Below are positions 1 through 64,000 of a stretch of 64,000 bases of DNA, in pieces. The stretch comes from a virus, in the IMG/VR virus record IMGVR_UViG_3300031339_000004, positions 1 through 64,000 of that record, one strand, 5' to 3'. Under the pieces are notes generated by a model. The model was not told where the DNA came from. It saw nothing but the letters and a program-made list of their open reading frames with translations, and ran no database searches. The first letter of the stretch is position 1. The number at the start of each line of letters is the position of its first letter. The translations under genes were made by a program, and so were the position numbers.

Positions 1-632
1 GCATCAATATCAAACTTAGTTTGATCTCTTGTTGCATTATCCTCAATGTTAGATAATTTATTTTGCTCAGTAGTACTGTAAGGTCTCGAGTTACCAGCGT
101 GAAATATTAGGTTGTCGTTGACTCTAGCAGTTCCCCCGTTGTTGGTTCTAAAATCAATTGTGGCAGCACCCGTGCCGACCAATGATTCGAAGTACATTAC
201 GTTATTACTGTCAAATCCCCAGGCGCCTGTAACTAACCCACCGTCTTGACTTAATACTATAGTAGCTGTATCGTTCTCGTTAATATTATCACTGTCTGCT
301 ATCACAGAGAATACTGCCGGGCCAGTTCCGCCACTAACTGTTAAATTGCCACTAACGGTACCGTCTTGATCGCTACGTAAGAATTGTGTACTAGTAATAC
401 TGTCAAGTGTGCCCGCATCAACACCAAGTGCATCAACATCTGCTTTAGACACAAGGTATTCTGAGTCGTTTGTCAGCTCTGATATATTATCGGTTTGTTT
501 AAGAACGCGGTCTGTGCCTATGTTAACAACATAGCCGTCTGCAAAGCTAGCAGTGTCTGTAGAAACATCTACAGAGAAGTCATCTGGTCCTACAACAATA
601 CCGTTGCGGACTTTAAAATCTTTAATTGCCAT
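1..632 (-). CDS. Virion structural / tail-fibre-like protein, truncated by window edge
   Basis: Not in the ORF track. ATG at 632 follows purine-rich GGGAAAGGGAA; the frame is open to position 1 (MAIKDFKVRNGIVVGPDDF...DAGTLDSITSTQFLRSD...). The DA.TLD.....FLRSD motif is typical of phage fibre proteins. Confidence 0.7.
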   Translation of the reverse strand, partial: MAIKDFKVRNGIVVGPDDFSVDVSTDTASFADGYVVNIGTDRVLKQTDNISELTNDSEYLVSKADVDALGVDAGTLDSITSTQFLRSDQDGTVSGNLTVSGGTGPAVFSVIADSDNINENDTATIVLSQDGGLVTGAWGFDSNNVMYFESLVGTGAATIDFRTNNGGTARVNDNLIFHAGNSRPYSTTEQNKLSNIEDNATRDQTKFDID

Positions 633-677
633 TTAGTTCCCTTTCCCTAAAATTAGCTGTTCATAACTACTTATCTA

Positions 678-3600
678 TTAAATAGTTATCATAGTTTTTA
701 CTACTTTGTAAGTGTGTGAGTCTGCTGTGGCAGCAGTTGCCAGTAGGAAGACACTACCTCCAGAATATATTGCTGTAAAACTGGCCAGCGGATCTGCAGA
801 AGTATGAATTATTGCATACTCTACAAAATCTGCTGTAACGTTGCTATCATGCACTACTAGAATTTCCTGCGCTTGATAGTCACCTGTGCTGTTGTTTGTT
901 ACCTGTACTATCATCTTTGCAGACCTAAACTGCGACCCAACAAACGTAGACACTGTCTGCGGCGACGTAGAACTGAACGTTGAAGTTTCCGAATCTAAAA
1001 TAAAATCTTTAATTTGAAACGTATCAGTAACTTCTATACTACTAGCAGTAATCGAGTTAGACCAAGACGGTGATCCGCTTGTTGATGTTAAAATTGTATT
1101 CTCGACACCAATGGGCAATCGGCTCATACTGTCTGTGTTTGTAGATAACTCTGCCGCCGCAAATATTATATCACCAGCATTATAACTTTGTATGTTGGTG
1201 CCGCCCTTGTTTATAGGCACGCCTCTGTTTAGGTTTTCTGGATTAACGAAGAACGAACTTGGACTACCACCCAATGTTGCAGCATCCAGTGTGCCACCGT
1301 CTGCTGATGATGTTACATCAACTTCACCTTGTGGAGAAACAGTGAACTGGCTTTTATTAAACGACGATACGCCAATGTTAGTGTAGTCTACGTTGCCGGC
1401 TGCACTGCTTGTGGGTAATATTTCCAGCCTTAGATCGCCGTAGTAAAGGTTATCAGATCCAACTGTATTAGAGTCACCTACAAGATTTAATGGGCTGCCG
1501 GAGTCTATTCTAATAGTGCTAACCGCTTCGACCCAGACAGAATCTCCTCGTAAAAACGTACTAGTGTTTGCTGCACCGCTAGCTAGTCTCGACGGGGAAA
1601 TAATGCCTGATACTACGTTTGCTGCGTCTATATTTGTAGCAGACAATGAACTGTAATTATCCAAGTCTCTGCTTGAGGTGTCAGTTGTTCCGGCAATCTC
1701 TACATTCTGTAGAGTGAATGTTGCAGTTCCTGTGCCCGCCGATACAGTTAATGATTGTTCTGATTGTATTATGCCGTTTATGCTCTGTACAGCAAACCCT
1801 CTATCGTCGTGCAGTGTAAATGAGTTTGTAGTAAGCGCGCCAACGTAATAAAAATTGCCTGATACAAGACCGCCAGGCAGATCAGCTCCTCCTATTCTAA
1901 CAGGATCACCTACACTATACCCGTGGGAGTCTAATACTATTCTATTAGCAGAGAGTGATATTGTTCTCTTTCTAAAGATGTGTGTGCCTAGTTGGCTAGT
2001 AGTAAAATCTACCTTTTGAGCAGGATTTAGGTCATAACGAGAGTATACCTCGAAGCTAGTACTAGTTATTACCTTTACATAGAATATTCCCAATTGACTT
2101 AGCCCGCCTATTGAGGCGTTGCCATTGTTGTCATATTCGATTGGGTCACCATCAGTAAACCCGTGGCCACCGGAAACTATTATATATGAAACAGCATAAT
2201 CTATTTCTCCGTTAGAAGAGTCTCCGTCGAAACTAATAGAATTAAACGAAGTTAAGCTAGCAGTCGTTAGGTCCGGAGCATTATCATCTTCTATATAATC
2301 TCTTCTTGTATCTGATGCAGCAAATCTTATAAAGTTTCCAGTAATATCAATATACAATCTATTCTCAGTTGAAGTTACGCCAACAGTAAATGCATTGCCT
2401 CCTGATCTGCCACCAATAAGTGCGTCATCAGTTACCGTAAGAGTATCTCCTACAACATAGTTGGCGCCGCCTCTTCTTAAATCAATCTGAGTAACTTGAC
2501 CGGCAGATACTGTTATATCTGCTGTTGCACCAGCGCCGGCTCCAGTTGAACTGTCTAGCGCTACACTAAGATATGTGCCACTTGTGCTATATCCAGAACC
2601 GCTTGGCAAGTCACTGGCATCGATTAAGATTGATAGGCCCTGAACAAAATCAGTTATTTGACCTTGTGCTCGGTTAGCTGCTGACGTTACAGTAGCACCA
2701 ACAGTGAAGTCAAGAGCAGCGCCACCTTGCGGAGTATCTATTTGTAAGAATTGTGAGTCACCGTCGTCACTTAGGAAAAAGTTTTCCTGAAATTCTGCTT
2801 TAGCGCCAGCAGTAGTAACATACAGCCCTACTGGATCCTCAGTTCCGTTAATCTCTAGTGTATTGCCACTGCCTTGTATAAATTCACCAACTACGTTTAC
2901 TAGAACTACAGAAGTAGCAGAAGTAACAGCTTCTCTTACAAATCCTTCTGACCCAGTGCTAGCTTGAGAGATTCTATCTCCCTTTACTACTGTTATGGCT
3001 TGATCTACAGTAATAGATTGTTGCTGATAGACCTCAATAACAATATCACCACTCAACACTTCCTGTGGAGGGATATCGTCTACTAGTTCTAGCCTAGCCT
3101 CAAAGGAAGACAGATTGTATGAATTAAACGCTCTTGTAGGAGGAATTACATCAACATTTAATTGGCCTGACGAATTCAACTGTACAACAGCGCCTGGCAC
3201 CGCAGACGTAGCAACTCTTTTATCAAGAAAATCACCCAAACGGTTGTCCATGAACAGTCGTTGAGCAAGCTGAGTTGTCAGTCTATCGTGACTGGCGCCG
3301 CCTGGTTCATTATCGCCAAGACCCGGATCTTTTGATATTTGAGATATTGTTACGTCTGATAGACTAAGCGAGATCGAATCAAGACGTGCAATAGAAACTC
3401 GGTTTGCAAAGACTACATTACCTGTTCTGTTTTCTGCTCTTATGAAATTACCTACTTTAAAGTCGCCTAGCTCGTTTGTACCTGAAGCGTATACTCTACC
3501 AGGTAGATCTTCAAATTGCTCAAAGCGCTCTATACTTTGGCCACCGTTGCTAGGCAATGCATTGTAATCAGTACCTGATCCTGCATATTCCCATGTGTGA

Positions 3601-6218
3601 GCAGACGAGTTAACAATAGAAGGCCTATGCAAGTGCAGATCTAATCCAACAGTTTGTGCAACGTTTGTTACGGTTGATCCACCAATTGAACTTTTTATTC
3701 TAAATGTAGCTGAGTAGAGGTCTCGTTTGTCTTCAGTAGTAGACACAGGAATATCAGTAGACTGTCCGCTGGCGTCCTGCGTAATAGTAGAAGATGATGT
3801 AAAATCTACATATTGCAGTACGTTGCCAATAGTTACTTGATTCAAACTGACTACTAGCGTATTAGTAGCCTGATCCCACGAATATACGTAAGCGCTAGTA
3901 GGTGCAGCGCCGGCGGTGCCTGTTATTTCTTGGCCTACTGTAAAGTCTAGTCCTGAGCCACTAAGTGTCAAAATTTGATATCTGTTTGACTGGTTTAATA
4001 TTTCTTCTATGTAGTATTCTTCGCTACCTACAATCAACTGGTGCGTGCCTAGTGCAGGCGCATCTATAGTTGTAGTTTCGGTCAGAGCTTCATCTTCGTA
4101 TAGTCTAAACACGTCCGATGATAATTGCTCTACATAATAATAAGATCCTGACAATAATCCTGCGATCTCATTGTTGCCATTTGATTCGTATCTTACCCTA
4201 CTGCCGTTGGTGAATCCGTGGTTTATTACTGTAAACGTATTTAGAGATAGGTCCACTGCGTTGGCGTCGGGATCAAAGTTAAATGTAGTTAACGAACCTT
4301 TAAAGTTTTCTGTGATATCAACATTGTTGGAATTAATGAAACGTAAAATAAAGTGTTCGACAGGGGTTCTTCCGAATCCTATAACATTAAAAGTAGTAAA
4401 CCCGCCGTCTACGCCGTTGCTAGCAATAATTCCTTTGTCGAAATTAAACGCAGTGGGTCTGAAACCATTCGAACGAAGTGCGTACAAACCAAAGTTTGTT
4501 GCTGAGTTTGTAATAGATAAGTAGCCACCATTCTGCGCATACGATCCATTTTTACAGAAAATTTGGAAGCATGATACAACTTGTGAATACGCTTCGTTTG
4601 TAACCCGCCACCCTGTGCCGCCAAATGACAGCATAGTAAATGCGTTTGCAACAATTGATGGATTTTGTCTTGGTGTATCTCCTACCGGTGGATTCTCCGC
4701 TTCATCTTGGAATCTAGGTACGTTGGGACTGCGAACTTTGTACCCGTCATTGTAAATGCCGTTCGCTCCCAAAAACGATATAATAGAGCAGTTCTGTATA
4801 TATGGAGATGCAGTAACCAATGTCTTCTGAAAAGGAAGTTCAGGATACTCAAATCTGTTAACAGTTCTATCATCTACGTCGTCAAATGCAACAGCATAGT
4901 CAAATCGGTCCTGAGGACGACCTTCTGGGTCGAGCAAATCCCTAAATGTAAATTGAGTAAAGTACACTCCGTCTCGTATTCTTAGAAAGTCACGCAGAGG
5001 ATTAAGGGGACGCAATACACAGTTTCTTAAAGAGTCGCCTGCAATACTACAAAAATCAGGAATTAGTATAGGATTTTGTTCATAATATTCGCCCGACGAA
5101 ACCTGAATAGTTTGTGCTGTAATTTTATATTGTGGATCTACTACTGTAGCAAGAAGATTAATACCTTGTTCTAGTACGTCAATAGTAATCTGATATAGTG
5201 ATGAGAGGTCAGCAACAGCTACGCTTCCCTGTGTTTTAGTTGCGTCAGTTACTTGAGCTACTGCTGATTGATATCGACTTCCAGTTTGATCATTTTGTAT
5301 AACTCGCAATGACAATGTTTGAAGAACTGTAATTGCAGCAGCAGTTTGGGCTTCTTGGCCGTTAATAACTGAAGTTGATCCAGTATAGTAACGAGTAGCT
5401 GAAAAAACAGACTTTGAGTTGCCAGTATACTTTAGGTCATACGCGGCTGATTCAATTAGGTACCCTACGTCTCTTGAACACGTAGCAGAATTATATGAGA
5501 AGCCGTCCCACATTGAACCACCTGCTGCCGATGCAATCTGTTGTTCTATGTAAGCAATTACTTCTGCTTGCAGATATGCATTGTTTGATAACAATAACTC
5601 GGTAGCATCTTTAACGCCAACTGTAGGTGCAACTCTTGGTGAGAATGTATTCTGACTAGCAATCTGTGTAGCACGTTTAATAGTTAACACAGGAGCGTTA
5701 ATGCCGTCATTGTCATCGTTGCCGGACTTTGCTACTTGTATAGTTTTTGTGCCAGGAGCAAGCTTAATCCAATCAAGGTTGCCTGTTCCGTCAGTCTGCA
5801 GTACTTGGCCAAACTCTCCTGGCGTTTTCGGTAGAACAAAACTGTAATTAGTAGACAACCCCAGCGGAATTTTTATTTCAACACCAATCGAGGATGCGTC
5901 GCCTTCCTTAATAGTAATAGAATTAGCATCTTCAATTATAAGAGGAACTTTAATACTAGTAGCAGCATTTGTAATTTCTTGAACATTAGTTCCATCAGCA
6001 GTCATTACAATTGTTCCGACCGCGCCGGAATTGTCAATTGCAACTGAGGTATCTTGATCGTGTACCTGTTTTGTGATGTCTCTTACTGAATTGTCAGATT
6101 GCTTCATAAACACCTTGCCGTCAGTAGTGTTTAAAGCAAGTTGACCTTCCTCCAAATCCGAAGGCAGAGGGATTCTACCTAATACATCACTTCTTTTATG
6201 TTTTACCTTACTCGCCAT
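678..6218 (-). CDS. Large mosaic virion structural / fibre protein (1846 aa)
   Basis: N-terminal KRS...P..L.EG.LALN..DGK attachment-type motif; repeated HG(F/Y)..GD.(V/I).Y modules; C-terminal FRSAK.IVQ...EILVVHD...EY domain as in T4-like marine phage virion proteins. Confidence 0.7.
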   Translation of the reverse strand: MASKVKHKRSDVLGRIPLPSDLEEGQLALNTTDGKVFMKQSDNSVRDITKQVHDQDTSVAIDNSGAVGTIVMTADGTNVQEITNAATSIKVPLIIEDANSITIKEGDASSIGVEIKIPLGLSTNYSFVLPKTPGEFGQVLQTDGTGNLDWIKLAPGTKTIQVAKSGNDDNDGINAPVLTIKRATQIASQNTFSPRVAPTVGVKDATELLLSNNAYLQAEVIAYIEQQIASAAGGSMWDGFSYNSATCSRDVGYLIESAAYDLKYTGNSKSVFSATRYYTGSTSVINGQEAQTAAAITVLQTLSLRVIQNDQTGSRYQSAVAQVTDATKTQGSVAVADLSSLYQITIDVLEQGINLLATVVDPQYKITAQTIQVSSGEYYEQNPILIPDFCSIAGDSLRNCVLRPLNPLRDFLRIRDGVYFTQFTFRDLLDPEGRPQDRFDYAVAFDDVDDRTVNRFEYPELPFQKTLVTASPYIQNCSIISFLGANGIYNDGYKVRSPNVPRFQDEAENPPVGDTPRQNPSIVANAFTMLSFGGTGWRVTNEAYSQVVSCFQIFCKNGSYAQNGGYLSITNSATNFGLYALRSNGFRPTAFNFDKGIIASNGVDGGFTTFNVIGFGRTPVEHFILRFINSNNVDITENFKGSLTTFNFDPDANAVDLSLNTFTVINHGFTNGSRVRYESNGNNEIAGLLSGSYYYVEQLSSDVFRLYEDEALTETTTIDAPALGTHQLIVGSEEYYIEEILNQSNRYQILTLSGSGLDFTVGQEITGTAGAAPTSAYVYSWDQATNTLVVSLNQVTIGNVLQYVDFTSSSTITQDASGQSTDIPVSTTEDKRDLYSATFRIKSSIGGSTVTNVAQTVGLDLHLHRPSIVNSSAHTWEYAGSGTDYNALPSNGGQSIERFEQFEDLPGRVYASGTNELGDFKVGNFIRAENRTGNVVFANRVSIARLDSISLSLSDVTISQISKDPGLGDNEPGGASHDRLTTQLAQRLFMDNRLGDFLDKRVATSAVPGAVVQLNSSGQLNVDVIPPTRAFNSYNLSSFEARLELVDDIPPQEVLSGDIVIEVYQQQSITVDQAITVVKGDRISQASTGSEGFVREAVTSATSVVLVNVVGEFIQGSGNTLEINGTEDPVGLYVTTAGAKAEFQENFFLSDDGDSQFLQIDTPQGGAALDFTVGATVTSAANRAQGQITDFVQGLSILIDASDLPSGSGYSTSGTYLSVALDSSTGAGAGATADITVSAGQVTQIDLRRGGANYVVGDTLTVTDDALIGGRSGGNAFTVGVTSTENRLYIDITGNFIRFAASDTRRDYIEDDNAPDLTTASLTSFNSISFDGDSSNGEIDYAVSYIIVSGGHGFTDGDPIEYDNNGNASIGGLSQLGIFYVKVITSTSFEVYSRYDLNPAQKVDFTTSQLGTHIFRKRTISLSANRIVLDSHGYSVGDPVRIGGADLPGGLVSGNFYYVGALTTNSFTLHDDRGFAVQSINGIIQSEQSLTVSAGTGTATFTLQNVEIAGTTDTSSRDLDNYSSLSATNIDAANVVSGIISPSRLASGAANTSTFLRGDSVWVEAVSTIRIDSGSPLNLVGDSNTVGSDNLYYGDLRLEILPTSSAAGNVDYTNIGVSSFNKSQFTVSPQGEVDVTSSADGGTLDAATLGGSPSSFFVNPENLNRGVPINKGGTNIQSYNAGDIIFAAAELSTNTDSMSRLPIGVENTILTSTSGSPSWSNSITASSIEVTDTFQIKDFILDSETSTFSSTSPQTVSTFVGSQFRSAKMIVQVTNNSTGDYQAQEILVVHDSNVTADFVEYAIIHTSADPLASFTAIYSGGSVFLLATAATADSHTYKVVKTMITI

Positions 6219-7246
6219 TAATATGTTCCTTCGTCAATTGTGTCTGTCCAAACCGGAGTACCTGCACTATCAACAGTGAATACTTCAAACGATGTTGATG
6301 CATTGTTAGTACCTGCTGCATCAGTAACACTAACAGGGTTAGTACTATCTCCATATAAGATACCGTTCAACGTGAGATTACGTTTTCCTATGCCACCTTC
6401 CGATACTGCCAGCGCATTTGCTATGCTGAGGTTGCCGTTAATTAGAACGCTGCCTCCTGCTCCTGCAGGTGAAGGATCAATTATTAACTGGCCATTAGTT
6501 GTTGATATTCGGTTAACATTGGTATTTAGAAAAACAAAGCCGTTTTGATCAAGTCTTGCAACTAATCTTCCGCCTGTTATAAACTCTAGTTGATCATTAT
6601 CTTGTTCTGGCGTAGTTTCAGCAGCAATAAAAGTATCACCGTCTGCATCTATAACTCCACCACCACCACCTTGCGAAAGCTGATAGTTAACAATGTCAAT
6701 TACTGCTCTAGTGTTTGGTAGCCTGTCGTCATCACCATCCTTTGAGATAGAACCATCAAAGTTAGGGGTTACAACAGAGCCTACATAGTTAAGAATATTT
6801 CTTTCGTAGTTAACTGTGCCGTCGACACTAACTATACCTGTGCCGCTACCTACTAAAACTAAATTGCCGCCGCCTGTGGTTACTGCATTGGTTCTAATGC
6901 CTTTTGTTGCGCCGCCGTCTACCTTAAAGACAAATTGTCCTGGTGATTGAGGATTAACAAGATCCGGAAGATCCTCGTCGTAAACAAGGAATGCATCTGG
7001 TCTAGTACCTCGATCGATTTGTAAGCCAGCAGTGCGTTCGTTAGCTGATATTCCGGCGCCAGCCTCGCCACTGTTTACAACTATAATGTTATCACGCACT
7101 GCTAGGTCAGTAGACGTAATAGTTGTTGACTCTCCCTGTACTGTCAAGTTCCCGGGTATTATTACGTTATTGCTATCCAAGGTGATGATTCCATCTGGTG
7201 CTTTTACGTAATAATCACCGTTGTATATGTTTAGATACTTTGACAT
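6218..7246 (-). CDS. Virion structural protein (fibre-like)
   Basis: GNLTVQG..T....T.L.V.DN.I..N fibre motif, DADGDT.I..E motif, C-terminal IDEGTY; 1-nt overlap with the downstream gene. Confidence 0.6.
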   Translation of the reverse strand: MSKYLNIYNGDYYVKAPDGIITLDSNNVIIPGNLTVQGESTTITSTDLAVRDNIIVVNSGEAGAGISANERTAGLQIDRGTRPDAFLVYDEDLPDLVNPQSPGQFVFKVDGGATKGIRTNAVTTGGGNLVLVGSGTGIVSVDGTVNYERNILNYVGSVVTPNFDGSISKDGDDDRLPNTRAVIDIVNYQLSQGGGGGVIDADGDTFIAAETTPEQDNDQLEFITGGRLVARLDQNGFVFLNTNVNRISTTNGQLIIDPSPAGAGGSVLINGNLSIANALAVSEGGIGKRNLTLNGILYGDSTNPVSVTDAAGTNNASTSFEVFTVDSAGTPVWTDTIDEGTY

Positions 7247-7262
7247 TTATTAGTCCTAGAAA

Positions 7263-7625
7263 TTAGATTTGTGTTAAAACTAATACGTTAGCAGTTGAAT
7301 CATCTGAGATTTCCCATTTGTAAACATTGTTGTCAAAGTCGATCACTGTTCTATTTTGTAGCTTACGAATGTTTACTGTCTGGCCTGCTTGATTAGATCC
7401 TTGTATAACCATTTCGTCATCAGCTGGCGCTGACTTATCTACTAAACGACAGCTACCTTGATTTGTTCCGTCATTGACAACGAACATAGTTTCCGAGCGT
7501 TGACTTACAATGTAGCCTTTCTCCGTTACTGCGTTTGTTCCTATTTTTACAATAACACTAAAGTTACCGTCTTCAACTCCATCTACGTTAGCACCTAGAT
7601 ATCTTTTATTAATTGGACGTCCCAT
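7263..7625 (-). CDS. Hypothetical late (probably virion) protein
   Basis: AAGGAG Shine-Dalgarno (SD), upstream ATAAATA late-promoter motif, MGRPINKRY N-terminus. Confidence 0.75.
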   Translation of the reverse strand: MGRPINKRYLGANVDGVEDGNFSVIVKIGTNAVTEKGYIVSQRSETMFVVNDGTNQGSCRLVDKSAPADDEMVIQGSNQAGQTVNIRKLQNRTVIDFDNNVYKWEISDDSTANVLVLTQI

Positions 7626-7715
7626 TTGTTTTCTCCTTGGTTACGTTCTAAGTAATACGCGGTGGGTCACTTCCGCATAAGTCCACTAGTCTAGTGGCAC
7701 GATTATAGACACAAG

Positions 7716-7722
7716 TATTTAT
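7716..7722 (-). promoter_or_regulatory. T4-type late promoter (ATAAATA)
   Basis: Matches the gp55-dependent TATAAATA core; lies just past the gp23 terminator, upstream of 7625. Confidence 0.65.
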
Positions 7723-7748
7723 CTATCTAGCATCGAGGACACAATCAC

Positions 7749-7772
7749 AAAAATAGGCCCCGAAAGGCCTAT
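7749..7772 (-). terminator. Rho-independent terminator after major capsid gene
   Basis: Minus strand reads ATAGGCCT-TTCG-GGGCCTAT followed by a T run. Confidence 0.85.
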
Positions 7773-7802
7773 ATTCTTTTCTTTCTACCTAACTTTACAA
7801 TA

Positions 7803-8975
7803 TTAGCTAAAGCTAACGTTACCGTTAGTAATGCCAACTTGGCCTAGGTAGTCTGATGCGTTACCAAGAGATGACGCAGTGTTGCTTAGTTCTACATAAC
7901 CGTAACGTGTCATAAACGATACAGTTGGTTCGAACGTGCTTGGATCAAGTACAACACCTGAGCTCATAAGCGGAATGTATGGGCAATAGAACGCTGCCGC
8001 ATCTGATTCGCTTGAACCTTTGTAACCAATTAGTACTGGTGCGCTGTCAGATGCATAAGTGTTAACATATACCTTCATAGCGTTGTTCAAAGTACCAACC
8101 ATCTTAGTGTTAGTCGGAGCTTCAAAAGTACCTTCTGTAGTACGAGCAAACGCACTAGTAGTAGCACTCTGTAGAATGGTCAGTGCAAACGGACTAACTA
8201 CAGTCCAGTTACCTGAGCCACGACGTGTACGCTGAGCAATCAAGTTGCTTACGCGGTTGATCTGAACAGCTAGTGCAGCGTGCTCGTCACCTACGAATGT
8301 AGCAGTACCACTTACAGCAGCTTGGTCATATGTTTCGTATGTGCCAGCTAGGCTGCTTAGTGAAGTAAGAACTTCTTGATCAATTTCAGCGGTAATTTCT
8401 TGTGCAAGAGCAGCCATGATTTCTGCTTCTACATCAATACCGTGCTGTGACTGTGCATCCTGTGCTGATTCAAAAGTCCAACGTGCACTCAACTTACGAG
8501 TTTTCGCTTCAACTGTTTGCTTCAAGATTTGGATGCTTAGACGGTTACCAGCGGTACCTTCAAGTCCTGCTGTAGGTGCTGCTCTGCCAGTACCAGTATT
8601 ACCTGAGTATGCTTCTGCAATCTTAAACGGGCTCAGTGCTTCTTCACCAGCTACTGCACCGCTTGCGCCTGTGCCTGCTGTGTCGCTGTAGCGAACACGC
8701 AAGGTGTGAATCTGACCAACTGGTCCAGTCATTGGCTGGACACCAACTAACTCGTTTGCAATTACTGTTGGCATTACACGACGAATAACTGGTAAAATAA
8801 CACGGTTAAGTGTTGCAACATTACCAGCAGAGGTAGCGCCTGCTGTTGCTGATTCCGAAAGATACTTACGAGTATTTTCCAGTGTGGTAGCCATTACAGA
8901 CTTCTTGTTGCCCTGTAGACCTTCTAGCAGTGCTGTCTTCGTGTCGTGCCAGCGACTTTCTAATAGTTCTGACAT
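7803..8975 (-). CDS. gp23: Major capsid protein (T4 gp23 family)
   Basis: VGVQPMTGPVGQI, VEAKTRKLSARWTFE.AQD...HG.D.EAE, FYCPYIPL and FMTRYG motifs; follows scaffold and protease genes. Confidence 0.97.
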   Translation of the reverse strand: MSELLESRWHDTKTALLEGLQGNKKSVMATTLENTRKYLSESATAGATSAGNVATLNRVILPVIRRVMPTVIANELVGVQPMTGPVGQIHTLRVRYSDTAGTGASGAVAGEEALSPFKIAEAYSGNTGTGRAAPTAGLEGTAGNRLSIQILKQTVEAKTRKLSARWTFESAQDAQSQHGIDVEAEIMAALAQEITAEIDQEVLTSLSSLAGTYETYDQAAVSGTATFVGDEHAALAVQINRVSNLIAQRTRRGSGNWTVVSPFALTILQSATTSAFARTTEGTFEAPTNTKMVGTLNNAMKVYVNTYASDSAPVLIGYKGSSESDAAAFYCPYIPLMSSGVVLDPSTFEPTVSFMTRYGYVELSNTASSLGNASDYLGQVGITNGNVSFS

Positions 8976-8989
8976 AATTGTCTCCTTGA

Positions 8990-10090
8990 TTATAATCCAG
9001 CTAGACGTCGTAAGTCAATTACGTTGGTGTCTGCTTTCGAACTAGCGTTGTAGGTTTGCGAATTCTGTTCGCGATTACCTGTTACTTCTTTGCCTTCTGA
9101 TAGAACTTGTTTCTGCTTTGTAGGACTACGGCTATTAATTACTGCCGGCAAGTACTTGTCAAACGCAGACTTCAGTCTAGTTGTTTGCACTGTTTCCAGT
9201 AAGTCTGTCATAATTTCGCGTTGGTCTTTGCTTAATGGTCCAACCAACTCATTAACAGTCTTTGCTCTTGATGTTGATTCTACTAATCGATTCTTTTCAT
9301 TCTTAGTAGACTCAGCAATCTGGATTGCTTTCTTGGCAGTGACCTTTGCTTCTGAAAGTTGCTTGTCTTTAATAGCAAGTACTTTCATTAGCTTAGCAGT
9401 TTCCGAACTTTCATTTAGGTAAGAAATTCCGTATTCTGCTGCAAATGCTTCGAAGATCTTACGACCGAAGTCATTCTTACGTGCAAAGTCAATATCTTCT
9501 TTCAATGCCTTAATCTCTTTATTGAGACCTTTTGACACAGTTTCAGTTATTGCCTTTGTGCTTCTTTCAATAAAGCTGACTTTAACTTTACTGAAGTGTG
9601 CTTTAGCTTCTCGTACCAAACGAACTTTGGTTTCAGCTAAGTCATTCTTGTCTTCATAAAATTCTGCAATTTCGTTTGACAAGGCGTCTACAATAAACTC
9701 TTCAAGCTTGGCATTTTGTTCGCGCATCTTTAGTTTGTCTGTATGTAGTTCTTTGATTTCTCGTTGTAATTGTTCTACAACAAAGCCTTTTAAAAGTTTT
9801 GCATTATCACGCATAGCAACTGAATACTTTGCTTTTGCTTCTGCTAGTTGCTTGCGATCGTCTGCAAACTCTGCAATTTCTTCTGCAAGTCTTTCTGAAA
9901 GCATTGAGTCGATTGCTTCAACCATAGTTGACTTATCGTGCTCGTATTTTTGTGCAAATTCCTCACGTAACTCTGATACCGCTGCGTGTTTGTTTTCTGC
10001 AATCCTTGCTTCCCAGGCTTCTTCAATCTGTGCCCTGACCTCTGACGATACTGCGTCATTTTCAAAGAGTGTTTTCAGTGCATCTATCAT
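8990..10090 (-). CDS. gp22: Prohead core scaffold protein (gp22-like)
   Basis: Coiled-coil, E/K-rich; position between protease and capsid genes. Confidence 0.8.
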   Translation of the reverse strand: MIDALKTLFENDAVSSEVRAQIEEAWEARIAENKHAAVSELREEFAQKYEHDKSTMVEAIDSMLSERLAEEIAEFADDRKQLAEAKAKYSVAMRDNAKLLKGFVVEQLQREIKELHTDKLKMREQNAKLEEFIVDALSNEIAEFYEDKNDLAETKVRLVREAKAHFSKVKVSFIERSTKAITETVSKGLNKEIKALKEDIDFARKNDFGRKIFEAFAAEYGISYLNESSETAKLMKVLAIKDKQLSEAKVTAKKAIQIAESTKNEKNRLVESTSRAKTVNELVGPLSKDQREIMTDLLETVQTTRLKSAFDKYLPAVINSRSPTKQKQVLSEGKEVTGNREQNSQTYNASSKADTNVIDLRRLAGL

Positions 10091-10104
10091 TCCGTTCTCC
10101 TAGT

Positions 10105-10728
10105 TTACCGGAGTTTACTGATTATATTAATCAGCGATTCCTTTAGATACTTTTGTGCTTTTGTGTCTTCTCTAGTTGCCTTTGCAAGCTCGTATGCTTG
10201 GTAACCCCCGCGTGTATTCATCATGTGTTCATAAATAGCAGTCGGGTATGCACCTGGAGCACTAGGTTGAGCCACAATGTCCACGGTGATTATTTCAAAG
10301 TCAGATACTGTATTGCTACCGTCCTCTGAAACGTTACCTGAACCTCTAGAAGAGACACCTAGCTTAACGCCGCTTTCCAGCAACGTCTTCACTAGGTTCC
10401 CCATTGGTGTTGGTAATATTTTCATCTTACCATAACCATTGTCATCGTCCATCCACATTTCAGTAATCATATGTGAGACTCTGTCAAGGTTAATATTAAG
10501 ACCTTCTGGATGATCAACTTCGCCGAGAACTGAATAACCGCCGTGTACTTGATCATTGAGCGTTTTGACAGCCCTGCCTATTTCATTTACAGGATACATT
10601 CTTTGATTAGCGTTACGGACTCCACCTTGAATACAAATTCCTTTCATATAAAGGTCTTTGCCATCATTGGCGTTTTCGACAACTATCCTAGCTTGGTCAA
10701 ATGTTAAATGTTCTCGTAGGTTTTTCAT
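10105..10728 (-). CDS. gp21: Prohead protease (gp21, S77 family)
   Basis: N.N.R.YP, LGEVDHP, RVSH, LGVSSRG.G and D.V.QPSAP.AY motifs. Confidence 0.95.
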   Translation of the reverse strand: MKNLREHLTFDQARIVVENANDGKDLYMKGICIQGGVRNANQRMYPVNEIGRAVKTLNDQVHGGYSVLGEVDHPEGLNINLDRVSHMITEMWMDDDNGYGKMKILPTPMGNLVKTLLESGVKLGVSSRGSGNVSEDGSNTVSDFEIITVDIVAQPSAPGAYPTAIYEHMMNTRGGYQAYELAKATREDTKAQKYLKESLINIISKLR

Positions 10729-10751
10729 CTAAAAGCCTTCTCCTTTAAGTC

Positions 10752-11861
10752 TTACTTCGCACGACTTGATAACTTGTTTACAGTACTTGTTGTGCTCTTG
10801 TCCGACTTCTCACCTGGGCCTTTCTTTTCAGCCCCGTGGCCTTTTGGCACAGCCTTATTTGCTTTGCCAGCCTTGCCACCCGGTACGTTAATATTACCAG
10901 TTGACATATCTTTTGCACTTGTATCACTAAGTGCCGAACCTTTTATAGTTGAATTTGCGCCAGCTTCGCCGTCATTAGCAACATCGCTGCGCACTGTACT
11001 AGCTGTTGAGCCGCCCATGTTATTTGGCTTTGCTACTGCTGATTTAGTGTTTTGGCCGTTGTCACCAGTACTTTTCTTTTCTGCACCGTGACCACTTGTT
11101 ACTTTTTCTACGTATTCGCGCATTTGCTCGCCTGAAGACTTACTACCTTCATTCTTCTTATCAGCGGCTTTCTTATCAGCGGCTTTCTTATCAGCGGCTT
11201 TCTTATCAGCGGCTTTCTTGTCTGCCATCTTTTTGTCTGTTGCTTTTTTCTTAGCTTCTTTATCAACTGACTCAAAGTTGTAGCTTTCTTTTTCTTCTTC
11301 GCCGTCGTCCATATCCATGTCGTCGTCGTCCATATCCATATCCATGTCGTCGCCTTCTTCGTCGCCGTCCATATCCATATCGTGGTCTTCACCTTCTTCA
11401 CCGCTCATCATTCTTTCAAATTCAGCTTTAAGGTCTTCTAACGCATCTTCAAGGTCAACTACGCGATCTTCTACATCGCCTTCGCCTTCTTCGCCGTCCA
11501 TATCCATATCCATATCCATGTCGTCGCCTTCTTCGTCGCCGTCCATGCCTAGGTCTGCCATCATGTCATCAGTAGGGTCGCCGCCAATGTCGTCGTCGGC
11601 TTCAACTTCAAACTGGTCCATATTGAAGCCTTCATTTGTTTCGTCGTCGTCTTCGTCTTCGTCTGCTTCTTCAACATCTTCGTCTTCGTCATCGTATGCT
11701 TCTTCAACATCTTCGTCTTCTTCATCTTCGTCTTCTAACATTGACTCATAGATGTCACGTGACTTCTGTACTACAAATTCGTGGAATAATTCTTCTGCTG
11801 CTGCTTGATCTTCGTTAATAAGAAGTTCGAGCATCTTTTCAATCTTGCTACGATCTGCCAT
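10752..11861 (-). CDS. Highly acidic low-complexity prohead core/internal protein (gp67/68 position)
   Basis: D/E/M-rich N-half, KKAAD repeats; lies upstream of gp21; SD AGGAG and upstream GTAAATA. Confidence 0.65.
   Translation of the reverse strand: MADRSKIEKMLELLINEDQAAAEELFHEFVVQKSRDIYESMLEDEDEEDEDVEEAYDDEDEDVEEADEDEDDDETNEGFNMDQFEVEADDDIGGDPTDDMMADLGMDGDEEGDDMDMDMDMDGEEGEGDVEDRVVDLEDALEDLKAEFERMMSGEEGEDHDMDMDGDEEGDDMDMDMDDDDMDMDDGEEEKESYNFESVDKEAKKKATDKKMADKKAADKKAADKKAADKKAADKKNEGSKSSGEQMREYVEKVTSGHGAEKKSTGDNGQNTKSAVAKPNNMGGSTASTVRSDVANDGEAGANSTIKGSALSDTSAKDMSTGNINVPGGKAGKANKAVPKGHGAEKKGPGEKSDKSTTSTVNKLSSRAK
11156..11215. repeat. Tandem repeat, 4 perfect copies of 15 bp (TCTTATCAGCGGCTT), encoding KKAAD repeats
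   Basis: Directly visible; (CCATAT)n Asp-Met repeats nearby at ~11308-11520. Confidence 0.95.
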
Positions 11862-11913
11862 TGTAAAAACTCCTATAAATGGTTACACATTGTGAATGTG
11901 GGCTGTCATAATA

Positions 11914-11920
11914 TATTTAC
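11914..11920 (-). promoter_or_regulatory. Late promoter variant (GTAAATA) for the head assembly operon
   Basis: Intergenic, upstream of 11861. Confidence 0.5.
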
Positions 11921-11977
11921 TTTATTCTTTAAAAAGTACCCAGAAACGGGTATAAAACGAGCCATTTTGAAAAACAA

Positions 11978-12568
11978 CTAGTTTGGAAAGGTTTCAAAAA
12001 AATCTTCAAGTGTAATATGCTCTAAATTTTTTAATTTAGTAAGCTCAGGTGGCACAAACATCGTGTCTCCTACTACTCTTATATATCTAATTTTTGGAAA
12101 CTTATTTATGGTAGTTGCTGTTTGTTTGAGCCAATTACCGTAATAAGTTGCAGTTGTTTCTCTCTTTTTATAATTCGGTGTGCCTGCGTATACGTTATTT
12201 ACCTTAGTGCTATCATTGCCTAGCCCTACGTAATCAAATCCCAATATATAAATATCAGTTGCTTTGTGATCACTGGCTAAATGTAGTGCAGTCGGACCGC
12301 TACTCCACCCTTTAGACGAGTTAAAGATATTCAATCCTGGTATTCTCTTATATGCACGACTTGGGTTTGTCCATACTGATGTGTTATGTTGAGCACCTAC
12401 TGCGTTTATCTCTAGCACCATTTTAGTATCAACAGCTACTAGATAATCTGGCATAAAATCTCTGTAAAGAGCGTTACATCCATATATAGTACCATACTGT
12501 TTAATGTTTTCTAGAGTAAAGGAAGATCGACTGACTCCGTTGCCTAAGACAAATGAAACTTTTTTCAA
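11978..12568 (-). CDS. Cst-II/Maf(DUF115)-like glycosyltransferase-fold protein
   Basis: VLGNGVSR, YGCNALY, SSG and IYILGFDY resemble the GNGPSL / CN.FY / TSG / IYL.G.DF motifs of GT42/Maf-like enzymes. Confidence 0.5.
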   Translation of the reverse strand: MKKVSFVLGNGVSRSSFTLENIKQYGTIYGCNALYRDFMPDYLVAVDTKMVLEINAVGAQHNTSVWTNPSRAYKRIPGLNIFNSSKGWSSGPTALHLASDHKATDIYILGFDYVGLGNDSTKVNNVYAGTPNYKKRETTATYYGNWLKQTATTINKFPKIRYIRVVGDTMFVPPELTKLKNLEHITLEDFFETFPN

Positions 12569-12571
12569 CTA

Positions 12572-12823
12572 TTAAAACTCTTCGCCGGTTTCTGCGTTTG
12601 CTGCTATTCCGTACATTTGACGGATAGAGCCAAGTTCCTTGGCTTTTTCTTCTGCGTGAAGTTCAGCAGCTTTTCGAATACGATTGATCTGGCTTAACTT
12701 CAGTCTGGTTTTTCTAGTGTCTTTCCTTTTCATTGGAGAGTCGTCGTGCTCAGGCTCGTAACTCTTATCTTCAACGGAGTCAATTGTTTCTTTGTCAAAA
12801 TAGAATAGTTCACGTAATATCAT
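12572..12823 (-). CDS. Conserved hypothetical head-module protein (start revised to 12823, MILRELFYF...)
   Basis: The longer track start overlaps the portal gene; the ATG at 12823 directly follows ATAAATA-CAAT. Confidence 0.7.
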   Translation of the reverse strand: MILRELFYFDKETIDSVEDKSYEPEHDDSPMKRKDTRKTRLKLSQINRIRKAAELHAEEKAKELGSIRQMYGIAANAETGEEF

Positions 12824-12827
12824 ATTG

Positions 12828-12834
12828 TATTTAT
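12828..12834 (-). promoter_or_regulatory. Late promoter ATAAATA overlapping the portal stop codon
   Basis: ATAAATACAATATG, identical to the 14-mer upstream of gp25. Confidence 0.6.
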
Positions 12835-14564
12835 GCCGGTGGCGGCTCTCCACCTCCTGCTGAGAGGTCTTCTCCCCCACTGGTATCGTTGCCTATAATA
12901 GGAGCAGTATCATCTGGCATCTCATCCTCTATTCCGTCAATGTCATCTTCTATGCCAGCACCGCTAATTCCTGCGTCTCGCATCTCAGCACTAGCATCAT
13001 CACCGGCATCAACTAATTCATCTTCGTTCTCTTCTCTCCACAGACGCTCGTTCTCCATAACCTCTTCATCTGTCATGCCAAGGAATCGTTTCATAGCAAA
13101 CCTATTAGATATGTAGGGCACCGCGCTCATTTGTGTAAACGTTGGTATACGAGCGTTGTCAAGTTCGCTTTGTCGATATGCTGCAAAGTTTTGTGGTGGT
13201 TGAAACTTGAGATCAAACATTGACGTATCAATATTTACACCATTCTCTAACAGATAACGTTTGAACTCTTGATCAAACTCTCCGACCACTAGTGTTTGTA
13301 ATCGTTCGCAGTAGGTATTAAAGCGTAGCTCTTGTATGTAAGCAGTACCTACCCGGCCGTCATTCATCTGTGCAGCAGAATCCTCTGCACCAGTTGGCAA
13401 ATAACTACTGGGTATACGTAACGCCCTTACCATTTTGTTAGTAAAGTATCTCAGATCGTCGATCTCACCTAAGTTAGTACCACCTGGCAGTGTCTCTACT
13501 TTAGAGCCGCGACCTTCAGCAGTTTGAGGGAAGAAGTAATCTTCGTTGATTGACAGGGGATTGTAGCTTGAGTCTATGACGTTTTGGCCTCCACCTGTTG
13601 ACGATGGGATCCTGCGTTGATGGATTTCCGTCTTTACACGCTCAACAAACTGCATAGCAAGGTGACTAGGCATGTTGCCCACATCAACGTAGAAGACTCT
13701 TCGCTCTGGTGCTCGCTGTACTCGATAGATAATGATAGCGTCTTCGAGTAACTCTTTTTGCTTGTAAACTTTAAAGATTGTTTCTAATAGACTGTTACCA
13801 AACGGAAAATTATTATCTAATCCTTCTGACAAGCTGATGTGAACCATGTGTTCTGCGTTAACCGCATACTCATTTTGTTCTGTCATGAAACGTGATGCCG
13901 ATGTGCCACCTTGCGACTGACCTGACATGCTGTTAGAATTACCAGACTGCTGGTAAGTAGTGTTACCTCCACCGTAAGTACTGCTGTTAGATTCATATGG
14001 AGTTGTAGCAATACCTTCAACAAAGTTAAAGTTTACGTTCTTAATCACATACTGCTCTGGCGTTTTGCCTTCGCTTTCGTTAACAATTATCTTAGTAACG
14101 TTTGCTGGATCTACGTTAAACCATTTCTTAGTCTCTGGGTCTCTAAGGAAAAACTGATCACCAAACTTAAACACGTTTCTAAGAATTCTAAAGATTTTAG
14201 TTTCAAAGTCTTGCAGTTTAGCCCACTGTTGTAGGTACTGCTGGATAATCTTAACTTCAGAATTAGTAGCTTCAGATTTGTATTCTGTAGTAAACGGTGT
14301 GTTGTTTTGCTTGTTCTTTTGTGTACAAAACTCTGCGAGAATATCAAGAGCAGCGTTTACTTCGCTGTCTTGGTCCATAGTATTGTACTGTCCGTACCGC
14401 TCAACTCTATTGGGAGTTCCTACATAAATATCTGGTAGATAAGACGAATAGTTTGCCTTAGCAGGACCTGCTTGTGCTCCGTTTCTGGCATTAGAGAAAG
14501 GACTGTAACTTCCTTCAGAATTGTTATCTGCTGATACCGGAGTAAAGTGTTTACGCCATGACAT
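12831..14564 (-). CDS. gp20: Portal vertex protein (T4 gp20)
   Basis: LLEDAIIIYR..RAPERRVFY.DVGNMP, EDYFFP...GRG..VETLPGG.NLGEI.D..YF, ALRIP.SYL motifs. Confidence 0.97.
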   Translation of the reverse strand: MSWRKHFTPVSADNNSEGSYSPFSNARNGAQAGPAKANYSSYLPDIYVGTPNRVERYGQYNTMDQDSEVNAALDILAEFCTQKNKQNNTPFTTEYKSEATNSEVKIIQQYLQQWAKLQDFETKIFRILRNVFKFGDQFFLRDPETKKWFNVDPANVTKIIVNESEGKTPEQYVIKNVNFNFVEGIATTPYESNSSTYGGGNTTYQQSGNSNSMSGQSQGGTSASRFMTEQNEYAVNAEHMVHISLSEGLDNNFPFGNSLLETIFKVYKQKELLEDAIIIYRVQRAPERRVFYVDVGNMPSHLAMQFVERVKTEIHQRRIPSSTGGGQNVIDSSYNPLSINEDYFFPQTAEGRGSKVETLPGGTNLGEIDDLRYFTNKMVRALRIPSSYLPTGAEDSAAQMNDGRVGTAYIQELRFNTYCERLQTLVVGEFDQEFKRYLLENGVNIDTSMFDLKFQPPQNFAAYRQSELDNARIPTFTQMSAVPYISNRFAMKRFLGMTDEEVMENERLWREENEDELVDAGDDASAEMRDAGISGAGIEDDIDGIEDEMPDDTAPIIGNDTSGGEDLSAGGGEPPPA

Positions 14565-14623
14565 TACACAATCTCCATAGCATACGTTGTAATTTTACTT
14601 TTAATATTCATATAAGATTCCTG

Positions 14624-17215
14624 TTAACGGATAGAACTTACGTATCCGTTCGCAATATTTCCGCCGCCTAGATTTTTTGTATTTCTTTCTGTCTTGTTCG
14701 TGTCAACTTGCATTCTTTGTAACGTCATTAACACTTGTTGCATCAAGTTATTTAACTCTTTGATGCCTTCGGTGCTACCAGACGTGGCAGTGTTAGCTTT
14801 ATTTAATACGTCGCCTGCATTTGTTCCTTTGCCAAATCCAATTTTATTGTCCTTGGATAATTCTTCGTTCATTTCACTCAGTGCTTCTACAAGACGTTCC
14901 ATTGCGTCAGCGTAGTTTTTTATAGAGTCTGTGTCAAGACCTCGATTAAGAACCTCTAAGTTAGATTTTAATCCTTTAACGTCTGCTATTGCTTGCATAC
15001 CTTTAGCAGTTTCTTTCATGTTCTCAAGAGCCGAACCGCCAAATAATTCGCCAACAAAGCCAGCAATATTACCAACACCTGCTACAATTGATGCTCCGCC
15101 AAACGCTGCTAGTCCTCCAGCTACTGATAACATGCCTGCACCTGCTGTTTTCAGCTTTTCACCATTTACTTCTTCGAAGGATTTCATTCCTTCGGCAAAT
15201 GTAGGTAATGCCTTGCCGGTTAGCCAGGCTGCACCTGCTATTGCTGCACCAATAGCAACAATCACTCCGCTAATCACGACTGCTCCGGCTGCAACTGCTG
15301 GATTAGCAAATGCTGCAATGCCTGTTGCTAGTCCTTTAAGAATTCCTCCAAGGCCTTTGCCTATGCCTTTGCCTATGCCAGCTAGTCCTTTTCCTGCTCC
15401 GACTCCTGCACTAGCTAAGCCTCTGCCTACTCCTCCTCCTCTTCTGCCGCCTCGACGATCACCGCGGTCTGGTCCGTCATCGTCGTCTCCACCCCCACCA
15501 CCACCAAACAAGTTGCCCAACAATCCTGTAAACGCGCCGCCGATCTTTTTAGCTAGATATACACCACCAAACAATGCGACTAGACCAACTCCTATCATAG
15601 GCAAGGTTTCTTTTAATGCTGATTTTATAACGTCACTGATCATTGAACCTAGCCCAGCAAACGGCCCGTCTTCTTTAAACAAATTCTTAAATGCTTCTTT
15701 AATTCCAGCACCCTGTATGTCAGCTAAGAATTCTTTTATTTTAGAAGATATATTTTTTAGACTTGCTGCAAACTCATCAGACGCAAGTGTTTTTTCTAAT
15801 AAGTCTGCTACAGAAGCAACACCACCGGCCATCTTTTCAAATATTCCACTTTTAATAAACGCCTTTGCAATAGTTGCTCTAAATGTCCGTAATGTATCGT
15901 CAAATTCAGTTAGCGTAGCAGTAGTTTCTGCTCGCTTAGCTTGTTCAGCACGAGCCGCACTCATTTCTTTAGTACCAAAGTTTTTCATTTTTGTAGCAGC
16001 ATCTAATACTGCTGCTATTTCAGGTTGAGTTTGCCTAAGTTGAGATATAATAGCAGCTTGCTCCTTTGCAGAGCCGCCTATAAAATTTTCAATATCGTGG
16101 CCGGCTGCGCCAATTGCTTCAATTAATACTTGTGGGTCTGCGCCTTTAGCAATTTCTGTCATTGCTGATTGTATTTCTGGCCCAATAGTAGTTAATAGCG
16201 CAATACCTTCTGCTGTTTGAGGAATACCGTCTGCTAGGTCTCTTAGGCCAGCCGCAACACTTTCGGGTAATGTATCTATTAACGCCATGCTAGATCTAAA
16301 GTTTATAAGAGCTTCGCCTGACAAATTATTTTGTAATGCTCGGAAAGCAGCGTCTTCGCTTTGTTGCAACATCGACGCTGCTAGTTCTTTTCTACTCTGT
16401 CCCGTGACCTTTGCTAGTCTGTCCAATTGCTCAAGATATCTAGCGCTGCCGTTAGCAATCTGTCGACTGTCCATGCGTTGTAAACGACCTAGCCTAGCTT
16501 GCAGGGCAGTATAGTCGGCCATGCCTTCGTTTATTTCTTCAACGGTAAACCCTAGATTCTTTAGAGCAGCAAAGTCTCCGGTATCTTTTATTGTCTTGTT
16601 GATAGCCTTGAATCTATTAACGCCGTCTGTTACTGTTCCACTTAACAGACGTAATGCTTCAGAATTAGATGACACAAAACTAGCCATCTCGTCTAACCCT
16701 AGTTCCAGTTGGGTTGCTGACAATCTCATATCTTCGATGCTATTGCCAAAAGCAGCACCTACTGACGATAGTTGTCTAAACGTAGCAATGCTGTCATCGA
16801 GTATTCCAACAAGTGAACCTAGAATCCCGCCAATAAACGGAATCTGCTCAGCAAAGTCCGACAACTGTGTTGTAGAGGATAGTAACACGCCGCCTAATCC
16901 AACGATACTAGACGAAAGTACACCTATAAGGTTTCCAGTAACGTTTACTATCGCTCTAGTAAATCTACCAGTGGCCTCGCCAGCACTTTCAATCGACTCA
17001 GTGTTTTCATCTAGTGCATCTGTATTATCTTCTGTACTACCGGCAGCATCTCGCAGTGCTTCGCGCAACCGTCTAGCTGCCCTGGCTGCATCGCTTGAGT
17101 TAGAGCCAGCCGCTCCTGACATTCGTTCCATTGCACGCAACAGAGATGCTAGTGTTGCTTCACTAGCAACACCATTCTCACCGCCTACATTACTAATCTC
17201 TACTTCATCTGCCAC
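14624..17215 (-). CDS. Tape-measure-like / baseplate hub protein (gp29 position)
   Basis: 863 aa, helical, Ala/Gly-rich with hydrophobic segments; divergent from the gp26-like gene. Confidence 0.6.
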   Translation of the reverse strand: MADEVEISNVGGENGVASEATLASLLRAMERMSGAAGSNSSDAARAARRLREALRDAAGSTEDNTDALDENTESIESAGEATGRFTRAIVNVTGNLIGVLSSSIVGLGGVLLSSTTQLSDFAEQIPFIGGILGSLVGILDDSIATFRQLSSVGAAFGNSIEDMRLSATQLELGLDEMASFVSSNSEALRLLSGTVTDGVNRFKAINKTIKDTGDFAALKNLGFTVEEINEGMADYTALQARLGRLQRMDSRQIANGSARYLEQLDRLAKVTGQSRKELAASMLQQSEDAAFRALQNNLSGEALINFRSSMALIDTLPESVAAGLRDLADGIPQTAEGIALLTTIGPEIQSAMTEIAKGADPQVLIEAIGAAGHDIENFIGGSAKEQAAIISQLRQTQPEIAAVLDAATKMKNFGTKEMSAARAEQAKRAETTATLTEFDDTLRTFRATIAKAFIKSGIFEKMAGGVASVADLLEKTLASDEFAASLKNISSKIKEFLADIQGAGIKEAFKNLFKEDGPFAGLGSMISDVIKSALKETLPMIGVGLVALFGGVYLAKKIGGAFTGLLGNLFGGGGGGDDDDGPDRGDRRGGRRGGGVGRGLASAGVGAGKGLAGIGKGIGKGLGGILKGLATGIAAFANPAVAAGAVVISGVIVAIGAAIAGAAWLTGKALPTFAEGMKSFEEVNGEKLKTAGAGMLSVAGGLAAFGGASIVAGVGNIAGFVGELFGGSALENMKETAKGMQAIADVKGLKSNLEVLNRGLDTDSIKNYADAMERLVEALSEMNEELSKDNKIGFGKGTNAGDVLNKANTATSGSTEGIKELNNLMQQVLMTLQRMQVDTNKTERNTKNLGGGNIANGYVSSIR

Positions 17216-17242
17216 AATTAAAAGTCCAAGTTATATACGCAC

Positions 17243-17278
17243 ATAAATATATATGATACATATTAGTAATGTATTTAT
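17243..17278. promoter_or_regulatory. Pair of opposed late promoters: ATAAATA (+, 17243-17249) and ATAAATA (-, 17272-17278)
   Basis: Both motifs sit in the 75-bp divergent intergenic gap. Confidence 0.6.
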
Positions 17279-17290
17279 GCGGAGGAATTC

Positions 17291-18160
17291 ATGGTAGACC
17301 CAAACACAATTAATCACAACGAAAACCCATTAAAGAAGTTCTTTAGACAACCTAAAGTGTACATAACTCTTCCTAGTCTAGGACATTTTTATGCTCCTGG
17401 TACTTTAGAGATTCCCGAAAGCGGTGAGTTTCCTGTTTTTGCAATGACAGCAAAAGACGAGCTTACAATGAAAACTCCAGACGCATTGCTAAATGGACAA
17501 GCAACAGTGAATCTAATTCAAAGTTGTATTCCTGCAATTAAAAACGCATGGTCAATGCCCAGCATCGATCTAGACGCTGTCCTAATAGCGATTCGAATCG
17601 CTACCTACGGCGAGATGATGAGTCTCGACGTTAAAGTTCCAAAGACAGGAGAAGAAAGAACATTTTCAGTTGATTTACGGCAGTTACTTAATAAGCTAGT
17701 TACTGTAAGTTACGATACAGATCTTCAGATCAACAACATGAAACTTAAAATGCGACCATTAACTTATAAAGAGTTTACTGAAGCAAGTCTGAAAACTTTT
17801 GAAGAACAAAGAATCTTTGCATTGGTTAACGATGATAAGATCCCAGAAGAAGAAAAGCTAACCAAGTTTAATGAAAGTTTTGTAAAGCTAACTGATCTAA
17901 CAGTAAAAACTATTAGCAAATGCATTTCATCTATATCTATTGAAGACTCAGTAGTAGATAATCAAGAACACATCGATGAGTTTATTGCTAATGCCGACAA
18001 AGATTTTTACAATGACGTTACTGCACACCTAGATGCGCAAAAAGAAAAGTTTCAGATCGAGCCAATTAACGTAGAGTCGTCACCTGAAGATATTGAAAAG
18101 GGTGCCCCGGCAAAGTGGAAGGTTCCGATTACATTTGATCAATCAAATTTTTTCGGATAA
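17291..18160 (+). CDS. gp26: Baseplate hub assembly protein (T4 gp26/gp51-like)
   Basis: NPL..FFRQP..YI.LPS.G, MTAKDE, D.DA.LIAIRIATYG, L..RPLTY motifs; GGAGG SD. Confidence 0.7.
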   Translation: MVDPNTINHNENPLKKFFRQPKVYITLPSLGHFYAPGTLEIPESGEFPVFAMTAKDELTMKTPDALLNGQATVNLIQSCIPAIKNAWSMPSIDLDAVLIAIRIATYGEMMSLDVKVPKTGEERTFSVDLRQLLNKLVTVSYDTDLQINNMKLKMRPLTYKEFTEASLKTFEEQRIFALVNDDKIPEEEKLTKFNESFVKLTDLTVKTISKCISSISIEDSVVDNQEHIDEFIANADKDFYNDVTAHLDAQKEKFQIEPINVESSPEDIEKGAPAKWKVPITFDQSNFFG

Positions 18161-18171
18161 GGATCTTGCCT

Positions 18172-18384
18172 ATGAGCGTTGGTGAGATCCTTTTAGAAGT
18201 CACCAAGTACGATAACGAACAAAAAGAAATGAAATCTGAGCTTTTAAAGATATGCTGGTATATGAGAGGAGGAGTTACCTATGAGGAAGCTCATTATCTA
18301 ACATACGAAGATAAGCTTCTCATAGGAGACATTGTTAAAGATAATTTGGAAACCACACGTAAAACGGGGCTTCCATTTTACTAA
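18172..18384 (+). CDS. Small baseplate/tail assembly chaperone-like ORF (gp51-like); possibly the -1 frameshift extension of the upstream gene
   Basis: WYMRGGVTYEEA motif; in the -1 frame relative to 17291..18160 and open from the T TTT TTC heptamer. Confidence 0.6.
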   Translation: MSVGEILLEVTKYDNEQKEMKSELLKICWYMRGGVTYEEAHYLTYEDKLLIGDIVKDNLETTRKTGLPFY

Positions 18385-19070
18385 ACTACGCTAACACCAA
18401 TAAGTTTGTTGGTACTTTCAACAAGGTGGATCCTTAATCCTAAGTCACTCCACCTTAAATTATTTTCACGTAGCATCCTGGACAATTCAAGATATGTACT
18501 TTGTGTTAAGAATCGTTCTCCTGCTTTAGCATTTGCTATCCAAGCCTGTTGCTGTCTAGTAACATCTACTCCTGCGCTAGCAAATCTTAAGATTTTCTCT
18601 GCTGCCCACACACCATGCTCTTTGCTGCCTTTAGATAACTGTGTTAATGCGCGGTTAATTACAACAGCAGTGTTACGAGGCATAGGTTTTTGCCCACCCT
18701 GTACTTTTCTAATATCTGATTTTGCTTTTGCATAGGTATCAGACTGGGCAGCATTCCTGGGATTGTTAGGAGGAGTGCCAGCAGGCGTAGGTGCATTCCC
18801 TGCTGGAGGATTTCCTGCTGCTGGCGTAGGAGTAGGTGGGTTTTCAGCTGGTGGGGTTCCGGCTGGCGTAGGTCTTGTACGACGCTGAGGTGTCCTCTTC
18901 TTGTTAGACGATTTACCTTTACTTTTATTTCCAGTATACCCGGCCTTAAATCCCTTACCAAAGTCAGCAATGCCCTTTCCAACAGACTTAGCTGCCTTTC
19001 CCAGAGTCTTACCTACGCTATCAGAGTCTAGCTCATCAAGCTGTGTTTTATTAATTTCTTGTATTTTCAT
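18381..19070 (-). CDS. Hypothetical late protein with Pro-rich linker (possible head-internal protein)
   Basis: MKIQEI N-terminus, PAG.PP repeats, upstream ATAAATA (19102-19108). Confidence 0.65.
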   Translation of the reverse strand: MKIQEINKTQLDELDSDSVGKTLGKAAKSVGKGIADFGKGFKAGYTGNKSKGKSSNKKRTPQRRTRPTPAGTPPAENPPTPTPAAGNPPAGNAPTPAGTPPNNPRNAAQSDTYAKAKSDIRKVQGGQKPMPRNTAVVINRALTQLSKGSKEHGVWAAEKILRFASAGVDVTRQQQAWIANAKAGERFLTQSTYLELSRMLRENNLRWSDLGLRIHLVESTNKLIGVSVV

Positions 19071-19204
19071 ATGAGAATAAATCCAAATAGTTATATAAAT
19101 GTATTTATGTTAAGAAATGAGCTAAGCTCATTAGTTTTCGCTTTACGCTCAAACTATTAGTTTCTTAAATTAATAATAGTATTTTATAAGTGATTTGAAT
19201 TATT

Positions 19205-19600
19205 GTTACTAGATATTCATGTAGATTGCTCTGGTCAGACGGAACCTGTTTAAAGGTTCCGTCTGTCTAATGAATTTACTTCATGTGAGTATTTCCAGCC
19301 AAGACATATTGGAAGCAGGTATTTGTTCACTCCACGGGCTCTGACCTTTCCCAACCTACGTCGATATAGCATTATAAAATGCCGCCTGTACTTTCGTTCC
19401 TAGATGTACAGTTTTTAGGAGTGTGCGATTTACTTGAACGCCAACAAACGTTCTATGCCAATACTTAACTCGCTTGCCTTTTCAGCTACGACGATGTCTC
19501 TCGAAGGGGAGTGTCTCAGCATGTCTCGTGTCCGGGTACCAGCCGGCTGTTTCACAGCAGTATTATAGTCCGGCCTGCTAGCCTTGTGTGTTGTTTTGAT
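19205..19600 (-). ncRNA. Candidate large structured non-coding RNA (family unidentified)
   Basis: No ORF of 60 aa or more in 19071-19718; GC-richer than its flanks; many stems including a perfect 12-bp hairpin (19236-19265); G-U pairs favour the minus strand. Confidence 0.45.
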
Positions 19601-19718
19601 GCCTAAGTGTGTATTACTTCTTGCGCTGTTCGCAACAACTAAGAAATAATCTTTGCCTGAAGATGCCTATGTTTGTGATTTGTTATTTTAGAAATAAGAT
19701 GAAGATGTAAATGCTTGC

Positions 19719-20153
19719 CTATTTTAATTTTTTGTTTTCTATTAGCGACTGTCTTAATTTTTCTGATCCGCCTACTCGAACATTGATAATACCGTTGTAA
19801 TATTCGTCAGTTTCGAGTACCTTGCGATCAAATTGCTCTTTTGCTTCAATGTAGGACATTTCTGATCTTGATTTACAAAAATAAAGTACTTCTCGAGTAA
19901 ATTGTTCTTGTCCTAGTGCCTCTACGTCAGCGTTTAATTTATCTGAAGAACCCCAATAGGTCCTCCAGTCGCTTTCTTTATAGCCTCTGCGTTTATTTTT
20001 TTTGCCTTTAAGTGGCGGCTTAGTAGTTTTAAACCTAGCCAACTTTTTGCCTATATATTTTTTGTTGGACTGAAGATTGGTAATGAGATACACAAATCCT
20101 TCATACTCGTCTGGTATCTCATCAATGTTTACGCCTTCATAGGTCCAATGCAT
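19719..20153 (-). CDS. GIY-YIG endonuclease, T4 endonuclease II (DenA)-like
   Basis: GFVYLITN...KYIGKK, ESDW..YWGSS, F.REVL..C, Y.E..EQF...VL....YYN. Confidence 0.8.
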   Translation of the reverse strand: MHWTYEGVNIDEIPDEYEGFVYLITNLQSNKKYIGKKLARFKTTKPPLKGKKNKRRGYKESDWRTYWGSSDKLNADVEALGQEQFTREVLYFCKSRSEMSYIEAKEQFDRKVLETDEYYNGIINVRVGGSEKLRQSLIENKKLK

Positions 20154-20178
20154 ACAGTTATATATCTATTACAGAGCA

Positions 20179-20430
20179 TCACTGCTGAGGTTTTGACTTA
20201 AAAACTTCTGGATGTACCTCTTGAAACTGCGCTCTTACTTCTGTGTTTCGTTGATGTGTGATTTTTTTTATTTTACGAAGCCGCTGTTGGAGATCGTAGT
20301 ACCTACGGTGGGTTCTCATTGCTTCCCACCGTTCCATTGAAGCAAAATAGTCTAGATATGCCTGTACCAGTTGTTGATGCAGGCTATCGTCAGGGTCTAA
20401 TTCTTTTTCAAACCTTTCGTCGTCGGTCAT
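20179..20430 (-). CDS. Hypothetical small helical protein
   Basis: ATGA overlap with the gp46 C-half stop codon. Confidence 0.6.
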   Translation of the reverse strand: MTDDERFEKELDPDDSLHQQLVQAYLDYFASMERWEAMRTHRRYYDLQQRLRKIKKITHQRNTEVRAQFQEVHPEVFKSKPQQ

Positions 20431-22424
20431 TGAGATGACTCCACTACATCTAAATCGTTCGCGTAAGTAGTAAATCCGTTTTCTTTAATAACTTTAAGAA
20501 CATGATTAACTCGACCGATTAGTTCGTCCTTGTGACTGATCAAAAAGATATTTTTTTCTCGTTCTCTGGCCATCTTCTTGAGTACGCTTAACGAACTCTC
20601 AACTCCTGCTGTGTCCATGCCGCTGTCTATGAGCTCATCAATGAACAGCAGGTTAACATTCTGATACAGACTCTCCCAAACGTCCCGGAAAGCAAAGCTA
20701 AGACCTAGTATAAGCCTGTTTCGTTCGCCTCGTGACAAGTTGTCAAAGTCAAGGTCTTGGCCTAATTGGGAGATCTCAACCGATAAGTCGTTTTGAAACT
20801 CAACTTGGTGAGGTAAACCTAGTTTGTCCAAGTAATGTGTAAGTCTGTTGTTCAAATACGCAAGGTTCTGGTCTATAATCTTTTTTCGTATGAAACTATC
20901 CTTGTTTGTAAGCAGCTTGAGAAGAAACTCTTGGTGCTCTCTGACGTTTGTTAGCTCGTTTACTGGCAGCCAGTTGATTTCTTGCAGTGCTGACGTCTGC
21001 AGGTCCGACACTTGCGCTTCGTAAGGATCTTCATCCTCTTGTCTTGCTGTCAGTGTGTTCTTTAGATTCTCAACGTTGCTTCTATGCTCGTATGCTTCCT
21101 TTGCACTGTCGTAGAATGTGTTGGGCTTACCGTTAAGCTCACCGATCTCTTCGATACCAGTCATTACCTTCTTTAGCTTATCTGCTACTTCTTTTTGGTA
21201 GCTAGTAGCATCAGCTAGTTCTTTTTCTTTAACCTTCTGGATCTCATCCTTCTTATCTGCGTGTAATTCTTGACCGCAAGTATAACAAGTGGCATCGTCT
21301 AGTTTAGAAATGTTCTTTTTTACTTTAGTTACAGCAGTATCTGCCCGTAATAGTGCAGTATCTAGTGTGCTCCTTTCCTTGTTGAGTGCAGTAACAGCAG
21401 TATTCATCTTTGACCAGTGTTGTAACTTCTCGTGGTCGTCGAGCTCTGACTCAATATTAAGCTTTTCTAATTGATCAATGCCTTCTTGAAGCCTTTTATT
21501 GTCTTGTTTCTTTTTTGACTGCCATGCACGTTGTCTGCTGACTAATGTGGCTATACTTTGCTCAATTTTGCCGTTTGCTGTCTTAATTGCGTCTATTTTT
21601 AGTGTTTCTTCAGTAATAGAGTCTTTGGTCATGCGCACTTGTTCTTTTAACAACATGGCCTTTTCGGTGAGTATAGTAATACCCAACAACTGTTCAATGA
21701 TAGCTCGTTGATCATTAGCTCTCATTGATAAGAACGGTTCGGTATAGGTGTTGAGAGCAACAATATGCTTGAACATGTCATGACTCATGCCTAGTAGGTC
21801 ATTAATTGTCTCTTGCGTCTTGCGACTGTCACCTTGGGACTCATCTGTCATGTCTTGTTCTGCATCATCTACATAAAACTTAAGAATGTTGGGGCTTCTG
21901 CCTCTTTCTATTCTATAGTCTACGTTATTCTTCTTAAAATGCAGAGTGACCAACATGTTTTTACTGTTGGTCTTATTAATAAGGTTATTCTTCTTAATAT
22001 TAGTTAACGCTTGGCCGTACAGCGCATAGCTGAGCGCGTTGATCACTGTGGTATTATGAGATAAGATATTGTTTGAGTAAAAACGATGATCAGGGTGATC
22101 AACTGTTAGATCAAACATATTTTCTTGCCGAGACTGTTCGATTACTGTTAATACTAATTCAGAACCGTGCTTAGATATTATCTTAGTCTGGTTAGGTATT
22201 ATATCTTTGACAAAGATCTCGTTGTAGTTGTGATCAAACAAGATGTGAGTGTCGGCACAGTCAAGAGTCAACCCGCTTTGGGTTTCGATATGCCAAACGG
22301 TGTATGGAATAGTCTTGTGTATGTCAGTAACAGGCTGCCATCCAGAATCTGTTTCGATTTCAAGATCAACTAAGCTGACACTATTAACAAATTTTCTATT
22401 TACTGTTTGAGAAATTGTAGACAT
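20427..22424 (-). CDS. gp46: C-intein (aa 1-124) fused to the C-extein of recombination ATPase gp46 (Rad50/SbcC-like)
   Basis: Intein block B (LDCADTHILF), block F (MFDLTVD...FYSN) and G (LSHN|T); then zinc hook CYTC, signature LSRGE, Walker B LFIDE, H-loop LISH. Confidence 0.92.
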   Translation of the reverse strand: MSTISQTVNRKFVNSVSLVDLEIETDSGWQPVTDIHKTIPYTVWHIETQSGLTLDCADTHILFDHNYNEIFVKDIIPNQTKIISKHGSELVLTVIEQSRQENMFDLTVDHPDHRFYSNNILSHNTTVINALSYALYGQALTNIKKNNLINKTNSKNMLVTLHFKKNNVDYRIERGRSPNILKFYVDDAEQDMTDESQGDSRKTQETINDLLGMSHDMFKHIVALNTYTEPFLSMRANDQRAIIEQLLGITILTEKAMLLKEQVRMTKDSITEETLKIDAIKTANGKIEQSIATLVSRQRAWQSKKKQDNKRLQEGIDQLEKLNIESELDDHEKLQHWSKMNTAVTALNKERSTLDTALLRADTAVTKVKKNISKLDDATCYTCGQELHADKKDEIQKVKEKELADATSYQKEVADKLKKVMTGIEEIGELNGKPNTFYDSAKEAYEHRSNVENLKNTLTARQEDEDPYEAQVSDLQTSALQEINWLPVNELTNVREHQEFLLKLLTNKDSFIRKKIIDQNLAYLNNRLTHYLDKLGLPHQVEFQNDLSVEISQLGQDLDFDNLSRGERNRLILGLSFAFRDVWESLYQNVNLLFIDELIDSGMDTAGVESSLSVLKKMAREREKNIFLISHKDELIGRVNHVLKVIKENGFTTYANDLDVVESSQ

Positions 22425-23506
22425 TTCTTTAATACTTCCTCTTTGTTTTGTTTATACTCATTTTCCCATATAACTAGTACGTCGTACCCTTGGGCTTCTG
22501 CAAATTGAATTTTTTCTCGGTCCAGTTTCCATTTTTCTGATGCTCGCAGTTTAGTTCTTGGATTCACATACTCCGGAGAATAAATTTTAGGATTACAATG
22601 CCAAAAGTCTCCATTGTATTCAATTATTTTATTAGCAACTGCTATGTCATAGACGTATTGTTTTTTAGAATTGATTGCTAGAGTAAGCTGATCTATAATT
22701 AGCAAACTTTTATCAATTTTTCTGATTTCGTATATTATTTCTCTTTCAGCGGCAGATACCGATACCCCTTTTGTAAGTTTAAGTCTATTCATTTCGGCTT
22801 TTTCTTCATCTGATTTAGCATTTAATGCGGCTTGCCATTTATCTTGACGTAGTTGCCAAACTCTAATTCCTTCCTCTTTTCCGTATTTTTCAATACATAT
22901 CTTCTTAGAAAAGTGTAGTTGTTCTTTAGATACTAATTTAGTTGCTTCTTCTTTAGTATATCCTCTGGCAGTATAGTATTCTGTACACCGCTTTGATGAC
23001 ACTCGACGAACAGGAGTAGCAGCTGAACCTACTGAACCTTTTTTATTGTTTGCTGTTTTGGTATCAGCTGCGAACTGGATTGCTTCTGTTTCACAATAGC
23101 CTTTCTTTATCCAATATTCTTTTCTAATGGGCCGTCGACTATTTCTTTCAAAGTCTGCTTCCTCTATAGTATAGTGTTTATTTGTAGCAGGATTACTTTT
23201 GTTTAACCAAAACTCTCGACTGTATACGCTTGTTGTGTTTTTTTGTGCGTGTTCCTTTGATTTTGTGTAAACCATGTTGGTATCCCACCCTCGACACTCC
23301 CAATAATTTCTAGAACGTTTTGTATAGCGCCCAGAAATTTTCAAGGTACTTCTAATAAAAATCTCAATTTCTTTTTTGGTATTGTTAACATTATCCAACA
23401 CCATGCTTTCTAGGAGAGACGATCGCATCGCCGGTTCTAGATTTTTGATAACTGTATCTATTACTTCGATACAGTTTTCTGTTAGTGTGTTATTCCATCG
23501 CGCCAT
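22400..23506 (-). mobile_element. Free-standing Vsr-like (PD-(D/E)XK type) putative homing endonuclease between the split-intein halves
   Basis: C-terminal YD....KIIEYNGDFWH.NP...D.EK...A...GY.VLVIWE Vsr/DUF559-like domain; own AGGAG SD; different reading frame from both gp46 halves. Confidence 0.8.
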
Positions 23507-23744
23507 TGTATAATTCTCCTATTGTAGTTTCGTAAATTACCCCAGTTTTGGTGTTTTTTACTTTTACAATAGTATTTATACAAAGGCACTTACCTGTGCC
23601 GTTGCGCGATCCGCTGTCATCACCACCTTGGTCTAGGTTTTCACCAAGAACCAGCGTTAGTTGCTCTCTACTGAAGTCTATGGCCTGTGAAACATTGCCT
23701 ACACTCATGAAATTCTTAACTGTTAAATCCTGAACCTGTATCAT
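23490..23744 (-). CDS. gp46: gp46 N-extein (aa 1-52, ends at Walker A GTGK) fused to a 32-aa N-intein
   Basis: VKNFMSVGN...LVLGEN...NGTGK followed by intein block A CLCINTIVKV...TIGELY, then stop. Confidence 0.9.
   Translation of the reverse strand: MIQVQDLTVKNFMSVGNVSQAIDFSREQLTLVLGENLDQGGDDSGSRNGTGKCLCINTIVKVKNTKTGVIYETTIGELYNGAME
23573..23580 (-). promoter_or_regulatory. Perfect T4 late promoter TATAAATA inside the N-intein coding sequence
   Basis: TGT ATA AAT ACT (C-I-N-T) contains TATAAATA, about 67 nt upstream of the endonuclease ATG. Confidence 0.6.
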
Positions 23745-23745
23745 A

Positions 23746-24753
23746 TCATTCTAATCCGTTGTAAATATCTAATAACATCTTTTTATCGTAGTTGTTAGTG
23801 TCTAGTTCGGTAATTTCCTTAGCAACAATCTGATCTACACTTTCAAATGCCCGGATGTCTAAGTCTGTGGACATTTCGTCTATTTGCTTTTGAGGAATCA
23901 ATGTAATTTCTCTACATCCATATTGATTGATGAATGTTTCTTTGATAAAACTTGCTTCTTCATAGCTAATAGGTAGATCCAGTGTTACTCGAAGATACAT
24001 TTTACTCTTAATTAAGGTATCTGCTTCATCAATTAGCTGTGAGAGCTTAACTGTTCGATATTTTGGACATTCTGGCCAATTGATAAATTCTGGCTCTCCG
24101 TTTTTCTCTAATATCATCATACCACGAGCATCGTCCCATGCATCAGCATAGTTATGTGGGAATGCATTGCCGATATAGTGTATCTTTCCTTGTGTTTGAC
24201 GTTTATGAAAGTGACCTGAGAACACATAGTCCTGGTTCTTAAAGTTTTTAGCTTTAAGTTCACCGTGGTCTGGCATCTGTACCATAGCATTCATGTAAAA
24301 GTGTGGTAATTCAAAGTGTCCGAACATGTACTTGGCTTTGATCTTTTGAATTTTCTTCCACTCGTCACCTACTAGCCACGGAATAAGAGCTACGTCGTCT
24401 TTTTCAAGAATTGAGTCAACAAAGGTAATGCCGGGAATGTGCCGACCAAAGCTCATTGAGCTAACGTCTCTCTTATCTTTGTAATATAGATCATGATTAC
24501 CTACAAACAGATAAAAGTTGTCAAATGCTGCCCCTAGCTTCTCCAAACTACGTATAGTTGCGTCCATTGTAGTGAGGTTTAACGAATTTCGGTTGTGATG
24601 CCAGTCTCCACAAAAGATTCCAGTTTCACAACCGTTGGCTTTTGCAGTTTCGATGAACCAGTCAACGAAATTCTCACAATCTTGGTTGTGTACTCGACTA
24701 TTACCCTTGAGCCCAAAGTGAATATCTGTAAAAACTGCTGCTTTATTGAACAA
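23746..24753 (-). CDS. gp47: Recombination nuclease gp47 (Mre11/SbcD-like)
   Basis: Metallophosphoesterase motifs TDIHFG, GDWHH, VGNHD, FGHFE, SGHFH; adjacent to gp46. Confidence 0.95.
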   Translation of the reverse strand: MFNKAAVFTDIHFGLKGNSRVHNQDCENFVDWFIETAKANGCETGIFCGDWHHNRNSLNLTTMDATIRSLEKLGAAFDNFYLFVGNHDLYYKDKRDVSSMSFGRHIPGITFVDSILEKDDVALIPWLVGDEWKKIQKIKAKYMFGHFELPHFYMNAMVQMPDHGELKAKNFKNQDYVFSGHFHKRQTQGKIHYIGNAFPHNYADAWDDARGMMILEKNGEPEFINWPECPKYRTVKLSQLIDEADTLIKSKMYLRVTLDLPISYEEASFIKETFINQYGCREITLIPQKQIDEMSTDLDIRAFESVDQIVAKEITELDTNNYDKKMLLDIYNGLE

Positions 24754-24780
24754 ATTAAATTTCTCCGTCTTATATAAAAA

Positions 24781-24809
24781 ATACTACATGCAAATCAACA
24801 ACTTGTCAA
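24781..24809 (-). promoter_or_regulatory. Sigma70-type promoter TTGACA-N17-TAGTAT for gp47/gp46
   Basis: Read directly on the minus strand in the intergenic gap. Confidence 0.7.
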
Positions 24810-24812
24810 CGA

Positions 24813-25700
24813 TTATTTTTTATACTCAAACTTATTTTCTGGATCACCGTAGCGTTTTACGCTAGCGTCCCATTCGCCGTTGTTTGTTCGTGTATACGAA
24901 GGATTTAAGTCGTTCATTTCAAGAATATCATCACGGATGTTTTGATTACGCTTTTCTATGTTAATTACACGTACAAAACTGTTGGTTACTGCGGCTGTGT
25001 AGTAAGCAAACGGGTTGTCTGACTTAGACTCGTCAAATTGTAATCCTATTTGTGCTAATTGTAGTATTGCCTGCCCTTTCATTTCGTCGTTGTAGGTGTA
25101 GCCACGGACATTTCCTCGCGTTGCATATCTATCAACTAATTTAAGCCACATCAGCGCTAGGTTATTTGTGGCCTTGCCGTGTTCTCTGTCAAAATGCCCA
25201 GATTCCAAATCACCTTTCCAGTGACTTTTTCCAACACACACTATTTCTGCGCCTTCAAACTTATAATGTTTGAACGGAGGGAAGTTTAGTTTGATCTTAG
25301 TATCTGCTATTGTTTTTGGATTCTTTTTTCTACCCGGTTGTTCGGGAATATGATCAAAATCCATAACTCTGAAGATAAGCTCCTCTTTGGTAATCTCGCT
25401 GGGCGTAACTTCACATTCTGCCTGTTTAACTTTCTCACCAGCAATGCGTCTTCTCTCATATTCAGCAGTTGACAGTCTTTTTGCTTTGTTAGCTTTGGCT
25501 TGGGGCACAGATCCGAGCACAGTTACAGTTTCACCGTCGTCGTTAACTTTAAACGAGTCTGGCAGGTTAATATCAGCTAAGTTTTTGAGTATGATATCGT
25601 ACTGGTTGTAGCTAGGGTCAGCGTAACTATTGAAAGTATTTTTAGATTTGTGAATTTCTTTGAGGATATCTCTGTTATTTAAGTAATTGCGTTTTCTCAA
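24813..25700 (-). CDS. gp55: Late transcription sigma factor (T4 gp55)
   Basis: NYLNN, GYTYNDEM...A, FD..KS.NPFAY.T....NSF.R.I..EK motifs; upstream of gp47; TTG start with AAGGAG. Confidence 0.88.
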   Translation of the reverse strand: MRKRNYLNNRDILKEIHKSKNTFNSYADPSYNQYDIILKNLADINLPDSFKVNDDGETVTVLGSVPQAKANKAKRLSTAEYERRRIAGEKVKQAECEVTPSEITKEELIFRVMDFDHIPEQPGRKKNPKTIADTKIKLNFPPFKHYKFEGAEIVCVGKSHWKGDLESGHFDREHGKATNNLALMWLKLVDRYATRGNVRGYTYNDEMKGQAILQLAQIGLQFDESKSDNPFAYYTAAVTNSFVRVINIEKRNQNIRDDILEMNDLNPSYTRTNNGEWDASVKRYGDPENKFEYKK

Positions 25701-25723
25701 TTTTTGCTCCTTATTATATACTT

Positions 25724-25752
25724 ATTATAAACTACATACTTAATTTTGTCAA
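25724..25752 (-). promoter_or_regulatory. Perfect sigma70 promoter TTGACA-N17-TATAAT for gp55
   Basis: Exact consensus with 17-nt spacer. Confidence 0.85.
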
Positions 25753-25759
25753 CTAAATA
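25753..25759 (+). promoter_or_regulatory. Late promoter variant CTAAATA for the baseplate operon
   Basis: Back-to-back with the gp55 -35 box, 20 nt upstream of 25780. Confidence 0.5.
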
Positions 25760-25779
25760 CTGTTGGAGATCAACAACTT

Positions 25780-26706
25780 ATGTCAATTCTTAGCGCTTTT
25801 AACAGTAATTCCGGCAATGACGCCGGAGCAAGCAAATCCGGCGGACTAGCAAACCAGGATTCGTTCTTTAGGAGAACAAAAGGATCGGATGATCCTGATG
25901 GTCCTGCTGGTCGAGCAGAAACCGGAGAGGTAGTAAAAAACTCCATCGGCGTAGTAGACAACCTTATTGCTAGGCAAGGAGGAGGTAATTCTGATGTTGG
26001 TAAAGCCATTAGAATGGTAGGAAATGCGGCCCAGCTAATCTTCCCAGGCGCAGCTCCTGTACCAAAAAGTCTGCCAAGAGTACTATTAAATGATATGCTA
26101 ACTGGCGAAGATACAGTTGACTGGCGAGTTAGCCTTAGTGTACCAAACGTTGTAATGCAAGGACCTATTATTGCAGAATTATCTAAGACTAAAAATAGAA
26201 TGATCTTTCCTTTTACTCCTACAATATTACTGGGTCATACTGCAAATTATTCTAACGTGCAGCCTGTACATTCAAATTACCCATATCATGCGTACGAAAA
26301 TAGCCAAGTTGATAACATAACTATAACAGGCGAGTTTTATAATGAAAATCAAGAAGACGCAAAGTATTGGATAGCATGCTTGCACTATTTACGAGCAATG
26401 ACCAAGATGTTTTCTGGAACTAGTACAGAATCACTAGGAAATCCGCCTCCTATAGCAAGACTAAACGGTTACGGTAAGCATGTGCTAAACAATATACCAG
26501 TAGTGATAACAAACTTTACAACTGACATGCCAGCCGACGTTGACTATATTGAATGTGAAGTAGCAGGCGAGATTGACTATGTACCTACTCAAAGTGTATT
26601 CACTGTTACAGTGGCTCCGAACTATGCAAGACGCAGTCAAGCAAGATTTAGTTTCCAAGACTTTATTAATGGTAACCACACATCCGGCCCAGAAGGATTT
26701 GTATAA
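25780..26706 (+). CDS. Baseplate tail-tube initiator/cap-like protein (gp48/gp54-like)
   Basis: FPFTP.I, GNPPP...L.GYG..V..NIPVVI..F, VPT.S...V tube-fold motifs; first gene of the baseplate operon. Confidence 0.55.
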   Translation: MSILSAFNSNSGNDAGASKSGGLANQDSFFRRTKGSDDPDGPAGRAETGEVVKNSIGVVDNLIARQGGGNSDVGKAIRMVGNAAQLIFPGAAPVPKSLPRVLLNDMLTGEDTVDWRVSLSVPNVVMQGPIIAELSKTKNRMIFPFTPTILLGHTANYSNVQPVHSNYPYHAYENSQVDNITITGEFYNENQEDAKYWIACLHYLRAMTKMFSGTSTESLGNPPPIARLNGYGKHVLNNIPVVITNFTTDMPADVDYIECEVAGEIDYVPTQSVFTVTVAPNYARRSQARFSFQDFINGNHTSGPEGFV

Positions 26707-27002
26707 TGTCTAAAAACTTTGGACCCTATAGCAACACAAAGATTAATTCAGCAGGATATTTAGATATCTTTACACCTAGGCCGGTACCAGTAGCAGGCGA
26801 CGATGTGCTTTACGCAATTACTCCAGCATATACTTACCGACCAGACCTACTGGCATACGATCTCTATGGCAAGAAAGAGTTGTGGTGGGTGTTTGCTCAG
26901 CGCAATCCGGATATCATAAAAGACCCTGTGTACGACTTTGTTGCTGGTACTAAAATATTGCTACCCCAGGGTGCCAATCTAAGAAAGGAGCTGGGTTTAT
27001 AA
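26706..27002 (+). CDS. gp53: Baseplate wedge protein, LysM-like (T4 gp53)
   Basis: YRPDLLAYDLYG...LWWVF..RN...I.DP..DF..G..I.LP. Confidence 0.8.
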   Translation: MSKNFGPYSNTKINSAGYLDIFTPRPVPVAGDDVLYAITPAYTYRPDLLAYDLYGKKELWWVFAQRNPDIIKDPVYDFVAGTKILLPQGANLRKELGL

Positions 27003-27003
27003 T

Positions 27004-30000
27004 ATGGCTGATAGAACTGCGTTTTCTAGAAAGAACGCAAACACTATTCTAGAAACACGAGCAAATGAACCAACTCCTGTAACTGCTGAACCAGAAGTAG
27101 AATACGAAACAATAACATCTAGTTTTGGCGGCGGCATAGACAGCGACGGTACTAGGGCCGCAATGCAACGACGAAAAGATGTCAGCGCAGTAAAACAAGC
27201 TGCTGCTTCGGTTCCTTCAACACAAAATGTAGGTGGCAGAACTGCGTTTTCTAGAAAGAACGCAAACACTATTCTAGAAACACGAGCAAATAACCCAGAA
27301 GTAGAATACGAAACAATAACATCTAGTTTTGGTGGCGGAATTAGTGGAACTCCTTCACCTGCAATGCAACGTCGACTAGACGCCAGAGCAGCAGAGCAAG
27401 CTGCTGCTAACGGTGATGTTACACAAAGTAAAACACCTAGTAAGTTTACAACTGAATCTAGCACCTTTTCTGCAGCATCAGTAGGGTCCGGCGCAACTAG
27501 TGATTATACTCCTATTAGACAGTATATATCCGGCGCATCTAGTCAAGACAGTTTGCGAAATCTAGTACCTAACGAGTGGAAAAGTGATACTCCAGGTAGA
27601 GATCCAATGATGCAGTCTAGCACAATACAAGCAAGTAATATTTCTAGCGGCAGGATACCTAATCCTCTTAGAAATCACAACACCTATAACTATATTATTA
27701 CTCTAGGAGTATTAAATCCTCGAGAATACAACGACCCTAGCACTTATCGAAACAGAGGAGACTTTGCCTCTTATATAATTAAATCGTCAGGGGGCAACTA
27801 TGCTAATCGCTATAAGGTACAGGACGAAGTAAATTCTGCAAGCGGCGGCGATGCTGAGTATTACATAGACGACCTAGAAATGGACGCAGTAATAGCACCT
27901 AATCAAAACACTGGAGTGGCGCTAGGCACAACACTGTCGTTTAAAGTAATAGAACCTTTTTCAATGGGGAACTTTATTCAAGCACTTATAGGTTCAGCAA
28001 AGAGTGAAGGATATGTAAACTATATTGATGCACCGTTTTGCATAAGAATTGACTTTGTAGGATGGGACGAATACGGTGAACAGTCGACAAAATATATCGG
28101 AAAGCCTATCTACGTGCCAATAAAGATAACCAAAGTAGAACTTAGTGTGACCGGTGCAGGTAGTGAATATATTGTAGTAGCAGTGCCGTTTAGCGAAACT
28201 GCACTAGATGATAGTGTTAACGAAACTAAGACTACTATCAACGCAGTGGGAACGACTGTTTGGGAAGTGTTGAATGGCAACGACACTAGTGTAGCTGAGA
28301 CAATGAATCAACGCTTAGCAAACCTCGAAGACAAAAACGTTACAACAAAAAATGACAGGTTTATAATTGCATTTCCTAGTGATATTGACGGCTTCAACAA
28401 CACTGTTTCTAGAGAAGTTGTAGACGAGATCGACGGTCTTTCAAAGAACATAGAGATTAGACAAGAACAAGGCGTAACTCCTGTGCTAGGAAACTCAACT
28501 GCAAATACTAATAAAATATCAGTTGTTCCTAATTCACAGTTACATGAAAGACTACAACAATATGCTCGTGACACATCTCAAATGAATAGTATTGGTCTAA
28601 GTTCAATTATAGACGATATTAGTGAAGGCGGCGACAAAGCTCAGGCCACACCCGAGCAAGCGTACAACGCCGAAACTGAGACGTTTGAGAACACAGGTCG
28701 GCCTGGAAACAATCCAACGCCAAAAGCAAGAGAACATAAGTTTAGCCAAGGCGAAACAATAATCAGTATGATAGAAAAGGTTGTGTTGAGAAGTCAGTAT
28801 GCTGCTGTAGAATCAACTGCTGATAGCGCTGCCAACGGCACACGAAAATGGTTTAAAATAGATACTCAGGTGTTTATTGATCCTGACCCATCAGCAGAAT
28901 TGCAGCGCGGAGCACTTGCTAAGATATATTTGTTCAACGTTATTCCGTATTATCCCGACGAAGCAAAGACGCTGTCTACAAATCAGAAACCAAAAAATAC
29001 AGAACAACTAAAAGCCCAGGCTGCAAAAGAATACAATTATATCTATACTGGACGCAACGAAGAAATATTAGACTTTGATTTATTGTTTAACAATGCGTTC
29101 ATGCTAACAGCATTTAGCAACTACGGACAAAACTCCGGTGGTGTAGGAAATGCTGACGGTGCAGTTAAAAACGGCGCACTAGCAGCACCGGCTGGGTCGT
29201 CGGTTGTAAAACAAGATTCTAGTGATACTAGCTCAGAACCAGGCGCTAGAGTAGGCGAAATGACATATAAACAAGCCCAACTCCTTTCGGATAACGGATC
29301 AAGATCGTCGGACATACGGCTTAGAATAGCCCAGCAATTCCATAACGCTATAATAAATCAAACGCTTGACATGATTACTGCTGAAATGAAAATAATGGGT
29401 GATCCGTTCTTCATTCCTCAACAAACTGGAAACTTTAAAGGAAACCCTATTAAAAATTCAAATGTGCTAGAAGAGGGCACATTTAATTACATGATGGATG
29501 AGGTGTTCATTGTAGTAAATTTTAAAACTCCGTTCGACTATCAAGTTGACGGAGCTACAATGGAGTTTCCTAGAGTAGTAAAACAGTTTAGTGGGCTGTT
29601 CAGTGTTTGGGCTGTTACAAATACGTTTTCTGGCGGCAAGTTTGAACAGAATATTAAGCTAATCAGAAGAAGAGGCCAAGACGATCCTTCAACTCCTAAT
29701 AATGCTGGTTCAGTTGTATTAGACGATAACGCTAAACTTAGTGATGCTGTAGTGCTCAGTGATACGCCGGGAGCACCAAAAAAAGCCCGTCCTGGACAGA
29801 CTCCTGTCACTATACCGTCTTATGCAAGAGCTGACGAGAATCTAGTAAACGCAGTGCCAGCAGACGCTGTTTCTCCTGCCAGTAATAACATAACTGCCCA
29901 AAATAATTCAGTATTTCCAGCACCACCGGACAGAGAAAACACACTAGATGACCAACAAGAACTCTCGTCTGCTATTAGAAGAGTTAACATTAATCAAGGA

Positions 30001-30030
30001 GGAGCAGGACGCTCATTCGGCGGCCGATAG
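27004..30030 (+). CDS. Baseplate hub protein (gp27/gpD-like) with duplicated N-terminal segment
   Basis: Position between gp53 and gp5; C-terminal I.GDP.F...FSG.F.V..V...F..G.FEQ hub-type motif. Confidence 0.55.
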   Translation: MADRTAFSRKNANTILETRANEPTPVTAEPEVEYETITSSFGGGIDSDGTRAAMQRRKDVSAVKQAAASVPSTQNVGGRTAFSRKNANTILETRANNPEVEYETITSSFGGGISGTPSPAMQRRLDARAAEQAAANGDVTQSKTPSKFTTESSTFSAASVGSGATSDYTPIRQYISGASSQDSLRNLVPNEWKSDTPGRDPMMQSSTIQASNISSGRIPNPLRNHNTYNYIITLGVLNPREYNDPSTYRNRGDFASYIIKSSGGNYANRYKVQDEVNSASGGDAEYYIDDLEMDAVIAPNQNTGVALGTTLSFKVIEPFSMGNFIQALIGSAKSEGYVNYIDAPFCIRIDFVGWDEYGEQSTKYIGKPIYVPIKITKVELSVTGAGSEYIVVAVPFSETALDDSVNETKTTINAVGTTVWEVLNGNDTSVAETMNQRLANLEDKNVTTKNDRFIIAFPSDIDGFNNTVSREVVDEIDGLSKNIEIRQEQGVTPVLGNSTANTNKISVVPNSQLHERLQQYARDTSQMNSIGLSSIIDDISEGGDKAQATPEQAYNAETETFENTGRPGNNPTPKAREHKFSQGETIISMIEKVVLRSQYAAVESTADSAANGTRKWFKIDTQVFIDPDPSAELQRGALAKIYLFNVIPYYPDEAKTLSTNQKPKNTEQLKAQAAKEYNYIYTGRNEEILDFDLLFNNAFMLTAFSNYGQNSGGVGNADGAVKNGALAAPAGSSVVKQDSSDTSSEPGARVGEMTYKQAQLLSDNGSRSSDIRLRIAQQFHNAIINQTLDMITAEMKIMGDPFFIPQQTGNFKGNPIKNSNVLEEGTFNYMMDEVFIVVNFKTPFDYQVDGATMEFPRVVKQFSGLFSVWAVTNTFSGGKFEQNIKLIRRRGQDDPSTPNNAGSVVLDDNAKLSDAVVLSDTPGAPKKARPGQTPVTIPSYARADENLVNAVPADAVSPASNNITAQNNSVFPAPPDRENTLDDQQELSSAIRRVNINQGGAGRSFGGR
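27013..27332 (+). repeat. Exact direct repeats: 54 bp (27013-27066 = 27238-27291) and 38 bp (27091-27128 = 27295-27332)
   Basis: Directly visible; encode RTAFSRKNANTILETRAN and PEVEYETITSSFG twice. Confidence 0.95.
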
Positions 30031-30096
30031 TAGATGTTTCGCAATTATAATTTAGTACTAGTACGTGACATAAGTAAAGCGCATAGGAAAGTATAA

Positions 30097-31176
30097 ATGT
30101 CAGAAATAACAATTACAGCACAACAAATTGCGTTATTAGCTCTCATTAGCAAAGGAGAGTCGCTGAAAGGTTCAAGTCCGTATACTACGTTGTGGCCTAG
30201 TACATCAGAGCCTAGTCTAATACAAATGACGTTAGCTGAGGTACTGCGGTTTCAAGAAGTAAGGACCAAAGAAGGATTTGGCTCTAATGCAGTGGGAAGG
30301 TATCAGTTGTTAAGAACTGATCTAGAGCAGAGTATAAATTTGCTAGAATTAGATGCTGGAAAAATTAGGTTTACGGCTGGCATACAGGATGCTTTAATGA
30401 TCAGCCGATTGAAAAACGTTAGGCTGCTAGACGAATGGTTAGCTGGTACGTTAACATCAGATAAGTTTATGATTCGATTAGCACAAGAGTTTGCTAGTAT
30501 TCCTGTACCATATCCGCTAAATGGCGCTAACAGACGCGTGAGCAAAGGCGAAAGCTATTATTCTACAGAAGACTTTAACGCAACAAAACACAATGCAGAC
30601 ACGTTTTTTCAGGAACTAGAAGATATCTTGGAAATAACTGACGGAGAAGCCCGTATTGTATCAACACTAACAAACGGACCAAACGGCGTAATACCAGCAA
30701 CAGGGTCTACGCCAAAATCACAAACAGCGGCTATTGCAGCAGGATTAGGAGTAGGCGCATACACGGGTGGCAACGCAGGCGCTCGCCCTCTGCCAGCAAA
30801 AGAGTTACCTGTTAGTAAAAACGTTTATGATTACCGACCATTAGATCCTCTTGATGATCGTTACGATTTTAGAACTGGCGAAACGGTTAAAGACGTACTA
30901 ATCTACGGGACTAGTGCCGCAGCAGCTAACCCTATTATTAACGGCAACATAGGACCGGCCAAAGGAAAGACTACTAACTCGGGTGCTGTAGCTCCGCCGG
31001 GGTTTGCTGGTCCAGCGCCAGGCGGAGCAGGTGCAGTTTATGATAACGCATCTGTAGGAAAAGCACCAGAAGAAGAAATCGAAGAGAAAGATGCAAGGCA
31101 AGGCCCGCCTATTCCTTTGACTAGGATACAAATTAATCAAGGCTTACCTAGTGGACCTTTAACAGGTGCCAGGTAA
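30097..31176 (+). CDS. Lysozyme-like (lambda R/GH24-GH104-like) tail-associated muramidase
   Basis: I.KGES, MTLAEV..FQ, AVGRYQ, FT...QD.L, LAQEFAS.P motifs. Confidence 0.7.
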   Translation: MSEITITAQQIALLALISKGESLKGSSPYTTLWPSTSEPSLIQMTLAEVLRFQEVRTKEGFGSNAVGRYQLLRTDLEQSINLLELDAGKIRFTAGIQDALMISRLKNVRLLDEWLAGTLTSDKFMIRLAQEFASIPVPYPLNGANRRVSKGESYYSTEDFNATKHNADTFFQELEDILEITDGEARIVSTLTNGPNGVIPATGSTPKSQTAAIAAGLGVGAYTGGNAGARPLPAKELPVSKNVYDYRPLDPLDDRYDFRTGETVKDVLIYGTSAAAANPIINGNIGPAKGKTTNSGAVAPPGFAGPAPGGAGAVYDNASVGKAPEEEIEEKDARQGPPIPLTRIQINQGLPSGPLTGAR

Positions 31177-31193
31177 CAGCCCAGGAGTTTTAA

Positions 31194-33791
31194 ATGTCTC
31201 AAGATTCGTATAATCGCTCGGCGGTTAAAAGCACAATAGTAAAGGATGCAGGACCGTACGAGGCGATTGTAGTAAACAACCTTGACACTCGTTATATGGG
31301 GTCACTTGAGGTTGAAATATTAAAGTACACAGGCGGAGCAAACACTCCAGAAAAAAGCGGCGAGATATTTAACGTAAGGTACCTTAGTCCTTTTTACGGT
31401 GTAACACCAAGCAAGGGAGCAACTCCTCAAGACGGTTATGCCAACTCTCAAAAGAGCTATGGTTTTTGGGCTGTTCCGCCTGATGTAGGCACAAAGGTGC
31501 TTGTTACGTTTGCTGAAGGTAATTCTAACTACGGATATTGGATCGGCTGTATTCAAGACGATTACATGAACTTCATGGTTCCAGACGGAAGAGCCAGCAC
31601 AACACTTACGGCTTCAGACACTCCACCAGAATTAAACGATGCAAAGTTGCCAGTAGGCGAGTACAATAAACTTATAGAAACAGGCGAAGCCTTGGATCCT
31701 ACTTTGTTTAAAAAGCCGTATAACAAGGACTTTACACGAATTCTTGAAATACAGGGTTTGCTAACTGATGAAGTAAGAGGTACTACAACTACATCAGCTC
31801 GTCGCGAAATTCCGTCAATGGTTTTTGGTATATCAACGCCAGGCCCAAGAGACAAAAGAACAGGTGCACCTAGAGCATCCTTCGGACCAGACAAAAAAAG
31901 TGCTAGTGTTCCTTACAACAGACTAGGCGGCTCAAGTTTTGTAATGGACGACGGCGATGATAAACTAGTTCGTAAAACTCACGCAGAAGACGGACCTCCA
32001 ATCTATGTGAACAAACAAGCAGGAGAAACCGGAGGTGACGCCACTATACCACAGAATGAGCTGATGCGTTTTCGTACTAGAACAGGTCATCAGATTGTAC
32101 TACATAATTCAGAAGACTTAATTTATATTGGAAATAGCCGAGGCACAGCTTGGATAGAAATTACATCAGATGGCAAGATAGATATACATGCTCAGGATAG
32201 CATTTCGGTAATGTCAGATGCTGATATTAACTTTACTGCTGAACGAGACTTTAACATTGACGCTGGCCGAAACATTAATATGAAAGCAAGTGCACGGTAT
32301 TCCGATAGTGCACAATTTTTAGACAACAAAGAAAGTGGCAGAATACAAATAGAAAGTGCGTGGGATACTAACGTATTAGTAGGTAATAATTTTAAACATA
32401 CCATAGAAGGAAACAGCGATATAGTAGTTGGATTGGATTCGAATCAACTAGTAGATCAGACTTATAATCTTCATGCAAAACAAAACATAAATTTTCTGTC
32501 AAATAAGGCTATTCATGAAAAAGCAACCAGCAGTATATATAGAACTGCTGGTAAGACACTGCATGACAGCGCCGGACTTTCTTACTTATTAAGTGCAAAA
32601 TCTAGTGATATTGCTATAAAAGCAAACAGCAGTTTATCAGTTGTTGGAATTTTAAGTCAGAATGTAGGTGCAGCGTATAAAGTCACTGCTGGTACTGCTA
32701 TAATAGAGTCAAAAGGTCCATTGGCGCTCAACGCAATGGGAGGAATTAACCTCAATGGTGCTGCTGGGTCAGTAGGAGCAGCAAGCCCAGCTGTAAAAAT
32801 TGCGTTAATTGCAGCAGACGCAGTAGATGCTGGACGTGCAGAAGAATTATCTACTGTCACATTGCCTTATATGTTCCCTGGCTCTGTAAAACCAGTACCT
32901 TACGAAAGTATATTAACAAGAGCACCTCAGCATGAACCGTGGTCACATCACGAAAACATGAATCCACAAGCTTACAAGAAGGAACAGTCTGATAGAGAAG
33001 ACCCAGGCGGGTTAGCAGTAAACGATAGAATATTGACACCTGATACATTTACTAGAGGGTTTGGTCCTCAATCTAGTCAGACTGTGTTTAACAGCGGCGG
33101 CGGCGAAAACTTTGACGGCGGGACCGGTGACTCGACTATTACTAATAACTCAGTAGAATCAAAGAATTCTATTACTTCGTATGTTAACGGTGCTAGAATA
33201 GACCCAGATAGAGGAACACCGTCAAATATCTCCCAGCGTTTCTTTATAGGCGACGGCGCGTTGGGTACAATTACAACCAGGACTGGCCTAACAGCTCAAG
33301 TAGCAGAGGTGTTTGTTACTAATTTCCAGGGATTCATTGATGACCTAGAGTCTACTGGCTACCAGATAAAAACATTACTAGGATATGCTAAACGACAGAC
33401 AGTTAGTGGATCAGGTTGGTCGATTCACGCTAGTGGCGGGGCCATAGATATCAATCCGCCTAACCCAGTGTTTAACAACGGGCCAAATGGATTCTTTTCA
33501 CCCCGGCCACCAAATGCTCCTATTACTGATATGCCAAAATCAACGCTTTCGTTAGCAAATAAACACGGCCTAGGATGGGGCGGAGCATGGCAGTCAATTG
33601 ACGATGCTATGCACTTTAGCACGTATAAAGGAGAAGGCGGAGCATTTAAGTTCCGCAGAGGCTTTATTCCTAAAGGTCCGTCAGATAACAGGGACGACGG
33701 AGTGCCGTCAGTGGGCGGAGAAGCAGCTAGTACCAGCGAGCCGAGTGGAGTAGATGACTCTATTCTGCCAGGCCCGCAGAGCACTAGTTGA
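31194..33791 (+). CDS. gp5: Baseplate central spike gp5-like protein with C-terminal M15 peptidase
   Basis: OB-fold SYGFWAVPPDVG..VLV.F.EG...YW.GC, R.RT.TGHQI, beta-helix repeats; C-terminal S.HA.G.AIDIN...GL.WGG.W...D.MHF. Confidence 0.82.
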   Translation: MSQDSYNRSAVKSTIVKDAGPYEAIVVNNLDTRYMGSLEVEILKYTGGANTPEKSGEIFNVRYLSPFYGVTPSKGATPQDGYANSQKSYGFWAVPPDVGTKVLVTFAEGNSNYGYWIGCIQDDYMNFMVPDGRASTTLTASDTPPELNDAKLPVGEYNKLIETGEALDPTLFKKPYNKDFTRILEIQGLLTDEVRGTTTTSARREIPSMVFGISTPGPRDKRTGAPRASFGPDKKSASVPYNRLGGSSFVMDDGDDKLVRKTHAEDGPPIYVNKQAGETGGDATIPQNELMRFRTRTGHQIVLHNSEDLIYIGNSRGTAWIEITSDGKIDIHAQDSISVMSDADINFTAERDFNIDAGRNINMKASARYSDSAQFLDNKESGRIQIESAWDTNVLVGNNFKHTIEGNSDIVVGLDSNQLVDQTYNLHAKQNINFLSNKAIHEKATSSIYRTAGKTLHDSAGLSYLLSAKSSDIAIKANSSLSVVGILSQNVGAAYKVTAGTAIIESKGPLALNAMGGINLNGAAGSVGAASPAVKIALIAADAVDAGRAEELSTVTLPYMFPGSVKPVPYESILTRAPQHEPWSHHENMNPQAYKKEQSDREDPGGLAVNDRILTPDTFTRGFGPQSSQTVFNSGGGENFDGGTGDSTITNNSVESKNSITSYVNGARIDPDRGTPSNISQRFFIGDGALGTITTRTGLTAQVAEVFVTNFQGFIDDLESTGYQIKTLLGYAKRQTVSGSGWSIHASGGAIDINPPNPVFNNGPNGFFSPRPPNAPITDMPKSTLSLANKHGLGWGGAWQSIDDAMHFSTYKGEGGAFKFRRGFIPKGPSDNRDDGVPSVGGEAASTSEPSGVDDSILPGPQSTS

Positions 33792-33796
33792 GTGAG

Positions 33797-33803
33797 ATAA
33801 ATA
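33797..33803 (+). promoter_or_regulatory. Late promoter ATAAATA immediately before gp25
   Basis: ATAAATA-CAAT-ATG. Confidence 0.6.
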
Positions 33804-33807
33804 CAAT

Positions 33808-34245
33808 ATGAGCAGCCTAGAGAAGAATTTATATCAACGAGTAAAAGTGACCCCTACAAAAACCTCCGCTTCAACAGGCAGAGCATATAGGGGGTTTAGT
33901 ACTGTGGCCCGGACTAACCAAGGGTATTCGTTGTATGACTTCGAATTGATTAAACAGGATTTGATTAATCACTTCCATATACGACAAGGCGAAAAGTTAT
34001 CAAACCCTGGCTTTGGTTGTATCATCTGGGACTTGCTATTTGAGCCTTTTACTCCAGCTGTGCAAGAAGCAATCATTCAAAACGTAACGACTATTATTAA
34101 TTTTGATCCTAGGCTAACAGCCAAGGACGTTATAGTTGACACATACGAACAGGGTATTTCTATTGATTGTGAACTCACGTACCTGCCTTACGATATCTCC
34201 GAATCAATTACATTTACCTTTGACCAGAAAAACGGCTTAAATTAA
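33808..34245 (+). CDS. gp25: Baseplate wedge subunit (T4 gp25)
   Basis: YRGFS, LIKQDL.NHF.IR.GEKL.NP.FG..IWD.LFEP, DPR. Confidence 0.92.
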   Translation: MSSLEKNLYQRVKVTPTKTSASTGRAYRGFSTVARTNQGYSLYDFELIKQDLINHFHIRQGEKLSNPGFGCIIWDLLFEPFTPAVQEAIIQNVTTIINFDPRLTAKDVIVDTYEQGISIDCELTYLPYDISESITFTFDQKNGLN

Positions 34246-34301
34246 TTAAGTACGCAGTTTTTTATTATGATAAATATCATAGTTAATGAGGAATCTAATT
34301 T

Positions 34302-37300
34302 ATGTCTGCAACAGATAGACAAACACGACTTTTGGTAGCAGAAGACTGGAAGAGAATTTATCAGAGTTTTAGAAACGCTGACTTCCAAAGCTACGATTTT
34401 GACAACCTGCGCAGAACCATGATTAATTATCTGCGACAAAACTATCCTGAAGATTTTAACGATTATATCGAGTCAAGCGAATACCTTGCTCTAATCGACA
34501 TGATCGCATTCCTTGGTCAAAACCTGTCTTTTAGAATAGACCTAAACGCCAGAGAAAACTTCCTCGAGACAGCTGAACGTAGGGAAAGCGTACTGCGTCT
34601 TGCACGGATGTTAGCCTACAACCCTCGACGAAACCAAGCAGCTAATGGTTTGCTTAAAATTTCTACAGTAACGACCACTGAGCAAATAGTTGATAGTACC
34701 GGAGTAAATATTGCAGGTTCTACTATACGTTGGAACGATCAAAGCAACCCTAACTTTTTTGAACAGTTTATTAAAATAATAAACGCAGCTCTACCTGTTA
34801 CTAATTCAGTAGGTAGTCCTTTAAAGACTGAGAATATCGACGGTGTGCAAACACAGAAGTATCGTCTAAACGCAACCAACACAGGTGTACCAGCATTCCC
34901 GTTTACAAAATCCATTGAAGGTGTTAGCACTAGATACGAAGTTGTATCAACTGATTTCGATAACAGCGTAATAAAAGAAGAGCCGCCGATGCCCGGCACA
35001 AGTCCCGCGTTTTTGTTTAGAGATGACGGTCAGGGTGCAGGATCCAATAACACAGGATTCTTTATGCACTTTCGGCAAGGCAGGCTTGACGAAGGTACAT
35101 TTTCGGTATCCAATCCGATCCCCAACCAGATCGTGGGCATTGACGCAGAGAACATCAACAACGACGATGTATGGCTTTACAGCATAGATACAAACGGTTT
35201 TGAGACAACTTCGTGGACTAAGCTGGAAGCAGTAGAAGGCAACAACATTATCTACAACAGTCTTTTTAAAGGCATTAGTAATGTGTTTGCTGTGTCTACT
35301 CGTATTAGCGATAGAATCAATCTAGTGTTTAGTGACGGTATTTTTGGAAACCTTCCCGCAGGAAACTTTAAAGTATACTATAGAACAAGTTCAAACAGAT
35401 CCAGTGTAATTTCACCTGGTGAAGTGGGCAACGTTACTATTGAAATTCCTTACCAAAGCCGTAGCGGTTCACTTGAAACACTAACGTTTGGGCTCAGATT
35501 AAATTATACTGTATCTAATGGTACTCCTACAGAATCTAACGATAGTATCAAGCAAAACGCGCCTGCGACTTATTACACACAGAATCGATTAATCACAGGC
35601 GAAGATTACAACATAGGTCCTCTTGCGGTCAGCCAAGACATTATAAAAACTAAGAGTGTTAACAGAGTTAGTAGTGGCATAAGTAGATATTTTGATTTAA
35701 AAGATGCAAGTGGAAAGTATTCTAATACTAGTTTGTTTGCTGACGACGGCATTATATATAAAGAATTATACGAGGTAAAAACACAATTTGCATTTTCTTC
35801 ACAAAGTGATATTGAAGGCATATTGGTTAATACTGTTGAAGATATTATGAATACTACTAATCTCAAAAACTTTTACTACTCGGAATTTCCAAGAACAATT
35901 ACTTCGGATCTAAGTGCAAGTTGGGAAAATACAACAAAATTTACTAACCAGTACACTGGGTTCCTTAATGACACACAGGGCGAAGCCTACGCTATTGGAG
36001 CGTTTACTGCTAATAATTTACGATACGTAGAGTCCGGAACTCTTCTTAAGTTCGTGGCACCTATTGTTGATGGAGTGCAGCAGTATTTCTTAAAAGACGG
36101 TACTTACACAGCTAACCCAAATCTAGATGGCACAACCATATACCTATGGACCAAGGTCGCTGACACGATATCAGACGGAACAACTTTGACCATAGACGAC
36201 AGGGGTCCTATTACACTAGTTGATCTTATTCCTAATGGTTCGCTGCTTAGTCAAGTTATTCCAAAGATCTCCAGGACATTATTAACTGATCTAAAAACTC
36301 AAATAATTGATCAAACATTTGCTTACAAAGATTATGCACTTAGATATAATACAAACACTCTCGAGTGGCAGTTAGTACTTGCGTCGAATATTGATACACT
36401 GTCTGAATTTAGCACAGGTAAAGCAGGAGATCTTAGCGGACAAAATCTTGATGCAAGTTGGTTGTTGAATTTTAAAACCAACGGCGATACTTATACTATT
36501 ACTCATCGCAATCTAAGATACGTATTCGAAAGTAAAGACGAAGTTCGGTTTACATTTGACGGTTCAGACAAAGTCTTTAATCCAAAAACAGGAAAAATTG
36601 CACGTGACGGAATCCGAGTATTAGGAGTTAATAAGCAGCCAGACAGTGCTAGTAGTTTCACAAGAGATTTTAACTGGGGAATTTCTGATGCTTATAGAGA
36701 CAAAGAAGGTTATGTAGATACCACAAAGATTGAAATACAGTTTGTTGATTTAGACAACGATGGTGTTATTGACGATCCGGACCTATTTAATAGAATTGTC
36801 GAACCAGAAGTATTACCGTCTCAGAAAATCATCTTTCAACAGCGGTTTACAACGTCTGACGGAGTAGAAGACTTTAGATTTTTCGATAACTTGAGTGGTT
36901 CTATTAAGGTAGTTAGTAACGAGTCGAACATAATTTATAGCGCAGAACAGGAAGGACAAATATTTTACTTGTTTGAAGAAGAAGTTTTTAAGACTCTAAA
37001 TAAATCGTTAAATAACACAACGATTAATATAAATTACAGAGCGTATTTTGGAAGAGCAGGACTGAAATTTCATTACGTACATGTAGCTGACAGCAATTAT
37101 AGAATTGACCCCAGTGCAAGTAATATTATTGATACTTTCTTGCTAACAAAGAATTATGATACAGAAGTTAGAAAATATGTTGCAGGAATAATTCCAGTAA
37201 CACCAAAACCTGAAAGTAGTGATAGCCTGTTCAGATCTTACGGCACATCAATTAATGCAATAAAGTCAATTAGTGACGAGATAGTTTATCATCCGGTTAA

Positions 37301-37724
37301 GTATAAGATACTGTTTGGTGAGAAAGCAATGAATGATTTGCAAGTTAAGTTTAAAGTGGTTCGAAATAAATCAATAGTAGTTAACGAGAATGAGTTAAAA
37401 GCAGAGATAATTGAATCAATGAATCGGTTTTTTGCTATTGAGAATTGGGACTTTGGAGAGACTTTTTACTTTCAAGAACTTAGTGCATTTATTATGAATA
37501 CTATGACACCCAAATTAGTAAGTGTAGTAATTGTGCCAAGACAAGGTTCACAATCGTTCGGTAGTTTATTTGAAATAAAATCCGAACTTGATGAAATTTT
37601 TATTAGTGCTGCTAGTGTACGTGATGTAGAAATTATTGACGAACTAACAGCAACTGAATTGCAAGCAAGCGGTAACGTAATAACTAGCGTTATGACAGCT
37701 ACTTCAGGCATTATATCTAGATAA
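34302..37724 (+). CDS. gp6: Baseplate wedge subunit (T4 gp6)
   Basis: DFD.LR..MI.YL...PE.F.DY.E.S, E.FL.TA..R.SV..LA..L.Y.P, F.DG.FG..P, QNR.IT..DY; upstream ATAAATA at 34270-34276. Confidence 0.9.
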   Translation: MSATDRQTRLLVAEDWKRIYQSFRNADFQSYDFDNLRRTMINYLRQNYPEDFNDYIESSEYLALIDMIAFLGQNLSFRIDLNARENFLETAERRESVLRLARMLAYNPRRNQAANGLLKISTVTTTEQIVDSTGVNIAGSTIRWNDQSNPNFFEQFIKIINAALPVTNSVGSPLKTENIDGVQTQKYRLNATNTGVPAFPFTKSIEGVSTRYEVVSTDFDNSVIKEEPPMPGTSPAFLFRDDGQGAGSNNTGFFMHFRQGRLDEGTFSVSNPIPNQIVGIDAENINNDDVWLYSIDTNGFETTSWTKLEAVEGNNIIYNSLFKGISNVFAVSTRISDRINLVFSDGIFGNLPAGNFKVYYRTSSNRSSVISPGEVGNVTIEIPYQSRSGSLETLTFGLRLNYTVSNGTPTESNDSIKQNAPATYYTQNRLITGEDYNIGPLAVSQDIIKTKSVNRVSSGISRYFDLKDASGKYSNTSLFADDGIIYKELYEVKTQFAFSSQSDIEGILVNTVEDIMNTTNLKNFYYSEFPRTITSDLSASWENTTKFTNQYTGFLNDTQGEAYAIGAFTANNLRYVESGTLLKFVAPIVDGVQQYFLKDGTYTANPNLDGTTIYLWTKVADTISDGTTLTIDDRGPITLVDLIPNGSLLSQVIPKISRTLLTDLKTQIIDQTFAYKDYALRYNTNTLEWQLVLASNIDTLSEFSTGKAGDLSGQNLDASWLLNFKTNGDTYTITHRNLRYVFESKDEVRFTFDGSDKVFNPKTGKIARDGIRVLGVNKQPDSASSFTRDFNWGISDAYRDKEGYVDTTKIEIQFVDLDNDGVIDDPDLFNRIVEPEVLPSQKIIFQQRFTTSDGVEDFRFFDNLSGSIKVVSNESNIIYSAEQEGQIFYLFEEEVFKTLNKSLNNTTININYRAYFGRAGLKFHYVHVADSNYRIDPSASNIIDTFLLTKNYDTEVRKYVAGIIPVTPKPESSDSLFRSYGTSINAIKSISDEIVYHPVKYKILFGEKAMNDLQVKFKVVRNKSIVVNENELKAEIIESMNRFFAIENWDFGETFYFQELSAFIMNTMTPKLVSVVIVPRQGSQSFGSLFEIKSELDEIFISAASVRDVEIIDELTATELQASGNVITSVMTATSGIISR

Positions 37725-37738
37725 GGACATAATTAATA

Positions 37739-40700
37739 ATGGCTTCTAACGATAGTCAAAACGAAAGCCCACTTCCGACGCCGGGTAATAACAAGCGTAC
37801 AGCAGCAGATCTTCTACCTAGATTCTTTAGGACAGAAGCTAACAAAAAATTTCTGCAAGGCACAATTGATCAGCTAATTCAGCCTGGAGTAGCTGAAAAG
37901 CTTAACGGGTTTCTTGGCCGTAAGACTGCCAAGGCCTATAAGAGTACTGACAATTACATCAGTGATGTAAGTGTTGATAGAGGTAATTATCAACTAGAAC
38001 CAGTAGCTGTTATTAAGGATAATCTAGATAACGTCACTTTTTATAAAGATTATAACGATTACCTTGGCTCGCTAAGATATTTTGGGGCAAACACAGATAA
38101 CGCAAGTCGTTTAAATTCACAAGACACTTACGCTTGGGCTCCTCATATTGATTACGATAAGTTTGTTAACTTTCGTGAGTACTATTGGCTACCTAATGGA
38201 CCTTTATCTATTCAAGTATCAGGCGAGCAGCGCGACGTTGTAAGCACCTACTCAGTTACAACTGTAAACGACGGTGACAATGTTGCCTATGTGTTTAATG
38301 ACACTGCAACAAGAAATCCAACTCTAAAACTTTATAGAGGTCAGACCTACAGATTTGAAATTGATACTCCTGGATATCCACTAGCATTTTCTGTTAACAG
38401 AATATTTGATGATTCGGTAAATGTATCTACTTTCTTTCCAGACGGCGTGCGTAAATTAGACGACAGCGGACAAGAAGTATCTACTGCGTATATCGAGAAA
38501 GGTACAATTGAATTTACAGTACCATATAATGCAGCAGAACGAGTCTTCTATCTAAGTAAAAATAGTATCGACACTAGCGGACTTTTCCGAATTTACGACA
38601 TAGAAAGCAATACCTTTCTTGATGTTGCTGACGATATACTAGGCAAGAAAACGTATCAAACAGCAACCGGGCTAGCCCTAAGTAACGGTATGAAGCTAAC
38701 TTTTGTTGGAAACATAACTCCGGCAAACTACGCTGACTCAGCATGGTACGTTGAGGGAGTGGGCACCAATATAAAATTAATTAACGAAGCTGACTTAGTT
38801 ATACCTGCGGCCTACTCTACTAACAAGTTAATTCCCTACGACTCTGATCAGTTTGACAGGTTTCCGTTCGCTAATGCTAGTTCGTATGCTAAATCAAAAG
38901 ACTACATATTAAGCAACAGAGCAAGTAAAGACCGTAATGCGTGGTCACGATATAACAGATGGTTCCATAAAGCTGTTATTACTGCCGGCTTTGAGCAAGC
39001 CGACCTTCCCGTAAATATCGATGAAGAAACTAGAGCAAAACGTCCTATTATTGAATTTGAAGCAGGACTAAAGCTGTATTCTTTTGGAACAGAAGCTAAA
39101 GCTGACGTTACGCTGATTGACGATTTCACAAAAGATGTGTTTTCTACTATTGAAGGCCAGCTGGGATACAACGTAGATAATGTTGATCTAACAGAGGGCA
39201 TGCGAGTATTATTTACAGCAGATACTGACATTCTTGTAAATGGTAAGATTTATGAAGTTAATTTTATTAATGTTAGTAACCAACGACAAATTAGTTTAGT
39301 CGAGGTAGAGGACAGTGAACCTAAGGAAAATGAAACTGTACTAGTAACACAAGGCAAAGTAAATGCCGGCGTAAGTTTTTATTACGACAACACGTGGAAG
39401 CAAGGCCAACTAAAAGAAACGTTAAACCAAGCGCCACTTTTTGATTTGTGTGATTGTCAGTTTGGCAATAATTTAGAAAGTCAAGAGTTTTATGACAGTT
39501 CTACATTTAACGGAACTAAACTTTTTAGTTATAGGCAAGGATTGGGATCTAATGATTTAGAGCTAGGCTTTCCTTTAACATACAGAAATATTGAAAACTC
39601 AGGTGACATACTATTTGACTTTAATCTTCTTAGTGATAAATTTACATATCAGATAGATGAAGAAGTAACTGAAGTAACTACTGACAGTGCTCTGCTAAGA
39701 AAGTATTCAGCAAGAACCAGCTTCGAATGGCTTAACGGATGGTCCAAGACTCCGGTTAAATCCAAGCAGTATGTGATTAGACAATATGAAGTTACTAATA
39801 TCGAAAACAACAACTTTCGTATTGATGTATACAAGGATTCTGGATTACTGAATGATTTAACAACCATTGTGTACGTAAACAACAAATTACAGCTTATTAA
39901 CGTTGACTACGAAATTAACAGAATTAATAAAGTAGCAATAGTGCAATTTGATAAGAACCTACTAAACGGTGATATTGTACAAATAAAAACAGACTCAAAA
40001 ACTGTTAAGAATAATAATGGCTATTATGAGTTTCCACATAACCTAGAAAGAAATCCGTTAAACCAGGATATCAAAGACTTCACGCTAGGTGAAGTTATAG
40101 CTCATGTTGATTCGTTGATTGAAGAAGTTCCTAGTTTTGCAGGTGCGTTTCCTGGTCCTGGAAACCTAAGAGACTTAGGAGACGTTGCTAGATTTGGAAA
40201 GAAATTTGTAAAGCATTCAGGATCGATTAACTTTCCATTATATCACACGACTAGCAAGGAATACAACATTGTTAAGGCGTTGCGATACAGTCGCGACGAG
40301 TATGCAAAGTTCAAAAGAATATTCTTAGAAACAGCAACTACTCTAGGGTTCGACGGCAACACTCTAATGCACGTTGACAAGATACTAGAGCGTGTCAACA
40401 AAGATAAGATCAAGACTCAGCCGTTTTACTTCTCGGATATGATAGCTTACGGCCCTAACAATGTTATAGAATATCAAGTGTTAGATTCAAGAACAGAACT
40501 ATACGCATTAAATAATGCATTTAATCTTTCAACTCTTTCTGCAAGAAGTGTGCTGGTTTACTTAAACGGCAAGCAATTAATTGTAGGATCGCATTATACA
40601 TTTAATCCTCAAGGATTTGTTGTTGTTACTGCTGGGCAGCAGGAAGGAGATATTCTTGAGCTGATCGAATATGAAGTTACAGACGGATCATTTATTGCAC

Positions 40701-43700
40701 CAACACCCAGCAAGCTAGGACTTTACCCTAAGTTTTCACCAGAGCTAACAATCGATGACACATATCAAACATCAGCGCCGGTTAATCCTGGCCCGTATAA
40801 GGTCTACGGCGAGCAAGATATTGTCAGTACAAATGACGTTCGCGGCTGGTTTTACCCTGTGTATACTACTAAGAGCGCAGCAAAGGCAGCAGATCAAGTC
40901 GCAGGGGGTTCGGGTCAAATATCAACAGTTAGATTTAAAGGTCTGACCGAATCACTTTACATAGCAAACAGTGCGACTAATATTTTAGGAGGACAAGACA
41001 ACGTTGAGATAGACACATACCCAGTGGGCATTCCTTTTATTAGAGGACACGACGGAAGCTATGTTCGAGCCTACTTAGATTTTAGAGACGAGTTGTTGCT
41101 TGACCTCGAAAAACGCATTTTTAATAATATTAAAGTACAGTGGACTGAAGACGTAATTGATATAGACGGATTCTTCGGTGGCGATTTTAGACCGTCGGAG
41201 TTTAGCTCAGCAGAAATTAATAAAAGTTTGTCACCTGAGTTTACTCATTGGCTTAAATTAGTAGACAACGACTACACTGATAATTTCTTCTATGATAGAA
41301 CTAATGAGTTTACCTACAACTATTCTAATGCAAATAATCTAGCAGATGAAGACCTACCAGGATTTTGGCGAGCTGTTTATAAGCAGGCATTTGACACCGA
41401 CAGACCGCATAGTCATCCTTGGGAAATGTTAGGATTTAGAATTAAGCCGTTGTGGTGGAACGAATCTTACGGTTCAGCACCTTACACAGGTGATAACCTC
41501 AACATGTGGCGCGACCTTGAACAGGGTATTGTACGCGAACCTGGCAAGGAAATTATATTTCTTACCAAATATGCAAGACCTGGTTTGGTAAATTTTATTC
41601 CGTCAGACCAAAAAGGAAAGTTAAAATCACCACTAGCGTCTAGCTATGTTAAGAACTTTATTTTAAGATTAAGCACGCAGAGTTTTAAGTTTGGCGACCA
41701 ATCTCCTGTCGAAACCGCGTGGAGAAGAAGTCCACAATATCCATTCTCTGTAGTAACTGCCATGCTGTTAAACCAACCTTCTAAAGTATTTGGGGCCGGG
41801 TACGATGTTAGCAGAATTAAAACTAACCTGGTAGGACAGCGTGTTTATACAGAAACCAACAAGTTTATGTCTAACACGGGTGTAGTATTCCCAAATACTT
41901 CTCAGGATAGTAGCAGAGTATTAACTAGCGGCTTTGTAAATTACATTTATAATTTAGTAGCAGGTGATATACTTTCTGTATATTCCGATTATCAATTACA
42001 GTTTTTAGAATTAAGAAATCAGCTAGGATTTAAACTAGCAGGCTTTAGTGATAAGTCTAAAATTAACCTAGTGTTGGAAAGTACAACTCCGCGAATAGAC
42101 GCACAAGCTGGAGTATTTGTTCCTCAGGAGAACTACGAAGTAGTCTTCAATACCAGCTCACCTGTTGATTTTGTAGTATATAGTGGCGTTGCTATTGAAA
42201 AAACAGCAGGCGGATTCTTGCTACGAGGGTACAATAACGATGTACCTTTCTTAGACTACTATCCTCCTAAGTTAGGCACTTCGGGCGTAGACATTACTAT
42301 AGGTGGAATATCAGAAATTCCGTCTAATTGGGTAGCTGACACTCAATTTTACGAAGGCCAAGTAATAGAGCACAACAACGCTTATTATAGAGCTACTGTA
42401 AGATTTCGGTCACAAGAAGTGTTTTCTACAGATAATTTAGCCAAGTTACCTAAGCTTCCTGTGACCGGCGGTAAGTCAGCAAACTTCAAAAAGAACTTCG
42501 ACGACAGAACTGTTTTATCTCTACAATACGGCGAAAGATTAGACTCGTCACAAGAAGTAATAGATTTCTTGCTAGGATACGGAAAAAGACTAGAAGATCT
42601 AGGATTTGATTTCAACTATACCGAAGCCGAGATTGTTAATAACTGGAGCCAAGCAGCAAAAGAATTCTTGTTTTGGTCTACACAGGGTTGGGCAGCAGGA
42701 ACAGCTATTACAATTTCACCGGCTGCTAACAAGGTAGAGTTCAAAAGAGAATTCGCAGTAGTAGACAATATTTTTGATAACTTTTACTCATACAGCTTAT
42801 TAAAAGCAGATGGTCTTGCTTTATTAAGCGAATATAGCAGCTTGTTACGAGACCAAAGTAGTTTCGGAATACAAACAGTAAACACTGATGACGGTTTGTA
42901 TTCAGTAGCACTTGCGTTAGTACAAAAAGAACACGTAGTAGTAATAGACAATCGAACAATATTTAATGATATAATCTATGAACCGGCTACTGGTTATAGA
43001 AGAGATCGTATTAAGATAGTAGGCTACCGTTCAGATGATTGGAACGGTGGGCTAAACATTCCTGGTTTTGTTTACGATGGCGCAGTTATGTTAGAATGGG
43101 CTAGTTGGAAAGATTTTCAAATTGGTAGCTTGGTTAAGTACAAGCAATTCTATTACGTAGCTATTGAAAACGTACCGGGTTCAAAAGAATTTAATACTAG
43201 CCTTTGGTATAGATTAAGTAAGAAGCCAGAAGCAGAACTAATCACTAACTTTGATTATAGAATTAATCAGTTTACTGACTTTTATGATCTTGATACAGAC
43301 GGATTTGATGCCGAGCTACAAAGAATGGCACAACATCTAACTGGCTATCAAAAGAGACAGTACCTAGCAAACATCATTACTGATGACGTTTCTCAGTACA
43401 AGTTTTATCAAGGCATGATTCAGGACAAAGGTACTAAAAATGCATTGTCTAAAATGTTCGAAAAACTAGGTGCAGCAGGCAAAGAAAGCTTAGAGTTCTT
43501 TGAAGAATGGGCCATACAAGTTGGTAGATATGGTGCGATTGATAACACAAGTCAAATTGAGATCAATTTGAAACAAGACCAAATACGGATTTCTCCGCAG
43601 CCTATTGAATTAACAGATGACATTCCTCTAAGTAATTTGGAAAAAGTCTACAGAATAAAATCTTTTGAGCTGTATGATAAGCCTGCTAACTATACTGGAG

Positions 43701-46700
43701 CACCGTTCTTTACCAAGCCGTTAGTTAACGAGTATGTGAGAACTGCTGGCTACGTAGACGAAAACGACGTAACCTTTATTGCTGGCTCTACAGAAGATCT
43801 TAGAAATGGCAATGTAGATGACGTTGCACTAGGTGAATACATCTGGATTACCGAAATACTTGACCGACCATGGGATGTTTATCAGCACGTAACAACTGGG
43901 ATAAAGGTTAGTAAATTACTTGATAATAAGGAAACTAACAAGTTTGGTGACTCCTTACGAGAGTTGACGTTGGATCGATACACAACTAATCGCATTTTAG
44001 TTGGCGATATTATAGGAGTAAGAGACACTCGAACATTAGGAGTTAATGGATTCTACGAAGTTGATAGTATTGACCTGATTAAGTTAAACGTTATTAACAT
44101 TCGTGTACCGACCGATGCAGCATTTGAAACATTTGCTGATGAAAATTTTCAGTTAACCTTGCTGCGTTCAGTTAGACTAAACAATCTTTTAGAACTACAG
44201 GATGTTGTACAAGATACACTATACCAAGACCAAACAGCATGGATTGATAATTACAATGGCGATTGGGCTGTTCTAAATAACTCCAGCGTATATACTAACG
44301 AGCAGGCACTTACTAATCCTGTTCAAGAAGAAGGTATTGAACACAAATACGGTAACGAGGTATTGGTTACTGCTGATAACAACAACGTGTTTGTAACGGC
44401 TCCAGAAGTAGAAAACGGAAAAGTATACTACTATAGACGGTCGTCAGAAAGTTTTAATGTGCAACTAGATCAGGAAATAAGCTTTGCCCAGCAAGGACTA
44501 ATGACCTCCTTTGCTAACGGGTTTGCGTCTTCAGTAAGTGTGTCGCCAGACGGTGAATATTTAATCGCCGGATTACCTCAGGCATCTGGCGTTAAAACTA
44601 GGTTTCAAGGGCTGTTTGACCCAGACGCTACTTACACAAAAAATCAAATTGTTAAGTTTAGAGAAAGCTTGTGGAGAGCCAACAGAACAATTTTTCCTCA
44701 AATTTCCACTCAGCCGTTCTCGACCTTTAGCTCGTACAACAACATTATAGGCTCGTTTGATGATAATGACCAACTTGCTGCACTGATAATAGCAGGCGAT
44801 TCGCAACTGGCAAATAATGTTACTAATCACATATTAGTACGTGCGCCTAAAGAAATGTACCAAGGAACAACAGTTGGCGATAAAGTTAACTTGTTCTGGA
44901 ATGCTCGCAGTTACTCTTATCCTACACTGGATTTTTACGAGCCATTTGACGGACTTATACCGGAAATCTCTTCTAGCTTTTTGAACCAAGAGCATATTAT
45001 TAAGGAAAAGATAGACCATGTCTTTTATGTTGAGTTATATACTGCACTGCCGTCAGTAAACGACAGAGTAACTACTGACACCGGCCAAGCAACTGTTTAT
45101 TATGTTAGCACCAGTAGAGACGGAGTCATCATTTACCTAAAAGAATCAAACGGTACATTTGAAACATCTGGCCAGCTGTTTATAGACAATCAGGATTTAA
45201 TTGGCGTTTACACTGAAGAAGATACAGTTAGTACTAATGATGCAGTAACAGGATTTTGGTATATTGAAACCCCTACTGATTATTCTAATAATGGTGTTTA
45301 TTATGATGCAGGTAAGGGATTAGTTTATGCCGATGTCAGGATAGAGAACGAGACGCGTGAGGTCAACGATTACTACAATATACAGCTAACAGCAGGCGTT
45401 ATAGGCAATGATTTTGATGATCGAAATCAAGCTAGTTTTGTTGCTCAACTATCCTTTACTGGTGATTTAACTTCGGCTGATGGGCAGGTTGGCCCCGAAG
45501 TCAGTGTACCCAGCAGTCAATGGTTAGTTAGGACAGGTAAAGTATTCAGTGATACGCTAGTATCCGGTGATCAACTTCAACTTAGCCTATTCGAATCTAA
45601 CGAGCGAATTATTAACTTTGCTCCTAGCGGGCTAACTGGAGGCTATTCAACATTCAACAAATTACAAACAATAGTAGACATGTGGGATGGTTATATTGAC
45701 TTTAATTTTACTAGGTTTGACGCACAGGGATTTGTGTTTCAACCTCAAATAGGCGATGTTTTAGAAGATTTACAGATGCCGCGTAATGGCCAAGGTGGAC
45801 TTGCAATTACCGGAATAACCACTAGCAGTGCCGAAGTTACATGGGTACAACGAAACTTTAACCAAGTCAGAGTCTATGTAAAAAACATAACCGGAACATG
45901 GGACCAGCTAAACAACATAGGCCGTTACAATGTTAAAAGAAACCGCAACACTGCTATAAGAGGTCAAGCAGATGTTGATCGAATTATTGGTGTCGTTGAA
46001 GATTCCGATAATGATATCTGTGTAGGTAATGACCTAATAGGTAAGTTAATAGTATTTGAAGCAGACGAAATTTTTGCAGATAGCAGAAAGTGGAATGAAA
46101 TTATTCCAATAACTGGCGAAGAATATTGGTTCTATACAGAAAATATAGCACAGGGAGCGGGCCGAGTACCTAATCCGCCCTTCAGTCTAAACAAGGATTA
46201 CGTTCAAATATACCATATAGAAGCAGACAACTTCGGAACAGCTGGACCAGTAAACGAAGGTGCTGTAGCAATATACCGAAGACTAACTGGCGGCACCTAC
46301 AGCTATCAGCGTACTATTGTGTCAGAATACGGAATGGAAGATAGGCAGTTTGGCAGAGATGTAGAAATTAGGCAAGTAGGCAACTATTATACTTTGTTTG
46401 TATCTAGTATAGGCAATGGTGCCCAACAAGAGTTAGTAGGCGGCATTGAAATCTTTAGGCATGGCGCACTGGCGGGCGAAAACTTCAAGGGAAATTATGC
46501 ACCGGGCACTTACATAAAAGGAGATATAGTTACCTTCGAAGACGATTACTATGTTGCTAATAAAGATCAAACCGAAGTAGAAAGTAGGATTAAAGATTCA
46601 ATATTTTGGGCTAACATCAGTTGGAAGCAAGGAAAAGATTCAAACTACAGAGGAGAATGGAATAACAGCTATGGTTATGCAGAGGGTTCTATTGTTTTTT

Positions 46701-49700
46701 ATAATGATAAATTCTATAGCGCTGTTACTAACATATCAACCGGTGCTGGTTTTGTCACAACAGACTGGAAGCAACTATCCAACCTAATAGACTATGTGGG
46801 ATTTTTGCCAAACGTTACCGGATTTACAGCATACAACGAGGAAGTGTTTGAATCCAGTAATACTCCGAATGTGTTAGTAGACTTCAGTAAGGCATATGAT
46901 ATTAGTTCAAACGGCCAGGTAATTGTAACTACCGCTACTATTACAGGTTCTGATAGCACGGTTAACGACACTCGAGTATTAATTTATAGAGAAACAGACA
47001 ATAAATTTTTGTTATCTCAAATAATAAATGCTCCGGAATTGCAAAACTCAACTAACTGGGCATACAAAATTAGCATGCGACCAGACGGTATGTCTTTTGC
47101 TATCAGTGCTTCTCTTGATGATTCTGCAAAAGTAAATCAAGGGCAAGTATACATCTATATGCAAGTTGACAGTGAGTTTGTATTGACCCAAACACTGCTT
47201 CCGCCTAATAACGAAGAAGGCGAGCAGTTTGGGTACGATATGAGTTACGGTCAAGATAATTTGGTAATATCGAGTCTGAACGGGGATCAAAAGATTCCGA
47301 CAACGTTCGACTTAGTGACCAACAATGAGACTATAATTGACAATAGATTCACTAGGTTTAACGAAACTATACTGGATTCAGGTGTTGTATACATATTTGA
47401 AACACTAAACGATCAACTTGTCTTTAGCGAAAGATTTAGGTATGACAGTGCAACTAGCCAATTTGGTGAAACTTTATTATCAAACGGTAATCACGTCTAC
47501 GTAGGAATTCCTTCGCTGGTTACAACTACGGGCCAAGGTGTAGTTGTTGATTACAGAAAGCCGAAAGGCAAGTTTGCATGGAACGTATTAAGAGAAAGTA
47601 TTGTTCCAGTAGATATTTCGAAGATTCAGGGTGTGTTTGTCTATAACAAACGTACTAACGAAATTATCACTTACTTGGATTATATTGATCCAGTTCAGGG
47701 CAAGATTGCAGGTATTGCCGAGCAGGACATTACCTACAAGATAGGTACAGACCCAGCAGCGTATAACGTAGGAATCCTAAGTGACAACACAGTTGACGTT
47801 GACATATTCTGGGCGGAAAAGCAAGTAGGACAAGTTTGGTGGAATATTAACACTGCTAGATTTGAATGGCCTTACCAAGGAAGCATATCGTACCAAAAGG
47901 AGGTATGGAACGTTCTTGCTCAAGGGGCCTCTATAGATGTTTATGAATGGGTTGAAACGCAGTATACTCCGTTGCGGTGGGATGCATTATCAGCAACAGA
48001 TGCGGGCTCCTCGTTAGGTATTACTGGGACTTCGTTATACGGCGATGAAAAATATAGCGCTAGGTTGACTTATGATGATATTAGTCAAACGTTTAGTACT
48101 GTCTATTACTTCTGGGTGCAGAACAAGCGTGACGTACCTGTTAACCGCACACTAAGTGTATTTGATATTACTAATTTAATTAGATCACCTAGAGAGCAGG
48201 GTTATAGATTTGTTAGCTTCTTAAGTGATTCAAGAATGGTGTTGAACAACTTTGAAAATATTGTTACATCAGATGACGTGGTACTTAACATTAGATATGA
48301 TACGCGAGAAACTAAGATACAGAATACACATTTACAATACCTGTTGATGTCGGACGGATCAGGAGTAAGTAAGCCTACTGCAGATATCGAACGCAAGTGG
48401 TTCGATAGCTTAATTGGGTTTGATGAAAACAACAGACCAGTGCCAAACCCTGCTATTCCGATAGCAAAACGCACAGGTATTCAAAATCGACCACGACAGG
48501 GAATGTTTGTAAATAGGACTGAAGCATTAAAGCAGTTTATTGAGCGTGTAAACCTAGTACTATCCAAGAATCTTGTAGTAGATCAATATCAAACTTCGCG
48601 CTTGTTTAGTAAGGACGATGCACCTTCGATTGCTACTCGTAAATACGATATTGTTGTTGACACGACATTTGACCTAGACTTTTTAAGTATAAACAAAATT
48701 ACACCAGCACGACTAGAACCGGTGATCGTTAATGGTAAGATAATTCAAGTTAACATACTGTCTTCGGGAAGAGGGTATAAGATCGAACCTACAGTCGAAG
48801 TAGCAGGCGCCGGTAAGAACTTTGAAGTTAAGTTGTCTATAAACAATTTAGGTCAAGTTACAACTGCAATTGTTACAAATGAAGGCAGTGGCTACGGTGA
48901 TGCAACAGTGCTGCTGCCAAGACGCTACAGTGTGTTAGTAAATAATGACGATAATCTAAATGGCAAATGGGCAATATATTCGTGGAACGAAATTGAGAGA
49001 AACTGGTTTAGAACGCAGATTCAAGCGTTTGACGTGTCCAGGTTCTGGGACTACAGAGATTGGTATGCAGAAGGGTTTAATCAGTTTACTGACATTGATT
49101 TTGAGATCGAGGGCACTTACTTGCTAGGAGGCCTACGTGACACTATTGGCAATGTAGTAAAAGCTAAAAGTATAAGCAGCGGTGGCTGGTTACTGCTTAA
49201 AAAGATTGCCAACGAAGAAACTGAAGATTTTACGATTAATTACGATACTATCGGACGTCAAGCAGGAACTATAAGCTTTAATGAAAGCTTATATAATGTT
49301 GAGAAAAATGCAGTTGGCTTTGACAGCAGAAGTTACGACAGTTTCTTTTACGATAGTGTTATTGCAAAAGAACTAAGAATAATTTTTGAAGTTATACGTG
49401 ACGACCTATTCATTGCAGAGTTAGCAGTTGAATACAATCAGTTGTTCTTTGCTAGCCTTAGATACGTGCTATCTGAGCAGCCGGCAGTTGACTGGATGTT
49501 TAAGTCAGCGTTTATCAACGTTAAGCATAATGTAGGTAACCTTGATCAAAAAGTAAACTTTGAAAACGATAAGCTAGCTAGTTATCAAGCCTATGTAAAC
49601 GAAGTAAAACCTTATTCTTCTAAAGTACGAGAGTTTATAAGTTCCTACACTAGTATCGACGATACTCAAAGTGCTGTTACTGACTTTGATTTAGCGCCAC

Positions 49701-51838
49701 AATACGACATCCTGACTAAACGAATTGTTACAAGCAAAGCGTTTATCAGTAACGGTGAACTAATTGATGCAGGGGCTAATACAGACTCTTACCCAAGGAA
49801 ATACTGGAAGGACAACATTGGATACACAGTTACTGAGGTTAGGATACAAAACCCAGGTAGTGGTTATACCATTGCTCCTGAGATTAAACTTGAAGGAGCA
49901 TCTGCAAAGCAGGCCACTGCTAAGGCATTTATCGGCTATGGCAAAATTACTGCTATCAAAGTTACGTCGCCTGGCGTTGGGTATATCAATATGCCAACTG
50001 TAATAATTGATGTTCCACAGAGTGACGTTGGAATTAGGGCATCTGCAACAGCTATACTAGGCGACGGTGTTGTACGTACACCTACTGTTAAGATTAAGTT
50101 TGATAGAACTTCTGGACAATACACTATAGAAGAACTGGCAGAAGTTGCTAATTTTGTAGGGTCAAATGTAGATATTAACTACAACTTGAAATGGCCAATG
50201 GATCTTGATAACAGAAAAGTTAAAGTATATGTTAATGAAGTGCAGCAGTTGAGAAGCCAGTATTCATACACTAATATAACCTACTCTCCGACTATTGATA
50301 CATTAGCTGAAGATTTTAACTACGGTAATGGTAATGTAGCAGCAGGGCCAGGCACTCAACAGATATCCAATGGCTACACTTACCAGCAAGGAAGAATAAT
50401 ATTTACTAAGCCTCCTGCTAACCAGTCTGATGTACGAATAGAGTATTACAGACCAATAAGTATGTTGTCAGCAGCAGACAGAATTAAGTTTGCATATAAC
50501 CCATTAAGTGGAATGTTAGGTAGTGAACTAGCACAGGTAATGACAGGGATTGATTATGGCGGAGTAGAAGTTAGCGGGCTGGGCTTTGAAATAGAAACAG
50601 GGTGGGATACCGAAGGATGGTATACTGATACATGGGACACTGATGATACTAACTTTGAAGATGAAGTATTTGTAGCAGATGGGTCAACAACTGCTGTTGA
50701 ATTAAGAGAGGCTCTTGAAGATGGCGTTATTTATAACATCTACAAGAACGGTATTCGTTTAGACGATCCAGAATACGGAACCGCAGAACAGGTTAACCAA
50801 AATGCAGTAACATCAAGTATCTTCGGTGACGGTTCGACTTCTGTAGTTGAGCTAGCTGATCTAGGAATTACGTTGGTCAACGAGGATGTGTTGATAATTA
50901 GAAAATCCACTAGCGACGGTAGTGTAGCGCCTGATGATGAAAGTTATGACCAAGCATTGATAGGTGGCAATCTTGCGTACTCGTCTGCGCGAGGAGTTAA
51001 CCCAGAGGAAATTATTGTCGACGGTGACAGCTTCATAACTCCAACAACCAGCGGAGGACCAGAGGAGCTAGTATCTGGACAGGTAATGGACGCGCTAGAT
51101 TTGAGAGTTTATAATAGAGATGTCTCTGCGGCAACAAATGTGTCAACGTTTGCATATCGCCAGTTTAAAGACATACTCAACAGAACACACTTTAAGCGTC
51201 TAAACAGTGCAGTAACAACCCTTGCTCAACCTTTAAATAGTTATGATCTTAGGATCGAAGTTCAAGACGGGGCGAACCTAGCAGTGCCGGATAAAGGGAG
51301 AAATCTCCCTGGAATTATCTTTATTGACAAAGAAAGAATTGAATATTTTGTTAAAGACGGTAACACACTCCGACAATTGCGTCGTGGTACGCTGGGCACA
51401 GGCACTGCCCAACAGCATGCTGTAGGAACAAAAGTGTACGATCAAAACAGTGACAAAACAATTCCGTATAAAGACAGAACTATTGTACAGAATTTTACGA
51501 CAGATGGCGTTACTGGATCGTTTGCAATTGGCTTTACTATATCGTCAGTTAACGAAATTGAAGTATTTGTAGCTGGCACTAGATTGCGCAAGCAAGCAAC
51601 GCAGGTTTTTGATGCAACAGTTGCATTAAATAGTCCGGACGGCGATATTAGTATACCTGCAGACTTTGAAATTGTGGACGGAGAAATTGTGCTAACTACA
51701 GTACCGGCTGAAAATGTAAGAGTTACAGTAGTTAAAAAAGTTGGAAATACGTGGGCTAAACCCGGCGAATCTCTTGCAACAACTAACACACCAATAGCAA
51801 ACTTCTTACGTGCAGGAACTTCGGCGCAGCCAGAATAA
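37739..51838 (+). CDS. Giant baseplate wedge/virion protein (gp7 position), 4699 aa
   Basis: Follows gp6; contains CBM5/12-like W...Y..G..V.Y....Y.A repeats, FG-GAP-like propeller repeats and G.GY...P.V repeats. Confidence 0.65.
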   Translation: MASNDSQNESPLPTPGNNKRTAADLLPRFFRTEANKKFLQGTIDQLIQPGVAEKLNGFLGRKTAKAYKSTDNYISDVSVDRGNYQLEPVAVIKDNLDNVTFYKDYNDYLGSLRYFGANTDNASRLNSQDTYAWAPHIDYDKFVNFREYYWLPNGPLSIQVSGEQRDVVSTYSVTTVNDGDNVAYVFNDTATRNPTLKLYRGQTYRFEIDTPGYPLAFSVNRIFDDSVNVSTFFPDGVRKLDDSGQEVSTAYIEKGTIEFTVPYNAAERVFYLSKNSIDTSGLFRIYDIESNTFLDVADDILGKKTYQTATGLALSNGMKLTFVGNITPANYADSAWYVEGVGTNIKLINEADLVIPAAYSTNKLIPYDSDQFDRFPFANASSYAKSKDYILSNRASKDRNAWSRYNRWFHKAVITAGFEQADLPVNIDEETRAKRPIIEFEAGLKLYSFGTEAKADVTLIDDFTKDVFSTIEGQLGYNVDNVDLTEGMRVLFTADTDILVNGKIYEVNFINVSNQRQISLVEVEDSEPKENETVLVTQGKVNAGVSFYYDNTWKQGQLKETLNQAPLFDLCDCQFGNNLESQEFYDSSTFNGTKLFSYRQGLGSNDLELGFPLTYRNIENSGDILFDFNLLSDKFTYQIDEEVTEVTTDSALLRKYSARTSFEWLNGWSKTPVKSKQYVIRQYEVTNIENNNFRIDVYKDSGLLNDLTTIVYVNNKLQLINVDYEINRINKVAIVQFDKNLLNGDIVQIKTDSKTVKNNNGYYEFPHNLERNPLNQDIKDFTLGEVIAHVDSLIEEVPSFAGAFPGPGNLRDLGDVARFGKKFVKHSGSINFPLYHTTSKEYNIVKALRYSRDEYAKFKRIFLETATTLGFDGNTLMHVDKILERVNKDKIKTQPFYFSDMIAYGPNNVIEYQVLDSRTELYALNNAFNLSTLSARSVLVYLNGKQLIVGSHYTFNPQGFVVVTAGQQEGDILELIEYEVTDGSFIAPTPSKLGLYPKFSPELTIDDTYQTSAPVNPGPYKVYGEQDIVSTNDVRGWFYPVYTTKSAAKAADQVAGGSGQISTVRFKGLTESLYIANSATNILGGQDNVEIDTYPVGIPFIRGHDGSYVRAYLDFRDELLLDLEKRIFNNIKVQWTEDVIDIDGFFGGDFRPSEFSSAEINKSLSPEFTHWLKLVDNDYTDNFFYDRTNEFTYNYSNANNLADEDLPGFWRAVYKQAFDTDRPHSHPWEMLGFRIKPLWWNESYGSAPYTGDNLNMWRDLEQGIVREPGKEIIFLTKYARPGLVNFIPSDQKGKLKSPLASSYVKNFILRLSTQSFKFGDQSPVETAWRRSPQYPFSVVTAMLLNQPSKVFGAGYDVSRIKTNLVGQRVYTETNKFMSNTGVVFPNTSQDSSRVLTSGFVNYIYNLVAGDILSVYSDYQLQFLELRNQLGFKLAGFSDKSKINLVLESTTPRIDAQAGVFVPQENYEVVFNTSSPVDFVVYSGVAIEKTAGGFLLRGYNNDVPFLDYYPPKLGTSGVDITIGGISEIPSNWVADTQFYEGQVIEHNNAYYRATVRFRSQEVFSTDNLAKLPKLPVTGGKSANFKKNFDDRTVLSLQYGERLDSSQEVIDFLLGYGKRLEDLGFDFNYTEAEIVNNWSQAAKEFLFWSTQGWAAGTAITISPAANKVEFKREFAVVDNIFDNFYSYSLLKADGLALLSEYSSLLRDQSSFGIQTVNTDDGLYSVALALVQKEHVVVIDNRTIFNDIIYEPATGYRRDRIKIVGYRSDDWNGGLNIPGFVYDGAVMLEWASWKDFQIGSLVKYKQFYYVAIENVPGSKEFNTSLWYRLSKKPEAELITNFDYRINQFTDFYDLDTDGFDAELQRMAQHLTGYQKRQYLANIITDDVSQYKFYQGMIQDKGTKNALSKMFEKLGAAGKESLEFFEEWAIQVGRYGAIDNTSQIEINLKQDQIRISPQPIELTDDIPLSNLEKVYRIKSFELYDKPANYTGAPFFTKPLVNEYVRTAGYVDENDVTFIAGSTEDLRNGNVDDVALGEYIWITEILDRPWDVYQHVTTGIKVSKLLDNKETNKFGDSLRELTLDRYTTNRILVGDIIGVRDTRTLGVNGFYEVDSIDLIKLNVINIRVPTDAAFETFADENFQLTLLRSVRLNNLLELQDVVQDTLYQDQTAWIDNYNGDWAVLNNSSVYTNEQALTNPVQEEGIEHKYGNEVLVTADNNNVFVTAPEVENGKVYYYRRSSESFNVQLDQEISFAQQGLMTSFANGFASSVSVSPDGEYLIAGLPQASGVKTRFQGLFDPDATYTKNQIVKFRESLWRANRTIFPQISTQPFSTFSSYNNIIGSFDDNDQLAALIIAGDSQLANNVTNHILVRAPKEMYQGTTVGDKVNLFWNARSYSYPTLDFYEPFDGLIPEISSSFLNQEHIIKEKIDHVFYVELYTALPSVNDRVTTDTGQATVYYVSTSRDGVIIYLKESNGTFETSGQLFIDNQDLIGVYTEEDTVSTNDAVTGFWYIETPTDYSNNGVYYDAGKGLVYADVRIENETREVNDYYNIQLTAGVIGNDFDDRNQASFVAQLSFTGDLTSADGQVGPEVSVPSSQWLVRTGKVFSDTLVSGDQLQLSLFESNERIINFAPSGLTGGYSTFNKLQTIVDMWDGYIDFNFTRFDAQGFVFQPQIGDVLEDLQMPRNGQGGLAITGITTSSAEVTWVQRNFNQVRVYVKNITGTWDQLNNIGRYNVKRNRNTAIRGQADVDRIIGVVEDSDNDICVGNDLIGKLIVFEADEIFADSRKWNEIIPITGEEYWFYTENIAQGAGRVPNPPFSLNKDYVQIYHIEADNFGTAGPVNEGAVAIYRRLTGGTYSYQRTIVSEYGMEDRQFGRDVEIRQVGNYYTLFVSSIGNGAQQELVGGIEIFRHGALAGENFKGNYAPGTYIKGDIVTFEDDYYVANKDQTEVESRIKDSIFWANISWKQGKDSNYRGEWNNSYGYAEGSIVFYNDKFYSAVTNISTGAGFVTTDWKQLSNLIDYVGFLPNVTGFTAYNEEVFESSNTPNVLVDFSKAYDISSNGQVIVTTATITGSDSTVNDTRVLIYRETDNKFLLSQIINAPELQNSTNWAYKISMRPDGMSFAISASLDDSAKVNQGQVYIYMQVDSEFVLTQTLLPPNNEEGEQFGYDMSYGQDNLVISSLNGDQKIPTTFDLVTNNETIIDNRFTRFNETILDSGVVYIFETLNDQLVFSERFRYDSATSQFGETLLSNGNHVYVGIPSLVTTTGQGVVVDYRKPKGKFAWNVLRESIVPVDISKIQGVFVYNKRTNEIITYLDYIDPVQGKIAGIAEQDITYKIGTDPAAYNVGILSDNTVDVDIFWAEKQVGQVWWNINTARFEWPYQGSISYQKEVWNVLAQGASIDVYEWVETQYTPLRWDALSATDAGSSLGITGTSLYGDEKYSARLTYDDISQTFSTVYYFWVQNKRDVPVNRTLSVFDITNLIRSPREQGYRFVSFLSDSRMVLNNFENIVTSDDVVLNIRYDTRETKIQNTHLQYLLMSDGSGVSKPTADIERKWFDSLIGFDENNRPVPNPAIPIAKRTGIQNRPRQGMFVNRTEALKQFIERVNLVLSKNLVVDQYQTSRLFSKDDAPSIATRKYDIVVDTTFDLDFLSINKITPARLEPVIVNGKIIQVNILSSGRGYKIEPTVEVAGAGKNFEVKLSINNLGQVTTAIVTNEGSGYGDATVLLPRRYSVLVNNDDNLNGKWAIYSWNEIERNWFRTQIQAFDVSRFWDYRDWYAEGFNQFTDIDFEIEGTYLLGGLRDTIGNVVKAKSISSGGWLLLKKIANEETEDFTINYDTIGRQAGTISFNESLYNVEKNAVGFDSRSYDSFFYDSVIAKELRIIFEVIRDDLFIAELAVEYNQLFFASLRYVLSEQPAVDWMFKSAFINVKHNVGNLDQKVNFENDKLASYQAYVNEVKPYSSKVREFISSYTSIDDTQSAVTDFDLAPQYDILTKRIVTSKAFISNGELIDAGANTDSYPRKYWKDNIGYTVTEVRIQNPGSGYTIAPEIKLEGASAKQATAKAFIGYGKITAIKVTSPGVGYINMPTVIIDVPQSDVGIRASATAILGDGVVRTPTVKIKFDRTSGQYTIEELAEVANFVGSNVDINYNLKWPMDLDNRKVKVYVNEVQQLRSQYSYTNITYSPTIDTLAEDFNYGNGNVAAGPGTQQISNGYTYQQGRIIFTKPPANQSDVRIEYYRPISMLSAADRIKFAYNPLSGMLGSELAQVMTGIDYGGVEVSGLGFEIETGWDTEGWYTDTWDTDDTNFEDEVFVADGSTTAVELREALEDGVIYNIYKNGIRLDDPEYGTAEQVNQNAVTSSIFGDGSTSVVELADLGITLVNEDVLIIRKSTSDGSVAPDDESYDQALIGGNLAYSSARGVNPEEIIVDGDSFITPTTSGGPEELVSGQVMDALDLRVYNRDVSAATNVSTFAYRQFKDILNRTHFKRLNSAVTTLAQPLNSYDLRIEVQDGANLAVPDKGRNLPGIIFIDKERIEYFVKDGNTLRQLRRGTLGTGTAQQHAVGTKVYDQNSDKTIPYKDRTIVQNFTTDGVTGSFAIGFTISSVNEIEVFVAGTRLRKQATQVFDATVALNSPDGDISIPADFEIVDGEIVLTTVPAENVRVTVVKKVGNTWAKPGESLATTNTPIANFLRAGTSAQPE

Positions 51839-51857
51839 ATACAGTATAGGAAAAACA

Positions 51858-52460
51858 ATGAGCGGAACTATGCAAGACAATAACGGTATACGAGTAACAG
51901 GACATATTAGAGCCTTTGACCCTGAAACTAATTACGAGTACGTAAACAAACGGAATGCTATACATTACGAAAATATGAGTATCTCGCTAGCAGAGAGTGT
52001 GTCTAATGCTGGCCGTGGTTTTGTTTACGAGATGAATTTTGGCAACGGTGGAACTACTGTTGATCAAACAGGTATTATTACATATCTTACTCCTAACTCA
52101 AATGGCACCAACGCAAGCTTGTATAATCAGACTTATACTAAGGTTGTTGACGACAGAAGCGTAAATAATACAGACCCAGCCAGAAATAGAATAGAAACAA
52201 GACATCTTAGTGGTACTAATTACACTGACTTGATTATTAGTTGTTTATTAGACTATGGTGAGCCAGACGGTCAGCAAGCGTTTGACACTGCTACTAACAC
52301 AGATGATTTATTTGTATTTGATGAGTTAGGCCTGAGAGCTTTTTCGCCCGGGCAAGCTGGTCGTCTAATGACTCATGTTATATTTCACCCAATACAAAAA
52401 TCATTAAACCGACTGATACAAATTGACTATACAGTGCGTATTCAAAGTCTAGCAGGTTAA
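51858..52460 (+). CDS. Conserved baseplate/virion protein (start revised to 51858)
   Basis: ATG after ATAAATA (51835-51841) and AGGA; FDELGL...THVIFHP.QKS.NR...I.Y.VR motif. Confidence 0.7.
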   Translation: MSGTMQDNNGIRVTGHIRAFDPETNYEYVNKRNAIHYENMSISLAESVSNAGRGFVYEMNFGNGGTTVDQTGIITYLTPNSNGTNASLYNQTYTKVVDDRSVNNTDPARNRIETRHLSGTNYTDLIISCLLDYGEPDGQQAFDTATNTDDLFVFDELGLRAFSPGQAGRLMTHVIFHPIQKSLNRLIQIDYTVRIQSLAG

Positions 52461-52470
52461 GGAGCAAAGA

Positions 52471-54504
52471 ATGGCATACGAAATTAAATACACCGACAAT
52501 GTTAATAAGGGTATTATTATTGTTGAGGAAGGCGATATAGACACTACTTCAACTTCTTTGGCTTTTCCTGGAAGAGACTCCCGGCAGTATGGAGGAGTAA
52601 TTGCTGAGAACTTCCTGCATTTGTTAGAAAACTTTGCTAGTGACACAGCCCCCCAAACTCCTGTAGAAGGTCAATTATGGTACGACACTAGAGCCGGCAT
52701 TGATCAGTTAAAAGTGTATGACGGCACTAATTGGACTGCAAGTGGCGGACTAAAAAAAGCAACTTCTGTACCGGCAGTATCAAATTCTGTCTCAGGAGAA
52801 CTTTGGGTTAATACCGAAAGTCAGCAACTATATTTGTTTACTGGCACTAGCTGGGTGCTAGTCGGTCCTAATTTTAGTGACGGGTTGTTAACAGGAACAG
52901 AATCGCAGGAAATAGTAGGAACAGATAATATAACCTATACCGTACTTGCTATTAAAGTAAAAAATGTTCCAACTATCATTGTCAGTCCTAGTCAGTTCGT
53001 ACCTAAAGCAGCAATATCGGGATTTAGAGCTGGAATAAATCCAGGACTTAATCTAAGTACGTTGATTATTGCAGGCGCAGGTGTGTCAAAATATTGGGGC
53101 ACGTCAGAGAAAGCCGAAAACTTAGTTATTGCAGAGCAAGCAATACCAGCAAGCTCTTTTCTAAGAGGAGACTCAGTTTCCACTACTAACTTTGAATTTA
53201 AAGTTAAAAACAACAACGGTATCACAATAGGAGTAGGTGGGCAGCTATCTCTAGCTGTTGACAACGAAGCCGGAGTTATTCAGCACAATACAGCTGGCTC
53301 AAACATTGACTTTCGGTTGAGGAACGGAAACAGAACACCAACTGTTCTTCGAATTGACTCTGAAGGACTAGTAGGAATCAATAATGCTGCTCCGGAAGAA
53401 GCGCTTGACGTTATAGGAAATGTTGTTACTTCAGGCTCGCTAGTTGTTGGCAGCACTGAAAATAGCACAAACTTTAGTTCTGGTTCTTTTGTAACCAAAG
53501 GAAGTGCCGGTGTTGCTGGAAACTTAAATGTCGGTGCCGATGCAAAAATAAACGGTGACGTAATTGCTGGAAATATTATTCCTGACGGTGCTACTGAGCG
53601 AAACGTAGGCACTTCAGCGTTGCGCTATGATCAAATGCATGCCCAAACGTTTTTTGGTAACCTGCAGGGTAACGTAAGCGGAACTGTGTCAGGCAGAGCA
53701 GGCAGTGCAAGCAGACTAGCAAGTACTACTACCTTTGGAGTTACTGGGGACGTAGAAGATACAAGTTTTGCTTTTGATGGTCAGGTTGGCGGTACTAACA
53801 AGACGTTTGACATTCGAATTGCGAATAGCTTTATAGCAAATAAAGACCCGGTTTTGGACGTAGACTCCGCAGACGAAATAATAATAAATAGAATAGTAGG
53901 TGACACTGGGGTATTTAGAGTTACTAAACGAAACTTTTTAAAGTCAATCCCACTTATGCCAGTAGGAGCATATATGCCGTTTGCTGGTGAAGAAGCTCCT
54001 GCAGGTTGGCTACTGTGTGACGGAAGTGAAGTTGATAAGTCTCGGTATACAGAGTTGTTTACCGTAATACGTTATAACTTTCGAGATGCTTCGTTATTAA
54101 GCGACCAAGGTGTTAGCACATTTGCTCTACCTGATATGAGAGGAAGATTTCCTCTAGGTTTAGATAATATGGGAGGACCTAGTGCTAACACAGTGACTAA
54201 CCCCGCAGCAGATATAATTGGGGGCGTCAACGGTTCCGAAACAGTGCAAGTTAACACAGAGAACTTACCAGAACACGAGCACGATATGGAAGGGGAATCA
54301 GGAACTCAGTATTATGGGTTTAGGGTAGGCTCTGGTGCACCAATCGACGATGATGCAATTACCCTTTCAACCGAAGCTGGCGCCGGCGGCACGCAGGGAC
54401 TAGCGTCATCTGGCGGCGTAAAAACAAATGATCAACTAGGCCAACCGTTATCAGTAATGAACCCATTTTTAGGGTCGAACTACATAATCTATACTGGAAA
54501 TTAA
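52471..54504 (+). CDS. Tail fibre/baseplate protein with tail-collar domain (gp10/gp12-like)
   Basis: P.G...PFAG..AP.GWLLCDG......Y..LF.VI...F.LPDMRGRFP.G collar domain; LPEH.H tip motif. Confidence 0.8.
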   Translation: MAYEIKYTDNVNKGIIIVEEGDIDTTSTSLAFPGRDSRQYGGVIAENFLHLLENFASDTAPQTPVEGQLWYDTRAGIDQLKVYDGTNWTASGGLKKATSVPAVSNSVSGELWVNTESQQLYLFTGTSWVLVGPNFSDGLLTGTESQEIVGTDNITYTVLAIKVKNVPTIIVSPSQFVPKAAISGFRAGINPGLNLSTLIIAGAGVSKYWGTSEKAENLVIAEQAIPASSFLRGDSVSTTNFEFKVKNNNGITIGVGGQLSLAVDNEAGVIQHNTAGSNIDFRLRNGNRTPTVLRIDSEGLVGINNAAPEEALDVIGNVVTSGSLVVGSTENSTNFSSGSFVTKGSAGVAGNLNVGADAKINGDVIAGNIIPDGATERNVGTSALRYDQMHAQTFFGNLQGNVSGTVSGRAGSASRLASTTTFGVTGDVEDTSFAFDGQVGGTNKTFDIRIANSFIANKDPVLDVDSADEIIINRIVGDTGVFRVTKRNFLKSIPLMPVGAYMPFAGEEAPAGWLLCDGSEVDKSRYTELFTVIRYNFRDASLLSDQGVSTFALPDMRGRFPLGLDNMGGPSANTVTNPAADIIGGVNGSETVQVNTENLPEHEHDMEGESGTQYYGFRVGSGAPIDDDAITLSTEAGAGGTQGLASSGGVKTNDQLGQPLSVMNPFLGSNYIIYTGN

Positions 54505-54506
54505 GA

Positions 54507-56402
54507 ATGAGTTATCAAATAAACAAAACTGACGGATCGCTATTAGTTGACTTAGTTGACGGACAAATTGATTCTAATAGTACTAACCTTGTGTTAGTAG
54601 GGAGAAACTACACCGGCTATGGTGAAATTTTTAATGAAAACTTTGTTAGACTATTAGAAAATTTTTCAAATAGTGCAGCGCCGAGTAATCCGTTAAAAGG
54701 ACAAACTTGGTGGGACACTGCTAATCAAAGACTAAAAGTTTATAATGGATTAGTGTGGATAGCCAGCGGCAGTCCGTTTGTGCAGCCTACTATTCCTCTA
54801 ATGGTAACTGGCGATTTATGGATAGACAACCTAAATAATCAGTTATATGCGTTTGACGGTGTTGACGTTATATTAATTGGTCCACAGTATACTAAATCAC
54901 AAGGTGAGAGCGGCTTTAGAACCGGAACACTGTTAGATGAAAGTAGCCGTTCTCGCACAGTGTCTTATTTGTACATCGGCGGCACCCTAGTTGGTCTACT
55001 TAGCAGCTTAGATTTTACTCCAGTAACTGGACAGAAAATAGCTGGTTTGATTACTCAGGAAAATCCGACAGGTCGAATATACGAAGGCTTTAATGTTATT
55101 AATCAAGCTACATTTAAGTTTAGAGGCATAGCAGAAGCAGCAGAGTCATTAGTATCGTCTGACGGTAGAATTAGACCGGTTGACTCGTTCCTACCGTCAG
55201 ACACAGACGGAATAACCTCAGGCACGATTACTATTCAAAACGCAGGTGGATTAACAATTGGCCTGATACGAAACACTACACAAAAAATAGTAGGTGGAAA
55301 GTTTTATATAGAAAACCAAATTTTTGATCAGGATATGAGCTTACGAGTTGCATCATCGTTAACATCATCAACAATAGATGCAGTGTATATAGATGCAAGT
55401 ACAGCAAGGGTAGGTATTTTTAATAATAACCCACAGTATGCTTTAGATGTTACCGGTGATTTACGAATTTCCGGTAATCTATTATTTTCAGGGACAGCAA
55501 ATAGTCTAGATATTAACATATTGAGAGTTGAGGATAAGGTTATACAACTAGCTAGGACGGTACCTGGATCCGAACTTAGTGCTGCTGATGCAAATGATAC
55601 TGGTATAATATTTGATATCGCCGGCTCGTTAACAAAGAAATGGACGTGGGAAAGTGTAACCAATGCATGGACTTCTAACGTAGGAATCAACATATCTGAT
55701 AGTTCTACCGGTTATCATATAGGAGGCGAGCTCAAACTAACAAATACTAGTTTAGTTAATATTCAAAAAGCGCTCGACCTAAATGAAATCGGTACTTTAA
55801 TATCACTCAGCGTTGACAATACATCAATCGACGGAACGACCATAAAGGCAGGTGCTGCAATCGCAGCAAGTGACCCTACTGATAACTTACTTCCTCTAAA
55901 TATTATAGGCACCGCTGGAATTAACATATCTTCATTAAACGGTAACATCTCTTTATCGACTCCAGCAAGGATTACTGGTGTATTAGATCCGACACAGCCG
56001 CAGGATGTTGCTACTAAACTTTATACAGACACCGCTGCTAGAAGAGAACCAGTAGGATTTTCGTTAGACGTAACCGGTCTAGGAACAGGAACTACATTGT
56101 CAGATGCAGTGGCTGTAATTCTATCAGATTTATACCAACCTTATGACGGTAAAGTAGCTATGATTCATACCGTGTCGTATTCTAACTCAGTCGTTAGTGG
56201 TGTAGATATTGCCGGTGCTACAACAATTACTTTAGTAGATGTTGACAAGAACGGAACTGAAAATCAGTCAGTTGTACAAGAAGTTGAGTTTGACCCAGCC
56301 GGCGCTTCTGGCACAGTGTCATTAACTCCAAGTAGAGCACTAATGGAATACGCTGCGGACGGAACGAATTGGAACTTGATAGTAGTAACAAATCCATATT
56401 AA
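54507..56402 (+). CDS. Tail fibre/baseplate protein, paralogue of 52471 and 56442
   Basis: Shared N-terminus GRNY.GYGE..NENF..LLENF...P..P..GQ.W.D. Confidence 0.7.
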   Translation: MSYQINKTDGSLLVDLVDGQIDSNSTNLVLVGRNYTGYGEIFNENFVRLLENFSNSAAPSNPLKGQTWWDTANQRLKVYNGLVWIASGSPFVQPTIPLMVTGDLWIDNLNNQLYAFDGVDVILIGPQYTKSQGESGFRTGTLLDESSRSRTVSYLYIGGTLVGLLSSLDFTPVTGQKIAGLITQENPTGRIYEGFNVINQATFKFRGIAEAAESLVSSDGRIRPVDSFLPSDTDGITSGTITIQNAGGLTIGLIRNTTQKIVGGKFYIENQIFDQDMSLRVASSLTSSTIDAVYIDASTARVGIFNNNPQYALDVTGDLRISGNLLFSGTANSLDINILRVEDKVIQLARTVPGSELSAADANDTGIIFDIAGSLTKKWTWESVTNAWTSNVGINISDSSTGYHIGGELKLTNTSLVNIQKALDLNEIGTLISLSVDNTSIDGTTIKAGAAIAASDPTDNLLPLNIIGTAGINISSLNGNISLSTPARITGVLDPTQPQDVATKLYTDTAARREPVGFSLDVTGLGTGTTLSDAVAVILSDLYQPYDGKVAMIHTVSYSNSVVSGVDIAGATTITLVDVDKNGTENQSVVQEVEFDPAGASGTVSLTPSRALMEYAADGTNWNLIVVTNPY

Positions 56403-56441
56403 TATATGATAAATAATACAAACGCTAAGGATTATACTTAA

Positions 56442-57932
56442 ATGGCTTATCAAATTGATAGATACAATAATACTTTATTAACAGTAGTTGATGATGGTAC
56501 TATTGACCAAACAACTGATTTAAAATTTATCGGCAAGAACTATTCGGGCTACGGTGAATTACATAACGAGAACTTTTTGTTCTTATTAGAAAACTTTTCA
56601 GGAATTAACGAACCGGCTAGGCCACTGAGTGGACAGGTGTGGTTTGACTTAGGAAGTAGCAAGTTAAAATTTTATGATGGAGCCCAGTGGCGTAGTACTG
56701 GCGGATCAGAGACTTCTGGGACTCAGCCAACTGGACTGTCAGTTGGGGACTTTTGGTGGAATTCATCAAGTGATCAATTATATGTATACAACGGAATTAA
56801 CTTTGTTCTAGTAGGTCCGCAAAACGTGGGCAACGGCGTTACTCAGTTGCAGAGTATTGAAGTAGTTGATGCTACTGGCGCAGTCCGCAATTTGATATCA
56901 GCTACTGTTAACGACGAAGTTATTTTTGTTATTAATGCTGCAAATAATTTTACTCTAGGAGTGTCTACTCCTATTCTTGGGTTCGATGGAATCAAAAGAG
57001 GCGTAACGCTAAAGTGGACTAGACTAGCAGACGATGGAGTAACCAACAGCCAACAAGTTGCAGGTAACGATTTCCGTTACTGGGGAACTGCTAGTAACGC
57101 TGAGAAGCTTGGTGGTATATCAGCAGAAAACTTTGCAACACGGGATCTAGCTAGTTTTGACAGCTTAGTAGAATTTCCAGACGCTGGCATTGCAATCGGC
57201 GATTCTAACGATTTGCAATTAAACATAGAAAACGGTAACCAGGGAGTTATACAAAACGTCACGGGCCAAAATAGTATTATCAAAATAAAAGTTACTAACG
57301 GTGCTGGTGCAGTTACTCCTACGTTTACGTTTGGTCCTACTGGTATGTTACCTGCGACAGACAACGTGTTTAATCTTGGGTCACTAACCAATAGAATACA
57401 GGACGTGTATGCAGCTAACTTTAGGGGTGAAGCTGTTAATGCAACTAACCTAAGAGTAGGATCTAATTTTAGAACTGCTTCAGTCACAGCTATTCCAAAC
57501 ACTATTGCAGTAAGAGACCCATCTGGCAACTTATCAGCTACCTTATTCCAGGGTACTGCAACTCAAGCCCGTTATGCGGACCTAGCAGAAATTTATTCAA
57601 CTAACAAAACATACCCGGTTGGAACTGTGGTATCCGTCTGTGCGCACAACGATCACGATGTCGGCGCTGCAAACGCGGGTGAAATTGCAATTGGCGTAAT
57701 TTCAGAAAACCCTGCATATTTAATGAATAGCGATGCACCCGGCCAAGCAGTTGGATTAAAAGGTCGAGTGCCGGTGAGAGTTGTTGGTATGGTAAAAAAA
57801 GGTCAAGCAGTTTACGTACATGGAAAAGGCACAGCATGTACATCACATACTGGAGCAAGTATGGTAGGTATCGCACTAGAGTCTAGCAATGATGAAAATG
57901 AAAAGCTAGTAGAATGTGTACTAAAGGTTTAA
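56442..57932 (+). CDS. Tail fibre with C-terminal intramolecular-chaperone (Peptidase G2-like) domain
   Basis: Same N-terminal family; C-terminal YADLAE.Y...GTVV...GVIS..PAYLMN...VGLKGRVPV.V.G.V.KG; upstream ATAAATA at 56409-56415. Confidence 0.7.
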   Translation: MAYQIDRYNNTLLTVVDDGTIDQTTDLKFIGKNYSGYGELHNENFLFLLENFSGINEPARPLSGQVWFDLGSSKLKFYDGAQWRSTGGSETSGTQPTGLSVGDFWWNSSSDQLYVYNGINFVLVGPQNVGNGVTQLQSIEVVDATGAVRNLISATVNDEVIFVINAANNFTLGVSTPILGFDGIKRGVTLKWTRLADDGVTNSQQVAGNDFRYWGTASNAEKLGGISAENFATRDLASFDSLVEFPDAGIAIGDSNDLQLNIENGNQGVIQNVTGQNSIIKIKVTNGAGAVTPTFTFGPTGMLPATDNVFNLGSLTNRIQDVYAANFRGEAVNATNLRVGSNFRTASVTAIPNTIAVRDPSGNLSATLFQGTATQARYADLAEIYSTNKTYPVGTVVSVCAHNDHDVGAANAGEIAIGVISENPAYLMNSDAPGQAVGLKGRVPVRVVGMVKKGQAVYVHGKGTACTSHTGASMVGIALESSNDENEKLVECVLKV

Positions 57933-57941
57933 GGATCCAGC

Positions 57942-58868
57942 ATGGCAAACGTTACAGCAGCAAGAGTAACAAACTTACACGAACGCATTAAACTAGTATT
58001 AGGAGAAGGCGCAGGACAGTTTGGTTACGGGCAACCGGTCGAAAGTGCTCCGGTAAGCAACCAGAACAACTTTATACTTGCTGAAGATATCAACAGTATA
58101 TATAGAGATATGATTAATGCAAGAGCACATCAAGTAGGAATTACTAGCACGATGATTGCTTTGCTAATAAAAGACAGAAATATTGTAGCTGAAGATGCTA
58201 GCTTTTTTGTTGATGACGACGGAGTAACAACGTCTGATGTAAATGGCTCGTTAAAAGGTATGGTTGACTACGAAAACCTAATGTCCGTAATTGAAACAGA
58301 AAAAGCTTTAATAGATGTACCGACTCAGGCTGAGCTAGAAACAGGTATTTCTGATCGACGAGAATCTCCGTGGAACGGGACAATAACACACGAAGTACAA
58401 GTAACATTTGCCGATGCTAATGAACGACGTTATTTTTTTAATACAGGCGGCGAAATTCGGTTTAGTGCCAATCTTACTAGTTCGTCGGGCAGCAAAGGAG
58501 CTGACTGGGTAAATTTATTATCGAATATGGGTACTGTAAAATTTAAAAGTAATAGCACAGTGACTACTGGTTCGGGCGCCGCGGCTGCCATTGGTAATTA
58601 TCAATTAACAGACAATTATCAAGGAATATACAGCAAGACTGGGTCAGGTATTTACTCTTCGAACATCTACACAATTCAAGCAACGCAACCTGAGGCAAAT
58701 CCTAACGTTATTCTATTCAAAATACAGTTTAACGACGCAGCTTTCGTAGGAAACATAGACGATAATGTCGACGGTAAATTAGAAAGCAGTGTTAATCAAC
58801 TACGAGCAAATAGCATTAATGTATCAGTTGCAGGTCCTAGTTTTTCCAATCAATCAACTCTTGCATAA
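57942..58868 (+). CDS. Virion structural protein (paralogue of 58914)
   Basis: A......I..VLG.G...GYGQ N-terminus, F.....RR.FFN.GGEIR motif. Confidence 0.6.
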   Translation: MANVTAARVTNLHERIKLVLGEGAGQFGYGQPVESAPVSNQNNFILAEDINSIYRDMINARAHQVGITSTMIALLIKDRNIVAEDASFFVDDDGVTTSDVNGSLKGMVDYENLMSVIETEKALIDVPTQAELETGISDRRESPWNGTITHEVQVTFADANERRYFFNTGGEIRFSANLTSSSGSKGADWVNLLSNMGTVKFKSNSTVTTGSGAAAAIGNYQLTDNYQGIYSKTGSGIYSSNIYTIQATQPEANPNVILFKIQFNDAAFVGNIDDNVDGKLESSVNQLRANSINVSVAGPSFSNQSTLA

Positions 58869-58913
58869 ATTTGTTTCTGATAGTATAATTATAACAATAC
58901 AAGAGACAATATT

Positions 58914-59930
58914 ATGGCAACCACGACACCAGTAACAGCAGCAAGATATAATGCCCTTAGAGATACAGTAAACCTAGTACTAGGAGTATCTTCTCCTTTA
59001 ACTCCTACGTACGGTTATGGCGACTTTATTTCTACTAGTGATGTAGTCGGCAACTTCGAAGACAATAACACAGACACCAATAAGATATCTGTACAAGAAT
59101 ACGAAGAGATATACTTTGACTTGATACGATCTCGTATTCATCAATTAGGTTCCGGCAACGTTACAATTTTACCTTATCCCGAAGGAGATATTAACAACAA
59201 TCCAGGCGCTGATATTATCGACGAGTCCTACATACAATTATTAGAAACTCTAGCAAGCAACGTTGAGACTGACAGGTTCAGTATTGATGCCGCATCACAA
59301 GCCAGTACTTCGTTAGTGTTCGATCAGTTTAGTAATTCGATTTCATCTGTTTACGATCAGTCTGTTAGAGGAACATGGGACGGACAGCTAATTCACATAT
59401 TTGATGTATCTTTTGAGAATGCTGCTGATAGAAGACACTTTTTTAACGCAGGAGGCGAAATTCGAGTAGATGCTGATGTGAACTATTCAGGTAGTCAAGC
59501 TAAATCAGTTGATTGGGCCAACAGGATGAACGACTTAGATGCTTATAGTATAGCAGGCAATCGCAGTTTTATTGGTAATACTACAGCATTCTATACCAAT
59601 AAAAACACCAGTGTTGGCAATTACTCCCTTACTGGATCCTATCAGCAATTGTACTTTTATGCATTTTCTAATGCTTACGTTAATAATTACTATACAATAC
59701 AAGCCCTGTCACTTAATGACACTACTGTAAGAGTTCGAGTGTTATTTGTTGACGGGGAAGCAGTGTCATCTCCTCCACCAGATACTCCTATTGACGAAGC
59801 AGTGTTTGGGGACTTTTCGAGCAACGTGTCAGTTCTAATTCCAGACGGTAGTGCTACTATCAATGGAGTAGTTACGGATACTGTGAGCTATGACGGTGCT
59901 ATAGTAGGAACTCTAATCTCTGGATTATAA
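58914..59930 (+). CDS. Virion structural protein (paralogue of 57942)
   Basis: Same RR.FFN.GGEIR and K..DW motifs. Confidence 0.6.
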   Translation: MATTTPVTAARYNALRDTVNLVLGVSSPLTPTYGYGDFISTSDVVGNFEDNNTDTNKISVQEYEEIYFDLIRSRIHQLGSGNVTILPYPEGDINNNPGADIIDESYIQLLETLASNVETDRFSIDAASQASTSLVFDQFSNSISSVYDQSVRGTWDGQLIHIFDVSFENAADRRHFFNAGGEIRVDADVNYSGSQAKSVDWANRMNDLDAYSIAGNRSFIGNTTAFYTNKNTSVGNYSLTGSYQQLYFYAFSNAYVNNYYTIQALSLNDTTVRVRVLFVDGEAVSSPPPDTPIDEAVFGDFSSNVSVLIPDGSATINGVVTDTVSYDGAIVGTLISGL

Positions 59931-59942
59931 CCAAAACTCTCC

Positions 59943-59971
59943 TTGACAAGAATGTTAAACTACTATATAAT
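59943..59971 (+). promoter_or_regulatory. Perfect sigma70 promoter TTGACA-N17-TATAAT
   Basis: Exact consensus upstream of an AGGAG SD. Confidence 0.85.
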
Positions 59972-59994
59972 TGTGTAACATATAGGAGATTTTG

Positions 59995-60354
59995 ATGGAC
60001 GAGCGACTAGAAAAAGCACTAGACTTTTCTAATTACATGGTTACGTTAAACAACCAGAAAAGACTACTTAAAGAAAACTATCATGAGGAATTGATGTACT
60101 TTTATAAAGGAAGTCAGTTTACTGTTTCGCGAGAGTTGATGACTTTTGTTAACATGTTAGTAGACAGAGAATACAACAAGGATGTCATTCTTGTTGACGA
60201 CAACGACACTCCTGCATTAATAGACGATCTTACTGATTTCTACGACAGTATTCTCGATGTATACTTTAGTGCATCAAACAGTTATCACACACAATACGAG
60301 CAACTAAAGAAAAACCGAAGTCCAGCAAAGTTGGTCAATTATGACAAAGACTAG
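59995..60354 (+). CDS. Hypothetical protein
   Basis: AGGAG SD; first gene behind the sigma70 promoter. Confidence 0.7.
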   Translation: MDERLEKALDFSNYMVTLNNQKRLLKENYHEELMYFYKGSQFTVSRELMTFVNMLVDREYNKDVILVDDNDTPALIDDLTDFYDSILDVYFSASNSYHTQYEQLKKNRSPAKLVNYDKD

Positions 60355-61192
60355 AGGTGTCCTGGTCTTTGCTAGAAACAACGGTCACATTGACTATGTC
60401 AAGCAGGCTGCTTTCTTAGCAGACAGAGTAAAATATTATTTAGATCTTCCTACAAGTATTGTAACAGACAGCCCCCGCTATCTCAACGATAACTTTCCTG
60501 ATACCTTTGATCACGTAATTTCACTAGAAAAATATAGTGATGAAAATAGTAGACTTTACTTTGACGGAGCAATGTCTCATGCTTCTGCTAGCTTCAACAA
60601 TAGACGGCGGGCAGATGCCTATGTCCTAAGTCCTTACTTAGAAACTTTGTTGTTAGACACTGATATTGTTATTTGTAATGACATATACAAAAATTGTTTT
60701 ACGTCGTCTTGTGACTTTTTAATATATAAAGAATCACACGACCTAGGAAACGTCCGAGATGTGTCGGAATTTGAATATATAAGCGATTGCGGCGTAGAGT
60801 TTTACTGGGCTACATGTATTTTCTTTAGAAAAAATGAGATCAACAGTACTTTCTTTGATCTAGTAAAGCATGTTCAAGATAATTGGACACACTATGTTAA
60901 AGTTTACCAACTCTCAACTACTATGTTCAGAAATGACTTTGCTTTTAGTATCGCTATACACATTATGAACGGCTTTCAGAAGGGTAATTTTACTGCGAGT
61001 ATGCCGGGAAAAATACTTTATGTCACAGATAAAGACATTCTTTGGCGACTACAAGACGACGAGATGATGTTTCTTGTTGAAAAGAAACATCGACTTGGAG
61101 AATATACCCCAATAAAAACACAAGGACAAACTGTCCATGTAATGAACAAGCTCAGTTTGAATAGAGCAATAGACAAGGTAACAAATGGATAA
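60341..61192 (+). CDS. Putative GT-A glycosyltransferase
   Basis: LSPY.ETLLLDTD (DxD motif); paralogous to the next gene. Confidence 0.6.
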   Translation: MTKTRGVLVFARNNGHIDYVKQAAFLADRVKYYLDLPTSIVTDSPRYLNDNFPDTFDHVISLEKYSDENSRLYFDGAMSHASASFNNRRRADAYVLSPYLETLLLDTDIVICNDIYKNCFTSSCDFLIYKESHDLGNVRDVSEFEYISDCGVEFYWATCIFFRKNEINSTFFDLVKHVQDNWTHYVKVYQLSTTMFRNDFAFSIAIHIMNGFQKGNFTASMPGKILYVTDKDILWRLQDDEMMFLVEKKHRLGEYTPIKTQGQTVHVMNKLSLNRAIDKVTNG

Positions 61193-62036
61193 TACCGGAA
61201 TAGTAGTACTTGCTCAAAATAACGCCAATGACGATTACGTACAGCAAGCTTGTCTTTTGGCAATGAGCGTTAGCGTGACAAATCCTTCTCTCCCTGTAAG
61301 CTTGGTTACTAACGACACAGTGCCGCAGGAGTATCAACCACTGTTTGATAAAATAATACCTATTCCGTTTGGCGACCATGCTGCTAATAAAGAATGGAAG
61401 GTAGAAAACCGCTGGAAGATATATCACTCTACACCTTACGAAAGAACTATTGTAATGGATACAGATATGTTGGTACTACAGGATATATCTAACTGGGTAA
61501 CTTTTCTTAACAACTACGATCTGTACTTTACTAGTGCGGTTCATACGTACAGAAACGAATTAGTAACCAGCAGTGTTTATAGAAAAACTTTTGTAATTAA
61601 CGATTTGCCAAATATATATAGTGGGTTTCATTATTTTAAGAAATGTGACTTTGCTCATGAGTTTTATAGATGGTTGGAATTTGTAACATACAATTGGGAG
61701 AAGTTTTATGAATTATATGCAAACAAGGACAGTAGTAGTCCACAGCATTACAGCGTAGACGTATGTGCAGCAATTGTTACAAAGATACTTGCCTGCGAAA
61801 GTAATATTACTAATAAGGTTGCTAAGTTCCCATGTTTCACTCACATGAAACCCCACGCACAGGACTGGAAAAGTGTACAGACAAGCTGGCAGGAATCTGT
61901 AGGAACTTATATTAACGATAACTGTGAGCTAAAGATAGGAAACTACTTGCAGACAGGCATATTTCACTATACTGAAAACAGCTTTGTGAAAGAAAACTCA
62001 GTACTTGACACGTATAGGAGATACCTAAATGTCTAA
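61185..62036 (+). CDS. Putative GT-A glycosyltransferase
   Basis: TPY.RTIVMDTDML (DxD motif), YSG.HYF, FTHMK, HY. Confidence 0.6.
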   Translation: MDNTGIVVLAQNNANDDYVQQACLLAMSVSVTNPSLPVSLVTNDTVPQEYQPLFDKIIPIPFGDHAANKEWKVENRWKIYHSTPYERTIVMDTDMLVLQDISNWVTFLNNYDLYFTSAVHTYRNELVTSSVYRKTFVINDLPNIYSGFHYFKKCDFAHEFYRWLEFVTYNWEKFYELYANKDSSSPQHYSVDVCAAIVTKILACESNITNKVAKFPCFTHMKPHAQDWKSVQTSWQESVGTYINDNCELKIGNYLQTGIFHYTENSFVKENSVLDTYRRYLNV

Positions 62037-62643
62037 TTTTACAGACCTAGTTAATCAAATGACAGTAGAAACTTCAAATAATATAAAAGGTTACGTTCAC
62101 TATGTACAAGAGACAGGGGAAATTGTTAAGATTGCTAATAGGCAATCTAAAGTAGAAGACTACGAGGTACTGGAAGTCGATTACAGCGAAGTAAAAGAGC
62201 TAAAGCTAGGAAAAAGACAATTTAGTGAGTTTTTTGTAGCATTCAACGCCACGTTAAAACGAATAGCTCTTAACGAAGTAGTACGTAAACATCAATCAGC
62301 AGACATCAGACAGCAATTGTATCAAATTCCAATTACTAACAAACCTGCTGATATAAAATTCGTTAAGGACATGCCCAACAACATTCTAAGATTATCAGCT
62401 AGCGAGAGTCTACGATTAGATAAAGTCTTACTGCATCAATGTGCCAAACTGAGTTTGAACTTTAGTATAACTGCAACCAACGACCCTAATATTTTGCATG
62501 AAAACTTTTCGGTTAACCTACAAGACCTTTTGACCAACGACTACCTAGACCTAACTGCGCTATTTCGTTATAATACCAAGTTAAAAAACATCAGCATATA
62601 TACAACTAAGTTTTTTGAAACATATTCAATAGAGGAAATTTAA
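62029..62643 (+). CDS. Hypothetical protein
   Basis: Overlap-coupled within the operon. Confidence 0.6.
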   Translation: MSNFTDLVNQMTVETSNNIKGYVHYVQETGEIVKIANRQSKVEDYEVLEVDYSEVKELKLGKRQFSEFFVAFNATLKRIALNEVVRKHQSADIRQQLYQIPITNKPADIKFVKDMPNNILRLSASESLRLDKVLLHQCAKLSLNFSITATNDPNILHENFSVNLQDLLTNDYLDLTALFRYNTKLKNISIYTTKFFETYSIEEI

Positions 62644-63545
62644 TGTCAAGCGTGATTAACGTAGTAGAGTGTGATATAATCTTCCTCTCTTACGACGAGC
62701 CAAACGCAGAGAAGAATTACGCAGACCTGTGTTCTAAGGTACCGTGGTCCAAGCGCGTACACGGTGTTAAAGGCAGTGACGCAGCCCATAAAGCGTGTGC
62801 AGCACTGTCAGAGACTGAGTATTTTGTTACTGTAGACGCTGACAACATTGTTGACCCAGCGTTCCTTCAAGTGCAAATAGATTTAGACAAGTTAGAACTG
62901 ACCCAAGATCACGTGTTTAGTTGGTGCGGCAAGATTTCAGTCAATGGATTAATGTACGGCAACGGCGGTCTCAAATTGTGGACCAAGAAGTTTGTTGAAA
63001 ACATGAGGACGCACGAAGCAGCAGAAGTAGATGACGCCGACGGCGCAGTTGATTTTTGTTTTGATCATAGATATTACCAGTTTAATGAAAACTACAGTAC
63101 TAGCTTCATTTGTTCTAGTCCTTTCCAGGCCTGGCGCGCTGGATTTCGTGAAGGTGTAAAAATGAGTCTTGATCAAGGAGTAAAGGCTAATAACATTAAA
63201 GACGTGTGGTGGCAGAACTATCAACGATTATTAATTTGGTGTAATGTGGGAGCAGATGTAAAAAACGGGCTCTGGAGTATGTTAGGGGCCCGCGAGGGAT
63301 GTTACCTAACAGCTTGCACTGACTGGGATCACAATCAGGTGAGAGATTTTGAGTACCTGACAAGTTTATGGAACGAAAAGTACAAAGGCATGACCGAGAC
63401 CTGCGTTGATGAAAAAATGCAAGAACTTGGCACGGTATTACGTGTCAACGCAGGTCTCGAAATTGCAGCCCTTGACTCAATGGGTTCGGCATTCTTTAAG
63501 CAAGTTTACGAGAACACTCCGCGAATTATTAGAAGGAGCGTATGA
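62643..63545 (+). CDS. Putative glycosyltransferase-like protein
   Basis: DIIFLSYDEPNA..NY, GV.G...AH, FVTVDADN (DxD), AWRAGFREG.KM. Confidence 0.55.
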   Translation: MSSVINVVECDIIFLSYDEPNAEKNYADLCSKVPWSKRVHGVKGSDAAHKACAALSETEYFVTVDADNIVDPAFLQVQIDLDKLELTQDHVFSWCGKISVNGLMYGNGGLKLWTKKFVENMRTHEAAEVDDADGAVDFCFDHRYYQFNENYSTSFICSSPFQAWRAGFREGVKMSLDQGVKANNIKDVWWQNYQRLLIWCNVGADVKNGLWSMLGAREGCYLTACTDWDHNQVRDFEYLTSLWNEKYKGMTETCVDEKMQELGTVLRVNAGLEIAALDSMGSAFFKQVYENTPRIIRRSV

Positions 63546-64000
63546 ATAAAAGAATTAATATACTAGTAACAAAGCACAAACACAAGTTACTGGCAGGATT
63601 GCCTCACAAGCATTCCAACTGGTCGCACAGTTTTGATATGAACAGATGGAATGCTCTTTATGATAAATTTGGCCTGTGCGATCACAAGACCCTAGATGAA
63701 ATTGTACCTGGAGAAAAATACATAATTTATATAAGTGTGTACAGAGATATACTTGATAAGGCTTACAACCCAATGTTTGCATTTCACAGAGATAGTCATC
63801 TAAAACTATCTAGATATCCAATGCCACTGCGTGTTAAGAAAGATAATAGAAAAGGACGAGTGCATTGGATAATTGACTTTTCTACCGAATGTGAGCAACT
63901 TAATGAACAATGGGGGACTGATACAGCAAAGTTATTGCAAACTCTTAATACAACCCCAGATAATGTCACTTTACTTACAGGGTCATCGTCGTTTGGAAGT
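63542..64000 (+). CDS. Hypothetical protein, truncated by window edge
   Basis: Not in the track; ATGA overlap, AAGGAG SD, frame open to 64000 (MNKRINILVTKHKHK...). Confidence 0.65.
   Translation, partial: MNKRINILVTKHKHKLLAGLPHKHSNWSHSFDMNRWNALYDKFGLCDHKTLDEIVPGEKYIIYISVYRDILDKAYNPMFAFHRDSHLKLSRYPMPLRVKKDNRKGRVHWIIDFSTECEQLNEQWGTDTAKLLQTLNTTPDNVTLLTGSSSFGS

What the first reader, a model, noticed from the sequence alone, without database searches (positions are those of the whole stretch)
19205..19718. Large structured non-coding element directly downstream of a compact GIY-YIG nuclease
Seen: this is the only long gap (648 bp) in an otherwise packed 64 kb. Its ~400-nt core is GC-richer than the flanks and has many stems on the minus strand: GGCCGG/CCGGCU around GCUG-UGAAA-CAGC, CUGUAC/GUACAG (19386-19411), GCAUU/AAUGC, GUAGGU/ACCUGC enclosing GGG-AAAGGUCAGAG-CCC, and a perfect 12-bp CAGACGGAACCU/AGGUUCCGUCUG stem flanked by ACAUGAA direct repeats. 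G-U pairs work only on the minus strand, the same strand as the nuclease gene. I cannot match it to tRNA, tmRNA, RNase P or group I/II introns. Inference: an undescribed phage ncRNA. Speculatively it forms an RNP with the 144-aa GIY-YIG protein, which has a basic KPPLKGKKNKRRG insert and no separate DNA-binding domain; it could instead be a replication-origin transcript.
Basis: partly seen in the sequence, partly recalled or inferred. Interest (0 to 1): 0.8.

Follow-up and report, generated by a model that had tools for sequence, protein, structure and literature searches.

The report
Twin-box knotted RNA of marine phages
The only long gene-free gap in this uncultured giant T4-like marine phage encodes a real, doubly knotted RNA of about 490 bases that is in no RNA catalogue, does not depend on the neighbouring nuclease gene, and carries one 7-letter word twice whose two copies always mutate together; what it does is still unproven.

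Summary
Window 19071-19718 is by far the largest ORF-free gap, and its minus strand encodes a structured RNA at about 19111-19605.

On 33 diverse homologues, 95.3% of cells pair and 35 of 68 pairs show changes on both sides. The covariation score is 0.362, against 0.171 in shuffles and 0.05-0.08 in slid controls. Two pseudoknots covary.

No Rfam family matches, including RF01718 (Polynucleobacter-1). Weinberg 2010 did record that motif behind homologues of this same nuclease gene, and its flanks show the same architecture.

Two ACAUGAA boxes flank an invariant-sided hairpin. The two copies are identical in 77 of 79 relatives, with about 12 joint changes on the tree.

The proposed RNA-protein complex with the GIY-YIG nuclease is not supported:
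- The pairing reflects fixed gene order (gp47-gp46-small ORF-GIY-RNA).
- Small phages carry the RNA without the nuclease.
- Four complete cultured phages carry the nuclease without the RNA.

No complementary partner word was found. My best guess, about 1 in 3 and inferred only, is a ColE1 RNA II-like primer RNA whose box 1 pairs with the template DNA under box 2.

This scan has already found the same family on other DNA, in at least 85 genomes.

The parts
19111..19605 (-). Whole RNA gene (about 490 nt): structured body, twin-box module, AU-rich linker, conserved 3' motif and terminator-like hairpin.
   Evidence: nhmmer and blastn conservation across about 165 loci. Alignments A1 and A3. Covariation.
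19589..19594 (-). Pseudoknot PKa, 5' strand (ACAACA). It pairs with 19441-19446, which lies in the loop of hairpin He.
   Evidence: 99% of cells paired; 4 of 6 pairs change on both sides (helix 1).
19555..19580 (-). Hairpin Hb (19580-19575 / 19560-19555) with a conserved GGCCRG loop.
   Evidence: 100% of cells paired; 2 pairs compensatory (helix 2).
19532..19546 (-). Hairpin Hc (19546-19542 / 19536-19532).
   Evidence: 5 of 5 pairs change on both sides (helix 3).
19455..19522 (-). Helix Hd (19522-19516 / 19461-19455), which encloses a variable insert.
   Evidence: 98% of cells paired; 3 pairs compensatory (helix 4).
19436..19453 (-). Hairpin He (19453-19449 / 19440-19436). Its loop (19446-19441) is the 3' strand of PKa.
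   Evidence: 5 of 5 pairs change on both sides (helix 5).
19418..19422 (-). Pseudoknot helix Hf, 5' strand. It pairs with 19329-19333, which lies inside helix Hi.
   Evidence: 98% of cells paired; 5 of 5 pairs compensatory (helix 6).
19386..19411 (-). Hairpin Hg, with the invariant loop UAGGAACGAAG.
   Evidence: 4 of 5 pairs compensatory (helix 7). Loop invariant.
19366..19385 (-). Variable hairpin Hh. It is expanded to about 100 nt in many relatives.
   Evidence: Highest mutual-information pairs of the alignment. helix 8.
19315..19359 (-). Helix Hi (19359-19354 / 19320-19315). It encloses hairpin Hj (GGG-AAAGGUCAGAG-CCC, 19353-19335) and the 3' strand of Hf.
   Evidence: 100% and 98% of cells paired, mostly invariant, with compensatory UA to GC changes (helices 10 and 11).
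19280..19286 (-). Box 1, ACAUGAA, preceded by a constant ACUC.
   Evidence: Identical to box 2 in 77 of 79 relatives; 9 words in the 79 aligned relatives and 11 over all loci of the T4-like clade; parsimony gives 12 changes in box 1, 11 in box 2 and 12 jointly.
19235..19266 (-). Hairpin Hk. The 3' strand GGUUCCGUCUGAC is invariant, while the 5' strand varies through G-U pairs.
   Evidence: helix 12.
19216..19222 (-). Box 2, ACAUGAA, preceded by a constant AAUCU.
19155..19215 (-). AU-rich linker. Its composition is conserved but its sequence is not. The 150 nt after box 2 have GC 0.22, against 0.40 for the genome.
   Evidence: alignment A1.
19134..19154 (-). Conserved 3' motif GUUUGAGCGuaaAGCGAAAAC. 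The GUUU/AAAC closing pairs covary to GUUA/UAAC.
   Evidence: Alignment A1, columns 601-622. The motif is also present in L133, L142 and L245.
19112..19131 (-). Terminator-like hairpin AUGAGC-UUA-GCUCAU followed by UUUCUU.
   Evidence: Strong compensatory changes (columns 624-642). Scanner hit at 19116-19132.
19719..20153 (-). Neighbouring gene, not part of the RNA: a 144-aa SegE-type GIY-YIG nuclease (cyanophage gene cluster T4-GC 213, often mislabelled 'NAD synthetase').
   Evidence: PF19835, E 1.1e-33. Invariant Y22, Y33-I34-G35, R55, E88 and N120. Homologue of PSSM2_218.

Best explanation
Shown: the gap holds a stand-alone gene for a roughly 490-nt RNA with two pseudoknots. It belongs to a large family carried by uncultured giant T4-like water phages, estimated at about 360 kb. 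The family's marine branch is in no catalogue. The RNA is not a partner of the GIY-YIG nuclease, which is only a fixed neighbour.

Inferred, about 1 in 3: the RNA acts in cis as a primer or origin transcript, in the manner of ColE1 RNA II.
1. The folded body presents box 1 as a single strand.
2. When RNA polymerase transcribes box 2, which lies 64 nt downstream across hairpin Hk, box 1 pairs with the template DNA strand under box 2.
3. This anchors a persistent RNA-DNA hybrid over the AT-rich tract that follows.
4. The 3' end of the hybrid can then prime DNA synthesis.

This reading explains why the two boxes must stay identical while the word itself is free to drift. It also explains why no complementary word exists anywhere else.
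For: The RNA is real:
- 95.3% of cells pair.
- 35 of 68 pairs change on both sides.
- The covariation score is 0.362, against 0.171 in shuffles (0 of 500 reach it) and 0.05-0.08 when partners are slid.
- Both pseudoknots covary.
- No ORF is conserved across the region.

The family is large.

The RNA is independent of the nuclease.

The boxes evolve in concert. They are identical in 77 of 79 relatives, with about 12 joint changes. Further words appear twice each in L133 (UCAUCAA), L142 (ACAGAAA), L137 (GUAUGAA) and L245 (AGCGAAA).

No partner word was found:
- None inside the RNA.
- None at a consistent place within 5 kb.
- None covarying in 35-75 kb of six contigs.

The 150 nt after box 2 have GC 0.22-0.33, against 0.36-0.40 for the genomes.

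Precedent, from established knowledge and not tested here: in ColE1 RNA II an upstream G-run pairs with the template C-run near the origin to form the persistent hybrid (Masukata and Tomizawa 1990).
Against: - Nothing shows a transcript, an R-loop or initiation here.
- A 7-nt, A/U-rich RNA-DNA contact is weak.
- A primer RNA would not obviously need a 350-nt, doubly knotted, deeply conserved body.
- In all six contigs the cumulative GC-skew minimum lies 5-7 kb upstream of the RNA, not at it.
- T4-type origins are redundant and usually poorly conserved.
- Position 6 of the box is A in every word seen, which this model does not explain.
- In many relatives a UUCG-type hairpin follows box 2, which suggests more RNA structure there and not an open hybrid.
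Confidence: 0.33

Rival explanations
1. A trans-acting RNA with two identical guides. The two single-stranded boxes base-pair with a complementary 7-8-nt word in a partner nucleic acid, either two copies at once or one at a time. The partner could be a phage or host RNA or single-stranded DNA. The body would be a scaffold or would recruit a factor.
For: The boxes evolve in concert and no complement exists inside the RNA. Both boxes sit outside all covarying helices. Both have a constant 5' frame, ACUC and AUCU.
Against: No enrichment of the complementary word, and no covarying site, was found in 35-75 kb of six contigs. Those stretches are only 10-20% of genomes of about 360 kb, so most of each genome and the host were not searched. 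Seven nucleotides give little specificity.
Confidence: 0.25
2. An ornate RNA that works through its shape. It could self-assemble as GOLLD and ROOL do, or it could bind a dimeric protein or two copies of a factor. In that case the two boxes are twin contact sites.
For: Its size, pseudoknots, invariant loops and phage habitat resemble the ornate RNAs shown to form RNA-only assemblies (PMC12286853, found). The two most conserved segments, GGUCAGA (19346-19340) and UCUGACC (19239-19233), are complementary over 7 nt, which hints at a further tertiary or intermolecular contact.
Against: There is no Rfam match to any ornate RNA. Identical, non-palindromic words are not what kissing contacts predict. 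About 12 joint word changes among close relatives would demand very fast co-evolution of a protein.
Confidence: 0.15
3. A precursor RNA. The boxes are two identical cleavage sites, and cutting at both releases the roughly 64-nt Hk unit as a small RNA. This would resemble the repeat boundaries of type III antitoxin RNAs or of CRISPR repeats. The released unit could act as a decoy against a host ribonuclease.
For: Identical words bound a unit with an invariant hairpin strand. The words are A-rich at the 3' side, and position 6 is always A.
Against: The model leaves the conserved 350-nt body unexplained. No tandem repeats and no toxin gene lie nearby. The specificity of a nuclease would have to change about 12 times within the clade.
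Confidence: 0.1
4. One reading: the RNA forms a ribonucleoprotein with the compact GIY-YIG nuclease and guides or regulates it.
For: The gene is adjacent on the same strand in 108 of 110 informative loci. The protein has intact catalytic residues and no separate DNA-binding domain.
Against: The adjacency sits inside a conserved gene order. L133- and L142-type phages have the RNA without the gene; an HNH gene lies 1.3 kb upstream and terS and terL lie downstream. Melnitz (70% identical protein), S-SRM01, P-HM1 and phiM12 have the gene but no room for the RNA beside it, and no match to the RNA model or RF01718 anywhere in their complete genomes.
Confidence: 0.04
5. A degenerate or unusual self-splicing intron, or a small mobile insertion whose target-site duplication forms the boxes.
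For: The Hf/Hi pseudoknot with an inserted hairpin recalls the P3/P7 arrangement with P7.1 of group IA introns (my reading). Nuclease genes lie nearby.
Against: There is no group I or group II match in Rfam even at E 10. The P8-like hairpin is absent in this window. No host gene is split. No 'empty site' with a single box was seen among about 142 loci. No second copy of the hairpin exists in the 77-kb record.
Confidence: 0.03

Closest known systems
Polynucleobacter-1 RNA motif (Rfam RF01718; Weinberg et al. 2010, Genome Biol 11:R31, PMC2864571)
   Same: The genomic setting is the same. The authors found the motif mostly downstream of genes related to PSSM2_218, and that gene is a homologue of this window's GIY-YIG gene. 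The 3' flanks printed in their alignment file show the same module: ACUC-AGCGAAA, a hairpin, then AAUCU-AGCGAAA. Its function is also unknown.
   Different: The RF01718 model (141 positions) finds nothing in this record at E 10. It also finds nothing in 13 divergent relatives, in L245 or in G005. It covers only a 5' portion of a freshwater branch. The twin boxes, the pseudoknots and the 3' module were not described.
ColE1 RNA II (plasmid primer RNA)
   Same: Both are long, folded, cis-encoded RNAs. In RNA II an upstream segment has the same sequence as a downstream one, so it can pair with the template DNA and fix a persistent hybrid that primes replication. This is a functional analogy that would explain why the two boxes stay identical.
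   Different: There is no sequence or structural homology. No antisense RNA I equivalent is known here. The pseudoknotted body is far more ornate. No replication data exist.
GOLLD (RF01998) and ROOL (RF03087), large ornate RNAs of phages and prophages
   Same: All are large, multi-domain, pseudoknotted phage-borne RNAs of unknown function that were found by comparative genomics.
   Different: There is no match to their models. This RNA is smaller, is not associated with tRNA genes, and the twin-box module is unique to it.
T4 Seg-type free-standing GIY-YIG endonucleases (SegE, PF19835) and cyanophage cluster T4-GC 213
   Same: The neighbouring protein matches the SegE GIY-YIG domain (E 1.1e-33) and keeps the catalytic Tyr, Arg, Glu and Asn residues.
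   Different: It has only 144 aa and no C-terminal DNA-binding domain. It is fixed in position and 70-84% identical across hundreds of contigs, unlike a sporadic homing gene.

Membership tests
Polynucleobacter-1 (RF01718) | Match to the Rfam covariance model at or above 37 bits. | tested here: not met
   There is no match at E up to 10 in the whole 77-kb record or in the gap itself. There is none in 13 relatives at the gathering score.
Polynucleobacter-1 (RF01718) | Location downstream of a GOS11034 / PSSM2_218-type gene. | tested here: met
   The paper's text states the location. PSSM2_218 is 44% identical to the window's GIY-YIG protein, E 5.6e-22.
Polynucleobacter-1 (RF01718) | Shared 3' architecture: two identical 7-nt words behind ACUC and AUCU on either side of a hairpin. 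| tested here: met
   I read this in the flanks of the authors' Stockholm file. It is also present in L245, a third branch behind a 58% identical GIY-YIG gene. It rests on architecture only, with no model-based homology.
Group I intron | Conserved core (P3-P9 with P8 and a guanosine site), a match to Rfam intron models, and interruption of a host gene. | tested here: not met
   There is no intron match at E 10. The P8-like hairpin is missing in this window. The flanking genes are complete, separate ORFs.
tRNA, tmRNA, RNase P, 6S and other catalogued RNAs | Detection by ARAGORN or by any of 4227 Rfam models. | tested here: not met
   ARAGORN found 0 genes. Only chance-level Rfam hits fall in the gap.
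Guide RNA of an RNA-guided nuclease (omega-RNA type) | Obligate co-occurrence of the RNA and its nuclease. | tested here: not met
   The RNA occurs without GIY-YIG in L133 and L142. GIY-YIG occurs without the RNA in four complete phage genomes.
RNA II-type primer / R-loop origin (works-like claim only) | An upstream RNA segment that is identical to a downstream segment, so that it can pair with the template DNA. | tested here: met
   Box 1 equals box 2 in 77 of 79 relatives, with joint changes. Whether they pair with DNA is not shown.
RNA II-type primer / R-loop origin (works-like claim only) | An AT-rich unwinding tract downstream, and a strand-composition switch at the site. | tested here: inconclusive
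   An AT-rich tract is present (GC 0.22 against 0.40). The cumulative GC-skew minimum lies 5-7 kb upstream in all six contigs, not at the RNA.
RNA II-type primer / R-loop origin (works-like claim only) | A persistent RNA-DNA hybrid and initiation of DNA synthesis at its end. | not testable with these tools
   This needs wet-lab mapping.
GIY-YIG nuclease, SegE type (the neighbouring gene) | A Pfam domain match and the catalytic residues. | tested here: met
   PF19835 scores 116.5 bits against a cut-off of 25. Y22, Y33, G35, R55, E88 and N120 are invariant in 9 homologues down to 37% identity.

The most novel reading that the evidence does not exclude
The twin-box RNA is a new kind of programmable cis element. 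An ornate folded RNA uses a freely drifting 7-nt word to re-invade its own template DNA and so founds a replication origin. Such an origin would be portable between very different phages, both giant T4-like phages and small phages with terS and terL. Alternatively, it is a two-guide RNA for an unknown partner.
Probability: 0.3. Interest if true: 0.85.

Novelty: new variant of a known kind. Interest (0 to 1): 0.66.

Why it matters
Large, deeply conserved RNAs with unknown jobs are rare. Each one solved so far (RNase P, tmRNA, riboswitches, omega-RNAs) opened a field.

This family is abundant in ocean and lake viromes. It sits in phages that cannot yet be grown, and only a third of one branch is catalogued.

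The family also offers an unusually sharp handle for experiments. It has two 7-nt words that must stay identical, so single and double box mutants should give a clean yes-or-no test of any model.

If the RNA founds an origin by pairing back to its template, it would be the first ornate RNA tied to phage DNA replication. It would also be a compact, reprogrammable replication module.

For annotation, the result removes a tempting but wrong idea, an RNA-guided GIY-YIG nuclease. It also corrects the 'NAD synthetase' label on the neighbouring gene.

Tried and rejected
- **Catalogued RNA families.** I scanned Rfam at the gathering score and at E 10 on the window, the gap and 20 relatives. Only freshwater-2 at 7623-7698 matched, and that is unrelated.
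- **RF01718.** It was searched directly and found nothing.
- **Cultured phages by DNA.** blastn of the gap and of a relative against 50,697 phage records found nothing.
- **A hidden protein gene.** No ORF is shared among homologues.
- **Thermodynamic stability.** The folding energy is not significant on either strand.
- **tRNA anticodon-loop partner for the boxes.** I considered this because position 6 is always A, which would match U33. I dropped it because words with G or U at position 2 (AGCGAAA, GUAUGAA) break the purine-37 rule, and tRNAs that read ANN codons carry A37.
- **Start codons or translational bypass.** I rejected both. AUA, AGG, AGA and AUC variants occur, and there is no upstream ORF.
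- **A complement inside the RNA.** AUGU at 19367-19364 matches only the constant half of the box and does not covary.
- **A CUGG/CCAG pairing around Hk.** It is present only in a minority of sequences.
- **An extended 30-nt duplication around the boxes.** Identity outside the box is only 11.9 positions, against 9.2 in shuffles.
- **T4 endonuclease II as a relative of the protein.** No PDB sequence match was found. I did not fold the protein.
- **Proteins next to the RNA in L133.** There are no family hits, and the Atlas gave only weak leads.
- **Bacterial genomes.** The scan gave one hit, a phage-like contig binned in a Crocinitomicaceae MAG, with GIY-YIG upstream.
- **A tool error.** One search was a mis-formed request and was repeated correctly.

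Full report
**1. What is there**

The window is part of a 77-kb IMG/VR viral record that CheckV rates 21% complete. Related contigs of 70-176 kb are rated 18-49% complete. The phage is therefore an uncultured T4-like virus of roughly 360 kb.

On the minus strand the genes around the finding run in this order:
- gp47-like nuclease.
- gp46 (SbcC-like).
- An 83-aa ORF.
- A 144-aa SegE-type GIY-YIG nuclease (19719-20153; PF19835, E 1.1e-33).
- The gap (19071-19718).
- A 229-aa ORF of unknown function.
- Baseplate-hub genes that converge from the other strand.

The gap is the largest ORF-free stretch of the window, 648 bp against 177 bp for the next largest.

**2. The gap is a conserved, non-coding, structured RNA**

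blastn and nhmmer against loci fetched through the two flanking proteins showed 70-90% identity over about 500 nt in dozens of contigs. No ORF is shared among them.

In all, 165 matches were collected, 109 of them spanning most of the element. These reduced to 78 sequences below 93% identity.

On an unbiased MAFFT alignment of 33 sequences below 80% identity, I scored my 68-pair model:

| Measure | Model | Controls |
|---|---|---|
| Cells paired | 95.3% | 84.4% shuffled; 32-45% with partners slid |
| Pairs with changes on both sides | 35 of 68 | 22.3 shuffled |
| Covariation score | 0.362 | 0.171 shuffled (0 of 500 reach it); 0.05-0.08 slid |

Two pseudoknots are individually supported:
- PKa joins 19594-19589 to the loop of hairpin He; 4 of 6 pairs are compensatory.
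- Hf (19422-19418 / 19333-19329) crosses Hi; 5 of 5 pairs are compensatory.

U-G pairs fix the strand as minus. The single-sequence folding energy is unremarkable, so the case for structure rests on comparison.

**3. Extent and anatomy**

The conserved body starts near 19605. In most relatives it abuts or overlaps the stop codon of the GIY-YIG gene. This window has about 100 extra nucleotides there, containing four AGGCA words.

After the body come, in order:
1. Box 1 (19286-19280).
2. Hairpin Hk (19266-19235). Its 3' strand GGUUCCGUCUGAC is invariant, while its 5' strand drifts through G-U pairs.
3. Box 2 (19222-19216).
4. An AU-rich linker.
5. A conserved small motif, GUUUGAGCG...GCGAAAAC (19154-19134).
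6. A covarying hairpin followed by a U-run (19131-19112), which looks like the terminator.

I found no convincing sigma-70 promoter. The RNA may be co-transcribed with the nuclease gene or use a phage promoter type that I cannot score.

**4. The twin boxes**

- In 77 of 79 non-redundant relatives the two 7-mers are identical.
- Nine words occur in that set and eleven over all loci of the T4-like clade.
- On a tree built without the box columns, parsimony needs 12 changes in box 1, 11 in box 2 and 12 for the pair. The two copies therefore change together on the same branches.
- More distant members carry other words, each present twice: GUAUGAA (L137), ACAGAAA (L142, L199), UCAUCAA (L133) and AGCGAAA (L245).
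- AGCGAAA also appears twice in the Polynucleobacter sequences printed in Weinberg's alignment file.
- Position 6 is A in every word.
- The 5' frames (ACUC and AAUCU) are constant across the T4-like clade; the more distant L133 carries a different frame.

I then looked for a complementary partner:
- There is none among the alignment columns.
- There is none at a consistent place within 5 kb.
- In six contigs with three different words there is no enrichment of the complement, and no homologous site whose sequence follows the word.
- Only 10-20% of each genome could be searched.

**5. Relation to the nuclease gene**

Of the 120 loci found through the RNA motif alone, 110 have enough upstream sequence to judge. 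In 108 of those the GIY-YIG gene lies directly upstream on the same strand. However, the whole block gp47-gp46-small ORF-GIY-RNA-229-aa ORF-baseplate hub is syntenic, so the linkage need not be functional.

The two exceptions, L133 and L142 (plus three near-copies of L142), belong to a different, small phage type.
- There the RNA lies between two unknown small ORFs and the small and large terminase genes.
- An HNH gene lies 1.3 kb upstream, and there is no GIY-YIG gene.
- My 3'-domain covariance model scores the L133 copy at E 2.8e-25.

Conversely, four complete cultured phage genomes encode the protein:

| Phage | Protein identity to the window |
|---|---|
| Methylophilales phage Melnitz | 70% |
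| Synechococcus phage S-SRM01 | 48% |
| Prochlorococcus phage P-HM1 | 43% |
| Sinorhizobium phage phiM12 | 50% |

In each of them coding genes follow directly. None has a significant match to the RNA model or to RF01718 anywhere in the genome.

The protein keeps all catalytic residues. It is the cyanophage core-like cluster T4-GC 213, usually mislabelled 'NAD synthetase'. This double dissociation argues against an RNP.

A plausible reason for a nuclease neighbour, GIY-YIG in one phage type and HNH in another, is that free-standing homing-type nucleases tend to settle beside highly conserved sequences. That is an inference.

**6. What is known**

No Rfam model matches. The scan's earlier notes pointed me to RF01718, so I tested it. 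It does not hit this record or its relatives.

The 2010 paper does state that Polynucleobacter-1 RNAs lie downstream of PSSM2_218-like genes and were absent from purified phages. I confirmed that PSSM2_218 is a homologue of this window's nuclease. I also saw the twin-box module in the flanks of the authors' alignment.

L245 is a third branch. It has the same layout behind a 58% identical GIY-YIG gene, yet neither RF01718 nor my models detect it.

The family is thus architecturally coherent but very divergent in sequence. Only part of one branch is catalogued, and no function has been proposed in the literature I could search.

**7. Mechanism**

Any model must explain two identical, freely drifting words with no visible partner.

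*Cis model (my preference).* The model that needs no unseen component is a cis RNA-DNA contact of the ColE1 RNA II kind. Box 1 of the folded RNA pairs with the template strand under box 2, fixing an R-loop over the AT-rich tract so that the RNA can prime DNA synthesis.
- For: the identity rule, the AT-rich tract and the RNA's presence in unrelated phage types.
- Against: the short, weak pairing; the over-elaborate body; further RNA structure after box 2 in relatives; and a GC-skew minimum that lies 5-7 kb upstream and not at the RNA.

I rate the cis model at about 0.33. The alternatives rate as follows:

| Model | Rating |
|---|---|
| Trans guide or sponge with an unfound partner | 0.25 |
| Shape-based assembly or twin protein site | 0.15 |
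| Processing precursor | 0.10 |
| Intron or insertion remnant | 0.03 |

That the RNA itself is real I rate above 0.95.

**8. Verdict**

Follow-up agents of this scan reported the same family before on other DNA, in at least 85 genomes. My results agree with theirs on the twin boxes and on independence from the nuclease. They differ in that RF01718 does not cover this marine branch.

Noticed in passing
window 20427-23744 (minus strand): gp46 (SbcC-like) is a fractured gene. ORF 23490-23744 encodes the N-terminus up to the P-loop (...NGTGK) and then the start of an intein (CLCINT...). ORF 20427-22424 begins with an intein C-part (...NILSHN) and is followed by TTVINALSYALYG and the rest of gp46. 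Between them lies a free-standing 368-aa ORF (22400-23506) with a weak, sub-threshold DUF559 / Vsr-like match at its C-terminus (E 0.0028, 18 bits against a cut-off of 20.6). Relatives have an unbroken 590-aa gp46.
   Followed up: partly
window 7623-7698 (minus strand): A freshwater-2 RNA (RF02980) scores 57.8 bits, above its gathering score of 49.9. It lies in the second-largest gap and ends at an AUG with a Shine-Dalgarno-like AAGGAG.
   Followed up: no
window about 25470, and the homologous places in G001-G005: On the RNA's strand, the cumulative GC-skew minimum lies 5-7 kb upstream of the RNA in all six contigs examined, just upstream of gp47, with no change of gene orientation. It could mark a replication-related switch or only a change in gene composition.
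   Followed up: partly
window 19346-19340 and 19239-19233: Two invariant segments are perfectly complementary over 7 nt: GGUCAGA in the Hj loop and UCUGACC at the 3' foot of Hk. This is a possible third long-range contact, or an alternative to the poorly conserved lower part of Hk. It cannot be tested by covariation because neither segment varies.
   Followed up: partly
window 19606-19721: The word AGGCA occurs four times between the nuclease stop codon and the RNA body. Relatives and L245 show similar AGGC repeats at the same place. It may be a promoter, a processing site or a protein-binding element.
   Followed up: no
L245:1690-2200 and window 19154-19134: L245 is a sequence-divergent third branch of the family, behind a 58% identical GIY-YIG gene. 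Its twin-box word is AGCGAAA. The same word sits in the conserved 3' motif (UAGCGAAAAC or AAGCGAAAAC) of this window's clade.
   Followed up: partly
L133:5023-8645, and L142 with its near-copies L242-L244: In a small, non-T4 phage type the RNA lies directly upstream of the small and large terminase genes. That is where cos or pac sites usually lie. An HNH endonuclease gene is 1.3 kb upstream.
   Followed up: partly

What the first reader, a model, noticed from the sequence alone, without database searches (positions are those of the whole stretch)
20427..23744. Fractured gp46 (Rad50/SbcC) gene: atypically split intein at Walker A with an intervening Vsr-like endonuclease
Seen: gp46 is in two genes. 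The first ends ...NGTGK|CLCINTIVKV...GAME* (IntN of 32 aa, 23493-23588). The second starts with a 124-aa IntC (22053-22424; block B His, block F Asp, terminal HN) followed by |TTVINALSYALYG. Joining the exteins restores the Walker A GTGKTT. A 368-aa endonuclease ORF in another frame lies between and overlaps both halves, and purine-rich SD-like sequences precede both the endonuclease and the C-half. Known: phage 'fractured genes' with split inteins plus free-standing endonucleases, and short-IntN atypical inteins (AceL-TerL type), have been described. Inference: gp46 is assembled by protein trans-splicing. The split falls just after block A instead of at the usual endonuclease loop, the +1 nucleophile is Thr, and block B reads AxxH instead of TxxH. 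I do not recall this combination in a Rad50-family host, but novelty needs a search. A 32-aa IntN is chemically synthesisable and so of protein-engineering interest.
Basis: partly seen in the sequence, partly recalled or inferred. Interest (0 to 1): 0.92.

Follow-up and report, generated by a model that had tools for sequence, protein, structure and literature searches.

The report
Split-intein gp46 with homing endonuclease
A salt-lake phage carries its essential Rad50-like repair gene (gp46) in two pieces, each ending or starting with half of a self-splicing intein, with a selfish endonuclease gene between them; the arrangement is of a known kind, but this host gene appears not to have been described.

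Summary
On the minus strand, gp46 is broken exactly inside Walker A (GTGK|TT). The pieces are an 84-aa ORF (52-aa N-extein plus 32-aa IntN), a 368-aa endonuclease ORF and a 665-aa ORF (124-aa IntC plus 541-aa C-extein). The overlaps are 17 and 25 nt.

- **Precise insertion:** 62 unique uninterrupted gp46 alleles in close relatives join the two exteins with no gap.
- **Not an artefact:** the same three-ORF layout recurs in dozens of diverged phage contigs and in two independent assemblies.
- **Functional halves:** the catalytic residues are invariant, and both halves are under purifying selection (dN/dS 0.17 for IntC, 0.28 for IntN).
- **Intein fold:** an AlphaFold model of a relative's intein halves matches solved inteins best. 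The top hit is VidaL, itself atypically split.
- **Endonuclease:** its C-terminal domain matches Vsr and I-Bth0305I (Z about 11), so it belongs to the EDxHD family known from fractured genes.

Trans-splicing is therefore very likely, but it was not tested. The kind is known: fractured genes (Dassa 2009) and short-IntN inteins such as AceL/GOS-TerL and VidaL. I found no paper naming gp46/Rad50 as a host.

The same intein and endonuclease pair also sits at GK|S/T in TerL, DnaB-like, gp44, RecA and ResIII genes. The IntN codons also carry TATAAATA and a hairpin that covers the endonuclease start codon.

Verdict: new member of a known kind, of moderate interest. The scan's own notes flagged this same stretch from another window.

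The parts
23589..23744 (-). gp46 (Rad50/SbcC-like) N-extein, 52 aa, ending in Walker A ...NGTGK
   Evidence: One search gives the ORF. phrog_77 E 2e-05. 79-88% identical to the N-termini of uninterrupted gp46 alleles, ending exactly at the junction.
23493..23588 (-). IntN, 32 aa (CLCINT...ELYNGAME); the stop is at 23490-23492
   Evidence: Cys1 is invariant in 43 aligned N-halves. At least 503 protein clusters share this N-half. dN/dS 0.28. The matching segment of a relative is modelled with pLDDT about 91.
23573..23580 (-). TATAAATA (T4-type late-promoter consensus) written in IntN codons C-I-N-T
   Evidence: locates it. Present in full in 11 of 17 unique gp46 loci and as ATAAATA in 5 more. 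Ile is always ATA and Asn always AAT where those residues occur, against 20% and 56% usage in the C-exteins of the same loci. Promoter function is inferred only.
23500..23589 (-). RNA hairpin spanning the IntN coding sequence. The 5' arm (UUGUAUAA, inside TATAAATA) pairs with UUAUACAA just 5' of the endonuclease AUG; the outer helix continues with UGGCGC, which contains the UG of that AUG, pairing with the 5' GUGCC.
   Evidence: dG -30.1 kcal/mol, z -6.05, 0 of 200 shuffles as stable. The outer stem is kept in 11 loci, mostly without covariation.
23516..23520 (-). AGGAG Shine-Dalgarno for the endonuclease, 9 nt before ATG 23506
22400..23506 (-). Free-standing homing endonuclease gene, 368 aa. 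Helical N-terminal region with repeated YW..RGW-like modules, and an EDxHD/Vsr-like nuclease domain (residues about 248-368, nt 22403-22765).
   Evidence: phrog_22677 E 2e-19. At least 265 clusters. Invariant D287, E296, G299, D300, H303, W347, E348. AF2 pLDDT 86.6. Vsr 1cw0 Z 11.3 and I-Bth0305I 3r3p Z 11.2.
22435..22443 (-). AAGAGGAAG Shine-Dalgarno for the C-half, inside the endonuclease 3' coding end (codons ..NKEEV..)
   Evidence: The NKEE codons are conserved across endonuclease homologues.
22053..22424 (-). IntC, 124 aa (MSTISQ...ILSHN), carrying blocks B, F and G
   Evidence: Invariant A57, D58, H60, D105, H113, S122, H123, N124. dN/dS 0.165. PDB sequence hits VidaL E 0.0055 and gp41-1 E 0.0057. 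PF14890 is sub-threshold at 19.4 bits.
20427..22052 (-). gp46 C-extein, 541 aa, starting TTVINALSYALYG (rest of Walker A), with the zinc-hook CxxC and the signature/Walker B region
   Evidence: phrog_77 E 7e-87. 48.7% identity to PA5oct gp46 from residue 125 on. C380 and C383 are invariant.
23746..24753 (-). gp47 (SbcD/Mre11-like nuclease), the partner of gp46, immediately upstream
   Evidence: phrog_100 E 1.7e-69 and Metallophos.

Best explanation
This is a 'fractured' gp46 gene. A composite mobile element (IntN, a free-standing EDxHD/Vsr-like homing endonuclease gene, and IntC) sits exactly between the Lys and Thr codons of the Walker A motif. Three proteins are made.

- **Splicing (inferred).** gp46N-IntN (84 aa) and IntC-gp46C (665 aa) find each other through the intein halves. 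The 32-aa IntN supplies the first strands and helix of the HINT fold. A class-1 trans-splicing reaction then follows, using Cys1, block-B His60, block-F Asp105, His123-Asn124 and Thr+1. It ligates GTGK to TTVINA and yields a normal 593-aa Rad50-like ATPase that works with the adjacent gp47.
- **Homing (inferred).** The endonuclease cuts intein-free gp46 alleles of co-infecting relatives at the P-loop-coding DNA, and repair copies the whole element in.
- **Expression signals (sequence shown, function inferred).** They are written into coding sequence. The IntN codons carry TATAAATA, a hairpin over the endonuclease AUG, and the endonuclease SD. The endonuclease 3' end carries the SD and ATG of the C-half.

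Shown here: the anatomy, the precise insertion, the conservation, the purifying selection and the predicted folds.
For: - **Precise insertion.** 80 closest loci (62 unique sites) have the N-extein and C-extein adjoining, reading RNGTGK|TTIINA.
- **Recurrence.** The same three-ORF layout is found with exteins down to 42% identity and endonucleases down to 36%. There are at least 503 N-half, 255 IntC-bearing and 265 endonuclease clusters.
- **Conserved chemistry.** The catalytic residues are invariant.
- **Selection.** dN/dS is 0.165 for IntC and 0.28 for IntN.
- **Cis forms exist.** Contiguous mini-intein versions of the same intein occur in gp46 (P0091, P0058, P0061). One locus (L091) has lost the endonuclease and keeps the halves one TAA apart.
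- **Intein fold.** The AF2 model of that locus has pLDDT 79.9 overall and about 91 over IntN. All its top PDB matches are inteins, led by VidaL at E 2.3e-9.
- **Endonuclease fold.** Vsr Z 11.3 and I-Bth0305I Z 11.2.
- **Independent assemblies** show no junction indels.
- **Single copy.** No second gp46 is present in the 77-kb record.
- **Nucleotide-level constraint and hairpin** in IntN, matching the control elements described for fractured genes (PMC2677866).
Against: - No splicing product, junction peptide or RNA was observed, and the IntN-IntC complex could not be predicted directly.
- Standard intein HMMs score the window's IntC below their cut-offs.
- Block B has Ala instead of the usual Thr.
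- The record is only about 21% complete, so another gp46 copy elsewhere in the genome cannot be excluded.
- TATAAATA and ATAAATA are not enriched in the window.
- The hairpin lies inside a translated ORF, so its regulatory role is uncertain.
Confidence: 0.85

Rival explanations
1. The intein halves only bring the two gp46 fragments together. The ATPase would work as a non-covalent two-chain complex without peptide ligation, as in the intein-less fragmented NrdA of phage Aeh1.
For: Fragmented phage genes assembled without splicing are documented (PMC3045599). Dassa et al. also found an SbcD-like gene fractured by a Vsr-like endonuclease with no intein (PMC2677866). Splicing was not observed here.
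Against: Every residue needed for splicing chemistry is invariant or nearly so across diverged alleles: Cys1, His60, Asp105, His123, Asn124 and Thr/Ser+1. That is not expected if only docking mattered. The break also lies inside the P-loop, which must be one continuous chain to bind ATP.
Confidence: 0.07
2. The locus is a decaying, non-functional gp46 that a selfish endonuclease disrupted. Another copy, or the host SbcCD, would supply the function.
For: The record is about 21% complete, so a second copy cannot be ruled out. Endonuclease-degraded variants exist (L094).
Against: Both intein halves and both exteins are under purifying selection. All three ORFs are intact. The layout persists across hosts whose exteins differ by more than 50%. 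No second copy lies in 77 kb.
Confidence: 0.03
3. Assembly or sequencing artefact: two compensating indels break one continuous ORF that holds an ordinary endonuclease-containing intein.
Against: Independent assemblies from other studies have the same frames, with no indel at 23490-23506 or 22400-24. Dozens of diverged loci share the same stops, starts and overlaps. The endonuclease frame has its own SD and ATG.
Confidence: 0.01

Closest known systems
Fractured genes (Dassa et al. 2009, PMC2677866): phage genes split by a split intein with a free-standing GIY-YIG or Vsr-like endonuclease between the halves
   Same: Same order: N-extein with IntN, then endonuclease, then IntC with C-extein. The endonuclease is Vsr-like. 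Its 3' end overlaps the downstream half (6-69 bp there, 25 nt here). TATAAATA plus a hairpin lie upstream of the endonuclease start. Endonuclease-less derivatives exist.
   Different: gp46/Rad50 is not among their eight host types; they report an SbcD-like gene fractured without an intein. Their well-known inteins (gp41-1, NrdJ-1, IMPDH-1) are split at the canonical site. Here the promoter-like motif, hairpin and SD lie inside the IntN coding sequence rather than in an untranslated spacer.
AceL-TerL and GOS-TerL atypically split inteins (Thiel 2014; Bachmann & Mootz 2015, as summarised in PMC11766414 and PMC13014065)
   Same: Naturally split with a short IntN (25 and 37 aa; 32 here) and a long IntC (104 and 115 aa; 124 here). 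The split follows the first helix (S2 position), and the model's IntN likewise ends in a helix. Both are phage P-loop ATPase hosts. AceL-TerL also has Cys1.
   Different: The host is gp46, not TerL. The +1 residue is Thr, not Cys. Sequence similarity to the Cat consensus of that family is marginal (6dsl_B, E 0.35). TerL-hosted relatives of the present intein have T or S at +1.
VidaL intein (PDB 6vgv)
   Same: It is the nearest solved structure by sequence (E 0.0055; E 6e-5 for a helicase-hosted relative) and by fold (Foldseek E 2.3e-9, TM 0.75). It is also atypically split, cysteine-dependent and from a saline-lake metagenome phage gene.
   Different: VidaL is split after strand beta2 (S1, 16-aa IntN; PMC13014065). 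Identity is only about 22%.
I-Bth0305I, prototype of the EDxHD homing endonucleases (PMC3239194, PDB 3r3p)
   Same: The C-terminal nuclease domain superposes (Z 11.2, rmsd 2.8 A over 93 of 97 residues). E..GD.WH-type motif residues are conserved. A separate N-terminal region is presumed to bind DNA.
   Different: I-Bth0305I is encoded in a group I intron of recA. No sequence-level hit was found. The N-terminal region here is longer (about 245 aa) with its own repeated modules.
Contiguous intein in gp46 of Salicola phage SCTP-2 (gene 539, annotated hypothetical)
   Same: Same host gene and the same insertion point, GK|T(T).
   Different: It is a large contiguous intein starting with Ala and holding a LAGLIDADG-like segment. 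It is not split and is unrelated in sequence to the window's intein.

Membership tests
Intein (HINT splicing domain, class 1) | Cys/Ser/Thr nucleophile at intein position 1 | tested here: met
   Cys53 of the N-half (intein Cys1) is invariant in 43 sequences.
Intein (HINT splicing domain, class 1) | Block B TxxH | tested here: inconclusive
   His60 is invariant, but the Thr position is an invariant Ala (A57-D58-T59-H60). This is a variant of the motif, not its loss.
Intein (HINT splicing domain, class 1) | Block F Asp and block G His-Asn, followed by a Cys/Ser/Thr at +1 | tested here: met
   D105, H113, S122, H123 and N124 are invariant. T125 is kept in at least 90% of sequences and is Ser in others.
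Intein (HINT splicing domain, class 1) | HINT fold | tested here: met
   The model is of a relative (L091, IntC 69% identical), read through its single TAA. pLDDT is 79.9, and all 40+ top PDB matches are inteins or BIL domains. The window's own halves were not folded together.
Intein (HINT splicing domain, class 1) | Match to curated intein HMMs above cut-off | tested here: not met
   PF14890 scores 19.4 bits (cut-off 35.8). TIGR01443 scores 11.7 bits for the window (cut-off 15.6), although relatives pass at 21.6-22.4 bits. This is a sensitivity limit of the models, not a defining biochemical feature.
Intein (HINT splicing domain, class 1) | Precise in-frame insertion relative to intein-free alleles | tested here: met
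   62 unique empty sites read RNGTGK|TTIINA.
Intein (HINT splicing domain, class 1) | Protein splicing activity | not testable with these tools
   Needs expression with western blot or MS.
Fractured gene / naturally split intein | Two host-gene ORFs, each with its own stop or start, and a free-standing endonuclease ORF between them | tested here: met
   Reproduced in independent assemblies and in diverged loci.
Atypically split intein (short IntN) | IntN of roughly 15-37 aa, with the split upstream of block B | tested here: met
   IntN is 32 aa and block B lies in IntC. The model shows three short strands followed by a helix before the break, which is S2-like (PMC13014065).
EDxHD / Vsr-like homing endonuclease | Vsr-type nuclease fold | tested here: met
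   1cw0 Z 11.3 (rmsd 2.9 A over 111 residues), 3r3p Z 11.2, 3hrl Z 10.4.
EDxHD / Vsr-like homing endonuclease | Conserved E, D, H, D catalytic motif residues | tested here: met
   E296, D300, H303 and D287 are invariant, and D329 is kept in at least 90% of 37 homologues. The profile aligns EYNGDFWH with Vsr's GCFWHHH. The assignment of each residue to a catalytic role is inferred.
EDxHD / Vsr-like homing endonuclease | Site-specific cleavage of the intein-free allele | not testable with these tools
   Needs an in vitro cleavage assay.
Rad50/SbcC (T4 gp46) ATPase | ABC-type ATPase head with Walker A, a coiled coil with a CxxC zinc hook, and a neighbouring Mre11/SbcD partner | tested here: met
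   phrog_77 E 7e-87 and a weak Rad50_zn_hook match. C380 and C383 are invariant. Walker A is restored across the junction. gp47 is adjacent.

The most novel reading that the evidence does not exclude
The window shows one member of a large composite mobile element that has not been described as such: an atypically split intein welded to an EDxHD endonuclease. Under this reading the element targets the Walker A GK|S/T junction in general and has moved repeatedly between unrelated phage ATPases (gp46, TerL, DnaB-like helicase, gp44 clamp loader, RecA/UvsX, ResIII helicase). The 96-nt IntN coding sequence would double as the endonuclease's control cassette, holding a late promoter, an AUG-sequestering hairpin and the SD. 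That dual use would explain why this family is split so close to its N-terminus.
Probability: 0.35. Interest if true: 0.6.

Novelty: new member of a known kind. Interest (0 to 1): 0.45.

Why it matters
**For phage biology.** The P-loop of an essential recombination ATPase tolerates a split-intein and endonuclease element. The same element family has colonised the P-loops of at least six ATPase families, which illustrates ectopic homing through a shared nucleotide-binding motif.

**For annotation.** Hundreds of such gp46 halves sit in databases as 'hypothetical protein' or truncated SbcC, because standard intein HMMs miss them.

**For protein engineering.** This adds a natural Cys1/Thr+1 intein with a 32-aa IntN, and many natural variants and cis forms, to a short list of atypically split inteins. 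It is neither the shortest nor cysteine-less, so its practical value depends on kinetics that remain unmeasured.

Tried and rejected
- **Complex prediction** for IntC with IntN was not available (not counted). I folded a relative's halves instead, read through their single TAA.
- **Megablast** of the locus against the phage collection gave no match.
- **phmmer** of the endonuclease against PDB found nothing useful, and its profile gave only marginal Vsr hits (E 0.2-0.6). The fold comparison was needed.
- **Pfam** at default settings did not call the intein.
- **No RNA holder listed** for the stretch, so expression and the transcript 5' end could not be examined. All laid runs were contigs, not raw reads.
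- **Motif enrichment:** TATAAATA (3 against 6 expected) and ATAAATA (16 against 19 expected) are not enriched in the window. Promoter use in this phage has no support from enrichment.
- **Papers not held:** PMC4661395 (GOS-TerL) and PMC7275667 (VidaL). Direct comparison with the AceL/GOS-TerL sequences was therefore not possible. A TerL-hosted relative did not hit the Cat consensus at E <= 1.
- **Sequencing-error rival:** rejected.
- **Search for other out-of-frame endonuclease cases** like L108: none among 78 endonuclease ORFs.
Full report
**Observation.** The minus strand holds three ORFs exactly as described.
- 23490-23744: 84 aa.
- 22400-23506: 368 aa.
- 20427-22424: 665 aa.

The first ends ...SRNGTGK followed by CLCINTIVKVKNTKTGVIYETTIGELYNGAME and a TAA. 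The third begins with 124 residues ending ILSHN and continues TTVINALSYALYG. The middle ORF is in another frame and overlaps its neighbours by 17 and 25 nt. AGGAG lies 9 nt before its ATG, and AAGAGGAAG lies 10 nt before the ATG of the C-half.

The flanking genes are a gp47/SbcD homologue and a gp55-like late sigma factor. The record is a 77-kb IMG/VR virus fragment, about 21% complete, from a salt-lake metagenome. Its nearest cultured relatives by gp46 are jumbo phages: PA5oct at 48.7%, then Phosso, Atu_ph07 and SCTP-2.

**Is it a precise insertion?** Yes. The 80 IMG/VR loci with the most similar gp46 (C-extein 72-79% identical) all have an uninterrupted gene. In these, the codon for N-extein residue 52 is followed directly by the codon for C-extein residue 1. 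The 62 unique empty sites all encode RNGTGK|TT(I)INA, with variation only at third codon positions. PA5oct gp46 reads NGTGKTAKLNALSYALFG. The inserted 1,536 nt (22053-23588) therefore interrupt Walker A between Lys and Thr.

**Is it real?** Contigs from two other studies (X3, a 2017 hypersaline lake; X4, 2024) cover the locus at about 95% identity. X3 does so in one piece. Their only gaps are two compensating +1/-1 pairs far from either junction.

The same layout also recurs widely, with the IntN ORF ending shortly after the endonuclease ATG and the endonuclease stop just after the IntC ATG. I found it in 24 loci using IntC as the query, and in about 30 gp46 loci using the endonuclease as the query. 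In these loci the exteins fall to 42% identity and the endonucleases to 36%. At the protein level there are at least 503 clusters of N-halves, 255 of IntC-bearing proteins and 265 of the endonuclease. Nearly all are unnamed.

**Is it an intein?**
- **Conserved residues.** Cys1 is invariant. In IntC, A57, D58, H60 (block B), D105, H113 (block F) and S122, H123, N124 (block G) are invariant. The +1 residue is Thr in at least 90% of sequences and Ser otherwise.
- **Selection.** Both halves evolve under purifying selection, with median dN/dS of 0.165 for IntC and 0.28 for IntN.
- **Cis-splicing forms.** Contiguous versions of the same intein, without an endonuclease, exist in gp46 of other metagenomic phages (P0091 749 aa, P0058, P0061).
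- **An intermediate.** One locus (L091) has lost all but 40 codons of the endonuclease. Its two halves are left in the same frame, separated by a single TAA.
- **Fold.** The complex predictor was unavailable. I therefore folded the L091 halves read through that stop (P0363), using an alignment of halves and cis forms. The model has pLDDT 79.9, about 91 over IntN and 88-96 over most of IntC, with only the linker disordered. Foldseek returns inteins only. The top hit is the atypically split VidaL intein (E 2.3e-9, TM 0.75), followed by TFIIB, RadA, gp41-1, Cat, PolB16 and others.
- **Sequence hits.** By sequence, the window's IntC hits VidaL (E 0.0055), gp41-1 (0.0057) and Cat (0.35).
- **Curated HMMs under-call it.** PF14890 scores 19.4 bits against a cut-off of 35.8. 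TIGR01443 scores 11.7 bits against 15.6. This explains the lack of annotation.

In the model, IntN forms three short strands and the start of a helix before the break. That corresponds to the S2 position described for AceL-TerL and GOS-TerL, rather than the S1 position of VidaL and PolB16 (PMC13014065).

**The endonuclease.** Its AF2 model is confident (pLDDT 86.6). It has a helical N-terminal region of about 245 residues and a C-terminal alpha/beta domain.
- **Nuclease domain.** Residues 248-368 superpose on Vsr (1cw0, Z 11.3, rmsd 2.9 A over 111 residues). They also superpose on the catalytic domain of I-Bth0305I (3r3p, Z 11.2, 93 of 97 residues) and on a DUF559 protein (Z 10.4).
- **Motif.** D287, E296, G299, D300, H303, W347 and E348 are invariant in 37 homologues. 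The motif EYNGDFWH aligns with Vsr's GCFWHHH.
- **Family.** This is the EDxHD family that Dassa et al. found in half of their fractured genes and that Taylor et al. characterised (PMC2677866, PMC3239194).

A DNA-binding role for the N-terminal region, with its repeated YW..RGW-like modules, is inferred by analogy only.

**Wider family.** The endonuclease and the IntC family travel together. About 65 of the 80 endonuclease loci have an IntC-family match just downstream. The hosts are not only gp46. Pfam identifies TerL, DnaB-like helicases, a gp44 clamp loader, a ResIII helicase and a RecA/UvsX homologue. Wherever the N-side is visible, the junction is GK|S/T of Walker A. For TerL this is K166/T167 of T4 gp17.

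An IntC tree groups sequences largely by host. Well-supported branches still force at least five changes for the gp46 label. One example is a gp46 clade nested among TerL inteins with 96/81 support. The tree rests on 124 columns, and many forks are unresolved.

Extein switching through a shared nucleotide-binding site has been proposed for actinophage inteins (bioRxiv 10.1101/2025.01.02.630785). P-loop hot spots for inteins are also known (PMC4760082, PMC5050341).

**Expression signals.** The IntN codons C-I-N-T spell TATAAATA at 23573-23580.
- **Codon constraint.** Across 17 unique gp46 loci the Ile codon is always ATA, and the Asn codon is AAT in all 16 loci that have Asn. The same loci use ATA for 20% of Ile codons and AAT for 56% of Asn codons in their C-exteins. 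Synonymous divergence is also lower in IntN (pS 0.51) than in IntC or the N-extein (0.73-0.79).
- **Hairpin.** The RNA 23500-23589 folds into a hairpin of -30.1 kcal/mol (z -6.05). UUGUAUAA, inside the motif, pairs with UUAUACAA immediately 5' of the endonuclease AUG. The outer stem is kept in 11 loci, mostly by conservation rather than covariation.
- **Precedent.** Fractured genes and the Aeh1 mobE gene have the same combination of a late promoter inside a hairpin that sequesters the start site (PMC2677866).
- **Caveats.** Here the elements lie within a translated ORF. The motif is not enriched in this window. No RNA data exist. The nucleotide-level constraint is therefore shown, while its regulatory meaning is inferred. 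The one endonuclease-less locus (L091) has the motif broken, reading TACAAATA. That is a single data point.

**Mechanism and rivals.** The best-supported reading is protein trans-splicing of the two halves into a 593-aa gp46, with the endonuclease driving homing into empty alleles. I put this at 0.85.
- **Non-covalent assembly** without ligation (0.07) is disfavoured, because residues that matter only for chemistry are strictly conserved and because the break lies inside the P-loop.
- **A decaying gene** (0.03) conflicts with purifying selection, intact ORFs and the absence of a second copy in 77 kb.
- **An artefact** is excluded.

**Novelty.**
- **Already known.** The layout, the endonuclease family, short natural IntN fragments (15-37 aa) and Thr at +1 are all published.
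- **Apparently undescribed.** I found no paper in the searchable library that reports an intein in gp46, Rad50 or SbcC. Important subscription papers could not be read. SCTP-2 carries an unrelated contiguous intein at the same gp46 site, annotated only as hypothetical.
- **Verdict.** The finding is a new member of a known kind. The possibly new points are the breadth of the P-loop-targeting family and the use of the IntN coding sequence as the endonuclease's control region.

Noticed in passing
L003:2352-5117 (Salicola phage SCTP-2 gene 539, MF360958.1): The gp46 homologue (921 aa, annotated hypothetical) holds a contiguous intein of about 340 aa at the very same GK|T site. It begins with Ala, ends THN|TT and has a LAGLIDADG-like segment. 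It is a different intein occupying the same hot spot.
   Followed up: partly
L108:2280-5153 (IMGVR_UViG_3300013126_002828): A TerL ORF with this intein family runs unbroken through the 840-nt Vsr-like endonuclease gene (2677-3516), which is read in another frame. The host frame has 0 stops, against a mean of 21 in 20,000 codon shuffles. This is a sense-strand, out-of-frame endonuclease inside a contiguous intein, and the only case among 78 endonuclease ORFs.
   Followed up: partly
Loci L131-L188 (IMG/VR): The same IntC and EDxHD endonuclease pair sits at Walker A GK|S/T of TerL, DnaB-like helicases, a gp44 clamp loader, a ResIII helicase and a RecA/UvsX homologue. The IntC tree requires several host switches.
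   Followed up: partly
window 22378-22419 (run X1, record 2): A 233-nt, low-depth contig (2.9 against 55) from the probable source sample joins sequence encoding the IntN end (..GDLYNA) directly to the IntC start. This suggests an endonuclease-less allele of a related phage in the same community.
   Followed up: no
L091:3333-3872: A gp46 locus in which the endonuclease is deleted to a 40-codon remnant. IntN and IntC are left in one frame, separated by a single TAA, and the TATAAATA motif is broken (TACAAATA).
   Followed up: partly
window 19719-20153 (-): A 144-aa ORF two genes downstream of gp46 matches phrog_447 and homing-endonuclease phrogs (GIY-YIG-like). It is a second selfish nuclease near the locus, next to the 19.2-19.7 kb non-coding gap that another note flags.
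   Followed up: no
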